NCBI GenBank assembly: GCA_047495785.1
Contig: JBLDXI010000041.1
Coordinates: 1-64,000 of the forward strand
DNA length: 64,000 nucleotides
Reading direction: 5' to 3'
DNA from: Lepidodermella squamata
Taxonomy: Eukaryota > Animalia > Gastrotricha
The position numbers were made by a program, and so were the translations under genes. Every line of letters begins with the position of its first letter. Within the stretch, counting starts at the first letter, position 1. The notes beneath the pieces are model-generated. The model did not search any database, had not been told where the DNA came from, and worked only from the letters and a program-made list of their open reading frames with translations. Of this stretch, positions 1 through 64,000 are shown one piece after another.

Positions 1-99
1 ACCCTAACCCTAACCCTAACCCTAACCCTAACCCTAACCCTAACCCTAACCCTAACCCTAACCCTAACCCTAACCCTAACCCTAACCCTAACCCAACCC
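1..99. repeat. Terminal telomeric array (CCCTAA)n, i.e. TTAGGG on the - strand
   Basis: The window starts with ~15 perfect TAACCC units and ends in a variant CAACCC. The C-rich strand on + fits a left chromosome end. Confidence 0.97.
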
Positions 100-326
100 G
101 ATCAATCGCTCTTCAACAGCACTATCTGTTAAACTTTGTTTTCAACATATAGTAAGTTTGAGGACACTAGTGTAAAACCCTTCATAACTTTTGCTTCAAC
201 GTTTGACGAATATTGAAGTAATTTGAAGTAATTTTTTTCAAAGTTATGAAACTGTTCCAAGGCAGTAGACTTATGTTGAAATGTTTACAATTTATTTATT
301 TCTAATTCTATCCTTTGTAATTTCCC

Positions 327-460
327 TGACTCCCCTGGGTCATGGTGAAATATTAATAATTTGCCTGACTCCCCTGGGTCATGGTAAAATAAATAATTTC
401 CCTGACTCCCCTGGGTCATGGTGAAATAAATTCAAACAGAAAATGACTCCCCTGGGTCAT
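327..460. repeat. Four copies of the quasi-palindrome TGACTCCCCTGGGTCAT at ~37-41 bp spacing
   Basis: Identical 17-mers start at 327, 366, 403 and 444. Confidence 0.9.
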
Positions 461-722
461 TCTTCTGATTGAATTGTATTCATTTTTTGAATACAAATTT
501 TGTCTGAGTTCCTTTGAGCCATTTGTCGGGAATTTTTTATCGGATCTCAGTATTATCGCGGAGTGGTTAGGAACACATAATTTTTGTGATGAAGAATTAT
601 CACAAACGTGAAAATGATGCTCATCTTGGATCCCTATGATGGAGTAATGGTAGGGCCCGGTTTGACTCTCGGTAAAACGAGAGGCCCCGGTTTGCAGCTC
701 GTCTGTATTAAACTATTACCAA

Positions 723-775
723 TAACCCTAACCCTAACCCTAACCCTAACCCTAACCCTAACCCTAACCCAACCC
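723..775. repeat. Internal telomeric tract (TAACCC)8 plus AACCC
   Basis: Read directly from the sequence. Confidence 0.95.
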
Positions 776-786
776 GATTCTACTAA

Positions 787-851
787 GAGGTTAAAGTTAC
801 TGATGAGCTACACTAGCCAAGTAGCGAAACCGGTCTGACGATGGCTACCTC
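787..851 (+). ncRNA. Type I hammerhead ribozyme with minimal palindromic stem III and a pseudoknot
   Basis: Core CTGATGA 800-806; stem II GCTAC/GTAGC 807-811/821-825; GAAA 826-829; stem III within ACCGGT; GTC cleavage triplet ending 835; stem I GTTA/TGAC plus GAGG/CCTC. Loop II TAGCCA (814-819) is complementary to TGGCTA (842-847). Confidence 0.88.
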
Positions 852-1162
852 AACTCGAGTAGAATCTATGCTTTAAAGTCATAAAGCATATTATTAACCT
901 TACCGTTAATATTATTGGATTAAATATCCATTCATACAAAACGTGTGCTTACCCACATGTTAAGAATTCAGAATTTTTGTATTCTCTATTCTAGTCCGTC
1001 GTGACTTATTCGGTATAGACCTAGTACTATCCGATCTACAACATTTCACCACTGATTCGACATTCTCTTGATCGGTTCTTGCGGAAATAGTGGTTGGGCC
1101 CGGCCAATTCGCTACGTACGAATTCCCGGTTTACAGCTCGTCTGTATTAAATCTAAAGAAAA

Positions 1163-1221
1163 AACCCTAACCCTAACCCTAACCCTAACCCTAACCCTAA
1201 CCCTAACCCTAACCCTAACCC
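1163..1221. repeat. Internal telomeric tract, ~10 TAACCC units, preceded by an A-rich run
   Basis: Read directly from the sequence. Confidence 0.95.
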
Positions 1222-1301
1222 CTTTTGTCATTCGAGCTCGTATTAGCACGGCCACCAACTGCGGTGGTCACACAGCACATGAAAATAATTTAGTTAAAAA
1301 T

Positions 1302-1778
1302 ATGTGCAAATTGTTTCCCTCAGATTCGCTCAACGCCGACGTCGTACAAGTCCGGGACCAGTGGGTCAACAAGGCCATCGGCGAACTCCGTACTCGTTCG
1401 GGGTACGCTCGCTCCGTAGCCGCCCACGCCGTGTACGACGACGCGTCAGATGCGTTCAGGGGCTGTGCCAACCCCGCCGAAACAGCCGACTACGCCGCCC
1501 GCGCGTTCAACAAGGCGTGTCGTCAAGGCAGCACCGTGCAAGCAATCCGTCAGATGCGCAATGTCAACTTGGGCGTGTCGAGGGAGAACTTTGTCACCGC
1601 ATGGAAAGCTGCGCTGTTCGCCATGAACGGCAAAAACCTGCGAGACAACATAGTCTGCGGGTGGCAAGTTTTGCTTGAACAGCTAGCTCAATTTGATGAA
1701 CCGAAGGACCGTAGTAACCCTACTAACCCTAACCCTAACCCTAACCCGGTATTCAATAAGAAACTAACCCAACCCTAA
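1302..1778 (+). other. GC-rich ORF fragment of unknown family between telomeric tracts
   Basis: The open frame MCKLFPSD...EPKDRS runs into telomeric repeats. It is visibly GC-richer than its flanks and has no recognisable motif. Confidence 0.3.
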
Positions 1779-1793
1779 CCCTAACCCTAACCC
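1715..1793. repeat. Two degenerate internal telomeric tracts separated by a 17-nt spacer
   Basis: TAACCC units at 1715-1747 and 1765-1793 with variants. The spacer is GGTATTCAATAAGAAAC. Confidence 0.9.
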
Positions 1794-2120
1794 CTGGTCG
1801 AGTTTTACACTTCCCCGTACAATGGGACACAAAAATGGTCGAGGAGTTAATATAATCTGTTACACCGGCAGATTTATTTTTCGCGACTACGGCAGGATAT
1901 TCGTTTTTAAATGAACACCTAATGTAGTGTTCGTTTTTTTTCCGTCTCATATATTCAACTGTTTTCGTTGGTAACATATCTTTTCGAATTGAAATAGGCA
2001 TTTATTTCCAATTGCAAATGCTCCATATAATTGCGCATATAGTTTATCCAAGAAAATAATCAGATTTTCAATTTTGCGGATTTAAAAATATTAGATCTAT
2101 AAGCATCGGGTATGGACGGC

Positions 2121-5100
2121 TCAAGCAACGGCTATCAGCGGTAATACAGTGTCTATGGCGAAACATCTTCTGATAGTAGAGTTATTTTCATCACCATCTC
2201 CTGCGACCCGCAGGATAGACTTCGACAATGTCTCTGCTGGTCGATTAAAGTTTTCGTCCAGGTAAATATGTCGGAAAAGGGTGTGAAACAGCTGAGCAGC
2301 CATGTAGTCTTCTGAAGATTCGCTCAACTCTACACAGGCGATCTAAATGAAGGTAAATTTGAAAAGCCGCTAGTTCGATAGCAAATATTTCTTTATACCA
2401 GGTGACTTGAGTTGATAGTGCGTCCACTCAGTCTTATCCTGCATGAAAAAACATGAAAAGTTATGTAACTGCATCTTGAATACTTCATGAAATATCGTTT
2501 GACTCACACTAATGATTTTACACTTCCCCGTTTCGCTACTGAGCGAACCTTCCAATTAATTTCAGATTTAGCCCAAAGCCGTGACGTTTTCATTCCTAAA
2601 ATGAGAAGCCAAGTAATACGAGCGAGAAAAATAAAGTTACCCTTATACCAGTCTTAGATTTTTCCTCTTTCCCATCGGCATGTGTTGTTTTCGCGAATAG
2701 CCAAAAGTCTAAAACCATTAATAATAATAATAATAATAATACAAAATTATATTGCACAAAAATGGCAATTTTACCGAGAAATCTTGCTAAGATGACACCG
2801 GGTTTTTTCCACCTGATTTCCTTCACATCCAGTACCACGTTGAGTGGTTCATTGACATCCATCGGGGACGAGGCAAATACGTAGCAGGTGAAGGAGAGTA
2901 GAGCAATAACCTGTCATGAAATTGCATTGAAGCGAATATAATAATTTAATAAGTTTATAATCATACCATGTTGCGTTTATCCCGACTGGATGAAAGCAGA
3001 GTTTTGTCGAAAGCCGCTGATGAATTTGATGAGCAAGGGAATGCAGCAAACGATCTCGCGTGGATCGGATGTTGGCCATTCTGTTGTTGAGGTTGCAAAA
3101 GCTGTTTCTCACGACGTACTACTTTGACACTTGGACATTCAACATCTGATATCCACTCTGGTTCAACTGGCACTAGGCTATTGACAAAGACGTGAAATGG
3201 CGGAAATCGTTGGTTTCGAGCAGCCGTCCGCTTTGACGAAGCCGACTGCGATTTGCGACGGCGAGTGTTCTGCCAAAGTGTATCGTCTGGATCGTCTTCG
3301 TCGTCATCCTCAATAGGACGATGACATAGCTGAAGCCGTAGCCAAATACTGTACGAGTGATTGACCAATTTGGAAAGACGAGGAAGTCTGATACCACTGA
3401 AAATTTCGTTTTCTTCCAGGGGCATCGGACCGTTGATTGTGTATTTTCTAGTTTAAAGATGTATAAACCGAAATGGTGTGAAATACAATGAAGGAATATT
3501 CACCTTTTAGCGTGAACACTACAGAACTTGTTAGCGACAATTAAACGTATCCTCCATTGCATGACGCTAGATTTGAGCGATGAATAAAAGTTCGCGGAAG
3601 CAGCCGTGTTATGAAGGCGACTGAAAAAAGATGCCACGGATAGTTAGTCCTATATTTACATTATTACAATGAGAGGCTCTATTCGTGGACGCGAATAGGG
3701 ATGTTATCGTTAACAAGATCTATATATTGCTATGTGCAACACGCGCCGTCTACCTCCTAACAGTGTTATTTTAGGGTTAAGATTAGTGGTCGTGTAGGAA
3801 CTCTCTCGCAACTAATAACTTGCCGATGAACTTACCGAAAGAAAATGGCTAGAACACAGTGTTTTTGATGCTCGATTAGTTGCATACGTACGGAGACAAT
3901 GCACCTCTGATAACATTCCCATTGACCTGAGGTGCGTCCGGCTACCGAGTTGCTGCTGTAACCAGAAACGGATTTGCCATCACTATTTAGTCTGAGATGC
4001 TAGTAATCTCGGGAGAAACGGATGGAAGAGCAACTTACTTGAGAAATTCGCCGTTTGTAATGGCTCCGGCTGCAGTTGCGGACAACTGTTGAGACTTGAC
4101 AGACGGCATTCCGTAACTATCGACAGCGTTAGTGCGGCGACTTGTCTCGGGTGCGATTATCTGTACAAGGTCATTTATGAGTTCAGTCGAAGAGCGCTTG
4201 ATGAGCTCGTTTGTTTGCAACGTGCCGTAGATAAGGTTGTCGAGAGACGATGGAATGCTGCCGCGGCGCCACGATGGTCTGCGATCGGCGGACATCGTCA
4301 ATCGTTCCGAGCGGTCAAGGTCGTTACTGGTTCCTGACGTTGGCAAACCACCATAAAACGAAGAAGATGACGGAACAGCGGCCGACTCGGTGCTCAGCAT
4401 TGTCATTAAGTTTGCGCCGCTCTTCCGACCGCTCGTCGCACCGGCGGTGGCACCTCCACCGGCGCCGCTGGCGTTGCTGGACCGCAGGTTTGTAAATGAG
4501 CCGCCCAGGCGCTGCTTGTCGCTGAGAAAAAAGCGAAACATGGTCAGTTTGTCGGTGAATCTGACGATGCAAATCAATATGGGTTTACGCTTGATGCGCT
4601 ATATCATTGCTTGCGTGCATTATTGCATTACAACTTAGCGTACTTAGTTTTTTCTCGCTTGAATTAGCCTCGTGCCGCGTAAAGTTTGATGATAATGGCG
4701 TGCGATGGCTGATTTTGCGCTCGTGATTTAAAGCTGGCATTTTTTATGGCGGGCCCAGATGGGCTAATCCGTAGGGATGTGTTTTTAAGCGAATTCTCGC
4801 CGGAAACTATACACACGCTTGCATTCATTTGTCCTAAAGGATTTGAAACGCGTTTATCACCAATAGGTTTGTACGCACATTTATCAATATCAAAAATATG
4901 AGATTACATGGTTGGAATGAGGAAGTTTGGCACCTTCTTCGGAACAATGACTCTTTCCTTGAGCGAAGTCGTGAGCTTGAACTGCTCGCATGTGCTACAC
5001 GGTCCGGCGCCAGGTGCATGGTTGTGGTGGTGCAGTTGGTGCGATAACAGGCTTCCGGAAGGTGTCTGGCTGACGTTTGTAAAACTTGCCAGTTTCTCAG

Positions 5101-5434
5101 CGCCACTGATCGACGGCCGGCCACTAAGGCGGCGACGCCAAGACCAAGCTGATGTTCCAGAGCCACCAGAAGCTCCGGATCCACGCTTTGGGCGATGGCT
5201 GTCACGCCTTTGTTGGCCAGTTGCAGTTCCCGCAACATTGATCGACGAGCTTGATGGCATGTTGGTGGCAGAGCAGTCCTGACTGTAAACTCCATCGTCG
5301 CTCTTGCGTCCAACTAGGCTTGAAAACTTGGATGAAAAGCTCGAAAAGAAACCACCACCACCACTTCCTGCTGCCGGGGCTGCCTCGACACTGACACTGC
5401 TCTTTGCCGACAGCATGCGGCTGTCATCGGCCAT
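2121..5434 (-). CDS. Multi-exon gene: low-complexity Ser-rich N-terminus and probable degenerate tandem C2-like (synaptotagmin-like) C-terminus
   Basis: GT-AG exons can be joined in one frame from MADDSR... to ...LIAVA*. The C-terminal pattern KSKTGMKT..EINWK...ITFHVFS...HLIACVEL resembles a C2B domain. The product call is tentative. Confidence 0.5.
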
Positions 5435-8400
5435 GTCGCACGCCGATCAGGCCGCGCTCAGGCGACCGAAGCCAGCCTTCCGAAGGCAGCGTCCAGCTGC
5501 AATTTCCAGTGTGTTGAATGTTAGGTACTTGAAAAATCCTAAAGGATTGGACGTAAAGTTTGGTGATCAAAGGCAAAAATACAGGCGGCAAGCAGAGCCA
5601 TCGGTTGCACAGCATGTAATAGTATTAAATCCATTATTGTTATTAGTGGCGAGGCCGGGTCGCAGTTAATGTAATAACCGCGTCCTCTTGGCGCTGGTTC
5701 ACCGACGTCCGCACGATCGTGCAGATGCGCGCCGCCATTCCCCTCTGTGCGGCGACACAACTCAAAGCTTCGCAGCAGAGGCAACTGGCACTCGTGCCGT
5801 ATATATATATATATTTATGTTATATTATATTCAGCTAATGCTGAGCGATATAAGGTTTTATAGATTTTTCTATTATTTTCATGAAAGTGTAAAGTATATA
5901 TAATAATATTACGGTTCACTCTTGAAATGAGCCATTTACCGCCGTCGCTGTTTTGCCTATCCTCTCTCGCCGTAAGATTGCAAGGGAGAAAAACGGCGGC
6001 GGCGCCGACGATACACGCGCAGCCGGGCTCTACTTGTCCCAGCTTGCCCGCCGGTACGACGCCATATCGCCGAGAAGTCAACAAGCGATAAGTTGATATT
6101 GTACGCGAACGTGAACTTCACCGGCGAAATCGATGGTTCACTTTGCTCTCAGCAAAATGCATGTATGCTGCCGCATACGCCGTCATCGCCTACACATGCG
6201 AATAGGAAGTTTTCAATATATTTCTTAAGCAACAAATAAAATCTAAGCTTACAGCGCCGAGCTGGCGTGAGAATTAGGTTGCGGTGTGGAGAAAACCATC
6301 ATTCAGCCAAGGAAGATCACACGACTATGCTAATACAACGTTATCAACTACGTTGATGCTGAACCGTAGCTTCAGCAGCACTCTGAGCTTTCCGTTTAAT
6401 CAATTTGCAACAAAGTAAAACCATCGACTTGCAAAGGTCACGTCTGCTTTTATTGCGGCAACTTAGTTAACTTATCAGGCTAATCATCACCTTGGCTGCA
6501 GGGTGTATATTTTAGCGCTGCGTTCGATTTGGGCACATAGTCGGGCATTTCGATGCGCAGTCTTTTTGACAACATGTCTGACGAATGCAGGTGCACGACA
6601 TGTGTATGTGTATGTGTGTGCGTATGTGTTTGCGTCCGCGCCTGGCTAGTGAGAAATTAAAAATCGAGCGAAAATTCGAACAGCAAATAGTGAACGAGGC
6701 TTTAATCACAGCTTGTGCTCGCCCGCGCCGTGTAAACTCAGTATATCAATATAGCGGCAGCCCATTTTTTATGCGCGCGTATACTATCTACGAACATCAG
6801 CATGCCGCGTTGTTAATATGTAATTTTATATAGAATCTAGAAAATTATCGTGGAAAATAAATATTATAGGGATTAGCCACGCTCCTCTATATTTTGTGCA
6901 TCCGCAGCCGAGCGAGAACACGCAGCCATCTTTGACGCCATCTCCACCTCGCCAGCAGCAGCTGAAAGGCCGCTCAAATATTATGCGCTGCACGTAATGC
7001 GAAAATTTCAGACTCTGCGTGTCGCGATCTGTGATAATCTGATGGCCTTTGTCGTGCGTGCGTATTCTCTACCGGATGCGCAGCTACGGGGAAGCAATAT
7101 ATTCACAATTTTTCCATCAACGACCAAATCATTTGACGCGGAAATGGCACACTGATTTGAGGATGAGCAAAATATATTCACAGCAGAACTAAATTATCAG
7201 TTTCACGCTGCACCAGCCGATTTTTGTGTTTGCTTGTAAATGATAATTATTCCTGGCAATAAAACCGAGCATACATATCGGCACGAAACTCCAAATAGCA
7301 GAAAAGCATATTTGCATTTTACATCGAGCCATCTTACATTTAGCGGTACATATAAAAATTCGTTCAGTGAATCGACAGCCTTTTTCGTTATTCTTCCATT
7401 CCCACAGCGATGAGCTTCCGAATGAACTTGTTTTTGGCAGTTTTGCGACGCCACGCGACTCCGCAGCGGTTCTACTGAAATATTCAATACGAAATCATGC
7501 TACGTTTTTTAGGTTGGTTGAGCGAGATTCGCAAGAAACTGAGTGAGCGAGCAAGAAAAAGAGTTTTTGTCGCAATGTCCTGCGCGTTGTACCATAACCG
7601 CATAATCGTATAAAGATTGCGACACTTACTCAGGTTGAGGCTCGCCAATTAACTACTTTTCTCGTTTCTTTATACCTTTAATTTAATTTCTCTACCACAT
7701 TAAAAGAGTCTCAAGGCCGCTGAAATAGTGTGCGCCTCACGCTGCACGTAATGCGTAGGCGTCTTTCTCAAGGCGCAATTTTTGAATGTATTATTACAAA
7801 GTTGTATTTGTCGAAATTTTAAATGTCAGTTGTGAGATTTATTTGCAAAAAATAGCGAAACAAATAAAAAATAATGCACAAAATAATAATCCATTTTTAT
7901 TCGAACGAAATTTGAATATCGCGCGCTATTTTGCAAATGCATCAATATCGGGCCTAATACCTATGAACTGAGAAGAGGAGAAAGAAGGGAAAGATTAAAG
8001 AAAAAACGAAAGCATTTCGGCGGTAAAAAACAAGACGATGTTATAGAAAATTGATGAGCTTTAATAAGATTCATCAAGTCTGCTGTTTAGAGGTGATATT
8101 CATCACTTATATTTTTTGGTAACCTAGAGTGTTGTATAATAAGTATGCCTTATATATCAGGCAACGCAGCTGTTGAAAAAGGGCCGGTCAATGATTATGC
8201 AGTTGGAAACTGAAGAAAAAATTGCGAGGGAAGTTGTACATTTAAAAGATCTTGACACACCTGAAAGTGGTTACTTACCGGCAATCGACATAAAACGGCA
8301 AACGGCAATAATCAGTTTTCCTGCCAAGTTTTTTGCTAAGTGATTATATGGTATTTTCAACTTATTGCAATAGAATAGCGCAAAATTGCCACTTCTACTT

Positions 8401-9143
8401 ATATGCAAATTTTTGATGTAAGGATAATGTTGTAATCAAAAATAAAAAATTGCTACTGAATGCTTATTTTCTAAAAAGAGCCGTGCAAAATTGAAATTAT
8501 CCATCAGAGCCTTTATACAGGATACTTTTTGTGAGATTGGAGCTAAATCTGAGCACGTTCAAAATAATTGATACGGCTGCCAGCGTTGAAACTAGCGGAT
8601 TGTTACCTTGCATATTGCCCAAGTATACAACCAATAAAATACGATCATTCGGGCGCTGAATTGCGCTTTAATTAACTTATTTAACTTGACACATCTCATC
8701 ACTTATTCAAATAGGATCAATAAAATAGGCTATTTCAAATAATTAAGTATAAGGCTTTGTAGTGGCTACTAGTCTATTTATTTCTCGAAGTAGAAGGGGA
8801 CGACGTTTCGGACACAAGTGCTATTTGACTGAATTTTCTGAAAAAGCCCAAAACTATTTCAAACTTCTGCTTGACCTAGTAGATTCAACCTATGAATAAA
8901 TAAAATGCGAAGAAAAGCTGCCGCTTAAAACAAAGATGGAGGATCCGGCGACAGACCTGTTGACAGGCTCATCGATCACGACATGTTAGACAAACTGGAA
9001 ACATCAACAGGTGACGTAATGGCAGTAGGAAGCTAGTGCTGTTTAGAAAAGCATAACTATTTGCTATTTCCCTTTAATCATTTTTGGATTTCTTAGATAG
9101 CTTAGCCATCTTTGGAAAGAATAAGCCGTAAGCACCTCTCATT

Positions 9144-12100
9144 ATGAACATAAGTGGATTGCTGAAACCCGGAACATTACTATGCAAAAGCAAATGGAAA
9201 GATTCGACGCTGGCTAAAATTTTGACAGGTAAAATTTGACAGGTTTAAATTATATATCGTCCAACAAAGGCCTTTGCTCACAGAATCTTTGCAGTTAAAT
9301 TTTTCCTCGTGTCTTACCGATGAGAATGCTGACTTTTATTTATCTGACAACAGCAGCGTAGTTTTCATGCAGGTGGGTCATTATTTTGCTAACCGTCGGA
9401 TTAATCATCGAAATGCTAACAAAAATGTGGACCTCTGATATTCTTACACAATCTTGTTCAGCACCTTCGAAAACCTCTAACAGTCGACATGTGATGAGCT
9501 GAAAATGGTTCGAAATAATTTAGGTCAGGCCTCAAATAAAGGGCGGTCTCACATATAAGACGGGGTTTCGACTTGTTTTGCAAAAAATAAAGGACAGGCC
9601 CAACATTTCTAGCGCAGTACGGTATATGCAGCGATGCTTTATAGCCGAGAGATTTATAGCTTTAGCTGACGCTTTTTTTGGATTTTGAGTCTGAAAACCG
9701 AAAAAATGCCTAGTTTCTTAGTGTGGATCTATTTTGCAAACAGCAGATTGAAGCAAAACTCGCCAAAATGTGGCCAAATCACAATTTCTTACTTGTCACA
9801 GGTGTTTTCTTATTGGTCAAGCCCATTTTCTTAATTGTCAATTAATTGTCAAATAGGTTAAGAGGGAACGCTGGTCGCCACCTTGTTGAGTGCATTTCTG
9901 CCCATTGGCCGCCTTAGCTATACCGGTTAAAACTAAAGCTTTTGCAACCTTATTGATTGTTGAATTGAGTTTAGATCCCTGAGAAAGCATTCTATACAAA
10001 AAAAACCTAGGAGTTCTAGAACCAGAGCGCAAATGTTAACTACTGGCTATAACGCGAGCGAAGCGAGCTTTAGCTGGCGCTATTTCTGTGGCGTTTTCCG
10101 CAGGAATAGCCTAAAAATGCTCCGAATTTGGGTTGAGAGCTGAAAATTTCCAGGGGGCGAGAGTTCGAGAAAAATCTCGTCAGGCCCCCCTCTGGCGCCG
10201 CTACTGCACCTGTCGCGCTGCGGTCACGGCATAAGCAAAAACAAGAACAAAAAAGCAAAAAAACCCGCGCGGCGCCCCCGGAAAACGCGAATCACGTGGC
10301 AAAATTCATAATGCAATGCATTTTTATTCGTATTATTTTTATTTCATTGCAAAAAATATTTTCCATTAATAAAACAAATTGGAATTTGCTCACCCCGCCG
10401 AAAATCGCGGGTAGCGCGCGCGGCAGCGCGAAATTCGAGCGGGCCGAGATGCGACGCTCTAGTAAAGACGTAAAGAGATAAAGAAGTAAAGAAATAAAGA
10501 TATAAAGAATCTCGAAGTTTCCAACCCCTTTATTAACAGAGATGAGAATGGGTCGGTTTGTCGTTTCGGTCACCTTTTCCGCCAAATCACCATGGGTCCT
10601 GGGTCGCCTCCACGCCTCACAGAGCCCGGCTCAAGCCCGACGCAAGTTTTGCTGTTTCAAGCCATGAAAAGTGGCTACTTGTAATTTAGTCTGTGTTTTT
10701 TGAGCTAGGAGACATGTGAAAGTGAATGTTTGAACTTTTTGACGATTGTCGATGAGAATATAAGGCGTGAAATGCATAAAAAGAACGTCACAAGTAATCC
10801 GCTTCAAAATTACGAAATTTAGATATGTGGGTCACTTGGGTTATAAAAGTTGGGTCCTGGGTCCCCCGGCATGGGTCTCCTCGGGTCTTGGGTCGATTTT
10901 TTTACGCATTCTATTGTAGGTGGTGTTTTGCATAGTGAACTCAGTGATGAATCACAGCCGTGTTTTTTCTTGACTTGTTATGTGGTGATGGTGGTGCGGT
11001 CATGAAGTCGGTTAGTTTTTAGCAGATTAATTTGATTGAGATGAATGAAAAATAATTGCAACAGCTACTACCACAACAAAATTCACCACCTCACCACCGC
11101 ACCATCGATCAGTGAATAAAAATGAACTTCGACCCTGCAAACCCGGCCTACAATGCCCTCTCATCTCTGTTTATTAACCAACGAATTTGACGTACCAGGA
11201 AAATCGGCCACAAAACCAACCATAGGGCGTGACAAAAAATTACCCATTTCTCATTAATAACATGCTCTCTGATCAAAATATGGAAAAATATGTAACATGA
11301 CAGAGCCTGATATTCATGATTCATGTTCGACGATAGGAGCATGAAGTCATCCGCTTTGGCGCTGAGTGCGAAGATCACGAGTTTTACCACCATTACGCCA
11401 AGCAAATATCGCTCGAATCGGTTTGTTTTGCCCGGTCTTCCATGATAATTCAGTATACATAATCATTTTTCTGCTGAATCTTGTAGAATGCGACTTTTCT
11501 GCTGGAAAGAACAGTCTTGTCATCAGGCTGCTTCTTCACTTTGCAGGTTAATATTATCTGCAAGCACGATTCCGAGTCGAGATGACAGTTTGTTTTTAAT
11601 AATTTTTCAGTCTTACATTGCCGTAAAACTTCGCGCCAATTGTCATCCCGTTACTGGAGTTGCCGATGCCGCTGCTTTCATCAAGCTACTGGTAGGCTTC
11701 TTCCATCTTTTCACTCTTTCCTCTTGTTATATACACATGGTGTATTCAGAACAACGTCGATTTATCTGATTTGTCAAAAAAAGTACCGCATGCATCCACA
11801 GAGGAAGTCATGCTGTCATGCATGCAGTCCATACCATCTGTTGGTCCGACGAAAGCTCGCCAGATAGTAGCCAGATTTGATAGTAAGTTTCGACTTTCGT
11901 CGCGTCTTGGCGTGGACGCAAATTTTCAAATTTCCCAAATTTCCAAATTTCTAATTCGAAAACGAAAATCTCTTGGCGCGGTTTTCCTTTGCCATCGCTC
12001 GCAAATTCTGATATGAAAATGATTAATGCTTGGCAAAAAAATTGCAGGTATGGATGCGATTTTCAAGGCGGAATCTTCAGGGCAGCTTTGCGAACTTGTT

Positions 12101-12148
12101 GGAAAACGAATTGCTGACTCAATCAAGCAGTTCTTCCATGCAGCTTGA
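9144..12148 (+). CDS. FAAP24: Fanconi anemia core complex-associated protein 24 (7 exons, ~2 kb intron 2)
   Basis: The spliced translation KWKDSTLA / DFYLSDNSSVVF / LLERTVLS..FFTLQ / MQSIPSVGPTKA / ELVGKRIADSIKQFF matches the ERCC4-like plus (HhH)2 layout of FAAP24. Confidence 0.85.
9800..11150. mobile_element. Probable non-autonomous DNA-transposon remnants in FAAP24 intron 2
   Basis: GCGAGCGAAGCGAGC (~10054), TIR-like GCCCCCTCTGGCGCCGCTACTG (~10185), clustered TGGGTC repeats (10593-10894) and an inverted GGTG/CACC block (~10982-11106). Boundaries are approximate. Confidence 0.4.
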
Positions 12149-14286
12149 TATTTTCATAATATCGTATGAACCTATCTTGCCATCCTTCCGGTTATAATCC
12201 TATATACCTGAGTCCTAACAAATTAAACGAATAAAAGATCGATGTTTCTTTGGTTGGTTGAAACTACATAATACGATGGGTTATGCCAATAAATGATCCT
12301 GAGCTGTCAATCTTGTCTATTCCTCGTAGCGGCTATATCCACGGGTGAAATCGTCCGGAAAAGGGCATAGTGCCGCGCATATACGGCGCTAGAGATGTTT
12401 TTTCAGCGTTGCTAAACGATGGAAGAATTTTTCAGCCAGGTAATGCTGGCTGAAAATCTTAAACTCATCGACTTGGCTTTGAAAAATCATGATAGCCATC
12501 AGCACTGAAATGTGCATGTCCGTTCGTCCTTGATTAGTATAGTAGTAGTTTCTCGTAGGCCCGTTTTCATCTGTTTTGCTAGAAGCATTTTTTCTGAAAC
12601 TGCTATGAATCATCATGAAGCGTCGGCCAACGCTGAAATATAGGTATGGCTCGCTTTTGCCCTGTTCTTCCAATACTGTCAGTGCTGTCTGCCGTCTTCA
12701 AACGCCGACACGATGAGCTCACTGGCCTGATTGTGGCTCTTAAGAGGAACACGAATGCCGTCGAAGTACTGCTCGGCAGTTATAAAGACATTTAATTGTA
12801 CTACTCAAGTGCTTATTGCGTGAACAAGATTGCCATTCTCGCCTAATAGCAAAACAACTAAACGCCGCGTCTCATTTCCTGGCAATATGACAGAGACCTC
12901 AATGACACCTGCCGAGAGCAAGGCATACAGTGGAGCCAAAGCAACATTATTGCGCGTGCTTTTTGCGCTTCCAGCGGAATGAACTCAACTTGTGACCACA
13001 ACAGTCGCGTTTTTTCCACGACCCTCAAATTTCATTATATCCTGATGGATGAGCGCGTGAATCGTCGATGCAATAGCTGCGGAAGGTCTGGGTTGGCCTT
13101 GTCGGCCTCAGGATATAAGGCTGGCCCACCTATGCGATTGGTGCGCATCCTGCTTTATAAGCATATTCGTATCACCTGAAAAAACGTCTAGAGATGGGTT
13201 CATGCTTTTTGACGGTTGGCAGAAGTACTTCTACCTAGTCATGTGTTGAAAGTCCAGTCGAAGTGTTGCGTGGAAGAGGTGGATGATTCTGCTGTTAGTG
13301 TTGTTAGCGCTTGACAAGGCTTTATTATTTTGTTCTCACATGCCCTCTGAGCCATATCTCTAATGTGAAAGGCTTTCTGACCGCGTGCTAACCGTCCTCT
13401 GAACCCGACGGCGTAACCTGTAGCATCATTTTATTAATGCTCAATTTTTTAACCTGTAGCATGGAACTACGTAGCGCCAACTAGCCACGTATAAGCTATT
13501 ATAGTCAGGTATATCGAACTACGTACGACTACCTGTTTGATAATATTATACTTGCGGGCGAAGGCGTGGTGGCCTCGGCATAGTGACCCTTTAAGAAGAT
13601 TGTTTACTTTTTTACCTTCCTTATTTGAAATGCCATTTCTGATTTATGTTTCGATCTCGCTCACAGCTCGCAGTTTGCTAAAACAGTTAATTTCACAATG
13701 ACATGGTAATTCATGCTTATATAGGCGCAAAGTGCTTTAATCAAAATTGAAGTCAATTCGCCGATGATGGCTTAATTTATGGCGGGGAGACACAGCAGCA
13801 CAAATTGACAGGTGAGAGCAATATTTTGTATGCAGATTCGACAATCACTCATCAGGCTCGTGTTGTGCAGCCTGATTGGCTCATCGGCGGCCAATCAAAT
13901 TTTACTTTGAGAAGAGCATCGCCGACGCATGCCATATTGCAGCTATATTAGTATAGCATACCCAAGTATCATTGCTGGACATCGGCGGGGCGCACGTGCC
14001 CATCGTTATCCGAGTCGCGGCGGCATATGCCGAGGTCGACTCGGGCAGCCGCCGATCTATACCTGGGCATCGCCAATTAATGCACTCGCAATTCAATTTG
14101 TATCGCTCACCGAAATAATTGCCGGTGTGCCATTTGGCGCATCGATAAGTCAGCTGATCAAAAGGCTTAACATGTTATATCAATCAGTCCGCCCCTATCA
14201 TTAGGATTCCTCTTTTCATGCCAAGTTCTTTTATTATGATCATTATTACTTAGATTTGGGAGAACAAGAAGCAGGTGATTTGAGGC

Positions 14287-17200
14287 ATGAACAGTGGCAG
14301 CGGCAATGACCAGCCGACGTTGGGCAAGGATGCTTTCGAGGCCGTGTCGGCGTTGTGGCAGCAACCGAATTCATCGGCTACGCTTCTTCTTGCGCTACTT
14401 AAGCAACAGCAAGCGCTTCAAATGCCCAGCAGTGTCGGCGGCTCAAATCATCGGAAACGCCCGTCGTCGCCATCGCCATCGCCTTCTTCAATGTCAGCGG
14501 CTCAACTTTCAGAAGAGAGATATATTGGGGTAAGGGAAATAATTTAACGAATCTAGTAGTCCAACCGAAAATTATTTCATCACAGACTATGGCCACCGCG
14601 TTCCCCCCGCTAGCAGCGACCTTCGACGAAACCGACGGCATGGCCAAGAAACCTAAACAGCAGCTCGACTCGGAAGATATAATGATCGACATTGACGCGT
14701 CGACATCAGAATCATCGGTCTCAAGTAGCGACTCAGCGGTGCCGTTCGACTTAGCATCTCCCGGGTCTCCACGTGAAACCCCTGCGTCGCGTAGTCGCAT
14801 GTCGCCCGCTACAACACCGGCACTACTTGGCGAAAGCAGCAAGCCATCCCTCAGCCTGGGTAACGACCGGACGTTGCAAAACCTACAACGTCATCACCAA
14901 CTGCTCGCGCAAATGGCAATGACGGCAGGCAGCGTCGCTGTACCGGGAGCTGACAAACAAATCGCTGACTGCGTTGTGTGTGGGGACAAGTAGGCTAGGA
15001 AATTATATCTAAGTTAGAACTATTTCATGCCAACATATTTCCAGGTCGTCGGGCAAGCACTACGGTCAATTCACCTGTGAAGGGTGTAAGAGTTTTTTTA
15101 AGGTATACATTTTCAACTGAATAACACGGTCAGATAACTGTAGAAATTTCAATCGAAATAGCGTTCTGTTCGGCGGAATTTGGTATATACATGCCGAGGT
15201 CAGCACTGCATCATCGATCAACATCACAGGAATCAATGTCAATTTTGCAGGTGGGCGTTCTCTTAATGACCAAAAAATCTTTAAGGGTCATGTTTGCAAA
15301 CCTAGATTCTCGAAATGCCTCGGCTCTGGTATGAAAAAAGAAGGTGAGGGGCACTATTCTTCCGCAAGACGTTTATTTGTCTCATCCTTTGAATTATCAG
15401 CTGTTCAGCGAGGCCGTTCGAGCTCAAATGCATCCAACTTCATCGGATCCGCGGCTCTCAGCTCTTTTCTCAGTAGCGTCGCTCAGACGCAAAACAACAA
15501 CGGGACAACACAACGGCACGCTTTGCCGCTAAATCACGCACCACAAGCATTACCACACCTGGGTTTACCGGCGCTGCAGTCGCAACACTCGATGGTAGCC
15601 ATGCTTAACGCCTACAGCAATGCAACTCTCGCGCATTCGAAGTCGCCTCTACAGCCGGGTCAGCAAGCCTTCCCGAGCAACAGTGGGATCACTTTTGCGC
15701 ATAACTACTCAAATAGTGACCTTGAGCTCAGCTCAGCCCGTCTGAAGTTACCCCTTTTTACTCCTTCCACGATGCCATCGGAAAGTGCAAATTTTTTGGC
15801 TCTCCTTCTCAGCGCAGAGCAAAGCATGAACGCAGGTCAGTACGCACGTTTTTCGACCTCCGGTAGCAGCCTAAAAGGAATGCAAGAAATCGCGGCAAGG
15901 TTGATTTTTCAAGATGATATATCAGCGTGATTTATTTTAATTTTTGTTAATATAGACTTCTATTTATTGTCATTGACTGGGCTAAAATCACCGCACGAAG
16001 TATTGCCTTGCTTTCGCCATGCCTCTCGGCTGGTGATTTCAGTCGCATGCTCAAGGCTTCGTGGGCTGAACTTTGGGTGTTGACTGCGGCTCAAATGCCG
16101 TGGGCGTACGACGCTGTTATGATCGCCGCCGAAGAAACAACGTCGCCACCCGTATCTCCCGACGCATCAAATGGGGTCGAATCGGCTATGAATCGCAAAG
16201 CCGCGATTGAGCAGCTGCAAGTGATATGTCGACAAGTAACTTCTTATAATAATCACAAGTCGCTTTTCATATCTCTGTGTTCATTTTAAACTTAGATCGA
16301 GAGTATCCGATCTCTGGGACTTGATTCAGTTGAATTCGCAGCCCTGAAGGCATTGGCTTTATTTTCAGGTAATATTCACATGACTCCTGCTGGTGCTAGT
16401 TTTCGACCATGCTTTCGCATTTTCATCCGCGAACATAATCTTGTTACTTTCTACCGGGGCTTTGATTCGCTCCGATGAGTGCTACACCGCCGTCGGCTGG
16501 TGGTAGCTCATTTGATTTTCAGAGAGACCGTCGCTCTTGCGCTCTATCATTTCTGCCTCATCGAGCTCGCCGGCGGTGACTCAAGGTCACAATTGAATTT
16601 TTACCTGCCTCGTTTGACATTATTACATTTCACCGGATGTATTGCATGGATAGACAATAGTTGTTTGCTATCATTGATCATCAACTTTGGCGCGCATGCC
16701 TAGTTTAACAATTTATGAGACAATTGTGGGTGCGCGCAGAATATTACAGCATTAGAGATGTGCAGAAAGAGCCGCTGACTTATTCGCAGCGCGATTCATT
16801 GCAAAATGAGACAAAAACAAGACACTGGAGGGAAATAATGTTGACTAAATAATGCGATGATGCAAACGAGATATTCAGCCAAACCCATTTTCCTGGATAA
16901 TTACCTTTCGAAAATGCCCTTAATATGCAGATACTTTTGGGACCGCCGCAATAGCCGAGATGATGCAGGAAAAGGTTGCCGGTGCCCTGGCTGATTATCT
17001 ACGTGCGAAGGACGCTAACCCAGCGTTTTGCAACACTTTCGGCATCAGTGCTCCTCAAACAAGTAACAGGCTAATGCGAATTCTCCTTCGAGCTAACACT
17101 TTGAGGTCGACCATTCGTCCGGTCGTCCTAGAACAGCTCTTCTTTTCTCGGTTCGTTTTCTTTTCTCATTTATCACACAACAAACCAAAAGTTTAACATT

Positions 17201-17438
17201 TTGCAGCATGGTGGGTAATGTCAGCATAGAAATACTCATTGACAAGCTGATTGCAGATCAGCAGCTGTTGGTCAAAGTTGACGATATGATCGTCCAAAAA
17301 ATAGCTACGCTGATTCCATCCAAAATGAACGCTGCAGCCTCCTCAGACTGCACTCCGCATCCACAATCGACGGTTGATTCAGACGCCACCATCTCACAAT
17401 CATTGCTACCGACACTATGCGATGCCAACACCAAGTAG
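14287..17438 (+). CDS. NR2F: COUP-TF/seven-up nuclear receptor, divergent LBD
   Basis: Spliced [63 protein letters not shown] motifs SWAELWVL and [19 protein letters not shown]. Confidence 0.92.
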
Positions 17439-19353
17439 ACAGTCGACTGTTCTCAGGGGCTTGTGGTGAATAACGCGGCAGTAGGTCTGGATGTGGCAAT
17501 TTTCGTAGCTGTATTATGGTTGCCAAAGCTTCCATTTGACTATTCACCACCAAGTCGCCAATCATTTCAGCTGCTACTAAATATTTGAGCGTGCTGCAGT
17601 CACTCAACTCCGCTCTTAGATGTGGGCTTTTTCCGCTGTGAGAAATACTCGATAAATCTTCATAGATACTATACCTAGATAGTTTGTTTTAATGGGAGCG
17701 GCTTCAACATTAGTTTTAATTAAGTGTTTCCCAAGAAATTATATTCGTTGTTGTACGTACGAATTCTAGTCAGTTGACTACCCTGCGGTTTCAAATAACG
17801 ATGTTAGCTTTTTTAATCACGCCATAACCGCATCTACACGATATTACAATATCGAAATAATTTTTAATGTCTTTTTTATTATATTCTATGAAGTTTGTGA
17901 TTCTGCTTCCTGTGCCTTTGGATGATAAACACTAAATCCTTTATAACATTGTCGCTATTATATTGAAGTTCCTACTTGCTATCCGAAGTCCGGAAAGTTT
18001 TTAGCATGTACGCGTGACGTCTTCACTGAAAATCCCATATTTATTTGTTAGCTATATATACCTATCATTAATCTAGACTGTGTCTTTTCGTCGCTTTCAC
18101 CTTTGTGTTTCTCATTGATACTTTTTCAGTCAGCTTGTTAATTTTTCATGATAACTGCGTTGAAAACGACGTGTTGTTTCACTAATACCAATCGGATGTC
18201 GATATCATAATATTATGTTGATGAAGCGTTCCGCAGTGAACATGTGCCGTGGCTTGTGACTAGGCTGCTATATTTATTTAAAGGACTCATGGAAGTTGTT
18301 GTTACTTCCCAGCAAGCAGCCTCAGTTAAAAGAATAAACCAAATAGCAAATGTTGTGCAATTACTGGCTACCACCGAGAAACATGCTGCTAGAACTTGGG
18401 TTGTAATACTCAATACCTAATACTTAATGTCTTCGGTCTTCGGTCTTCGGTCTTGGGTGTGGAAAAACTTATAGGGAATTTTCAGCTCTGGCGCGGATTA
18501 TAAACCTGGTCTACTCACCACCGCAGAGAAAGAACCGACAGAATAAAGACCACGAAAAAAGCATGGGGGCCAGATTATCAATTCAAGTTTTATTTCACCG
18601 TGATAAAAATTCAATTATATATTTAGATTCATTATTTGTGGTTCCATAGCATAATTACATAATATAACATCAGCTCATCATACAATACAATAAACGCGAT
18701 AATGCTCAATAACGCCCAGTCCGGCTGTGAACTGTTGTCACACGGTGACTTGTACCACTATATCGCTGATTCAAAACGATACCTGGAAATGTGACGTTTC
18801 ACTGACAGACTGCTGAGCGTCATTGTCCATTGCCAGCGGAATCTAATCGCCGTAGAAGTAGCAGTAAGGATGGTATCATTGAATGAAATATTGTAGGCCG
18901 ACCACAATGGATCGAACCAAAATCACGTTAAAATGCAAATCGGATAATTAATAAATTACGACAATATCGATAAATCAGAATCAGCATGTAACGCCATGCA
19001 GGTTTTCGACGTTCATGTCAAGCTGTCACAGATAAAAAAAATTATTACAACAACAGCTCTTTTTAGACACCCATTGATCTAGTGTTATCAATTTGCAGAC
19101 ATGGAATTTCATTTCAATTAAAAAACATAAATAGGAAATAGTAGCAACGAAGATAGCCAACTTTTCATTTTGCGGCTGAGTCTTCGATGTTTACGACAAT
19201 AAAGCAGCTCAACTAAAGACATCGTTTAGATGGACAGTCACAGCTTCAGATCAAGTGAATTCCAACCAATTACTTGAATGGATACGAAAAGCAAAGATTA
19301 AGGGGAGCGGCAAGAAAATCCCACCGACCTATTGCGCTCAAGCAAAACGCCTG

Positions 19354-21081
19354 CTACACCTGACCAGGCATCTGGAATTGCGTAGGTTGGCCAGGCATTG
19401 ACGTCTGCCCTACCGGCGGGCCGTTCGCGTAGCCGCCGTATCCCATAGTCATATTGGGTAGCATTTGCTGTGGCTGCTGCTGCTGTTGTTGTTGTTGCTG
19501 CTGCTGTGGTGGCAGTTGATGGGATTGCTGCTGGAAGATAGCGTTGTTGGGTGGCGCGGAGACATAAGCGCCGTTGTTCATGGGCTGCTGAACCGGGTAG
19601 CCAGCGGGAGCCGCGCCGTATGACATAGCACCAGGCGCGCCCGATAGAGGGACGCCGTAAGCCGGGATGAAACCGGGCGCCGTCGATGGATCGTAATATT
19701 GCGGCTGACTCGCGTACACCATTTGGGCCTGGGGAGGCATGGTCATTAGCTGCTGTCGTTTGTCCTGCACTTCTTGGGCCATAAGTCGATGATACTCCGC
19801 GAAAGCATCAACCAACTGTTGGTTGGCGTCATTCAATTTAGCGTGCAGGGCATCGACTCGTTCCAACTCATTATCGACAAGCGGCACCATAAATCGACAC
19901 TCTTGTTCTATACGCAACAATTCGTCGCTATCGGGTCTTTGCTCGCCAGTAGGGTCCGCTGCCTGAATCAGCGAAAGACCGCAATCAATCTTCGCCTCAT
20001 CGATCGTCACCTGAGCTTGATCGATCGGTTGCGGTGCTCCGCCATTCGCTGAACCGGCAGTCGGTTTCTGCTCGTGCTGATTGTCCTTCTTTTTAGCAGC
20101 GTTTTCTGGTTCGGGTTGATAGGTCAGGTCGGAGGTGACAAAATTTGACGGGAAAAGCAGGCCTTCATTCTGAGCAAATGCAGGCGTCGCAGGCGTGTAC
20201 CCGCGCCACCAATTAGCGTCGCTGTCGTCCAAAACAAAAATGATGTCGCCAGTTTTAAAGGTGAGCTCGTTTTCTTCGGCCGCCTCAAAGTCGTAGAGGG
20301 CACGAACTTTACGAGGCTCGCTAGAATTTATAGTCGACGCTATTGAAGTGTTGCCAGCGCTGGCAGCTCCAGCCGCCATCGCAGGGTATAGGGACGCTAG
20401 GTTAGCGCTGCTGCCCGCCGGAGTATTGCTCGGTGTTTTTGCCTGAGCTTCTTGCATCGAAAGCGCCATAGCCCGTGCCAAGTCTTCAATCTCTTTTTCT
20501 TGAAGTTCTTGCGCGGTCAACTTGGTTTTATGAGAACCAGATCGCGATTTGGAACCTGAATCCACTTGATCAGCGAAAGTAACTGTCGAGTAAACGGTAG
20601 AACCGCTTTTGAGCTCGTTGTTGAGTTGGACTATGTTGGATTCCGATTTCAAGTCGCCGCCCTCAGCCCATTTTTTGATCAGCGCTCGCAGCTTCTCCGC
20701 TGCTTTTGTTGATGAATTGGCGATTTTGCGTAGTTCTTGGACGGCGTCTCGAGACCCGATTTCATTAGCAAATTTACGCCCGCAGTTGGCAACGCAAGAG
20801 TCCATCAGTGTCAACGCCTTAGCTGCTACTGTGGCATTTCGATGATTTGCGCGTTTGAAAATGGCTCGTAGAACGTCACGAGGGCCGTCCTTCAAACCAC
20901 CAACCTTGTCGCAAATATCAAGGATCAATGCCCAATCGTCATCCTGACTCTTGTCAGAAGTAGCAGCCTCTGGGGTTGAAAAATACAAGTTTTTCCATTT
21001 CCATCCTAGTGCAATTTCTTTTTACTTACCAACAGCCTGGTCGAACGGTGATGAAGCACTCCCACCAAACAGAGACGGCAT
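19354..21081 (-). CDS. STAM: Signal transducing adaptor molecule (ESCRT-0), VHS-UIM-SH3-GAT
   Basis: Short exon 1 MPSLFGGSASSPFDQAV; VHS DWALILDICD; UIM EDLARAMALS; SH3 RALYDFEAAEENELTF; Q/P-rich tail. Confidence 0.95.
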
Positions 21082-21745
21082 CAGGGCAAGTAAAACTTTA
21101 TTTCAATAGAAAATCTAAAGGCAATCAAAGAACAAATGATGTCTTCTCCGAATTTACTGCAAATCGATGCTCAGTTTAAACGGACGGTAATTTGACAATT
21201 CTCTATATTCGCCCGAATGATAACAGCAATAATAAATTATATACGATTAGGAACAACAATGACGCCATTATTAGTAGCATATTAAGCTGATTGAACGATT
21301 AAAGCAACAGAATGACTCGGACGGCAATTGATTTCTTGATGAAGCCAACGAGACCTATGCAGGTCAAATCGAATAAAAATGCAATGAAGAAGGTGAATGT
21401 CAAGTGCTTAATCACCCTGCTGTCTTAATCGCCCGCGCTGACACTCGCAAATACCATGTCGAAATATATTACCAAAAGACCCAGAAAATGATAAGATAAC
21501 ACAATGAAGATATGAATGCAACGTGCTCACGAGACCTCAAGTTCTTGCACCTTTGATGATAAAATAGTATTCAAGTCGTCACAACGATGGATCAAGCGTC
21601 GAAAACACAGAATGGGAATATTTAAGCATTCAACTCAGAATCGAACTGATTTGAATCTATACCCACGAATATATTCGGAATGCAAAATGCCGCTGAATGT
21701 TGATAAATAAAACTAAAGTAGGTAATCGGTCGATATTTTAGTCAT

Positions 21746-24700
21746 TTAGTTCGCCAGCGAGTTCTGCAGCTCTTTGATCAGCATATTACCGACCATCATT
21801 TTGTCGCAGTTGACTACAACCCGTAGCGTTGATTCGCTACGCAACAGTGTTACAAGAACAGCACTACGATCAGAGCTCGTCTGTCCCGCGAACCAAAGCT
21901 GACCTTCGTCGGTCGATGGGACTTGGGTTACATTAGCAACATCGTATACTGCGTAACACAGTTCTTTGTCAGCCTTGGATTTAGCAAGCTGCACTGTTGC
22001 AGACGTTTCATTCATTCCAGTAAGCTGTTCTATAACGACGCAACAAAAAAATAAAGAAAACTTGAGGGAAAGTGGGCATTACTTTTCTGAGCAGCGAATT
22101 GAGCTGGAGTCATGGAAGACAACGGTTGGAGCAACTCGCCGATTGTCGGAATAATACTAACAGGCCACGTTTTGTCAAGACCAGCACCAATGGTGATGTT
22201 AACGGGCTGTAGGCTGTCCTTGAAATCGACAGACATGAGCACAGAGACGGCACCAGTGGGTCCCGGGCTCAACGTTTCTATGGTTCCGAAGTCTTGAATA
22301 GCTTGGCCCCCAGAGAGCCGCTGCTCAACGACGCGAATTTTCGACAGCGGTTCGTTACCATTGTTGACAAACGATAATTGCACGGTCACCATGCGAGGTT
22401 GAAAGACGGACACGGAGCGCGGGTATGTGTATGTAACCACGAGGCCACCACCGCTCATTCGATCGATGATCTCGAACTTGCGAGGCTGGCGACTCGTTGG
22501 TGGCGGATAGATGGGCCCGGCATTAGCAGCCTGTGCAGCCAGGTTCTGACCAGATGACGATGCTGCCAAAGTGGCAGCGTGGATTAGAGGCGCAGCGGCT
22601 GGAGGAGCATCGCCGACTAAACAGACGACAAATTTAATAACAAGGGTTTTCGACTGAAGAATTAGCTTACAATCCAAATCTAAAAGCAAGTCTTGCTGTG
22701 GTTGCTTTGCTTTAACCGCGGTTTTCGTCGCAGGTTTCGAGGTTTTTTTAGGTGGTGGAGGAGGTGCTTCCTCCTCTTCGGATTCCTCTGACTCTTCTTC
22801 TTCTTCGTCCTCGTCGTCTTCTCCTTCCTCTTCGTCCTCGGATTCTTCCTCGGACTCAACTTTTCTGTTGACTGGTTTCTTGGAAGATCCATTCGAAACT
22901 TGAGGAACTCGCTTTTCAATCTGTGAAGATTGCTAGATTAAATAATGCGTGATGATGAACAAGGCTATTGTAAGAAACGCAATTCACCACTTCACCGTCG
23001 GCTGATTCCTCTTCGTCGTGGTCATCATCATCATCGTCGTCGTCGTCGTCACCTTCCTCTTCGTCACCTTCCGATTCTTCGACCTCGCTATCCTGCTAAC
23101 ACAACTGATATCACACGTACAAAGATCTTGAAATGACAAACCTCTTCGCCTTCTGCTTCCTCGTCTTCGTCTTCCTCTTCGCCCGATTCATCCTGAAAGA
23201 AAGAATAGTTGATAAAAGAAACATGCATATTGGTCCGATTGATATTGCTCCAACTAGTCAAAGAAATTTTCACAAACCTCATCTTCGCCTTCTTCTTCAT
23301 CCTCTTCGGCTTCTTCTTCGTCCGAATAAAACGGCTTGTCTTTTTTGGGAGCATCCACCTTCGCTTTCGATTTCTTCGAAGCAGTACGCGAGCTTGGAAC
23401 GCTGACGGAAGATTCGCTCTTAGGAATTTCGACGTTTCGCACAGTCGGGTCGGGTGCCACCGCTGGCCACTCGGGCAGCTCGGCGTATCCCTCGGCAGGA
23501 CAAGCAATCAGCTGCGACAGCGTACCCAAACGGAATTTGTTCATCTCTGCAAAACAAATTCAGCAAAATTGGCGGGCGAAAATGACAAAAATGGATGGAT
23601 AGGTCGCCATGTTCCAATCAGGAATGTGAGTTAACGAATTCATCAAGGATGTCAGATGACCGTCGTGAAAGTTTCATCATTTAATTTTTAGTTACAAAAC
23701 TGTGCCATAACGATGATCTTACCCTTGAGTTTGGACTCCAAGATCGGGGCCGGCTTTGTCGCAAGTAATACTTTTTTCGCGCTTTTCGAGAACGTATTGA
23801 CTAGGGGCTTGCCAGCCTCTTCGCCATCACCGTTAGTAGCCTGGACTGCACTGGGCGTCGGCATTACCATGCAGCGCAACATGCGAGCACGGTCGCGAAT
23901 GTCATAACTTTGATCATACTTAGCCAGATTGAAAACGTACTGAGCCAATAACCTGTGAAGAGGATTACGTCATTAGAATACATCAGCTGCAAAATTAAAA
24001 AAGCAGCCAGCGAATAAAGAATAAAGATCAGTTGTGTGAGATAACGAATTCATCACTTTCTTCAGATGACCGTCGTGATAATTTCATCATTTAAAAATTG
24101 GTGAAAAATAGAAGTAGGTATATATTTAAAAACTAACTTGGTTTGTTTTGGATTAACAGTCACCAACTTCGCAGCCAGGTTGATAATCTGCAATTTAACG
24201 GAATCTTCTTCGCTGACAAAGTTTTTCGCCATTATCCTCAGCACATCGGGAGCGATCTTTGTAACGTGCTGACTGTACTCGCCGATCAACCAAAGAATGG
24301 AAGCTCGAGCCATCGGAACAGATATTTTTTCAACAAGGCGAGCCATTTGGGTGATAATTTCTTGACATTGAGACGGCCGAAGCTGCAGTAGCTTCCGTAT
24401 GACAACTACGCTCTCGGCAACAACGGCCTCTGTAACAAAGTAAACACAATTATTGTAAATGATCAATATTGCAAGCTGGTTTCGGTTATGGCTGAATCTT
24501 TAGTCAGAATAAAGTTTGAGGTTATCAACATTAGAAATAATGAAGACCATCGTGAGACATCATTCTAGTCCAATTTTCAATATTCAAATTATATTTGTTC
24601 ATTACCATTTTTCTTCGACATCAGGTTGACTAGTCCAGCTAGGCAAGTATCTGTCACAGTACTGATATTTGCGGCGCATCTCCCAATGGCTTGAATTGTA

Positions 24701-26010
24701 GCAGCGGCAAAGTCTTTATCAGAACCTGAGACGTAAGTTTGAAACTCTCGCAAAAGACTAGATACATTTGACTCGTTTGCCAGTGATGTAAGAATTTCAA
24801 GCTTCAGTAGCTTGACGTAAGACGGATCAGAGGACCGGATAAAGAAACTCTTTAGATGTGGCTCGAACAGGTTGTGGCGATTTACGGACATCGCGGCGAT
24901 GTTCGATAGTATGATATACTGAATTTCACGATGACCACGTAGCAGACGCACCAATGATCTAGCAACGATTGCGACTTCGTTGAGCGGGGCACAGTGATAA
25001 TACAGCTGGGCTACAGCCATTACAACAGCAGCATTGCGACTTTGAAGTAGAGGCCTTGTGTTACGCAACAGCAGCCGATGGTCTGGATCCATGTAAAAGG
25101 GTTTTTTCTTTGCCGATCTTCTCCTCTCCGATTCGGGCTTTGGATTTCCTTCTTCGTCAGAGCTGCTTGAAGCGTAGAATGGTTCACTGTCGGGCTTGAC
25201 TTCTTCCGATGTATCTCCTTGGTTCGGGTCGACAAATTGCGATCGGGCGTATCGAGCTAGCATATTAATAATCACAACTTGGCCCCATTCGTCGACGTCT
25301 ACTACCATGTTGCAGAGTTTCCGGTAATTTTTATGAATTAAATCAATGCGATCGGGGCAGACTTCTTCGAAGGCTACAATGGCGCTTCCAACAACGAGAG
25401 TGGTGCGATCGGCTAATAACTTTTGAATGATGTCTATGAGCTGTTCTCGCAATTCAGGGTCAAGATTTAGCAGTTTTGGTATGGCGTTGGCGGCAGTTTT
25501 GCGCACATAAGGAGACATGTCATTGACAGCTTCTTTCAATGCCAACATCATAATCGGAATAACCATGGTCACGCGAATTCCGCACAGAACACGCAGTGAG
25601 TTGGCACGGATTAGAGGATTCGGATCTTTAAGAGCCCGTTGAAAGGAACTTATGGATAGGAGCGCCAAGTCTTGCTGTTCTTCAGCGTATCGAGCCAAGT
25701 AAACGTAGACCAGCTTTTTAATTTCAGGATCTTTAGTGACAACATTCTTGACAACCGATGGAAATAAGTCTGAGGCATCGCGACCGCGAGCCACCATTGT
25801 TACGATTCTCCGCATAGCTTCCAGCTTAAGCGAGTCTTTGCTGCCATCTAGCATTTCTTTCAAATCACCATGCCGCCGGCTATCTGTCGACAGGAATGTA
25901 TGACCCGCGGGATCAGTGGAAAGGTCCGTATCAGCGATTCCACTAATGCCACTTGGAACGGAGAAGGAGCGGTCGCTGGCATTATATCCTTGAAAGCCCC
26001 CGTCAGACAT
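21746..26010 (-). CDS. AP3B1: AP-3 complex subunit beta
   Basis: Adaptin trunk [23 protein letters not shown] and [12 protein letters not shown], acidic hinge, C-terminal appendage. Multi-exon. Confidence 0.96.
23613..23685 (-). ncRNA. SNORD35: Intronic C/D box snoRNA, U35/snR73-like
   Basis: On the - strand: ATGATGA...TCACGACGGTC-AT-CTGA...TTGATGA...CTGA. The guide is complementary to LSU rRNA GACCGUCGUGA. It lies in AP3B intron 23547-23722. Confidence 0.85.
24023..24095 (-). ncRNA. SNORD35: Intronic C/D box snoRNA, U35/snR73-like
   Basis: On the - strand: ATGATGA...TCACGACGGTC-AT-CTGA...GTGATGA...CTGA. All four boxes are canonical; it lies in the adjacent AP3B intron. Confidence 0.87.
24499..24569 (-). 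ncRNA. SNORD35: Intronic C/D box snoRNA, U35-like (divergent copy)
   Basis: On the - strand: ATGATGT box C, guide TCTCACGATGGTCT (pairs with AGACCGUCGUGAGA with one G.U), degenerate D'/C', terminal CTGA and a short TAG/CTA stem. It lies in the AP3B intron after the large first coding exon. Confidence 0.7.
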
Positions 26011-26845
26011 ATTTGCATCAAATTGAATAAAATTCTAACAGAAGGATATAAACACCACATGAATCGAATACTAATATGTGTCATGTAAAACTCGATGGAT
26101 GGAGTGAAAAGTCCCGTGTGCAATCGCCAATTTCTCGACGCTATCGTAGTTGGTAATCAATAATCACTGAGAGGAAAGGGAGAGACCTGAGACATGTAAC
26201 ATTTTCGAAGGGATAGCGAGATGAAAAAGTGAAGGAGTATTGGCTTAACAAGACATAACAGAGTCCATTACCAAAGATATGGAATGACGGTCAGGTCTGT
26301 ATGAACCAGAGATAAGTATTCAATGCTTAATGCGAAGATAGAATGATGGAGGTTTAACAGGCGGACGCCGACAAAAAATGACTCACACGCGCAGATTCAT
26401 ACGCGGAGCCGTGCTGGGCGCATGAGGCTGGCCCGAGATGTGAAGGTCGCAATCAATACTATCATTGATATTTGAGCCGAAAAAGCCATTATAGAAGTTA
26501 ATTTGGGTATGAATATAATTCGGGATAATGATACTTTATATCTCTCTCGTCCTTGCGATTTTTGTTTTGGCTGCGGGGTTTTTTTGCGGGTTTTGCGGCG
26601 CGAGTCGTTGTGATCAGCTGAGTGCTGAAAAACTGCACTCTACGCTCTACGCCTTGCCTGTGCTGGTATGTTTAGCTCAAGTTTCGATTTTCAATCAAAT
26701 AATTGCTTAGCACAAAAAATGTGTTTGTGAGTGATTTGTCTTTATTCATTAAAGTTTACCATGGCGTCGTGGTTGTAGTCATTATACCCGCCGCCTTAAA
26801 CTGCCAACAAATTACACGGAAAAATTACCTGAATATACTTATCTT

Positions 26846-27200
26846 GTGCATTACTATACGGCCAAGCTGTTCTCGAAGATTCTCGACTCACGGCTAAGAA
26901 AGAGGCTTCAACCCTCATTGGACATTTGTACTTCAATTGTTCCCTTACAAACCAGGCTAACTGCCTCTAAAACGACCTTACCCTTGATCCTCGACTACTT
27001 ATTTCTCGTAATTGGATCCTTGATATAGTTTATCGAGGGCGAGAAACGCCCCCGCCGCCGCAATTCCTCGCCGTGCTCTATGCCTTACCTGAGAAAGAAC
27101 CTGGAAAGAGGGAAAGAAGAAAGAAAACGTCGACTCGACATCGAAAAGGTCACTAGCTTCAGATACCTTGGCATCTGGCTTGACGAGCAGCTGAGCGATT
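26846..27200 (+). mobile_element. Degraded non-LTR (LINE) reverse transcriptase fragments
   Basis: Disconnected motifs KLFSKILDSRL and IEKVTSFRYLGIWLDEQLS (thumb region). Confidence 0.6.
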
Positions 27201-27804
27201 GATGTAACAGACTGAGATAAGTGACATCTTCATCCGATAAAGAAATTTGACTGCGGCCACCGATCAGTGTTCTTCCTGGTGTATGAGGGGGAACTCTTTT
27301 AAGAGCATACAATCAGATTTTGCCCAGTGCAAACCCAAAGCTCTCTTCGCGAATCGCATAGGCGAGGATACTGGACAGAATAATCCCCAAATCTCGGCGC
27401 CATATCCGAATTGCGATAAAACACATCTGCTGTATAATAAACGAATTGCCGAAAGATTCTGGAAATACTTGAATAGCTGCGGTATGATGGCGGTCGCGTG
27501 TTACAATTTCAAACTCGCCTCAGCGATTGCTTTCTTGTAACATTGACTGGATGAGGAGAAAAGCTCCTCGTAATGTAATTGAAAGGGCCGAGAAACCAGT
27601 CTCGCGCGCTATCTTGCAGATAAAAAATCGGGGCTATGTACACCAGCCGAGTGAAGGGAAAGAGTAGAAATAAGAAGGAACAGTTTTCATATCGTCATTT
27701 CGCTCTTTGACTGCACTTCCTTAATTTCATCTAGAGATTTAATTATCGATCACCATCGTCTTTGATCGCTATTGTCATATAGCGTCCTCACTATTACGCG
27801 CGAA

Positions 27805-28279
27805 ATGGTGAGATCCTTTGCTAACTCAATATCCATTTTTATTTATTTGCGTTTATGGCATTCAACTCAGGCTGCTCAGTTTCTGCGAGGCCTTCCCTCG
27901 CGCAATAAGCAAAATTTTGCCAGGATGGAGGAAAGATGCCCAAAGTCTGAAAGTGAAAGTCGACCTTACATATGCCTCGAAGAAAAGTCGATTCCGCAAG
28001 TTATAGTCACCGAGAAGACTAACATTCTGCTCGAATTTCTGCATAAACAATGGGATCAAAAGGTAATTGTAGTTACACGTTATTTGTTACGCCTAACATA
28101 TGTTTGATGTCTTGAAGATGCAATTGAATAAAAGGCCTCAGGGCTCAACCGCGAATGACGCCCATTCCTCGTCTGGGGATGAAGAAGCCTCTGGGGAACA
28201 TGCTGGATCTTCTGCGGGGCGCTCGAAAAACTCGACAACAACGCCGGCCTCGCCGACGAAAAAACGCCGCATCACTTGA
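27805..28279 (+). CDS. DDA1: DET1- and DDB1-associated protein 1 (3 coding exons; first contains only the ATG)
   Basis: M|AAQFLRGLPSRNKQNFAR...QVIVTEKTNILLEFLHKQWDQK|MQLNKR...KKRRIT*. Confidence 0.92.
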
Positions 28280-29254
28280 GGCCCGTTCTGCTGGCAGCCG
28301 TGATCTTTTGCTTGTTTTCTACTGACTAATTATCAACTTTTTATTCTGCAGCCGCTTTTGGCATTACTCGTTAATTTGCAACACAGAATAATAAAAATGA
28401 TGATGGCAGAAAACTTCACTTGTGCTCTATACCTTACCATAGAAAGAATCCTGGAAAGAGGGAAAGAAGAAAACTTGTTCCAGTTTTAGTTTTAATTCTT
28501 CTATTAATATTATAACTTTGTAATAATGAGAAAATACGTGAACATGTACGAACGGTCACAGTCACATACTCCTAACCATGTTGTTAATGAAGCAATCGCA
28601 GTGGGTTCAATTCGAAGGTATATGATTTATAGAATTCAAAAATTTGAACAATTGGAAACAACTAGTAGTAGCTCGAAGATTCAACAAAAACAAATTATCA
28701 ATAAGAAACGAATGTGACAGGTAGAGAGTGGCGTTTGCAATATTATTATTTACCAGGAGGAATGAAACCGCGGCAGAGATCAATTATTATGAAGAGAAAA
28801 TACCCAATGCGCATCGAAGTCATACAATGACAGTCATTAAAACATCCGCAAACTGGGTAAATGTATTTTCGAGAGATGTTTACGACTGATTTGACATACT
28901 GGCATAATTGATGCTTGATTGCTGAACGATCATTTGATATTGATATTTCGAACGTGATCGCCCATGCATCACTTCACAGGTACATGAATAGAGTAACACA
29001 ACAAGAGATGCGCGCCGCTGAATGTTCAAATAATTTCGGCGTTACTTCCGGTAATAACGAAGCATCATCAGATAGCTTTCAAGAAAGAACAGCTTTGCTT
29101 CGTCAATCAGAAGACGGTGAATGGAGTTAAATTACATTGCTTTCTAGTAAGATAGAGGACGATTTCGCAACTAAAATATTACAGCTGATGAAAAGAATAA
29201 GTCGATGTAGTAGTCGATGACTAGCTGACCAGTTGATGAAACATTGAAAAGCGA

Positions 29255-31617
29255 TTAGCTTTCTATTTGAATTGCTGATTCCACGACCGAGAACTGCTTG
29301 AGTGCCATGTTACAGCGCCGCAGCAAGTCGGCTGTGTTCATACCTTGCACTGTAAAGAGTGAAATGAAAGCATTATTCATTATATTTCAATGTCAGCTGA
29401 TAAATTAAACGATTGAGTGAGAGCAATCTAGCAACAATAAAGATTCGCTTCAAATATTTGGGATTGCAACCGTTAAACTCACGAAAAATAATAGGAGCTT
29501 CAAAATTATTTTTGGGAATCCAGTCGGAGTTTGACAATTTGAAACATCTTTTAATTTACGTATTCTTAGAGCTTCACAAAACCGAACCCTTGGCGACCCC
29601 AAAATTGAAGTTATTAACAGGCTGGACCTCTACCAAATTTTCTTAGAGGCTAGATCTGTATTGATGAGTATTGGTTCCTCATTATTTTGATATACATATT
29701 CTTATCTATCTATTGATTCGAGACATAGTACGCGGAATTATGAAATGCAAAATTTAAGAAGAACTCGAGCTAAATTAGGGATATTAATCCCGCATTTCTG
29801 CAAATGAAGCAACTCCCTTTACTCCCTTTATTGGTATAGCCAATTACCAATTACAGGGCCTGTATTCCTGGATGATTCATCACGTCCTATCGTCCTATTA
29901 TTTAATAAGCTGAAGCGACAGGCGATTTATATTGATTTCAATATTGAAGGCTGGACAATTTCGACCGGGGAGCAAAGTTCAAAGGAAGAGTGCAAACATC
30001 TGAAGTCTTTTAGCCCTACCTACTTATTCGTCCACCGTCAAACGCTCAGTTCGCATAAAGCTGAACCTTATTATCAATGTAGTTCCCGATTCAAATGATA
30101 CGCCTAAGCAAGATGACACTTTCAACTACTTAAACAGGTAATGGCAGGAGAAAAGCTATATTTAGACTCACCGGCAACGACATGAACCGAAGCGGCTTTC
30201 TTTGAAAGAGTCAGCGACCAAATGCGAAGGCTGTGGATAGATCGCACACCGCTGACGCCAAGCAAAGCACGCTTAACAGCATTGTAGTTGACATCTTGCG
30301 GCGTCCCTTCCATCAAAACGGCGATCGCATCCTTCATCACTGATAATGTTGTGATGAGGACAAGTACCGAGAAAATAAAGGTGCAGACCGGATCGGCATA
30401 CTTCCAATCGTGCCGAAAGTAGATTATGATCGCTGCGACGAGCACGCCGACACTTTGAATCAAATCACCGAGAACATGAATGAAAGCTGCCCGCACGTTG
30501 ATGTTTGGTTGATTCGGTTGTTCGGTGTGGGTCAGCTCGGCAGCGATGTCAATAGACCGGCCCATGTTCGAAAGCTTGTGAGAGTGCCCGTGACCGTCGT
30601 CGTGTGAGTGACCGTGATCGCCATTGTCGTGCGAGTGCCCGTGATCATGCGAATGCCCATGATCACCGTGGTCATGAGAGTGACCGTGGCCATCATCATG
30701 CGAGTGCCCGTGTCCACTGCAGTCTTCGTCAGCCGCGCGCTGGTAGCCTTGCTCGGCATTGGCATCCGCGCCACCATGCGAGTGTCCGTGACCGCTGTCC
30801 CCTCCGCCGTGGGCGTGGCCGTGTCCCGAGCACATTGCTCCACCGTGCGAATGGCCAATTCCGGCTTGGTGCAAAACGATGCCCATTCTACATTGGAATG
30901 AATGTATTTTCTTGTTTTAAAATCTGGTTTATAAAAACGTACACAATGTTAACAGCAACGCCGATAGAGGATGTTATGAGCATGATTTTGGCGTCGATTT
31001 CGAAATGGCCGGACATGGTTCGTTGAATGGCAAGCATGACTAAAATGGCAGTGACTACCCAGATCAACAATATCGAAATTAGAGCACCAATGATTTCTAA
31101 AGGAAGAACGAGTTGATAAGTGTCTTGATAACGTTCAACTTCAGATTCTTACCGGCTCTGTACCAGCCGAACGGCATGGTCTTGGTCGCCGGCCGTACAG
31201 CCATGTGCATGGCGAATAAACTGATGCCGAAACTTGCAAAGTCAGTCAGCATGTGCGCAGCATCGGTCATAACAGCCAGACTGCCTGCGACAAGGCCGCC
31301 AATGGCCTCGGCGATCATAAAAAAGCCACACAACATGGAGGCGACAAAGAGTTGCCGCCGCGCATTTTCGTCTATCTTGGCGGGTTGCGCTACTGTAGAG
31401 CATGGTTCTTCCTCTTGGTCGTAACCCCCATCGCTAGCAAAGTTTGCTGGGCGCTTCCTGTTGAGCCAAACATATAGAAAGATATGCTGATCGAACATGC
31501 CGCATTGAAAATAACTTACCGTTCGGCTGTCGTATTTGTTATAGCACACTGGTTGAGCAAGTAGAAGCTCTGATCGCCAGCATATTCCGGCGGAATTTTG
31601 TTGACGAAATTGCCCAT
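29255..31617 (-). CDS. SLC30A2: Zinc transporter, ZnT2/3/4/8-like (CDF family)
   Basis: [48 protein letters not shown], His-rich loop. Five coding exons; the start codon is inferred. Confidence 0.92.
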
Positions 31618-34600
31618 TTAAAAGCAGCCCTAAATTTAGAAAAAAATTACGTTATCACGCCTTACCCTCAGAAGCGGTTAGCAATAGGTTAACAATGAAT
31701 TCTCCAAGAGATCGATAAATGCTGGGTAATAAATTTCAGGAAATGACATTTCAGCTCATCAAATATTATTGAATAATGGCAGGGCAAATAGATTATCTGA
31801 ATGCGATGCATTCCCTTTCTACACGCTTCGAGTGTGCCAATCAGTCGCCTTACAAGGGTCGAACAGGAAGGAGGACTCGCACGAATGCCTTGCTAAATAA
31901 GACAAGAAATCGACCTGCTCAACGGTGTAGTTACCGGCAAATCGATACAAAGCTAAAAAATTAGTTCTTTCAGCTGTCAGTGTTAGACGTCCGCAGCAGA
32001 GAACAGAGCGATACAATGAATAATAATGATTTTGCTGCAAAGACATGTGCGTGATTGGAATCGGGAGGAGTCAATAAATAACCGCGGGGTATGTTCCGTA
32101 CTGTAATGCGATTTCGCTATTCATGCCACCGACAGCTGATGGCTACATGGAAACTATTAAGTTAACGCGGTGTTTCCCATAATCCTAACAAACTTATAGA
32201 TATTACAAGTTACCAAAATCGAATATGCGCATGCGCTAGGGGCGAGAAAATAGCGATACCACGACGATGATAGAGACGACGACGATGATGAGGATGATAA
32301 TGATAATGATTATGATTACGGCCTGGATTTGGGTGGTTTATGCTGTGGCTTTCGACATTTTTGGCAAATAGATTCATCATGAGATAATATTTAGCCATTT
32401 TTTACTCAAATTATGGACGCAGTTGAAGAGAAATCGGTGCTGCGCTTAACTGCGTTACTTCTCGAGGTTATACGGACTGGATGTGTGACATTTATTTGTG
32501 GTTAGCAAGCAAGGCTGGTGAGCGAAACAGCAGAGGGATAACTTTCCATATATCTAGAAAGTATTAGTAGTATTATTGCATTAGGGCGGGCGAGAGGTGC
32601 ACCGCGCATCGCGCGAGCTGACACGATGTTTTAGTTAGCTACCGTGGCGGCAGCGGCGGCGACCTAACGCAATATGCGAATACGTGGGCACACGACGCAA
32701 AAATCGACTGATAAAATATTGGTTCCATAATACTAATAATATGTGCGGTAATGCAGAGCCGAACATAGCCCGCCACCACGCGCGGTTTTTTGCGACGTTT
32801 GTCTATCGCTATCGCCTGCATAGCCGTGCGTCTCTCAGTCATCGTCCCGAGGAGCGTGTTATTATTTTTATATTAGGTCGAATGGCAGGCCGAGCCTACC
32901 GGCGATGCGCGTGTTTTTCAAGCGAACAGGCGCAGCGCGCCTGCATTATTATGATAAAGAGCGTCGAACACCCTTCAAACACTATACTACGGTGTGAGAA
33001 GAAAAACAAACTCTCATCGCAAGAGCGCGCGTTCGTTGATTGGTAAAAGATTTTGGCCGTTCGATCAAAAAGCGCGGCAGGCCTAAAAACCGCCTATGAT
33101 ATACTTATGGCTGAATATAACGTCCCACATCCTGTGTACATTACGGCAAATCGGGCGCGTAATTGCCTGAAACTCGCCGTATAACAGTTTTCAGCTGTCG
33201 CAGAGATGTGAAGCTCGGTGTCAAGTATTGCATCGGTTCGATTATTTGAGGCGGCACCGCAAACAAAAAATGAATTAAAAGATACCCAGCTAGACACAAT
33301 ACGACGCATGATCACGAACGGCGCGATTGGCAAACCGTGCTAAGAGGCATTGTGTGCTAAAAAAAAGTCGGCGCCTTGGTGGCTGCATTTTTTAATGATA
33401 TTAATAGGCGTGATCGTGGAGCGCGACAGGCATCGCAGTTATGATGGTTATTACGTGTGGGCGAAATGTAATGAGAAATATAACCACATGCGGAACAGAT
33501 TTGATGCGCGGTCTTGTGTGGCAATAAAGATGAGCGATACAGTGGCGCCGCGCCACGTCACTGATCGCTGATCGCCTGAAAATATTACTTATTAACTGGA
33601 GAAGCAGCTATTGTATCGGCGATCACAAAATATCATCATAGCGCAATAAAGCGGCCTGGAAAATTCACATAGCTGCGCGGCAGCACACCAGACGGATCTC
33701 TCTCTGAGACAGCAGTGATAGAACAGCAATCGGCTAAGTCGTCGATCAAGCATGACTTTATTCTTTATTGTAGTGATATACGTCAATGGAGCTGGCGGCG
33801 CGAGACCTCGCCGATCTGAACGGCAGAAGATGAACGCATCTCTAATGCATGTTTTGTGCGCAAATTTCGTTCAAGTGTGTCTTCGCGATTTCAATTCGAG
33901 CACTATAATAATAATAGCATTAGCTAGGTAATAATAATAATAGCTCATGGTTGCAGCAATAAATAATGTAATTTTGCGCGCTCGCGACCGGTGTAGTATT
34001 CTTTCCTGTGGCACTGAATGTTCGCGCGCGCGCTCGCGCAAATACTGTAGCCGGCGCGCGCAAAATAGGCTGTAATAGACTGGTGCGCATGCGTGATTGC
34101 TGAAATAAATTTCGTAAAATCATCTAGCATCTGACGAATTTATAAATAAAACACAACGCAGCAATGATGGCTCTCCGGGCGCAGATAAAAAGCGCCGGAA
34201 GACAACGACCGCGAGCGCGTAGCTCACGTTCGCCACACGTTTTGTTGCCGCGTGCGCGCGCGCGCGGGCGCTTCGTCGTTTTTCTGCAAGTGGGAATTCG
34301 AGGCTATTGCTTCGCCGGCGTCGTCGTAGCCCATCCTACAATTTGCTTAGTTGATTTTTTCGCTCTGAACTGCCGCGTTGTATACGAGATGTGTACATAC
34401 GTATTGTGGGAGTGGGTATGCAAATCGAGCGGATGCAAGAAGAGCGAAAAAACGATGAAGCGATCTATAATGATCGCGTTGAGAGCGGCGACATCGGCTT
34501 TGTCGACTACCTGAGCATCAGGCGTATTGACATTCGGTCAGCATTCCGGCTTTTGCGCTGGTATTCCAGCATTATTATTATTATTATTATTATTATTGGG

Positions 34601-35684
34601 TGGTTTACAACCGATTCGGGCAGAGCGGCGATGATACAATAACAAGCATTGAAACAGCACGGCGAAGCGGCACTTATGTCCTTGTCTAAAAATCAATTCA
34701 CTAGCCGTAAAAAATTCTCTATACTGACGCAAGGCTGTCAGTGGCAAATAATTTACATTCAAGTAAAAGAGCGATAGCCTGCGGGTTTACCTTCGGTAAG
34801 GTTACACAAAAACAGGAACACTTGGTATAAAAGGTTGCCATATTATCAAGAGATGATATCTGCCAAGCAGTGAAATCAATTAATTCACTCCATCATCGTC
34901 ATCGTTTAAAATATTAGGTAATGATTTTCTTACGTTGGAGCTACACAGAGGTCAGGTTGGCTGAACGATGTAGGTAATGAAGGGTTGCTGGTTGTGTCTC
35001 AGGTTGCCGGCGAAATTCTGGCCGAATGACCGGAATCGCAGTCAATTGATTCCAATCCCCAGGGTTTCGGTTGGGTCAGAAATTTCCGAACTGGTTCCAC
35101 CTACACTGGAGCTACAAAATATCATGAGTCCAGACAGAGTTGAAACAACCTGCCTCTGCGCCCGGGAAATTCAGCATCAAAGTCTATCAAAGTTTCCAAG
35201 TTGTCGCAAGATTTATACCGTTTGAAGAAGGTCAGCAATGGATCGATGTTTCGAATTTCGTCCCGTAAAAAAGTGACTATTCATGGGGATACAGTGTAGA
35301 ACGGCATCACATGATTTCACACCTAATAGTCCCATAGAAGGAACGATGAAGAACGAAGGACCAACCGGAAATCTGGTGCCTACTGAGTGCGAACTAAATG
35401 CTTGTTCTACATAATTTATTTCCTCTTACTATTACCGGCAAATCTCTGTGAATGGGCTTCGAATTGCGGTTAGCTTCCATGAGTCTGAATATTGGCAAAT
35501 GTGGTGAAATCTTCGGCAAGGTTTCCATATTTACCGTCAAACGGGGCGACTTTAGCCAGTGGGGTGACATTGGCATAGGTTTTTGCGATCAAGTTTAGAT
35601 CTTGCACGATGTTATTTTCTCAGGCGTGATACATGTCAGGAGTAGGATGTCAATGGAAAGCCCTGATGATGGAGAATATAATGA

Positions 35685-35855
35685 CTCTTCCTCTCCCCTC
35701 TCTTTCTTCCATCTCTTTCTTCCCTATTCTTCCACTCTCTCTTCCCTTCTTCTTCTTCCACCTCTTCCAATTGCTCTTCCAATTCTGGAAGATTGGAAGA
35801 CAGATTGGAAGACAAAGAGGGAAGAATAGGGAAGAATAGAGGGAAGAGGAAGAAA
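35685..35855. repeat. Pyrimidine-tract/purine-tract imperfect fold-back
   Basis: TTCTTCCCTATTCTTCC versus GGAAGAATAGGGAAGAA, and CTTCCAAT x2 versus ATTGGAAG x2 around ~35785. Confidence 0.7.
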
Positions 35856-38800
35856 TCCTAATCAAGGAATCTTTATCTTGACACCTCTGAGATATGGCTA
35901 TGCGAATCTCCCGGCTGGCAAAGTAACCCCGTTTGACGGTATTTTCTAATGTCAAAACGGTAGATTTTTATGCTATGGCTTTCGAATGATGTTAGCCGCA
36001 CAATGACTTTTACGACAACCCGTATTTTATGAGTTGAAACACCATGAACCCTTGGAACTGCCTGTAAATTAAGTTCGAGTATGCATATTTTAACTTGGTC
36101 CTTTTTCGGACGGGGTAATTTCGGACATTAATAGGCTCTGAACGTGAGTTTCTCCTCAACCCTTGTGGATAGAAATACCGTTCAGAATGCAGAAGATAGC
36201 CCCGAAACATGAAAACGGATAAATTCTATACAAAGAATGGTCGAACTTCGTAGCCATGTCCCGCAGTTTAAAATTACTAAATTTTCACCATTGTTTTTAA
36301 TTTAAATGTATTTTTTCCTTATAAATCTGCTCACAAATTATATCTTGCTTTATAACGTGAACTTTGACCCTAATCTGAATATTCTATACTCTATACTAAG
36401 CTGTGCGAAACACCCCAGTTGCTTCCGAAATTAGCCTTATCAGTTAACCATGAATACCTGAGCAGGAGAGGGTATTTTTCACCGATTAACTCTAGGATGT
36501 GCAGTGTTTCAAGGTGCACCTCTTGGCGCAATGCACGTCATAAAAACCTTTCACCTCGAAAAACACATTTTCGTCCGAAATAAGACCAGGTTACAGTGAT
36601 CTCAGTTAAGAATGAAGCCGCATGACAGTGATTTCAATTTTGTTCGCCATGAAGTCATCCGTCACCGTCTGGTTGATACTAGTTCATCAAGTATGGTACA
36701 CCGATATGTAGTTGGAAAAGTCTTTAAACATCCGAATCAGTGGGATTTTATTTTCATGATTCTATTATACATCCGATACACACAAACACAAGTTTTTGAC
36801 AGCGAATGACAAAATAGTATTGTCACAAACGTTACGTTGTGCGTTTTCACTGTTTTCCATGACAATGACCCTGACATGACAATACGATGATTTCATTCAA
36901 AACCTCAATAAACTGGCTGTGCAACAGAGGCAGAGATACAGCTGCATTCGCACTGACTCTGCTTCGGCGCAGTTGCTTTTGACTAACGCACAAACAACGT
37001 GGATGAAAAACGTAACGTTGTCACAATGCTCGTCGCTAAGCGTGTGCAATGAGCTGAAGAAACGGCAAACATGATATTCGCATGGTGAGGAAATGCAGCG
37101 TCAAAAATTATGCCCTCGTTCGATTTGAACAAGCGTTTGCCTCGGTTAAAATCTTCGTGATACTTAAAAGCAGTTATAGCTTCCTCCACTTTCTCCAAGG
37201 CAAATTATGATCATTTTAGAACATACGCTGTCAAAACAAGTTACTCAGCGATGACAATAATGTGTGATAAGAATGCTACGATACTACTACAACGCAAAGA
37301 AGAAGCAATCAAGTAGGTAAAGTGAGGCGCTTTTTAAAGAACATGATCGTTTTATTTACACTTCTCACAAAAAACCTAACAAACGTATTCAAACACGAAG
37401 TGCTCCTAACCGCTTAGCGTTATCAATATAGAAGACCTTGATTTTGTTATATTTAGGTAGCAATCGTCGGCAATGATATTTGTTATAATGTTATTTCAAC
37501 GGCATAATAATCAGTCAACCTATATTAGAATTAGGTAAATTGAAATAAATGCACAGATTATGATTGAGTTATAACGTTTATTTCCGATGAAGATAAACTA
37601 GCGGTAGTACAGGATACAAATTTATAGTAGTGATTATAACGGTTAGAAATGTAATGACAATAATAATGATAATAATTTGTAACATGAGAGTGAGAGGAGA
37701 TAGAAATTGCTTGAGACGCGCGATCGCAATAATTGACGAAGATGGAGTTTCGTGATTCGGTCGTCATTATCATCAACCGAAAGCACAAGGAGCATTTATT
37801 CGAAGTGCTTCTTTCAAATTTTGTTGTTGTATTATGATAGGTGGTCAAATGAATAGGGAAGGCTCTGATAAAGAAATATCTATCGGTAGAATGAATTTCG
37901 AATTAGCATGAAGATTGCTCGTCATATCAAGTACTCAATAAAACGCGATTTAGAGTGAAAACTGCGCACGGTGATCGAGGCGAGACCCAGCATTGATTTT
38001 TGCATTAGTGGCTTAGAAACAGTGATAAAACCCAGAAAATTTACTAATAAATATAAGCAAGTAGTAATCGTAGAATCAACAGTAACAGAGGCACAATGCG
38101 GCTCTGATTGTACCAAGTAAAGGTTTAGTTGTGGTAGAAATTCTTGAAAAGCCGAAAAATTGCACAGCTTTCATACTGAAGATGAAGTCGACAGAAGATA
38201 CAAGGTATATTAAGAGGCATGAAACTAATTACATCAGAGTCTCATCAAGCTACGCGGTCAATTATATACAAACGCGATTTCACGGCCACTTCCATCCATC
38301 CGTCCATCTATCCAACCCGGCGATAGCTAAACAAGCAACGAAACGTCAAGAGACTAGATGACAGTGCTCATCTCAGGATTTCTACGCAAACTAACACGAG
38401 TCACCTGCCAACGAGGAGCTGGAACATTCAAATCGCAAAACACAACTGTTAAAAATCCACAGATATATGTATAGATAGAGACGATGAGACGCAAAATTGT
38501 AGCGACAACCACAATAATTCTAGCGTGGCTTCAGGCAAATAAGATTAGCACACAAGAGCGCAAGATCTGCCTAGATCGTGCCACCTTAACAGCAGCAGTT
38601 ATTGACCATTAGGCGATTGAATTACATCGAGATTTGATAACGCAGTGGGCCAATAGTACAAAATGCACATATTCAAGCTAGGTGTTTCGATATAAATGAC
38701 ATTAAGGGTGCTAATTGTTCAGAAGCTTCTGTATTACATGATTAGCAAGGTGCAGAATTATTATCAGTTAGGACATCAAAACCCAGAAAGCCAAATGCGC

Positions 38801-39154
38801 CACACGCCCCGGAGTCCGCCGGTCCGATAGATCAAATTTTGCACGTGGTCACGGCGATGAAACCTGGGTGAAACATTGGCACAGTAAGACGCCAGCTGTC
38901 CAGGTCGTACGGCGCACGTGCATTTCTAGCCAACAAACAGAGAATGAGAGAAGAAGAGAGCGAAAAGAGGAAGGCTTGAAATTATATGCTACTTCTGATA
39001 CACTTTTAACCGTCTTATCGGCTTCTAAAGATGTATAGGTAGGTAGATGATCACGGCAGAAGGCAGGCAGAAAACTGAGCGCAGGTGCAGTTCGATTCAA
39101 TTTGCTTGACGAATGTTGTTCCTGTTCAGGCAGGGCGAGATGGAGTCTGTTGTT

Positions 39155-42100
39155 TCAAGCGAAGTACATGACCTGGAGGGTGTCAGGATGCACTTGAATG
39201 AGGCGGTTCTGAGCACCAGAGTTGCGGTCGGAGCCGTTGTTCGATCCTGAGCCGTGGTGCGAGCCGTTCATGCTGTCGTGCTCCTTTTCTACAAGATGGT
39301 AGCGGGCACGGAAAGCGACCAGGTGCGCGTAGTAGGCTGGGGCAGGGATCGAGACGGAGCGCGTACAGCGTACGTAGGTGTGGCACAGTTGGTACGTCAG
39401 CAATTGGGCGTCATCCGATGAGAAGTGATTGTCGTCCCAAAGTACGTGGTAGTGACTAGGACGGCTTGTCCCCTATAACAAAACAAGATAGGTATATTTA
39501 GGTAAATCGACTGATTAATCAACAAAAATGACACTATATAATATTTGAGATGTACGCCAAGAAAAGCATCAATCTGAATATTAGCTCTTGTTTCTTGACA
39601 ACCAAGAGCGTACTTGTTTTTCCACAAACAACCCTGCCTTTACCCATTTGATTTGATTACCCACGAAACTATCTAGCACAAAGTAGACGAAATTTACCTG
39701 GATACCAGCATGCGAGCATAAGTAGAAGTCGAACTCGATTGGGTGGGTTATTCCAATGTCGACCGTGGTGCCGGCTGGGATGTTGCCGCTCTTGCCGGTT
39801 TGGTCCTTCTTATCGGCGCAGAAGAGGCGAGTGTGGTGGCGCTTTTGCACAGCAACGAATGTGATACCTGGGCGGTAGTCGGTCTCAAGACGCAAGCAGG
39901 CTTCGCGCAGAGAACGTAGCTCATGGTTAAGCACGTTCTGGAATTGACCTTCTGAGACACCGTCGCGATAGTAGACGATGCGCTCAGGCTTGAAGCCAGT
40001 GGAGCGGTAGAATTGCTTGAGTAGCTCGATCGACATCATGGTCAAGTCCTCGATATGCTCGGTGCGATGTGGCTGCACACGCACGGCCGAGGAATAGCGG
40101 CTCGGGTGTGCATCCATCGAGCCAACTAGCGCGGCAATCGAGGGCTTGGCCGTGTCGCCGGCCGGCGGGTGCGTCACGTCGGCGCCCAGGAATATAACCG
40201 GCTGTGCAAAGATGCGAGGCCGGATGTTTGGCACCAGGATAGAATTGATGCCACCCAATTTGACGTTGATTTTCAGACACAGGTTCGACAGCGTCTGCGC
40301 CGATGGTCGGATTACGTTGCGCTGCTGCACGCACTGAGTCGCCAAGCCGAAGCAGATGTCACCGACACGCTTCACCTCGGCGTAAACAGGCGTCTTACCC
40401 GGTAAAATGACCACAACCAACTGCAGGCCAGGGTATGTGTTCTTCAAGTACCGGAACATCGGTTCGACTTGGTCCGGGCCAGTAGCATACTTGCAGAAGC
40501 ATGGCTGGCCACTAATGGGCATTCCTGCGTCGTTCGAGATTTTTTGCAACTGACTCACAAATACCCTGAAATACAGCATGTCAATTATAAGATGTCAATT
40601 ATCAAAAAATTATGACTTACTTGATGCATTCATCGCGCACCTGACGTTGAGGAGCGAAGCACGCAATAGCCCACACGCGAATTTCGATACCATGGTAAAA
40701 CTGTTTTCCTCGCATGTCCCAGACGCCCTGATTGGGCACAGCTTGAGCACGGGTGCGACCGCCGTATTGCAGACGCGGCGGCGGAAGAATTCGACCTTTG
40801 AACTCCATCATTCGGTAGTCAACGCTGATGCCAAACTGCTGCAGATGCGGGTCGGCGTTGAAGTTGGCGCGTCGCACCAACTGGTTGATTTCACGCTCAC
40901 GATCAGGCGCCGATCGAGCCGTCGCCTTGATCATTGTCGAAGTTTGCGTATCAGTAAGCTTTTTCACGCAACGCTGACCACCAACAATGTTACACACTTC
41001 GAGCGGCAGGTAAGTATGGCGCTGCTCAAGGCCAACTTGTAGGCAGGGCAGGTTAGGGTACTGCAGCCGGATGTTGTACTTTTCTTGGAAGTACCTAGCG
41101 ACTGTGCATTCGAAAGTCTGGCCGTTTTCGACCATGAGCGGGAAAGTTTGAGTGTTGGCCGGGCGTCTTGTAACATTAGAGACACGGTATTTGCGACGGA
41201 TATTACCGCAATGAGTTATCTCGATTTTTAATCCTTTGATTTCTTTGGTAAACTTGACGCGTTGTGAGTCGGTAAGAGGTCGCTTGAGATCGTTCGGGTC
41301 GTTCATTTCCAGTACGTCTTGAAGGAACTGAATAACCGGCTGAGCGCGGTAAAACGCAGTCGCAGATACGTCGATGTTCAGCATCATTTTCCATTGAGAA
41401 GGGCGAATCGATTGATGAAAACCAAACCATACCTCACGCCCTCCCCCGAGTTGGCTGTCAGCTCCCTCTTCTGGAGGCGTGAAGAAAGATCGACCGACAG
41501 GAGTCCAACGTAAGCTTGGTAGGTGGCGCAAAATGACATCTAGTGCATTGACGGCTTCCATTGGCACCTGGGTGAGGCGACCCTCAAGGGCCTCGTCCAA
41601 AGAATAGAGATCAACGAGTGATAGCCATCGGATTGATACCCGAAACTTTCGGTCTTTGCCGCCATCTCCTGGCAGCGTCACTTCTAAATCAAGTTTATCT
41701 CGGCCGATCGATAGAGGATCACGAGTGTACAAATGCTTCTTGCCGTCAAACACAGGCTTTTGTCCAGTGAAAATACGGTGATTGGCGACCATGTTTTCAA
41801 CGATTTCGCGATTAACGCGACGAGGACATTTGTCGGGTTGAATTTGCACCTCGTAGTGGTTTATGATAATTTTGGGGATTCTGATTTGGAAGTGATTAGC
41901 GCGCAGTTGAATTATCTCACCAGCCGTGCCTTCGCTGGGACGTGGTGGCATGCTAAAATTCGTTAACGTCGTAGTTGGTGAAATATGCTGAGAGGAGCTG
42001 CCGTTGCCACCACTACCTCCCCCTGGCGTGGTCGGCATTGAGGGCATTCCAATGGTACCAGGACCAATGATGCCACCGCCGTTGCCACCAGAAGATGGGG

Positions 42101-42392
42101 GGCCTATCGGTTGAATAGGCATACCAGGTGGACCAGGAGTGGGAGGCTGACCACTGAACATTGGCAAGGGACCGCCAGGGGCTGATTGAACGTTCAGAGA
42201 TTGCGGATGAGGCGGAGGCTGCATCTGCGGAGTCATCATGGGAGGCATCATCATTCCAGGAGCACCAGATTCCATGAAGTAGTTTGGGAGCTGTTGACCA
42301 GGCGGGCCCAGCATTTGATTTTGATGTTGAGGCTGACCTACCGCAGGCGGGAAATTAAACCCAGGTTGGACACCTGGTTGCATAGGAAACAT
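39155..42392 (-). CDS. AGO: Argonaute, miRNA (AGO1/AGO2-like) clade, with intact DEDH tetrad
   Basis: [59 protein letters not shown] end. Three coding exons. Confidence 0.97.
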
Positions 42393-44896
42393 GTCTTTGC
42401 TCCCTCTGGGAATGAAATTACATACGTATCACAACTGTCTACATGAAAATCAACATTATGTTATACTTAGCAGTAACACGAATAAGATCTGGCTAGCTTT
42501 TAGCTTTTCGATAATAACTTTCAACGATTGACGAAGGAACAAAATGATGGTACAGGAGAAGAAGAAAGGTTGCTTTTAAATTCTCGATTGATAGAAGGGA
42601 GAAGGGATGTGAATAAACGATACAAAAGAACAAGATCGAGAAGACGCGAAATCCAGCCTTTCACTTCTTCTCTCCGTTGGGACTGACGCTTTGGACTTGC
42701 AGTTACTCCGACCTAGTACAAAATCGAAAATTGATCGAAGTATTCAGTGGTCTTTAGTAGTCTGGGATAATTTGGCTACCGGCCAAAACGAATGCCGATA
42801 TAGGTCAACGATATACCCATATACTTAATACTTATACTAAAAGATGTGCCATGAGAAATGGGACAATGGAGCTGTTCAGCGCCAATCGTCAGACGACTTC
42901 CTTTTGCAGTTTGCATGCGTTCGCTGAGCAACGACCGAGAAGCGACCCCTTTATCTGAAAATTTTTGCTTGTTGACACTTGATAATTTGTTTTTAAAAAT
43001 CTGCCACTAAACTAACAATGTGAGTTATAAACGAAATTTAAAACAGCAAATCAAAATGTTTGGTGTAGCAGGTTATTTTTTTTCTTTCCGACATTTTCAT
43101 CCAAGATTTTCTTACGCCGCTGCGCTGCGCTTGCAGCGTGGCGTAATGGGCAGGTCCCATTGTCTTGCGTTGTCTTGCGGAAAAAAGGAGTTTTATGTTT
43201 TATATAGAAAAGGTCTAGTAAGAGCCAGCGGCTAGAAAAGCCAGCGGCCAGCTTGAAATATCAGATCAAAAGAGTCAAGAGTTCGAGTAGAGCAGCGGTC
43301 AGATGTTCGTGGCATTGAGTAAGTCACCCAGCCCTAGCTAGACGATCAATGCATGCAGTCAGCGTGACGATGCGTTTTCAATGTGTTCACTGCATGACAC
43401 CAGCGAGTATCGGCGCGTTCGATCAGCTGTTTCCACTACTCAGTTTTACAAGCTCCCGCAAGCTCTCATCGGAATTCTTCATTCAGTTTTATTGTGCTCA
43501 GTTGCGTATCTCAATTTGTCTCTAGAGGTATGATTTATCTGCGCCGTCAAGCTAAAATATCTTAGTTTTGGTACAGACCACGTTGATGTCCTGCTGAATT
43601 GAATTGATAACTTCGAACTCGCACGAGCGCTGACATTTACGTAACCGCAGTGGCCATCTGTAATAATCGAATGAAAACTTTAACTCTAACTGTGAGTTAG
43701 CGAGTGCATTTTTTCTTCGTTTTAAAGAAGATACCAGTGAGTCAAAGCCAACACTCATTTAGCAAACGAGCAACTTGAGAGCACAGAGAACAAAACTTAT
43801 GTCTCTGTGCTTTTTATGGTGCCTTTCTGTGGTTGAGCTCAAATGCTCAGGTAAGGATCGTTCAACGCGGATAATGATGAATGATAAGCATCTACACTTC
43901 TGGGCTTATTGACGATTTTGAACTCCGAATTTCTCTCGGTTCTATCACTCTTCTAACGAAAAATATGCAAACTCAAAATCCAAATTGGAAGCACAATTGC
44001 GCTCGATATATTAATCTCCAAGGAATTCAGCCGGTAAATTTCTGAGAAGATCAAGAAGTTCAAGATAATTCAAGAGGAATAAAATTAACACAAACTATAA
44101 CTGGATTGTGGCTGATTGCTGATGTCAATATTATTCCATTTGCGAAGACCTCTCAGGGTAGCTTCATCTCTCAGCATTATGCTTCTGCTCTCTCTCTAGA
44201 TGCGTAAAGGCTAGATCTCGGAATGCGTACCCTTAGAGGAATTAGCTCTATCATATAAAAGCGTTCTTCTGATAATAGTTTTTTGAATACAAAACTAAAC
44301 AATTACTGATGATTAGGTATTGAATAGAGGTTAGCTATGTCGTAGAGAAGCTTTCTTCCGACATTACTTGCTCTTTATTAGATACGAAACTCACATGTCA
44401 TTATTGATCACTGATCACTGATCAGTTATTAATTTTAACTCAAAGATAACACAGCGTGATTATCATTGAGAAAAGAGTACATAATTCTGTAAATAAGTCT
44501 AGATGACTCCGGAGATTCCTCAAGGAGCAGCAATCCAGCAATAATAATAAAACGTGAGTTGGCATGAGTTCAGCGAAACATTAACTGTGTGCTCGAGGCA
44601 TTAGGGTATGTTTTCTATAAATCAGATGATCTGAAACCTATAATCATGTGTTCGGAGTTCGGATGTTGAACAACAATAAACAATGTAACCAATGTTGAAC
44701 ATTGTTCTCAACAACGGCAACCGTGCTTTTGACCTAGAAAAAGTGTGGGTGTTGAGAGTTGAGAGTGTGTCATCTGCGAATCATACGCACAAGAGAAGCG
44801 GGAATTGAAGTCTGCAATCACATTTCAATGGCATTATGCAGGCGTCGTGTGACAGCAATATATTTACTCTCAGTTGACCGAATGAAACGATGATCA

Positions 44897-46250
44897 GTGA
44901 AAATCAGAAGTCTTCCACACAGGACATTTGATCGACTACTATCGAACGGTGTGAATAAGTGTTACAGTGATAAAACACACCTCAGTGACGCGGCGTTCTG
45001 CTCTGATCATCGTATGCTGGTGCCTACTAATGTTGAATTGAAGGCGAGGGGGGGGGGGCATTGGAAAAGTATCCTATGTGAATCAGAAGCGCAATCAGAG
45101 TCATTTTAGCTATATGAAATCTCATTTGTTAACTGCAATGACGCAGGCTTCAGTGATTTTCAGTGAAATACTCAGCTGACTAAATCATTGAAAGACTTCC
45201 CACAATGTCGCGGTTTCGTTCGTCTAGCTCATTTTGAAACGGAAATTGTCTCAACCGTTCTTTGCACATCAGTTGTCAGTGTGATTATGCACCGCTCACT
45301 GATACCGATGGAGTGATGTTCTGAGCCTACCGTGCCAGTGGCGCTGTTAATACTCCACTGCTTCTCTTCTCACATTGTAACTGCGAGTGGGGTAGATCTC
45401 ACGCGGCTTTGTTGTTCTACCTCCTTTTTAAACAGAACCCTCCCTCAATAAGTTATTCTCGTGTGGCGCAGTTAATACTCCACTCCGCAAGGCTTCCTTT
45501 CAAACAGGACTGCGCGACAACCGTGTAACAATATGCTGCTCTCGTCGAAGTTTTCGCCTCGTCACTCTACACAAAATCTGTCGAAGAGGGTAAACCCAGC
45601 ACGAGCACTAAGACGTCTCTCCTCTAAATTAGGCGAGACCTAATTTGCATAAATTTGAATATTCATAGAAATAAAATTGATTAGAATAAGTATTCAAAAA
45701 AGTTAAAAAGATTTGCAAGAGATTAACAAGGAAATCGACGGAAGTCTGCCGCATTCTTCAAGGACAAACTCTCGTCTTCCGACTAACAGCAGTCCCCGGA
45801 GGAGTCCGGGGACCTGCCCATCCAGATCCAACGTCTAAGTTCTTTAACCGTGGTGTGGTGTCTTCCGTTACCGTTACTTTTTTTACTACGTTGAGTCTTG
45901 CTCCAAATCCAGCCATCGTTGAGACTTGGATGAATGGTGCTTTTCACCGAAGAGGAATCTTTATTTCATTGGCAATTTTCTGAAATGACGCCATGTTTGC
46001 GTTTCAAAAAGCTGGCTTGATTCACATGGTTTATCCGTTTATTCGAAAAATGCGCTGTTCTCAGTCTCGGTATGAAAACATTTCCCTTTCAGTTCAACAA
46101 AGTGAAAGATGTTGAGGTCAACGCGTTGTCCATTCAGTTAAAGGTCTCGGAATTATCGTTGATAAATCTCACGTTCTCTGAGCATTGCAATTTTTTGTCT
46201 TCACGTTGCCAACAAATAAATGGTGGGGTAGTAGTTTATGTGTTAAAACA
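44897..46250 (+). mobile_element. Scrambled APE-endonuclease LINE remnants (CR1/L2/Jockey-like)
   Basis: Isolated motifs ..DRLLSN..SDHRML (~45000), AIVETWMN (~45915), VNALSIQLKVSEL and GGVVVYV (46115-46245). Confidence 0.45.
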
Positions 46251-46946
46251 ATGATCCGACTGATACTAAGTAACAGTTTGCCTATAGACGCGGGTATTTA
46301 CATTTAACTAATTTTTTCTGTACAAATGATTATTTATGATTTTGCATGAGTCTTTTATCGTTGAAATGACGATGTCGCACATGAGTGACTGCGGTAGTTC
46401 GAGACGTTTTGCGAAGTCGCGGAAGAACTTGGTGATGGTACCACGGGCTCCAACGAAGAGACCGATTACTTCGAGGGAAGTTAGATTGTATCTTTCCTTG
46501 AAGTATTCTGCGCAAGGCTCGTAGTGTGCCCGTTTTTCTTTGTCGACTTCCAGGGCTTGATCCGGGCTTTTTTCGAAGCGGATGGTAGGGTCCAAGATCC
46601 ACCCTTCGCTCGTGTTTTTATTGAAGGCGATAATGTCGACCCTTTTGAGGCCGTCATTTTCTGCGAGGCAGGAAACTTCCTCGTAGACTTCAAGGGTCTT
46701 GTTCTTACGCAAGGAGTCTGCGATCATAGTTCGCACTCTATGATGGCGGGCGTTGCGAAGCAGAGCACCGCGGGGGCAGAAACCAAGGACATGTGAGAGG
46801 GATTCATACTCGCAGTCGCAGTGGCGGCAGCGGGGTCCATCAAGGCTTCTTCCAGGCAGTGCACGAACCGCACAGGTGTCCGTCGTCATTTTGATCGCCG
46901 TAGTCCATTCGTTGACTGAGAGACCGGACTTGTTACTGATCCACTT
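46245..46946 (-). mobile_element. 5'-truncated RLE-type (R2/NeSL group) non-LTR retrotransposon
   Basis: ORF 46308-46946 has a CCHC knuckle (CRHC..ESLSHVLGFC), RHHRV, RVDIIAF..ILDPTIRFE and EKRAHY, followed by a short 3' UTR. Confidence 0.88.
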
Positions 46947-46949
46947 ACC

Positions 46950-47215
46950 TATCCTATCCTATGCAAATCGTTCACATCGAAGTCTCAACGCCTAAAAGTG
47001 TACAAAACCTACAATCTGTACGCTGAGGCTCACTTCCATCTTCGTTTTTTGATGAGCAAGCTATCGTGCACCAAGCAGTCCCACCTGTTAAGACACTTCA
47101 AGTGTTTTTATTTCTTCATTTAACTGTAGATTCTAATTCTTGTTGTGTGTTTTCTTTGTAATAGCCTGATGATAGTCCGCGCAAGGACCGAAACATCGCT
47201 TTCAAATAAAGTTGT
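46950..47215 (+). mobile_element. Penelope-like 3' end/pLTR remnant with degenerate minimal hammerhead
   Basis: CTGATGA 47166-47172, stem GTCC/GGAC, CGAAACATC, AGC/GCT stem I, AATAAA 47205-47210 and an upstream T-rich tract. Weak GIY-YIG-tail-like peptides (ILSYANRS, KPTICT) lie further upstream. Confidence 0.55.
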
Positions 47216-49262
47216 TGCTAAAAGCAACCTGCGGTCGCTTTCTTGTTCGCTTAACCTTTATCCTACTCGGGTATTTATCTCATCACAGTATTCAGTTTAT
47301 TCAGTGTTTTTTTAAGCATGTTACACAAGTTACAATGTCACAACCAAAATCGAAGTAACGTCTGGAAAAGACTGCTATAACTTTATTTTTAGGAGGTTTC
47401 GGGGCCTTTTCCAGTGGAAAATCCTCAACACTTCCTCGCTCCGCTCGTATTAATGGTAAAAATTACGTGGAATTTTCACCGATGCAGGACAAAAATGTTC
47501 GTTTTCGGTAACTACCAAAAAATCGTTTGTAACAACCAATCGTTTGCTTAAAAAAAACCCGGGTTTATTCCTATTTTTTGCAAGGGAATTCTCTTGGTGA
47601 ACTTCCACAATCCACACTCTTTCCATATCAAGCAGTTATCGAATTTAGCTTGGTTGATTAACGGGTTTGTGCGCATCGAATTCGCCTCACTTTTTTGGTT
47701 ACCCTGTACTATAATGCATGATAACAGAAAAGGTTTCTTGCTTCTGTTAACAATTTGCCTCAATTATTTTTTTATTCAGAAATGACAAGAATTGCCAAAA
47801 TATATCTCCCTCAGGCCATACGACGTGCTATACCTCATATGCGTAGGAAGTAAAAGGATTGAAATTATTTGCTAGACTAAAAAGAGATACGATAGATTGG
47901 ACAAACAACTGCTGCAGACGGATTTCCCCTTAGGATATGTCGCTCTTCATCCCATGCTTCATCCTTATCAAAAATCAAATGAAACGAGTGAACGAATGTT
48001 ACGCACGATTACGCATGAGAAGGCAGCCAAATAGCTAAGTATCGATTTTCGAATTCTAAGATATACGGGAATCATTCCTACATTGTCACGTGAATAATAC
48101 AATATTATTTTCCACCCACTCCCGGTAAGGGTAATGCAGTTATTTCAGCTACTTACACATGATCATCGTTCTTCATGCCCATTCAATCTCACGACGCATG
48201 ATACACATTTCAATCATGCATGCCTCACGTTTGGGGTTGGCTTGAAGCAATGCCATTTCATTTCCCATCGGCAATCTGCTCAGTGATGAACTTGTTATTC
48301 ATTCAAGTTGAAATTTTTAATCGGGAAATAATTGCTGTTGAAAAATATATATGTCTCTGGTGATCATTTATACATCCTCAAGGGGAGCACCTACGTTATT
48401 TATTTGACTCTCTGAGCGATAGATACAGTTCATCAATGAAACGCGTCGTTTATTTTGTAGGTTGATTCAAACCCGCGTCGAAATGCCCTTCCACTTTAAG
48501 TGAAATAAGTTTTCATGCGCAGGTGTAATGCATTTCCGTAGAGGAGACCAAGCATCAAACTAGCCGATGCCATTAGGACAGCCGAAATTCGCGCTTTCGT
48601 GCTTGCCTCTTCCGCTCAACTCGCATCCGTCTAAATTTTAGATGAGGAGCATGAATTCGTGACTTGGCGGCTATTCCGCGGCAAGAAAGCATGAACACGT
48701 CGAGACAGACTTATATACCCCTGCCTTGTTTCCATCGCGTCATTAATGTTTTTCTCTTTTTCTACTCATCTTCAATCTGGCTGAGTACAGAGCGTTAGTG
48801 CTTAAGTTTCAGCCAGTTGTGGGTGAGCGCAAACGCGCTTTCCAAATGCCACTCTCGGTGATGTTTGAGCAAATTTGGCGCCATGTTATTGGCACAGGCA
48901 TAATCGATAGACATGAGTGGTACTCATTAGAACTGTATTGCTCACAACTTGGCATCGCAACCCTCGACGAAACCTTCGCGCGATGAATTTGGCAAATATT
49001 GGGCGTATATTATTCTGATTAAGTCTTATTCCCATTGGGTTAGCTCGATGAAAATAATTATGCGCCTCACGCTTCATGTGGGCGATAGGTTTGCCCGTGA
49101 AGTTTATTCCACACCTACGGTCTCTTCAGAATCCTCGTCTCAAATTCGCTGCGAGCCAGTTAGAAACCTAACGGACTAGCATAAGATTTAAGTACGCCTG
49201 ACACGGCCATTTTTCGATTGATAAGTTTGCCTAACACAGGCTTTTTCTTTGCCAAACGCTAT

Positions 49263-49520
49263 ATGAAAATCCCTGTGGCACCAAGTATGACCCAAATAGC
49301 CATGGTTATCGTCTTTGCGATTGCCATTCAGCTAGCCAGCTCGCTACCGACTAACAGCGGCGATGAGCGAATTGAAATGTGGAAAGTTTTTCAGCACGCA
49401 GAGCACGAACGCGAACTGGCTCGAGACCTGCAAAGCCTCATGGGAGCAGCCGAGTCGAGAAACGCTGCGAGCCAGAAGCGAACTTGGGATGCTGAGGCAA
49501 ACTTCGGTTGGGGAAAATAA
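49263..49520 (+). CDS. Neuropeptide precursor, predicted product TWDAEANFGW-amide
   Basis: Hydrophobic signal-like N-terminus, spacer, KR site and C-terminal GK* amidation signal. The start may instead be the downstream Met at 49287. Confidence 0.85.
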   Translation: MKIPVAPSMTQIAMVIVFAIAIQLASSLPTNSGDERIEMWKVFQHAEHERELARDLQSLMGAAESRNAASQKRTWDAEANFGWGK

Positions 49521-49824
49521 TACAACCTAGAAACCCACCCACCCCTGCTTAAAATTCAGCGCGCAATCAAAAACATTTTATAACATATCGCAACATGAAA
49601 ATAAATATGTAACTATAGTAACTATTTTGCTGTAATTGTAATCGGGCTAATGCTTCTTGTCAGAACTGGTGTTGTCTGTTACTATTAAAAACACTGTCAT
49701 CATCATCATCATCATCTTTTCGATTCTTAATTTCGATTAAATTCAGAATTCAGCTTTGAGATGTTTATTTGAATTTTTATGCACCTCTAGCTATTAAAGA
49801 AAACTATTCTATTTGACAAGCATC

Positions 49825-50083
49825 ATGCACGCGAAAGTCATAGCCGTTCTGATTCTGTCGATGATAGTAGTTGCTGAACTGAGTTCGGCTGCTCCACAGA
49901 AGCGTAGCGCTGAGTGGTCTCTAAATGAATTGTTGGACCAAGTCGCAGATCAGGCTATTGGTGAGTCACCCGACAGCTCGGAAGCCAAGCGAGAGTGGGA
50001 TGTTGAGGTAGGAATTTCATCACATGGTTGACGCAGTGTCATAATTTTGTTATCCCTAGTCGAGTCTTGGTTGGGGTAAATGA
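49825..50083 (+). CDS. Neuropeptide precursor paralog, predicted product EWDVESSLGW-amide
   Basis: Signal peptide, two KR sites and a GT-AG intron at 50008-50059 that yields ...KREWDVE|SSLGWGK*. Confidence 0.85.
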
Positions 50084-51374
50084 ATGCTGATCTCGCTCGA
50101 ATCATACAGTCACGCTAAATTGTTTGATCCGTGAATTGGTATTGCGTAAATTTGTTCATCTTGCCGCACCCAGTGATTTCATGTTTACCATTACTTGCAC
50201 TCCATGAATTTCGCAGAGAACGTCTCATGCTAGCTGGAAAATGCTGCAGCTCTTGTAATAATCCAATAAAGAAATAGCAGGTTTTGATGAAAGCAATTCA
50301 AACAACACCACGGCGTAAATGTTTCGAAGTTTTTATTTTGAAACTCCATCTCAATTCCAAAATAGTAGCGGTCAGCTGTTCAAGTTTATAGTATCGAAAG
50401 AAAACTGTTCTATATTACCGATAGCTTTGACAATAAGATGGATTTTTTCCCACATGCACATTTTCGGAAGCTGTTCATGATATTTATTCGGTTGACGCAA
50501 AAAGCAGGCGAATATTTAACCTCAAGACTTGAAGAGTTTTTCAATCAATCAATCAATAATACGTTACAATAATAAATTCAAAATCAACAATAATAACTAT
50601 TTACTAATTAGTGCATAATAATCAGTATGATTTATTCTCTCAATTACTATGCTTAGAGCGGAAAATAGCGTATCCGCATACCCTGCAAATGATCTCAAAG
50701 AGCTCGAGGGCAGAAAGTTCAAGTCAGGCGTTTCAACTGCACGTGCATCTAGGGATATGAAGATTGGGGTCCATTACATTGATCGCATAGAGAAGAGCTA
50801 GCGATAAAAACTGGGACAGGTGAGACAAAATAGAAATACTTCGGAGGTTGCAATATTTCAGCGGCTGATCGTTTTTGCAATGACTGCATTAGGCAGAGCG
50901 GATGAGCTATTGGTCAAGTCTACACGATGGAAGAACTTGGAGATTGATGCAACTTTCTTGAGACTGTTATAGTGGGCAAAAAGACCAGGCAGTTCATGGT
51001 TCATAGATGTGGCGACTGAGAAAATGGCAAAATCTTCAACGCCATAGAAATTATTAGAATAGGTTAAAATATCAAGCACTCATTTTTCCAAATCCGTAGA
51101 TTACAAAAGAAAACAATGAACGCTAGCAAACGCAAGTTATTAGAGATTCCCAACAGACGGAATGATTTCCCGGTTTTGAAACGGTGCTGCCGGCCAGCAA
51201 CACCTCCAGCGCGCTGGCGAGCTTCTACAAATGTATTCAAGATCGAAAGCTTGAAGGGAGCACGCGAGAAATTCAAGTAAGAAAAAATATCAATATTTGC
51301 ATTTGAGTTATAATTATAATAGGTATTCTAGTACTTCTCAGTAACAAAACTAGAAATTATCGACAATGCTCTAT

Positions 51375-54300
51375 TCATAATCTTGTACCGAAAACATCGT
51401 CGTTGTCAGGGTCACGGCTAGGCCTCGCCTCCGCAGACTCGAAATTCCCGTTTTCAGGCTCGTTCGGCACCGCGTTGTCGACTTCCTCGAACTCAGTGGC
51501 GAGGGCTTCGCAAGAATGGCGCATCGAGGCTAGGTCCGATTCCGAAACTTCAGTTACAGGCGTTTCCGTCATACGTGGTGCTTCCGAAGCTGTTCGTTGA
51601 TGGCCAGTCGAAACGAGCCCGGCCAACCTTGCAGTACTTGACAACGCGGACGGTTGCAGCCGACCGGGGCGCACCTGTTGCTGACTGACAGCCCTGAAAT
51701 GTACAAGAAAAATTATCAACTCATTCAAACATGAGAGTTTGATTTTTAGAAAATGCACTCAGCCCCTGTAGTGACGGTGAAGGCATCTATTTACTCAGGT
51801 TTAGCAAGTTAGTTTAGCAAGTTAGTAGCTCTTGGCCAGCAAAGACGTTAGGATTTCTAACAAACGCAAACCGACTAAAACCGTAATCCTGCATGATTGA
51901 GAAGATTGAGACTATTGTATGTTATTCTTGCTACATAAGAATTTCTTTCAACCACATGCTCAGTAAGTATCCCAAGAGATATAGATTGCCGATGTATGGT
52001 AGAAGATAAAACAAATAAATTCTCTGAAATAAACACCCGAGAAAACTTATAGGTGACCTTTTGTAAAATTAGGAAACACCAAACCACAATTGTGAAGCCA
52101 AATACAGTGAAAGGCCATGTTAGTAAAAGCAATATCGAACTACAAAGCACCCGAAATACTGACTGCACTCTACACACTAGGAAATTTTTGTACACCATGA
52201 TCATGCAAACCTCGAATCAGTTTGGTAAGTCGGAGTAACGGGCGATGATGCACGACGTACAACACTAACGGGACATTCGCAACATTTAAAGTTGAAGCAA
52301 ATGCGATGCAATTAAAAATAATCACGTGACTTACCCCAATTGCTGTTTGATAGAAGGGCCTCTTTTGGCTAATCGAATGGATTCGCGGGCACCAGGTACC
52401 AGCCAGCTTTGCACAAGTCGACCGGTTGTGATGAGCCGGCCGTATCCTTCCGATTGCGAGAACGCGAAGCTCGAGCGGTGGCGCTGAATGCCTGCGGCTC
52501 CCGAAGTCGGAGCAGTCGCCAGACGCTGGCGAGCTGAGAGGACTGACGGCGAGAAAATGGACGTGATTCCGCCTCCTGGCGCCAGATTGCTCGTGCCTGT
52601 AGCTGACGTCGGGCGCGGCAGAGTCGATGACGACGTGGCAGACGGGGGGAACTGCTTATCACGAACTTCTTGCTGTAGGATACGTGCTCTCACAGAGAGT
52701 GTGGGCCGAATGCGCCAGTAGAAAAATTTGAGCGCAAAAATCGGAAGCGTGCATATGGTTATCGCAATGATAGCGAGCAACCAAAACAGTGGTGATAGCC
52801 ACACGTGCGTGAACACGTGTACAAATTTAAAGGCTGCGGCATCCGGGTCGCTCTCATAGAACACGGGGCTGTGCACGAATGCGGTCATGGCGAAGAAGAA
52901 CGCCAAGCTGCCCCAGATGAAGAAGTGATGCAGGCCAGTCCAGAAGTTGGTCACCATAGCAATGCGAAATGTTACCAATAGCATCAGCACCGTATCAGTT
53001 GCAATAGCAACCGATTGTAGATCCGCCACCTGACTAGAGGTGTCGGCAAGGCCTAGGAATATGGTCATCATAATGATCAACGCGCAAAACGTTCCATCCA
53101 GAATAGAGAAAAGAAACGCTCGCCAATTGAATAGCGCATTTTGCTTGCCAGGCTCGTACAGGCGAGGTAACGCCACGGAGTAAAAATCGTTGACATCTTG
53201 CTCGAAACACGACAGAATTAGCACGGGCCAAGACGTCAGAAATAGATTGTAAACGGTAATAAACTCCTCGGATAAAATTGGCTGGGCAGTGAAGCCGCAG
53301 AAAAACGAGAAGAACAGGTGTAAAATAGTGAACGAAAAGTTTTTGAAGAAAAAGAAGTTGAGAAAGGCAGCAATGCGACGGTAGCCCCATCGACCGTGAA
53401 CAAATAGCAGCCGTTGCAGGTAGCGAAATTGCGCGATTGAATAATCGGATGCGTATACTGCCTGTAGGCCTTCCTGGCCCGATATTCCGACGCCGATGTG
53501 CGCAGTTTTGATCATACCCACGTCATTAGCGCCGTCACCGATCGCTAACGTCGTCACACCAAGACGGCGTTTCGCCATGTCAACGACAAGAGACTTCTGC
53601 AATGGCGTCACGCGACAACACATGACAGTGGTGCACTTCCTCGCCACTGTGATCAAGTCTTCCTCGACACCAGGCACTCCAAATGCATGCTCGAGAGCTA
53701 GTCCACTGATAACCAGGGCGAATCCACCGAACTTCTCGCGCGGCGGAACAGGGCTTGGGGTTGGGCAGGATATCACACTCGGAGAAGAGGCAACGAATGA
53801 AGTCAACGACGAAGACATGGACATCAAATGTCCTGAGCTAAGGTATGAACGAATCGGCGTTTCGCCGGGTACAAATCGTTCGATTTGGTTGCGGATGTCT
53901 TTTAGCCTAGTGGCGACTTCATAAGAGGTGCCATCATCAATCACAAAATCCTGCATAGCGGGCGTTAATAGACTGCACGAATAGCCAATATTAACTGCAG
54001 TTTCGAGTTTGTCTCCGGTCAATACCCATACTTTTATTCCGGCTGCAGTCAACTTGTGCAGTGTTTCTGGAACGCCTTGTTGGAGTTTGTCTTCTATGGC
54101 GGTAGCACCGAGTAACATGTAGTCACGTTCAACCTCATCAAACGCAGCATCCAGCGCTTTCTGCCTGATGTCGTTGTCAACAATTTGATTGGCGGTGTTG
54201 AAGCGCTCGTTCCAGCCTTTATAGAATTCGAAATCGAACTCGCGCTTGCAAATAACTAGCGTTCTCAAGCCAGACAGCGCAAAAGAATCCAAATGCTGTT

Positions 54301-56931
54301 GTGTCTGATTACGCAATGCATCTTGACCAGGAGCGAGACGAGAAAACATGATGGAATCGGCACCCTTTGACAAAATAAATATTCGGCTGCGGTGCTGAAG
54401 AATGACTGACATGCGTTTTCGATCAGAGTTGAAATCAATGATCTGCAAGAGTTCGTAAGCCTCCGAAGAGCCATTTACTTCAATCACAACACTCTCTGAT
54501 GAACGGCATTTGTAAACGAAGCCGAAGTTGCGGGCTGCCGAGACGAGCGCACCTTCATCCGGCGACTGTGCCTGGTATATCAGCTCTCCATTCTTGGTGT
54601 CAGACATCACCGTATGGCAAAGAGAGAGAGAGCGGAGAAATTCGATCACGGGCGGCTTGCCTTCGGAAACGGCATCAACCAACCGCTGGTCGAACCAATA
54701 AAAATTGCGCTCAGCCATTGGGTTCCATGAAAAACCAATACGGTAACGCTCGCGATTAGCGTCTGTTATTTCGACAGGTCGGCCATTTACCAAGCACGGC
54801 CCGTAACACTCGCCTCCAATCGAGCACTTGTTGAATGTCATCACATTCTGTGTCAAGGTGCCCGTTTTATCGGAGAAGATGTATTCGATTTGTCCGAGTT
54901 GCTCACTGAGGGTGGTCGTGTTAACGTTAGCCGGCTGGTCTTTAGGAGCGTAGTACATCTTCAGGTCAGAATTTATCCACTGCGAGTTTATGAAACGAAA
55001 TACTTCGACACTACAAAACAAAAAACAGTTACATGTAAACTTGCTGCAGAAGAACCGCAGATTATCTCATTTTAAAATTGTCAACTATTTTAATATGTAT
55101 TAAAAATTACAAGGTTCGATGATCAACTCGATCGTTAACTCAAAAAAACCATAATTTTTACGAAATCTAGTGCCGGAGTCTCAAATTTAGCATAAATCCT
55201 AATTTAGGGTGCACCTTTAGCATTTTTTACTGGTTATTCAATGAAAAACCAAAAAGATTTTCGTTTTTCGTTTCGTTTAAAAAACCCAACAATGATAACT
55301 TACGTTACAACTAGGCTGATGGGCACCAGAGTATTGAGCAGAATTAAATACGAAAAAAATCGTACGAATGCGGAGAAGATTGATGAACCAGACTGTTGCA
55401 CGAAGGCAAGTTCGAAATAGTAATCCGCTGTCAATTCAGGAATGAACGTCGCCAGAGTGAGGAAGAAACAAAGAATTAGCAACAGGATAAAAATGGCCAG
55501 AATCTGACGATCGAGCATGATGTCGATGTTAGTTCTTTTTAGCTTTGCTTTTCCCGAATTGCGAACCAACTTTGTGTCGCGCCCGGCAAAGACCACCAAG
55601 CAGTAAATCCATTTCGTATTTCGGACGACGCATCCTCGAAGCAGTAGATGTTCATTCAAAAGTCTGAACTGCCTACCGCGCCATAGCAATATTCCGTCGA
55701 ATTTGTTCAGGTTGTTGTTAGGCTCCTCACAATGCACTTCACCATCAAAATTTGACAGCATATCCTCAGTGTTGATGCCTGTCATCTCCAGCAGTCCGTT
55801 TTTCACCTTCAAATTAGTTTCACCGTCCAGTTCCTTAGTCTCAACAAAGCATAAATTGTACAACTCGCTCGTTGATAGAATGAAACAATCAGCCTAACAG
55901 AGATGTGAATGTCAAACCTGAAGCAAATAATAAAAGCACTCACAGTAACGAAATCATCACATTCCAGCTTGATTATGTCGCCCACCACAACGTTTTCCCA
56001 GACTTCTTCGACTAGTTTGCCGTCTCTCACCAACAAACATCGTCGATTGTTCACTCGGTGATCGTTTTTATGCCGTTGCTATATCCAATGATTAAATTCG
56101 AATAAGCAATACGAAGCAAGTGCCAACTACTTACATAATCGTCATAGGCATCTTTGATCGCTGACATTGTTAGGACGAAAATCAGCGGCAAAATAGTGGT
56201 AACAGGGCTCAAAGATGTCATTACAGGGCAGAACTGCAAACATTATACACAAGTCAATGGAGACATTCATGGAAGTGTAAATAAGTCATACTTGAAGAAT
56301 GAGCAAAACGAGAAAATAAATGTTCGCTACTCTGTGGAACTGCTCGTACAGATTCCGTGGCAGGAAGGTAAATATATTGTATTTTGCAGTTTTGATCCGA
56401 TTGTTCTGAAAAAAGGCAATGAAGTGACAATAATTCAGGGCAGCTCAATAAGTTACTAACAGCGTATTGAAATTGAGAATTATGTTGCGGATTGTTAGCC
56501 TTGATGATTCGAGCTGCAAGAAAGCAGTACAGTTAAGACAAAGATCGCGAAATGGATAGAAAACGGTTACTCAATCTTTGCGTTCCTTGTGCATCTGGCG
56601 CACTTGATGCTAGCGAAGGGGCACTGCTCGCATGGTGCTTAGTGAAGGTCCGCCTATTGCTTCGACGATGAATCGATTGTGAAAGACGAGCGAGAGTTTT
56701 TGACGGATTGGCTAAGCTCACAACCTGACGAAAAAACGAAGATACTTGATGCAGAATGCGCGAGGAAGGCCGATTGACGGGTGTCTGTTGATGGGAGCAA
56801 TCCAGTGACGGCTGAACAATTTGCACGCTTGGTAGATTCTGTGCGGCATTGTTCGATTCAGACTCGCCAAGCCCAATATCAGGCTCGTGCGAAACAACGG
56901 CCGCCACATCTTGTAAACGTAGTGATGCCAT
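51375..56931 (-). CDS. ATP8B: P4-ATPase phospholipid flippase, ATP8B class
   Basis: [26 protein letters not shown] and regulatory tail [26 protein letters not shown] donor at ~52334 joins in frame to a last exon ending GTRL*. Confidence 0.95.
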
Positions 56932-57285
56932 TAAGGGCCAAGGTCCCTGTTGTAGTTCAGAACCAGCATGCTCGATCCATCAAAACGAATATAGCAAATT
57001 ATCTAAGCCATGAAGAGAGGAGATGAATCATTCAATAACAATTTATTCCCACCGAGGAACTGAGCTAGTAATTAAATCCTATATTTAAAATCTTATTTTG
57101 CACAACAGGGCACATTGATTTGAGTGAAAGTATCCAGCTTTTAAAGCTAGAAAAAAGACAATAGTACTGTGAGAAACAAAGATGGACGCTTCTAACACCG
57201 ATCAATGGCTTTAAATACCCGTTACAAGACGCGGTATTCAGACGAAGCTGGAGGCGACCAGTTGACACAACCACAAGACAAAATC

Positions 57286-58765
57286 TCACGCGAAATAATT
57301 TTTCAAAAAGTGGGCAGTGTTTTCGTAGACCAACATGGTTAACATGTTGGCAGGTGTAACTCGGATTAAAGCTGGCAGAAGGCCTTTGTATAACCCGCGG
57401 AAACCTTCGTATTTCATCATTTGAGATAAAACGTCTCCAAGGCCATTGTAGTGCCGATGCTGCTCTTGTAATCGCGACTTGACAACCTGTATCGGGTGAG
57501 TGACGCATGAAGCCGCTATTTTCGACAGTCCTCCAAATATCATGTACTCATGGCCAGACTATAATTAATTACGATGTATGCAAACATTAGGTACAAGACG
57601 AAAATCGGAAAGAAAACGCACCAATTTTGTTGTTATTGGCTGACCTAGGAATGCGTTGTATTGATTTTTAAACTCTTCGTATATCATGAATTGTATTGCA
57701 CCGTGGCTTATAGCGAACACACCAGGCAAGAAGCCCTTGTAGAGACCAAAAAAGCCACCCTCCAGCCATAGTGATCGAAAAGCTTGAGACATGGTTTGTT
57801 TCGTTCCCTTCGGACCATATTGCAGGCACATTCTTGTCTTGACGACCCATATCGGATTCGTGAGCAGCAGAGTCAAAAAGCCAGCCTGAGCTCCTGCAAG
57901 CAAGTGATGTCCCGGTGACAATGGCTTCGTAAGATCTCCATCTTGCATCCAAACTTTTATCTGCGTATAACTGGAAAATAACTCTGGTTAGAAGCGCGTT
58001 TATATTAAAATTTATCAGCATCCTTACAATAGAAAATAGAATCCCCAAGAAGTACCGGAGCCGATCACATTGACCAGGGACCCTTGATATAGACCGCGCA
58101 AACCGTCGTTGCGCACTATTTTTTGGAAACAGTCCACGATGCCGTTGTACGTAGGCCGGTTGACGGCGCCAGTACCCTCATTCACTAGAATCAAATTAAG
58201 GGCGACGAGAGAGCGGTTAAATTTCTGGAATCCGATATTATTTATTGGAAATCGCGACAATTTTTACACACTCAGATTGAGTGACGCAAACTGCTGGACG
58301 AAGTATCTAGTCATTATCGCAATTGCCGGGCCGTATCTTATATTCATAAGCGGCAATAAAATTGTAAATAAGACTTCTCCCGCTCGTACACACACATACA
58401 CACATACGAGGACATGAGAAGGTAGTGACGTACGTATTCGCCTGCAGTACTGCTATTCTACGCGCTTCACGGCTGCACTTATCCGTACACACAAACAACG
58501 GCTAAGCACGCGGCGTAAACAAACTCGTTTGTAAATTTCGCGATGCGCTGCAATGCTCACAGAATTAATTTTCAAACCTCTATCAAAGTTATTCAGCAGA
58601 TCGCCTTTTTCTTTCCATTCGCCGCGGATGAAACTTAACGCAACGCGTCTTACCTTGTAGCCGAACTTTGACTAGATCGAGAGGGTGCAGCAAGAAGGTA
58701 GGCACAACGCCGCCAAGCACGCCGGCAATAAAATCAGGATAGCGAATGTTGGCAAATAGAGACAT
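57286..58765 (-). CDS. SLC25A32: Mitochondrial folate/FAD carrier
   Basis: Three carrier signatures (HPLDLVKVRLQ, NPIWVVKTRMCLQY, HPIQVVKSRLQ), plus SWGFYF and SHGAIQFMIYEE. Confidence 0.92.
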
Positions 58766-59214
58766 TTTTATGTAGAGATCATTTAAAGACCTAAAAGAGA
58801 AACAAAAATCATTAAAAATGCGTTTCGTAAAAATAAGTTTTCTTTCACATCATTGCTCTGTCATCAATTTGCAGACACCAATTCAAAAAAATCGACACGA
58901 TATTGAACATGTGTACAGATAGCAAAATGCTTGGGTATGCATTCATTAAGAAAGTAAGGACGAAGATGAAATGAGCCTAAAATATTGTAATTGAGGCTAA
59001 ATTGTAAGTAGTAGACTATAAATGAGCGTATAAAATATCATCATGCCAACAAGAAACCAAAACTTGCAGTATAATAAAGAAAAAGAGGCATAAATTACGG
59101 CTCCAGTTGAGCCGCTCCTTATTTCGAAACGAGACAGGACATAAAAACAAGTAGCAATTTTTGTAATGAAAGCAGCGAGGAATGGCTTGCACACAGAAAA
59201 CGATCGCTCTGTGA

Positions 59215-62200
59215 CTATGAGTAAAAATCAAATGGCGAATTGCTCTCGCCAACACTGTGATCCGGCGATAACATGTCATCGGTAGCAGGGAGTACAGTAG
59301 TGCTCTGTACAGTCTGCGCAGCTTCGAACAAGGAGCTACTCGCCATTGGATTCGAAGTAAGAACTTGATTTCCAGCATGCTGACTGGCCTCAGAAACTGG
59401 TTCATTGGCATCATCAATCGGAATTGTTTCTTGCTTTTGGCTAACAAGTGACTGATCGTTTGAGCACTGCTCCGTTTTCACGGGTAACGAACTTTCTGGG
59501 ACAGTATATTTGTCCTCCGAAGTAGTTTCATTCCCCGATCTCGTTGATTCAAACTTTGAGTCATCCGCATTCTGAGATTTGGTCGATGGCAGAGAAAGCC
59601 ATGCAGGGATGAAATCAGGTTCGATTTCCAATCCCACCTTCTCGCTGAGCGTCTGCAGTATCTTGTTTAGCCGAGCCCGTTTGCGCGAGTTCTCCGCAGA
59701 TCCCAGTTTTGCCAGTGGAACTTCTTCGTCGTCGTCTGATGTGCTTGTTTTGGAGTCCCCAGATGGAGATCCCACAATATCTGAAGATGCATCCGAAACC
59801 GAAGGCATGTGCACGGCTTGTTTAGCCAGCTCCTCTCGACGAGATGCAAACATACGCTCGTGAATTTCGCCGGCCGTTAGGTTTCTCTCCGGCCGAAGAG
59901 GAACTAAGAAGCGATCGAATGCGTAGCGTTTAACACACGTCGATGACATGGGCTCGCTGAGCTTGTGCATCGCCTTTGCGTGCTTGTCGAGTCCGTTGTC
60001 GCAGATGAATACCAGATCCTCAGAAGTAGCAGCACGGGGCCGGCCGCGAGCATAAGTCACAGAATCTAGCACCCAGCACGGGCCAGAAATAATTTCTATG
60101 GGAAGCTTGTCGTACCAGAGGGTTGCGAGCACTTCCTTAGAATAAAATCGCTTTGTATGGTCGACATTGACTTCGAAAGGATACACCAGATGTACGCCGT
60201 ATATGAATTTGCGACCGCTGTAAAAAAAATCAGAAATAAGTGATTGAAAAATCTAGGTTACGCTTATGTGAGCTTACGTTTCGTCGATGTATAGACGATC
60301 GACGTAGAATATTCCCGGGTAAAGCTTGTCGATTTTGCAAAATGGCACATCGAAGGGTAAGGACTGACGGTTTATTATGTAGCACTCGTCGACACGCACT
60401 TGCAAACCTGACTTAGTGCACAGAGTGAGGAAATACCGGCAATTTTTGTTTGCATCAGCTGGCAATTGAGAAGTTGGTAAAGGCACATCGCGACTCGCCG
60501 TCGATTTTCCACACAAGTAGCAAACGTAACTGTCGGGCATTGCGTTCAAATTGATGCCGACACAATCCGTGTGCTGCCAAAGCTGGCATTTTTCGCACTG
60601 AACCATAGTGCCATCTTCATTCAACCGGCCGCAAATGCAACGAACAACATCTTCACTTTCGACTGCTGAAAAGACCTTACGAAAATCGGCGATCTCATTC
60701 TGGAAATCTCGCAACATTTTGTCGTAAGTATCAGCCAACTCGCAAAAAACAGCCTCGTGAGATTGACCCGGCTGTAGCAGCAAATGCCCAGCGAGCTTGA
60801 TGTTATCCAGTAAAAGACGCACATCATCATTAAACGCGTCAAAAGTTTGATATCGACCCGCTGTGATGTTTCTTTCAATTGTGGAAAAATCAATTGGGTG
60901 CGACACTAGATCGTAATAGTTCTGCGACTGTTTTCGCTTTGGCAAGTTAATGAATGGAGACGACGTTTGAACGCTATTAGCATCCCGATGCATCATCAAC
61001 GACGTCAAAAGCTGCTCAAGGAACAGCGCCATTTCAACGGACTTGGCCGTGGCCGCATCTTCCGCAAGGCGGCGCGTCGAAACTGATCTGTATGTCGACA
61101 ACGCCTTAAATTGAGCGGTGAATATTGCATTGGACGAGTTGGTTTGGCAAGAAGTATTGTTTAAACCACTGTGCGATATAACAACGCCAGTTTTTCGCTT
61201 TTTGCGCAAGAGAAGAGCGGTGATTTTGCGCGACATACTTCGAAGGTTTCGACGTAATAAAACACCTCTCTCAGTAATTATTTGCTGATCACGAGCTGGT
61301 AATGTGTGTTTTGGCGGGTTGGCTAGCCTCCAATTCTTTAGAGGTTGAACCATTTTCCTTGGGTTTGAGGGATCGAGCGAATTTCTACGTCCGCATGCAC
61401 CAATAAAGCCGCGACAATTTTTGGTACCGCACCTGCAAACTTGGCGGTTACCTTGGTCAAACCAGTTGAAGTTGTAGTCATAAGTCAGCTCTTCGCCAGG
61501 CTGAATGTCTCGCAATGCAAACAAACCAACCCGCGGTAAACCCAATACGGTCCATTTTTGCATTTGACAGTTGGGTTCGCAACTGTGATTCACAAAACGA
61601 GCCAATGATCCCATGCGATAGGCGTCAATGACCATACCAGCGTCCAAGTTGAAAGCATAGTGGTGCTCATCATTGGAGTACCATTCTGCCATGCGACGTT
61701 TAAACTCGCGTTCAGACACCACTTCGCCGGTGTATTCGATAATAAAGTCGCCCTTGACTATTGCTTTTTTCGCTCTAATACCACTGCCACATTCTTTTGT
61801 TTCGAATTTAACAATTTTCGTAATATCGCATCCAGTTTGAAATTGACGATTGGCACACTTGTCGATAACGGGGCACGAATCGGCGCTACATTCCACAAAC
61901 AAATCCCTGTGATATTTTTAAATGTTAAATAACATAACTTCAAAAAATTATAGACTCACCTGTTGATGCAACCATTCGCGCAGATAACATCATCGCTGAC
62001 TTCGCACTTGCATGATTCTGGGGGTTCTGCGCGTCCAACCGCAGCATGTCGCACCGTTGAAGTGTATACATTACTCCGGATTTTCTTGAAATTTTCGCCT
62101 GGATGGGCAGCACGAGAAATTAAATTGTACTTGTTTAACAGCCATACATCGTATGGTAATTCGAAATAAGACCGCTCGTAAAGAGTAGCAAGTGCTGCAG

Positions 62201-64000
62201 GAGGCGGCAACGGCAAGACACCAGCAGATGATCTCTCCATATTACCAAAAAGCTGCGATGGAGAATTGAACGGAGATGATCCGATAGTTTCAATTGAGAC
62301 CTCAGAGGTAGGCGAAGCAAGAGGAGAAAACTCACTCGAGCCTAAAACCGAGTTTTCTAAGGATCTCTCTTCCTTAAAAGTATCAGAGAACAGGCCAGCT
62401 AATTGATATTTCTTCTCCGCTTTCAGCTTTTTCAATATCAATTTTCCTGCAGCCTGATTTTTCTCGGCTCTGTTTAGCTTCTCGCGCGATGAATTCTCCA
62501 ATTTTGCAACCTTAGTCTTATCAACCTTCGTTACATCAGATTTTCGAATATCTGATACAGGTATTTCTTCTTTGGCATTGTTTTTCTTCACCTCGGTCTC
62601 GCTGCGACTCGGACGTCCACGTTTTCTTACGTTGAATTCAGAGTTCTGACAAGTCACAGGCTCAACGCTCTTGCTTGCCTTTACCATGGGCTTGGACTTG
62701 TTTGTTTCTATAACAAGCTCGTCAACTTTTGATGTCTGTGGCGATAATTTTAAAGATTTTGGCGGTCGACCGCGGCCTCTGCGCTCCGAAAACGCTATGC
62801 TACAAGATGTAACAGGAGGCACGGTTTTCTCCACAGCTCTCACGATTCTAGGTCTGCCCCGACCAGGCTTCGCAAGCGGTTTGATAGTCAAGGAAAGCGG
62901 AGGAATTGGCACAGAATGGGAAGCGGAGACTGCCTCGCCATCGTTTCCACCGTCTCTTTCAGTCAGCAGTTCTTGGCCTCCGGAACTGGAACGCGCTCGT
63001 AGACCGTATGAAGTCACTGAGCCAGCTTTAGCAGCAACTGTCATCTTCGCTTTCTTCAGCGATGAAAGCGTTCGACTGCTATTGCGAGTGCTATCAGATC
63101 GCTTTTTAGCTGGACGCCCGCTAGACGCTAGCGTGGTATCTTCGCAAGATGGTAAATGAGATCTCGAGGCAAGAATTTTCGACAACGAGATGCGAAGTTT
63201 GAGAGGTGGGCCACGCTGATCTACAGGTTCGACTCTCTCTGAAATAACCGTCTGATGATGAGCAGGCTTTGACTGAAAAGCGGGAGTATCATTAGATACT
63301 TTTGAAGTAGTTGCAGGGCTCGGCTTGGCTTTTACTGATAGATTGGTACGATTTGGATTTAAAAAAGCGGAGGCAGGAAAAGGCACAATCGAGGATTTCA
63401 TTCGATGCAACCTCTCCTCGTGTTCACGCTTGAGATCAAATAAAGAAGGGCGAAGATAACCTATAGCGGCCGACTGCCTCTCAACAAGTTTTTGAAAGGC
63501 CCCGGAGTCGAACGGCTGAGATTTGACAGGCTGATTGACGGCGTTTGGGGATAACTGCTTGTGCCGCTTTTTCGGTGGAAGTTGAGTGGAAAGTGCATTT
63601 TCTGGCACCACATCTTCGGATAAATTTTGCGGTATGGAAATACAGAAGCGTTTTCGATTCGTTATGACTTTAGCAGCAGACGAACAATCAGAAAACTTGT
63701 ATAACTTCAAACCGGAAGATCTAGAATTAGCTCGAACATTACTTCCATCCCCTTTCGATCTGAACTCAATTTGAATATTTGCTTTCGCTAGTTTGGTCAA
63801 TACAGCTTCGAGCATCTCTGGTGTTACAGGCGGACGAAGAGGCGGTTCCTCCTGCTTTGAAGAGGTTTCTTTTGATTTAACGAGTTTCTTCTCTTCTTTC
63901 TTCTCTGTCTTCAACTCAACGGCTGCGATCGGCGATTTTCTAGGACTTCGCTTACTACTGGCAGCGGCCGCTGAGCGTCTACTAGTCCGCTGATTAGAAG
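59215..64000 (-). CDS. ASH1L: ASH1-like H3K36 methyltransferase, 5'-partial
   Basis: AT-hooks (GRGRPR, RGRGRPP), AWS-SET (ARFVNHSCEPN, ELTYDY), post-SET, bromodomain, PHD (CICG..MVQCEKC..WQHTDC) and BAH. The frame stays open to the window end. Confidence 0.95.

Follow-up and report, generated by a model that had tools for sequence, protein, structure and literature searches.

A chain of segments with telomere repeats between them stands at one chromosome end of the gastrotrich Lepidodermella squamata, and it raises the question of how such a chain is built. The window (the whole stretch of DNA analyzed, 64,000 nucleotides) forms the left end of a chromosome from an animal whose genes are densely packed, among them those for STAM, AP3B1, and Argonaute; its STAM is about 44% identical to those of annotated animals and 65% identical to a metagenome protein. 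The first 1.8 kb consist of four units, U1 to U4, delimited by five co-oriented (CCCTAA)n tracts that are all C-rich on the positive strand (Table 1), as a first-pass annotation had proposed. CCCTAACCC and GGGTTAGGG were found nowhere in the 64 kb outside these tracts. All four units agree in polarity with published endonuclease-less Penelope-like elements (PLEs), again as proposed; that U3 is coding and that U4 is only 16 bp long went beyond the annotation.

On the inner side, the chain is about 230 bp away from the 3' end (near 2026) of the last host gene (2026-3100, negative strand), which is spliced, has introns of 53 to 69 nt, and is matched at 100% in an RNA-like run of 2015 (X2). A very deeply covered repeat lies just inside T4 at 1795-1911; it has other flanks in an independent DNA run (X1), and one of its 16-mers is found again at 2516.

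No contig from the short-read runs spans any telomere tract, so the order of the units depends on the assembly alone. This is compatible with the chain being an amplification or assembly chimera joined via telomere repeats, and the L. squamata assembly was made from multiple displacement amplification (PMC11660948). A chimera is nevertheless very improbable in our judgment: every unit has a biologically defined end, all units are co-oriented and were found in independent runs, and a matching ORF1-telomere junction occurs in two unrelated datasets, L005 and L007.

Table 1. Positions of the features of the chain in the window and of hammerheads in related elements
Feature	Position	Strand	Remarks
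Terminal telomere array T0	1-99	+	C-rich strand; last repeat is the variant CCCAA
U1	100-722	+	Non-coding, 36% GC; multi-variant family, diverged member in related species
Hairpin-forming repeat within U1	318-460	+	3-4 copies of 37-41 bp
U1 3' module	644-719	+	Closing stem 644-651/712-719
U1 module, alternative or pseudoknot pairing	653-656 with 697-700	+	GGGC with GCTC
U1 module, CCGG/CCGG stem	657-660/687-690	+	Encloses variable hairpin 666-683
U1 module, small hairpin	693-707	+	Loop of 5 nt
Telomere tract T1	723-775	+	CCCAA variant at its end
U2	776-1162	+	Non-coding; hammerhead at 5' end, shared module at 3' end
Type-I hammerhead	776-866	+	Core motif span 796-839; outer stem 776-784/858-866 starts exactly at junction
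Hammerhead inner stem	787-791/847-851	+	Next stem inside outer stem
Hammerhead stem I	796-799/836-839	+	Core bases 800-806 and 826-829
Hammerhead stem II	807-811/821-825	+	Loop II-bulge pseudoknot 814-819/842-847, 6 bp
Hammerhead stem III		+	Palindromic ACCGGT; predicted cut after C835
U2 3' module	1092-1153	+	Frame as in U1, different central hairpin 1106-1124
Telomere tract T2	1163-1222	+	C-rich
U3	1223-1722	+	5'-truncated stop-free ORF1 slice, about 165 codons, 55% GC
In-frame ORF1 telomere complement, attachment point	1716-1747	+	Codons N-P-T-N-P-N
Telomere tract T3	1723-1747	+	ORF1 telomere complement runs into T3
U4	1748-1763	+	16-bp stub, resembles last bases of U2 tail
Innermost telomere tract T4	1764-1794	+	Contains one CCCAA variant; 3' end of last host gene about 230 bp away
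Stem-II-less hammerheads of related elements	L002:943, L003:1100, L006:4204, L008:1241, L009:3246, L010:568, L011:3675

U3 and its autonomous relatives

U3 comprises a single stop-free frame, whose GC content of 55% is listed in Table 1. A search of 1.84 billion proteins returned four matches (E values of 2e-12 to 6e-7). The contigs of these matches, like those of related reverse transcriptases (RTs), are two-ORF elements in which ORF1 is followed by a Penelope-type RT. By sequence comparison, U3 is demonstrably a slice of ORF1 from an endonuclease-less PLE, and it is through these matches that the annotated source, an endonuclease-deficient PLE, is tied to the chain. In X1, the U3 contig extends upstream by 267 bases that match nothing in the chain and are most likely the absent start of ORF1; U3 is therefore 5'-truncated. 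The units had been annotated as non-autonomous cargo or truncated ends, and for U3 the truncation was borne out but not the cargo, since the element that U3 derives from is autonomous. The ORF1 domain (1224-1715) was predicted to be an all-helical bundle (pLDDT of 79) and had no match in Pfam, PDB, ESM Atlas, or Foldseek; a search with the ORF1 region returned the query itself alone.

The end of U3 reads N-P-T-N-P-N, and its relatives have N-P-N-P at the same alignment position. In L002, L003, L008, L009, and L010, the telomere complement TAACCCTA was found within ORF1 only, always in the same frame and at the exact point where U3 meets its telomere tract; L009 has two adjacent copies. The joint probability of the synonymous sites of TAACCCTA was 2.5e-7, given each gene's codon use and ignoring relatedness. 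A further element, L011, was obtained later as a test of the prediction and carried TAACCCTA in ORF1 as predicted. In another organism, two telomere tracts flank an equivalent ORF1 slice (L005:11-578; Logan SRR22038625), and in L007, also from another organism, ORF1 enters a telomere tract at the TAACCCTA motif. The tracts of L005 and L007 contain CCCAA variants as well.

The 20 related RTs showed 35-54% identity, and the complete ones (566-615 aa) have a conserved stop right after the thumb; these RTs were collected with a length filter, which may hide longer Athena RTs. None of the 20 has a GIY-YIG motif, compared with 31 of 51 outgroup proteins. Their nearest other relatives are GIY-YIG PLEs at about 30%, and the DKG motif, RVT_1, and DUF8422 were recognized. 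In a tree built by a quick method, with no Athena or Coprina references and with two short fragments left out, 18 RTs formed one long-branch group (SH-aLRT of 100) apart from endonuclease-bearing PLEs. The 64-kb window contains no RT, and an RT-profile scan of JGI metagenomes was blank.

Six whole relatives from metagenomes combine a hammerhead with ORF1, an RT lacking GIY-YIG, and an in-frame TAACCCTA. Whole elements are about 4.2-5 kb long, with no accessory ORFs seen, and four contigs (L003, L006, L008, and L011) are terminally redundant units of 4.3-5.1 kb. In every whole element, a hammerhead without stem II is found just upstream of ORF1. In these putative ribozymes, the two core boxes are separated by 4-6 unpaired bases and stem I is long; they are conserved across the clade. 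The source of U3 thus has the features of an endonuclease-less PLE, namely a Penelope-type RT and no GIY-YIG (both from the relatives), a hammerhead, and a telomere complement, and U3, L005, and L007 are all terminal, capped by telomere repeats, and oriented with the 5' end towards the tip.

Ends, ribozyme, and variants of U1 and U2

The annotation had U1 and U2 sharing an upstream junction and a 27-nt downstream motif around unrelated interiors. The junction, CCCAACCCGAT, occurs at 92 and 768 (coincidence roughly 1e-4), and both units start with GAT straight after the variant final repeat. The 27-nt motif is present twice, at 686-712 in U1 and 1125-1151 in U2 (BLAST E value of 2e-8; no matches in 100 shuffles), but the shared element proved longer, at about 70 nt. 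BLAST found no further significant similarity between the two units, whose interiors are indeed unrelated and non-coding. A weak 22-nt match (566-587 and 959-980; E value of 0.065) ends in AATTTTTGT and resembles an Sm-binding site.

The common 3' element, or module, has a closing stem and, in order, GGGC, a CCGG/CCGG stem around a variable hairpin, and a small hairpin whose loop is 5 nt long; an A-rich spacer and the telomere tract follow on its 3' side. Its central hairpin has three unrelated sequences, in U1, in U2, and in a run from a related species (X3), where the loop is C(UUCG)G. The G.U pairs of the module function on the C-rich strand only. Such interchangeable, covarying hairpins and one-strand G.U pairs point to selection on the C-rich-strand RNA. 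An Rfam search gave no family for the module, and the 27-nt motif was absent from JGI metagenomes. Likenesses of the module to twister, HDV-like, and hairpin ribozymes and to SRP-Alu were dropped, core motifs or a second hairpin being missing. The sequence of U4 is weakly similar to the final 16 bases of U2 (p about 0.004-0.008), which suggests that U4 is probably a 16-nt stub of a U2-type tail.

The hammerhead annotated on the C-rich strand was confirmed and placed at the distal (5') end of U2. Every core base and stems I to III are present, the outer stem has 9 bp, and the match to Rfam HH9 is below threshold (15 bits; E value of 0.18). With the full hammerhead descriptor, U2 was the sole match in the window and 0 of 1,000 shuffles matched; U1 has no hammerhead even when one core mismatch is allowed. 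The X3 flanks differ from those of U2 but again pair as stem I and as the stem that follows, and they again supply the pseudoknot partner; these compensatory changes were read from the loose ends of one contig. The ACCGGT of stem III is identical in L008, L010, and L011, and palindromic stem III is found in metazoan PLE hammerheads (PMC4209133). In U2, the telomere complement comes 363 nt after the hammerhead; in the whole elements, this distance is 821-989 nt. We infer from the sequence that U2 RNA would cleave itself and could form circles. The positive strand also bears, at 47161-47200, a degenerate motif that resembles a type-I hammerhead; its stem I is weak and its stem II has 4 bp.

U1, the hammerhead, and the module are represented by several distinct contigs in X1. 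The U1 contigs had depths of 278-428, as opposed to 34 for the unique flank; contig depth does not equal copy number, so the case for multiple copies relies on the distinct variants. One X1 contig pairs the hammerhead with a U1-type module, and elsewhere in X1 the 3' part of the module adjoins a third interior and a different tail. A copy of the internal U1 repeat is skipped in one run (joint 386->424), and a diverged copy of U1 exists in a related species. The U2 piece in the RNA-like run had low depth and was rearranged, and it is no demonstration of transcription. With these variant contigs from an independent run, U1, the hammerhead, and the module are not single-copy and invariant, a point on which the first-pass annotation had staked its proposal.

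The variant copies and the variable internal repeat would also fit a spread of the units as DNA in the manner of Y' or X elements: subtelomeric recombination or break-induced replication would have carried the units, telomerase would have healed the breaks, and only U3 would be a retro-relic. Excerpts of PMC7367193 state that interstitial telomere tracts promote breakage and recombination. We regard such a spread as quite improbable, since it leaves unexplained the intact ribozyme, the three swappable hairpins, including the C(UUCG)G loop, the one-strand G.U pairs, and the joining of the module to several unrelated interiors.

Comparison with known systems

Telomerase has the endonuclease-less Penelope-like RTs as its sister group; descriptions of endonuclease-less PLEs in animals come mainly from bdelloid rotifers. 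In these elements, a reverse-complement telomere stretch pairs with the G-overhang, the RT copies the RNA, and telomerase caps the product; they form head-to-tail chains with the 5' ends outward (PMC6431247, PMC8557442, PMC13159263). Judged by analogy, the chain operates like Athena, terminons, and Coprina.

Athena and terminons of bdelloid rotifers (PMC6431247, PMC8557442) likewise have an endonuclease-deficient Penelope-type RT, a hammerhead upstream of the telomere complement, 5' truncation by telomere repeats, and head-to-tail chains of equal polarity. In contrast, the host studied here has TTAGGG telomeres, the relatives measure 4.2-5 kb and show no accessory ORFs, whereas terminons reach 40 kb, and small non-coding passengers carry a structured 3' module of their own. 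The complement follows the hammerhead immediately in Athena (PMC6431247), whereas here it lies in frame in ORF1, 0.8-1 kb away. The annotated label "terminon-like" was therefore an overstatement: the relatives are two-ORF elements whose ribozyme is not adjacent to the complement, and no giant multi-ORF unit was found.

Coprina of fungi, for example Coprina-1_Alen (PMC13159263), is similar in being about 4.5 kb long, with two ORFs and an RT that has a thumb but no endonuclease, and in lying between TTAGGG-type tracts with its ORFs towards the centromere. It differs from the elements described here, which have an animal host, an ORF1 without database match, and a stem-II-less hammerhead; the likeness is one of anatomy.

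Animal non-LTR retrozymes (PMC7229834; bioRxiv 10.64898/2026.07.22.740005) are also short and non-coding, have a type-I hammerhead, and are presumed PLE passengers. They have been linked to endonuclease-bearing PLEs, in an analysis that endonuclease-less PLEs lay outside of (bioRxiv 10.64898/2026.07.22.740005). Retrozymes are homogeneous tandem repeats, each copy with a hammerhead, whereas the chain has single heterogeneous units between telomere tracts and one hammerhead in all: the combination of non-coding unit and type-I hammerhead is present in U2 and absent from U1.

The mechanism is already published, but the anatomy of the chain and the host group appear undescribed, according to a literature search with two primary Athena papers outside its coverage; the L. 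squamata genome paper (PMC11660948) does not mention telomeres or Penelope elements. New are a telomere complement that lies in frame and is conserved throughout an RT clade without a named member among the matches, and the small passengers with a covarying 3' module. A compact clade in TTAGGG animals, whose passengers measure 0.4-0.6 kb and whose telomere-pairing site is fixed at synonymous ORF1 positions, offers a small, testable substrate for RNA recognition and chromosome-end priming by a retroelement RT and makes the use of circular templates testable as well.

How the chain may have been built

We consider it likely that the whole chain was built by telomere-primed retrotransposition with the RT of an endonuclease-less PLE, with U1, U2, and U4 as passengers that were each re-capped by telomerase. 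The case for U3 alone as a product of such priming is much stronger. A C-rich-strand RNA would pair via CUAACCCUAAC with the G-rich 3' overhang of the chromosome, an endonuclease-less Penelope-like RT would copy the paired RNA outward, and telomerase would cap the new end, which would become the next target. Four rounds of extension would have taken place, with U4 the oldest and U1 the newest. U1, U2, and probably U4 would have moved as non-coding passengers that offer the structured 3' module, which we hypothesize to be an RT-binding element, and then the same telomere complement. Since the pairing stretch is inside ORF1, 0.8-1 kb downstream of the hammerhead, linear or aborted copying would leave ORF1 stubs like U3; whole elements would need a template that is circular or longer than one unit. 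Several results count against this reading: U1 and U2 have no sequence similarity to the autonomous elements, U1 contains no hammerhead, the order of the units depends on the assembly, and no RNA fold comparable to the module was found upstream of the ORF1 motif (z of -0.9 to +0.8).

The fixed 5' junction of U1 and U2 is unexpected from random truncation followed by telomerase and also counts against telomere-primed retrotransposition as the best explanation of the chain. It is conceivable, if doubtful, that U1 and U2 are telomere-targeted circular RNAs with a short telomere tract in the circle, whose 3' module recruits the RT and whose helper RTs are a third endonuclease-less Penelope clade. 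The RT would prime at the tract, go round the circle once, and end in the tract again. The recruiting module is a junction that bears a hairpin (4-5 bp, 5-nt loop), and the helper clade would hide its telomere complement in ORF1 codons. One lap would explain why both units have the identical CCCAACCCGAT junction and why the 5' half of the hammerhead is retained, and it would supply telomerase with a ready seed; as the best account of the fixed junction and the retained half, we put it forward tentatively. Because CCCAA repeats also occur in the tracts of L005 and L007, this variant by itself may be a stutter that arises commonly, and the argument for a circle is the weaker for it.

The main rival explanation for U1 and U2 is that they have MoTeR-type 5' ends. 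They would be non-autonomous partners of an endonuclease-bearing, telomere-targeting non-LTR element of the MoTeR1/MoTeR2 or TRAS type, inserted within the array, and U3 would have been added independently by a PLE. MoTeR1 and MoTeR2 of Magnaporthe, as described in excerpts of PMC7367193, resemble the chain in polarity, in their TTAGGG-separated head-to-tail arrays, and in the variant repeats at a fixed 5' end; their non-coding partner has only the ends in common, as U1 and U2 have CCCAACCCGAT and the 3' module. Upstream of the tracts lie ATTAAA and A-rich bases, which fit such an origin as well. However, a palindromic stem III in a type-I hammerhead is a PLE or retrozyme signature that fits the RT clade of U3, and the sole coding piece of the chain is a PLE ORF1. 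MoTeR1 is SLACS-like and has a restriction-like endonuclease, the excerpts of PMC7367193 describe no hammerhead for it, and none of MoTeR1 was detected in the chain. The module matched neither the retrieved loci nor the LINE fragment with a restriction-like endonuclease in the window. We therefore judge an origin of U1 and U2 from such an element unlikely. The LINE fragment, which has no Pfam match, lies at 46308-46889 on the negative strand and was recognized by eye as a 5'-truncated non-LTR C-terminus that has the motif of a restriction-like endonuclease as well as a CCHC finger.

Follow-up and report, generated by a model that had tools for sequence, protein, structure and literature searches.

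A module of about 85 nt, made up of two small hairpins and a telomere-like box, closes each of two non-coding units that lie at a chromosome end of Lepidodermella squamata. We consider it probable that this module is the 3' cis-element of non-coding retroelements that are copied onto chromosome ends by Athena/Terminon-type Penelope-like reverse transcriptases (RTs) encoded in neighbouring stacked elements.

The window, by which we mean the whole 64-kb stretch of DNA that was analysed, begins at a chromosome end and bears (CCCTAA)n tracts at 1-99, 723-775, 1163-1221 and 1723-1793; the first three of these and all features of units 1 and 2 given below lie on the + strand. The terminal tract (1-99) is C-strand telomere repeat that ends in irregular CCCAACCCG, the tract between units 1 and 2, annotated at 726-776, ends in CCCAACCCG as well, and the tract onto which unit 2 attached is annotated at 1165-1221. 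The remainder of the window holds ordinary eukaryotic genes, including an Argonaute, a P4-ATPase, a SET/bromo/PHD protein and an adaptin, and the assembly searched (121 Mb, 151 contigs) represents a compact genome with long exons poor in introns. The irregular CCCTAACCCAACCCG precedes the element start at three independent 5' junctions (window 86-100, window 762-776 and L028:1159-1176), while the remaining 5' junctions finish as CCC, CCCA, CCCCA or CCCCAA; fresh telomere synthesis on the cDNA end seems to begin with a G run.

Both units are 5'-truncated. Unit 1 (101-725) represents the final ~620 nt of an A-type unit that is ~5 kb long and non-coding, a full copy of which stands at L029:713-5715, with BLAST identities of 96-98% to L029, L036, L032 and L031. 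Unit 2 (777-1164) comprises 388 nt from the 3' end of a longer unit of the B type (97.9% identity to L042:5445-5831 on contig C20), and its 5' truncation point falls just before a hammerhead motif. In unit 1, the module runs through TGGTAGGGCCCGG (648-660), the hairpin arms CTCTCG (666-671) and CGAGAG (678-683) and a 27-nt box, CCCGG...GTATTAAA (686-712), to a linker (708-725) and (CCCTAA)n from 726. Unit 2 follows the same plan, with TGGTTGGGCCCGG at 1091-1103, the arms AATTCG (1106-1111) and CGAATT (1119-1124), the 27-nt box at 1125-1151 and (CCCTAA)n from 1165. The shared 3' module reported in the preliminary description is therefore present where it had been placed, and the two 27-mers differ solely at one purine (R) position; the 27-nt box matches twice in the window and not once in window shuffles. 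Homology between units 1 and 2 by BLAST is confined to the module, and no other sequence can be aligned.

The two 6-bp hairpins had been described as swapped within one slot, and they do share the slot while differing in sequence, although the stem can extend to 7-8 bp. Across the genome, the slot of this first hairpin (hairpin 1) holds seven versions in all, with the contents CTCTCG/CGAGAG, AATTCG/CGAATT, ATTCTC/GAGAAT, TTTCTC/GAGAAA and TTTTCC/GGAAAA, a G.U version (CTCTTG), and a CTCTCA version that occurs in a single copy and is without the apical pair; two decayed interior copies also fill the slot, and copies on contig C29 show broken pairs. In a MAFFT alignment the arms stand in register, columns 26-33 pairing with columns 40-47, and both-sided, pairing-preserving changes occur at six of eight pairs among 12 distinct rows, which represent only about six independent lineages of a single genome. 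Pairing is kept in 89.4% of the paired cells, compared to 27-50% in registers with the 3' partners slid, and none of 500 shuffles reached the covariation score. The loops vary as well (GUAAAA, CUACGUA, UUCG, UUAG, UUCU). Because the further genomic copies, which were collected as a test of pairing in the variable slot, keep that pairing, we regard hairpin 1 as real. The compensatory changes, together with G.U pairs on the sense strand, also support the earlier suggestion that structure conserved without sequence marks an RNA-level element; on the opposite strand these would read as C.A mismatches, and the structure thus belongs to the sense strand. The covariation speaks for hairpin 1, the other helices of the module being either invariant or changed by wobble only.

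Those other helices are predicted by RNAalifold and by folds of single sequences. A CCGG/CCGG clamp, which had been suggested to close hairpin 1, is invariant and formed in every single-sequence fold; in unit 1 it would pair 657-660 with 687-690 around hairpin 1 and its GUAAAA loop, and in unit 2 it would pair 1100-1103 with 1126-1129 around hairpin 1 and its CUACGUA loop. The near-identity of the 3' 27-nt box had been recognised before, but the box itself holds a predicted second hairpin that was then passed over. This hairpin 2 has the consensus URCAG-CUCGU-CUGUA, read as UGCAG-CUCGU-CUGUA in unit 1 (693-707) and as UACAG-CUCGU-CUGUA in unit 2 (1132-1146), and its substitutions are limited to those compatible with wobble (G.U to A-U and G-C to G.U). 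With this pairing, the R position at which the two boxes differ becomes a switch between G.U and A-U. Pairing of the hairpin 2 loop with a hairpin 1 arm was seen only in version A and was rejected.

Upstream of the clamp lies an invariant G-box with the core GGUWGGG, a degenerate G-strand telomere box of two repeats (GGAGTAATGGTAGGG at 641-655 in unit 1; TAGTGGTTGGG at 1088-1098 in unit 2), which is predicted to form a closing helix with the first CCCUAACC of the tail. Folded singly, five versions of the module each give the same predicted three-way junction, with which the consensus fold agrees. Folding z-scores are modest (-1.0 to -2.3), so the structural case rests on conserved topology and covariation and not on stability. 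Between hairpin 2 and the first CCCTAA there are 16-20 nt of A/T-rich linker, free in sequence and predicted to be unstructured, after which comes the AACCCUAAC tail. The linker is 18 nt long in both units (708-725 and 1147-1164), that of unit 2 having the same sequence in its C20 copy. At tandem-internal junctions of full-length units the linker is encoded along with a single CCCTAAC, and since it is identical there, linker and tail are templated.

The templated linker bears on a possibility also raised in the preliminary description, a 3'-end processing or poly(A)-like signal. On such a reading, AUUAAA would direct cleavage at the CCCUAAC tail, which follows 10-30 nt downstream, and the hairpins would be auxiliary elements. 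In versions A, B, C and D an ATTAAA hexamer does lie 13-19 nt upstream of the first CCCTAA, a spacing that would put cleavage at the tail. However, the hexamer is missing from version G (GTAGTCACAC...; GTAGTCACACACC..), which is nevertheless joined to telomere repeats on C13 and occurs tandem-internally on C20; the copy on C35 reads ACTAAA; the X-type module of the RT elements described below is without it; and no untemplated A run was observed, the linker being encoded at internal junctions. We thus find the poly(A) interpretation of the hexamer unlikely, and the suggestion of a poly(A)-like signal is not supported.

The predicted junction also has a bearing on self-cleavage. A degenerate hammerhead or a ribozyme of a new class might trim the RNA and so expose the telomere-complementary tail, as would fit the description of Terminon 3' ends as a hammerhead fold just before the telomere repeats (PMC6431247); the module's predicted three helices around one junction are ordered as in a type I hammerhead, and hairpin 2 contains a conserved GUC. 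The conserved core is nonetheless absent from the module: it has neither the CUGANGA nor the GAAA box, its junction strands being C, UU and 16-20 nt. In agreement with the earlier failure to place the module in a known ribozyme class, Rfam searches with E up to 10 returned no ribozyme family over 640-725 or 1082-1165. Versions B, C, D and G, moreover, already bear a genuine hammerhead motif farther upstream, and a self-cleaving module appears highly improbable to us.

Genome-wide, the 27-nt box gave 27 matches at up to three mismatches, against none for a reversed control pattern. A covariance model built from the MAFFT alignment of 12 distinct module versions returned 33 genomic matches, 31 of them strong. 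All 15 matches on the + strand are found no farther than 66 kb from the left end of a contig, and most of those on the - strand lie at right ends, ten of them no more than 23 kb from known right ends (C21, C55, C32). Interior copies are few and score weaker, and the three that were examined (on C29 and at C13:4392756) are decayed or truncated. This uniform polarity means that the sense strand of the module is always the C-strand, as expected if a G-overhang primes. At its 3' end each copy is followed by a telomere tract whose length differs between copies, while 5' ends vary among copies of 85, 192, 250, 622 and ~2000 nt and the full ~5 kb. The copies therefore resemble Athena and Terminon elements in their 3' reverse-complement telomere repeats, in their single orientation relative to the chromosome end, and in being 5'-truncated, capped by telomere tracts and stacked head-to-tail.

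The same distribution might arise if recombination or break-induced replication had spread the module as a subtelomeric DNA repeat, the hairpin being an incidental palindrome with no RNA role. Composite blocks with identical tract lengths are duplicated at C13 and C55, so that DNA-level copying does occur, and part of the copy number reflects such duplication of composite blocks, C13 repeating identical blocks with identical tract lengths. Against this stand the compensatory changes that preserve pairing between lineages, the strand-specific G.U pairs, and a fixed 3' end with varying 5' truncation points and uniform polarity on at least eight chromosome ends. We therefore judge it very unlikely that copying of DNA alone explains the module.

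The carrier units have no open reading frame beyond shuffle expectation, and A, B, C, D and G units cannot be aligned with one another in their bodies, whereas the module flanks are near-invariant. The B unit retains a faint remnant of an ORF found downstream of RT (tblastn, 25% over 95 aa, E 4e-7), as would be expected if the module were a relic 3' UTR of formerly autonomous elements, kept by recent common descent and without present function. Yet unalignable bodies alongside near-invariant flanks and a co-varying stem point to selection and not to recency, and interior copies do decay, as the broken pairs of the C29 copies illustrate; a functionless relic is, in our judgement, quite unlikely.

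The hammerhead motif of the window (785-870) is of type I, with CTGATGAG at 800-807, helix II CTAC/GTAG, CGAAAC at 825-830 and GUC at 833-835. Rfam with E up to 10 over window 90-1900 returned only a weak, sub-threshold HH9 match to it (796-839, 15 bits, E 2.9), and at gathering scores there was no match in the whole window. Versions B, C, D and G carry this motif in copies that are 91% conserved, at ~240-290 nt upstream of the module. No hammerhead core occurs in the A type, the commonest one, to which unit 1 belongs, so that the module is the sole block common to all carriers. An Rfam search of the start of a full-length unit and of the whole A-type unit likewise gave no ribozyme, sensitivity being low at that search size. 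Other scans were also negative: ARAGORN found no tRNA-like part, a scan for bacterial-type promoters and terminators gave nothing above chance, and a metagenome scan for the 3' box returned five matches, all attributable to chance and without module context or telomere repeats.

Several features of the unit bodies are recorded here for their own sake. Within unit 1, about three and a half copies are present (window 318-461) of a repeat 37 bp long, which holds the near-palindrome TGACTCCCCTGGGTCA and is kept in every A-type copy. The A-type body at L029:1560-4650 (C13:21560-24650) is a ~180-bp satellite with recurrent GGTCCGCTGATGRCG, a motif resembling half a hammerhead core from which helix II and the GAAA partner are absent. 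Full-length non-coding units open with conserved TCTYGCCCGTTCGGTMCAATGKATCACC (L029:713-760; L042:3421-3460; L001, L013), which abuts the single CCCTAAC of the preceding unit and gave no Rfam ribozyme match at that site. Elsewhere at chromosome ends, a 16-nt insert, CACATCTCGTGAGAGT, is flanked by two long CCCTAA tracts at the C13 end (L028:1118-1133), and TTAGGG-strand tracts with an inverted RT copy lie close to the C21 terminus (L041, C21:2665001-2674224), where they indicate either an inverted terminal segment or an assembly join.

RT elements occur in the same stacks as the module. Their RTs show a weak RVT_1 match and no GIY-YIG domain, and the two distant relatives that we retrieved from databases both combine RT with GIY-YIG. 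This combination is the Penelope-like signature, and by their sequence the neighbouring RTs are taken to be endonuclease-less Penelope-like enzymes. When PDB sequences were searched with the neighbouring RT, the matches, to group II intron and retron RTs, were all insignificant. Forty-nine RT matches are dispersed in the genome, many of them at contig ends. One element on C13 (about 1174-10123) has a pseudo-LTR layout, in which hammerhead and 3' module precede the ORFs and recur after them ahead of a telomere tract. RT families on C13 and C57 finish in a module that differs in sequence yet resembles the studied one in build, the X type, which in 30 copies comprises GCCGG, a hairpin slot swapped among at least five versions, CYGTCTGGTAWT, a linker of 17-18 nt in most versions, and CCCTAAC. 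The X type and the module studied here have in common only the CCGG box, the swapped hairpin slot, the GTCTG box and the linker length. A further, Y-type end (GGACCRYAG...) closes other RT elements and unit 3 of the window. No RT-bearing element ending in exactly the studied module was found among the 49 RT matches and the loci examined. An RT without GIY-YIG, which Athena and Terminon elements encode themselves, is here present only in neighbouring elements, and the module carriers, being non-coding, are at most non-autonomous associates of a Penelope-like system.

Unit 3 (1222-1722) is a coding tail, rich in GC, with an ORF that continues into telomere repeats and with a Y-type end that reads GGACCGTAGTAACCCTACTAA; a near-twin with 99.6% identity on C20 (L042:2350-2849) reaches further 5'. 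In the last tract of the window, a 20-nt insert, GGTATTCAATAAGAAACTAA, at 1748-1767 is flanked by CCCTAA repeats and agrees with the final ~20 nt of X-type ends (compare GGTATTCACATTGATCTAA at L042:3247-3265), and a similar stub of 37 nt of an X-type end lies at L034:3044-3080; both stubs look like abortive cDNAs that broke off in the X hairpin, at its foot or loop. Hammerheads of RT elements (L028:2998-3026, L034:266-294, L033:6839-6867) were compared to the non-coding hammerhead at window 800-830. The two groups are closely related and share AGTCA-CTGATGAG...CGAAAC-CGGTC-TGA, with palindromic ACCGGT at helix III, while helix I is swapped (GCAAC/GTTGC versus GAGG/CCTC), as is helix II (CCTG/CAGG versus CTAC/GTAG).

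A role for the module in RT recognition or initiation is plausible, as suggested by its anatomy, by the telomere-end polarity of all copies and by analogy to a Penelope-like element of Anolis. In the priming model put forward for Athena and Terminon elements (PMC6431247, PMC8557442), applied to the present units, the CCCUAAC tail would pair with the TTAGGG 3' overhang of the chromosome, and the overhang would prime cDNA synthesis of the module first and of the body thereafter. Synthesis would frequently abort, generating 5'-truncated units, and telomerase would then re-cap the end with the next (CCCTAA)n tract. This model fits the polarity, truncations and tracts that we observed. The folded module would most likely keep the docked enzyme at a constant spacing from the tail that binds the primer, a suggestion drawn from the fixed linker length and from the Anolis element. 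The G-box may keep the tail in the closing helix until a perfectly matching overhang displaces it, and so could, hypothetically, hand the tail to the overhang.

More tentatively, and as a possibility to which we give limited weight, the module could be a primer-docking RNA for a telomerase-related RT. Its three-way junction would present a mimic of the telomere G-strand that holds the C-strand tail, the chromosome overhang would displace this mimic by strand exchange, the hairpins would set the enzyme 16-20 nt from the start site, and the module would be the sole required part of these gene-less passengers. If this were true, the module would stand, as a natural intermediate, between the 3' end of a retroelement and the template of a telomerase RNA with a boundary element.

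Among known systems, the closest in anatomy are the endonuclease-deficient Penelope-like Athena and Terminon elements of bdelloid rotifers, at whose 3' ends a fold occurs together with reverse-complement telomere repeats that would pair with G-overhangs (PMC6431247, PMC8557442). The units described here likewise attach to chromosome ends, form head-to-tail stacks of 5'-truncated copies with short telomere tracts between them, and place a structured 3' fold before a short reverse-complement telomere repeat, with a hammerhead in the same terminal region (PMC6431247, PMC8557442). In Athena and Terminon elements, however, it is the hammerhead that folds beside the repeats, which read (ACACCC)n or (TCACCC)n, whereas here a predicted two-hairpin junction without a ribozyme core is joined by a telomere-like G-box and a CCCTAA repeat on non-coding carriers. 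The hammerhead accordingly does not directly precede the telomere-complementary repeats, but lies 240-290 nt further upstream or, in the A type, is absent. The telomere repeat of rotifers is TGTGGG (PMC7943196), and since the host repeat here is TTAGGG, the system may lie outside the bdelloid rotifers, in which Athena was described.

The analogy that bears most on initiation comes from an Anolis Poseidon Penelope-like element, whose reverse transcription begins within a stem-loop that lies downstream of the hammerhead (Frangieh et al. 2024, PMC11167929). The region of that stem-loop contains a protein-binding RNA motif, the start is internal to longer transcripts, and hammerhead cleavage is dispensable (PMC11167929). 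The Poseidon element differs in having an endonuclease, in targeting AT-rich DNA and in initiating without primer homology (PMC11167929). In the present system, the proposed start site is instead the telomere-complementary tail.

Stringent LINE/SINE pairs such as eel UnaL2 and UnaSINE1 also include a non-autonomous element that ends in a short 3' stem-loop and a repeat tail. The shape of that stem counts and not its sequence, the stem-loop being the handle of the partner RT. These pairs belong to another retroelement class, and the present module differs further in that no autonomous partner with an identical module was found among the loci examined. Animal non-LTR retrozymes represent non-autonomous pLTR derivatives of Penelope-like elements (PMC7229834; bioRxiv 10.64898/2026.07.22.740005). 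The units described here resemble them in being non-coding, in forming tandem arrays, in their hammerhead and in their kinship to Penelope-like terminal regions, a combination present in types B, C, D and G and incomplete in the A type, where the hammerhead is missing. Whereas retrozymes occur dispersed or in tandem and are thought to move via circular RNA, the present units are telomere-confined, end in a telomere-complementary tail and are, in their commonest type, without a hammerhead.

Telomere-attaching Penelope-like elements are the nearest retroelement relatives of telomerase, and very little is known of the RNA features that their enzymes recognise. The ~85-nt element, represented by about 30 copies from about six lineages, combines a covariation-supported hairpin, a fixed tail spacing and a telomere-like box, and provides a small, testable RNA substrate with which to address how such enzymes choose templates and use overhangs as primers. 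From the systems covered in review descriptions it differs by a predicted non-hammerhead fold beside the repeats, a telomere-like box, non-coding carriers and a TTAGGG repeat.

What the first reader, a model, noticed from the sequence alone, without database searches (positions are those of the whole stretch)
787..851. Intact pseudoknotted hammerhead ribozyme ~25 nt downstream of a (CCCUAA)8 tract
All core nucleotides are present (CUGAUGA, G-C closing stem II, GAAA, GUC site at 835). Stem III is a tiny palindrome (ACCGGU) of the kind that suggests dimeric folding in PLE/retrozyme hammerheads. A perfect 6-bp loop II/stem I-bulge pairing (UAGCCA/UGGCUA) argues against a chance match. Inference: cleavage leaves an upstream RNA ending ~60 nt after a telomere-complementary tract that could anneal to the G-overhang, or it defines the 5' end of unit 2.
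Basis: partly seen in the sequence, partly recalled or inferred. Interest (0 to 1): 0.85.

Follow-up and report, generated by a model that had tools for sequence, protein, structure and literature searches.

The report
Pseudoknotted hammerhead in telomere-stacked retroelement fragment
A real-looking self-cutting RNA motif sits in a short, gene-less piece of a Penelope-type jumping element stacked on an animal chromosome end; it belongs to a known ribozyme type, but carries an extra conserved brace (a pseudoknot) that reviews say this type usually lacks.

Summary
The type I hammerhead at 787-851 is real as a sequence: full core, a palindromic 2-bp stem III (dimer type) and a 6-bp loop II/stem I pseudoknot. 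It is the only match in 64 kb (0.007 expected). Cleavage was not tested. The pseudoknot covaries in related hammerheads from metagenomes, at least one set from bdelloid-rotifer RT elements. Reviews describe Penelope/Terminon hammerheads as usually lacking such contacts, but I could not read the two key primary papers.

The chain's polarity, other copies with non-telomeric upstream flanks, and rotifer relatives all link it to the downstream priming motif, 328 nt after the cut. The upstream tract is a junction or healing cap. Unit 2 starts 60 nt before the cut, so its template was uncut or re-ligated.

Best reading: the ribozyme-bearing terminal fragment of an endonuclease-less Penelope-like element or a non-coding passenger of one. 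Neighbouring unit 3 is an ORF1 fragment of such an element. The scan has noted this system and the pseudoknot many times on other pieces of this genome. New variant of a known kind.

The parts
787..851 (+). Type I hammerhead, dimer type, with loop II/stem I pseudoknot
800..806 (+). Core C3-A9 (CUGAUGA)
807..825 (+). Stem II (5 bp) and 9-nt loop II; 814-819 is the 5' pseudoknot strand
826..835 (+). GAAA core, palindromic stem III 829-834, C17 at 835 (predicted cut 835/836)
   Evidence: self-duplex of 828-835 is -9.7 kcal/mol
842..847 (+). 3' pseudoknot strand in the stem I internal loop
776..866 (+). Outer 9-bp helix 776-784/858-866 that encloses the ribozyme and starts at the first base of unit 2
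867..1000 (+). Array of five hairpins after the ribozyme (z -5.8 on +, -3.5 on -)
776..1162 (+). Unit 2: non-coding fragment, probably 5'-truncated, that carries the ribozyme; a 98%-identical copy or allele is in run X1
1088..1162 (+). 3' module shared with unit 1 (about 645-722), directly before the telomere-complement priming site
1163..1221 (+). Downstream telomere tract: inferred priming junction of unit 2
   Evidence: role inferred
723..775 (+). Upstream telomere tract: inferred healing cap on unit 2 and priming junction of unit 1, not a conserved partner of the ribozyme
   Evidence: role inferred
100..722 (+). Unit 1: non-coding, same 3' module, no hammerhead core
1222..1722 (+). Unit 3: 5'-truncated ORF1 of an endonuclease-less Penelope-like RT element, ending at an Asn-Pro-Asn telomere motif
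1..99 (+). Terminal telomere tract (chromosome end)

Best explanation
The motif is the hammerhead in the terminal (pLTR-like) region of a telomere-primed, endonuclease-less Penelope-like element family, or of a non-coding passenger that borrows its RT. Unit 2 RNA (+ strand) pairs with the G-rich overhang through the motif at about 1163, behind the shared 3' module. A trans-supplied RT copies it towards its 5' end, through the intact ribozyme, and stops at 776. Telomerase then caps the end (723-775), and unit 1 later primes on that cap. The ribozyme probably cuts at C835 only when two copies pair through the stem III palindrome, with the pseudoknot docking stems I and II. That would chop multi-unit read-through transcripts and leave the priming site on the downstream product. 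Shown: structure, multicopy family, link between ribozyme and 3' module, polarity, PLE nature of unit 3, pseudoknot covariation in relatives. Inferred: cleavage, dimer dependence, priming, the RT source and telomerase capping.
For:: run X1 has at least 6 distinct contigs over the ribozyme but only one listed over the unit-2 body. One 647-nt contig holds both the ribozyme and the 3' module with an unlike middle. Several have 156-249 nt upstream of the ribozyme, non-telomeric where shown; unit 3 is the ORF1 of an RT element (RT 27% identical to a bdelloid one, E 4e-20, no GIY-YIG seen), and all three homologues end at DRS..NPNP; the closest ribozyme relatives include a bdelloid RT locus (L096) with TCACCC just downstream, the Terminon layout (PMC6431247); a PLE RT initiates internally and mainly uses uncleaved RNA (PMC11167929), which fits an intact ribozyme in the copy.
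Against: No cleavage or RNA-end data: only assembled contigs were available, and the one possible RNA run (X2) is a guess, chimeric, and reads through 835/836 unchanged. Unit 2 has no ORF, so its RT is not identified here. The predicted monomer minimum-energy fold is inactive (-15.5 against -8.2 kcal/mol without the pseudoknot), and the double-hammerhead fold (-25.3 without pseudoknots) is less stable than the best cofold (-35.6). The ribozyme is 328 nt from the priming site, not adjacent as in Terminons.
Confidence: 0.7

Rival explanations
1. Telomere-targeted retrozyme: the RNA is cut at 835/836, ligated into a circle, primed at the internal motif and copied across the circle junction, so 776-835 is wrap-around sequence.
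For: An intact ribozyme 60 nt inside the copy is what wrap-around would give. The size (about 390 nt), lack of an ORF and strong structure fit metazoan retrozymes of 170-400 nt (PMC7229834). Unchecked scan notes report tandem arrays on other ends (s1-401990, s1-387825).
Against: Single copy, no tandem in this window. The X1 contig that runs past the 3' module does not return to the ribozyme in about 310 nt, and no back-joint was seen (contigs cannot show absence). An uncut linear template explains the same DNA.
Confidence: 0.17
2. One reading: cleavage matures the upstream RNA (unit 1 plus tract plus 60 nt) so that its tract anneals to the overhang.
For: Geometrically possible in this one chain; internal RT initiation tolerates a 3' tail. 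The 73-nt X1 contig begins at about 775-777, so 776 may be a recurrent boundary (inconclusive).
Against: Other copies lack an upstream tract. Relatives carry the motif downstream, 14 against 1. The tract fits a junction or cap.
Confidence: 0.07
3. The motif is a conserved RNA fold or a dead copy that does not cleave appreciably in vivo; it may serve as an RT-binding or packaging structure.
For: Low in vitro activity of PLE hammerheads; cleavage dispensable and no reads ending at the site for PAc; competing inactive fold.
Against: All catalytic nucleotides are intact and identical in the X1 copy over 777-847. Pseudoknots of this kind raise cleavage rates in other hammerheads (PMC3088659).
Confidence: 0.06

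Closest known systems
Terminon/Athena hammerheads of bdelloid rotifers (EN-deficient PLEs; PMC6431247, PMC8557442)
   Same: Type I with palindromic ACCGGU stem III; head-to-tail 5'-truncated units joined by telomere tracts; telomere-complement motif on the downstream side. Relatives share a 9-nt loop II and the same pseudoknot register.
   Different: TTAGGG host. The ribozyme is 328 nt from the motif rather than 7-41 nt, with a hairpin array and a conserved 3' module between. Unit 2 has no ORF.
Minimal/dimeric PLE hammerheads (Cervera and de la Pena 2014, PMC4209133)
   Same: Type I, unstable palindromic helix III, G10.1-C11.1, predicted dimer action.
   Different: Long bulged stem I with a Watson-Crick loop II contact; no extra nucleotide between 9 and 10.1; stem II of 5 bp. 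Reviews say PLE/Terminon motifs usually lack tertiary contacts (PMC7761336, PMC6155905).
Pseudoknotted hammerheads (Perreault et al. 2011, PMC3088659)
   Same: A stem I-stem II pseudoknot, which they predicted in about 40% of hammerheads of all three types and showed to speed cleavage.
   Different: Here it is combined with a dimer-type stem III in an animal telomeric retroelement.
Metazoan non-LTR retrozymes (PMC7229834; bioRxiv 10.64898/2026.07.22.740005)
   Same: Non-coding, about 390 nt, structured, type I hammerhead, PLE-associated.
   Different: Single copy, not a tandem; attached at a telomere motif; no circle shown.

Membership tests
Hammerhead ribozyme | Conserved core CUGAnGA, GAAA and NUH | tested here: met
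Hammerhead ribozyme | Three helices around the core | tested here: met
   Stems I and II form; stem III only 2 bp in a monomer, 6 bp between two copies
Hammerhead ribozyme | Reaches an Rfam gathering score | tested here: not met
   HH9 15.2 of 52 bits; rotifer-type relatives also fall short, best 30.8 of 34
Hammerhead ribozyme | Self-cleavage at H17 | not testable with these tools
   No raw RNA reads available
Dimeric PLE-type hammerhead | Type I topology with short palindromic helix III | tested here: met
   PMC4209133
Dimeric PLE-type hammerhead | Lacks loop I-loop II tertiary contact (as described in reviews) | tested here: not met
   6-bp pseudoknot with covariation in relatives
Dimeric PLE-type hammerhead | Lies in the pLTR of a PLE | tested here: inconclusive
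   Unit 2 has no ORF; the adjacent unit 3 is PLE ORF1
Terminon/Athena 3' end | Co-oriented, 5'-truncated units joined by telomere tracts at a chromosome end | tested here: met
Terminon/Athena 3' end | Telomere-complement repeats immediately downstream of the hammerhead | tested here: not met
   328 nt here against 7-41 nt in relatives
Terminon/Athena 3' end | Encodes an RT without endonuclease | tested here: not met
   None in unit 2; present in the relative of unit 3, L121
Non-LTR retrozyme | Tandem 150-450 bp units each with a hammerhead | tested here: not met
   One hammerhead in the window
Non-LTR retrozyme | Non-coding, small, highly structured | tested here: met
Non-LTR retrozyme | Accumulates as circular RNA | not testable with these tools
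   Only contigs; no back-joint seen

The most novel reading that the evidence does not exclude
Unit 2 is a telomere-targeted retrozyme. A pseudoknot-activated, dimer-gated hammerhead releases and circularises a non-coding RNA that a telomeric PLE RT copies onto chromosome ends from an internal priming module. The same pseudoknot would be an unrecognised, conserved activator of Terminon-type ribozymes from rotifers to this animal.
Probability: 0.17. Interest if true: 0.75.

Novelty: new variant of a known kind. Interest (0 to 1): 0.42.

Why it matters
The role of hammerheads in Penelope-like and Terminon elements is described as unknown, and their in vitro activity is low (PMC7761336, PMC4209133). 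A covarying pseudoknot just 3' of stem I suggests one testable reason: short constructs of this subfamily could omit the tertiary brace. The locus also shows the ribozyme and the telomere-priming site as separable modules in a TTAGGG animal. The single copy adds little to what the scan has already noted elsewhere in this genome.

Tried and rejected
Rfam at gathering threshold: nothing. Second hammerhead in unit 1, unit 3 or the rest of the window: none. ORFs 608-838 and 1068-1778 run through telomere tracts and are chance frames, except the unit 3 part. Word-index and Atlas searches of the unit 3 ORF were blank or gave weak leads only; the exhaustive search found it. Canonical hammerhead upstream of ORF1 in L121: none. 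Bacterial promoter scan: at chance level and not applicable. Host not identified; Argonaute is 80% identical to Lingula, so an invertebrate animal. Arkhipova 2017, Lunse 2017 and Gladyshev 2007 were not held, so the pseudoknot may already be drawn there. Variants in the unit-2 hairpins are mixed: 3 in loops, 1 keeps a pair, 2 break terminal pairs, so they are not evidence of selection.

Full report
Setting. The window is a chromosome end of an unidentified invertebrate animal. It has a terminal (CCCTAA)n tract at 1-99, further tracts at 723-775, 1163-1221 and 1723-1793, and ordinary eukaryotic genes further in. The tracts separate three co-oriented units: 100-722, 776-1162 and 1222-1722.

Observation. 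A descriptor search gives this single hit on both strands, against 0.007 expected per 64 kb of random sequence; the 6-bp pseudoknot alone has a 0.46% chance. Rfam does not reach threshold; rotifer-type relatives also fall short. Stem III is 2 bp with a 2-nt loop in a monomer, which cannot form, but 6 bp between two copies. This is the dimer architecture of metazoan and PLE type I hammerheads (PMC4209133). I add an outer 9-bp helix (776-784/858-866) and a five-hairpin array (867-1000, z -5.8). Without the pseudoknot the active-like monomer fold (-8.2) is less stable than an inactive fold (-15.5), so activity would lean on the pseudoknot and on dimerisation.

Pseudoknot. A core pattern search of metagenomes returned 120 loci, about half of the matches with stems I and II. 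A subfamily has a 9-nt loop II ending in CAA, like the window's, which pairs with the strand just after stem I. In 17 aligned sequences 89% of pseudoknot cells pair, one position shows A-U, C-G and U-A, and sliding the partners destroys pairing. The window copy keeps the register with two further double changes, A-U to G-C and G-C to C-G. Caveats: the sequences are related, I chose the register, and the tool's shuffle counts are not probabilities. One such locus (L096) has an RT whose best named relatives are from Adineta and Rotaria, 350 nt upstream of the ribozyme, with TCACCC just downstream. That is the Terminon layout (PMC6431247); the other loci were not assigned to a host. Pseudoknots between stems I and II are common in hammerheads generally (PMC3088659), but reviews describe PLE and Terminon motifs as usually lacking tertiary contacts (PMC7761336; PMC6155905). 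I could not read the two primary papers that might already show it.

Which tract matters. By the established model for endonuclease-less PLEs, the RNA's telomere-complement motif primes on the G overhang, so each unit's 3' end is proximal and its truncated 5' end is capped. Units 1 and 2 share a module right before their proximal tracts, and unit 3 ends in its tract at a conserved Asn-Pro-Asn motif. So 723-775 caps unit 2 and the priming site of unit 2 is at about 1163. Public data agree. Run X1 has at least six different contigs over the ribozyme. Several have 156-249 nt upstream of it, non-telomeric where the loose ends are shown. One carries both the ribozyme and the 3' module around an unlike middle. 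A copy or allele of the unit-2 body differs at 7 of 345 bases. The filter may have dropped contigs rich in telomere repeats, so capped copies could be under-counted. In the metagenome set the motif is downstream in 14 of 50 hits and upstream in 1. One X1 contig continues past the module through three degenerate repeats into other sequence; this could be an internal motif with a tail or a decayed junction.

Whose element. Unit 2 has no gene. Unit 3 matches two proteins (E 4e-7 and 8e-6). One is the ORF1 of a contig whose downstream RT resembles the bdelloid one (E 4e-20) and shows no GIY-YIG domain before its stop. The chain therefore contains an Athena-like element, which makes such an RT the likely copier of unit 2; this step is inferred. 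Whether unit 2 is the non-coding end of an autonomous element or a separate passenger cannot be told from 387 nt.

Mechanism. The DNA copy extends 60 nt beyond the cut site, so the template was uncut or re-ligated. An uncut template fits the in vitro finding that a PLE RT starts internally and mainly uses unprocessed RNA (PMC11167929). The most likely job of the ribozyme is dimer-dependent processing of multi-unit transcripts, leaving the priming site on the downstream product (confidence 0.7 for the whole reading). A circular retrozyme template is the main rival (0.17). No RNA ends could be read: only contigs exist, and the possible RNA run X2 is chimeric and unverified, although it shares five variants with X1.

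Limits and rules. Only 776-1162 was given to the reads tools, without the telomere tracts.

Verdict. Observation confirmed, interpretation partly supported. New variant of a known kind. The scan has noted the same system and pseudoknot on other pieces of this genome (unchecked notes). Interest 0.42.

Noticed in passing
window 1222-1751; L121:1102-1974; L122:61-609: Unit 3 is a truncated ORF1 of an endonuclease-less PLE. In all three homologues the telomere motif begins at the same conserved DRS..NPNP position, and L122 is also a fragment bounded by two tracts.
   Followed up: yes
window 93-103 and 768-778: Units 1 and 2 both begin with the same junction, CCCAACCCGAT; the other junctions differ. 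It may be a 5' signature or chance plus a repeat variant.
   Followed up: no
window 776-784/858-866: Unit 2 begins exactly at the base of a 9-bp helix, and an X1 contig also begins at about 775-777. This may mark a processed RNA 5' end rather than a random truncation.
   Followed up: partly
window 649-656 and 1088-1098: The shared 3' module has a G-rich, telomere-like stretch that is predicted to pair with the element's own CCCUAA priming motif in both units. An X1 variant keeps a similar stretch. It could mask the priming site.
   Followed up: partly
window 318-460: Unit 1 has four copies of a 17-nt hairpin-forming repeat at 37-41 nt spacing.
   Followed up: no
L096:3904-4270; L033:5161-5970; L062:25-560: Rotifer-type loci often carry two such hammerheads 300-760 nt apart on the same strand, which would allow dimer folding in cis.
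   Followed up: no
L121:390-445: Hammerhead-like but non-canonical motif upstream of ORF1; not counted as a ribozyme.
   Followed up: partly
window 1803-1818 and 2516-2531: Exact 16-nt direct repeat just inside the last tract and 713 nt further in.
   Followed up: no
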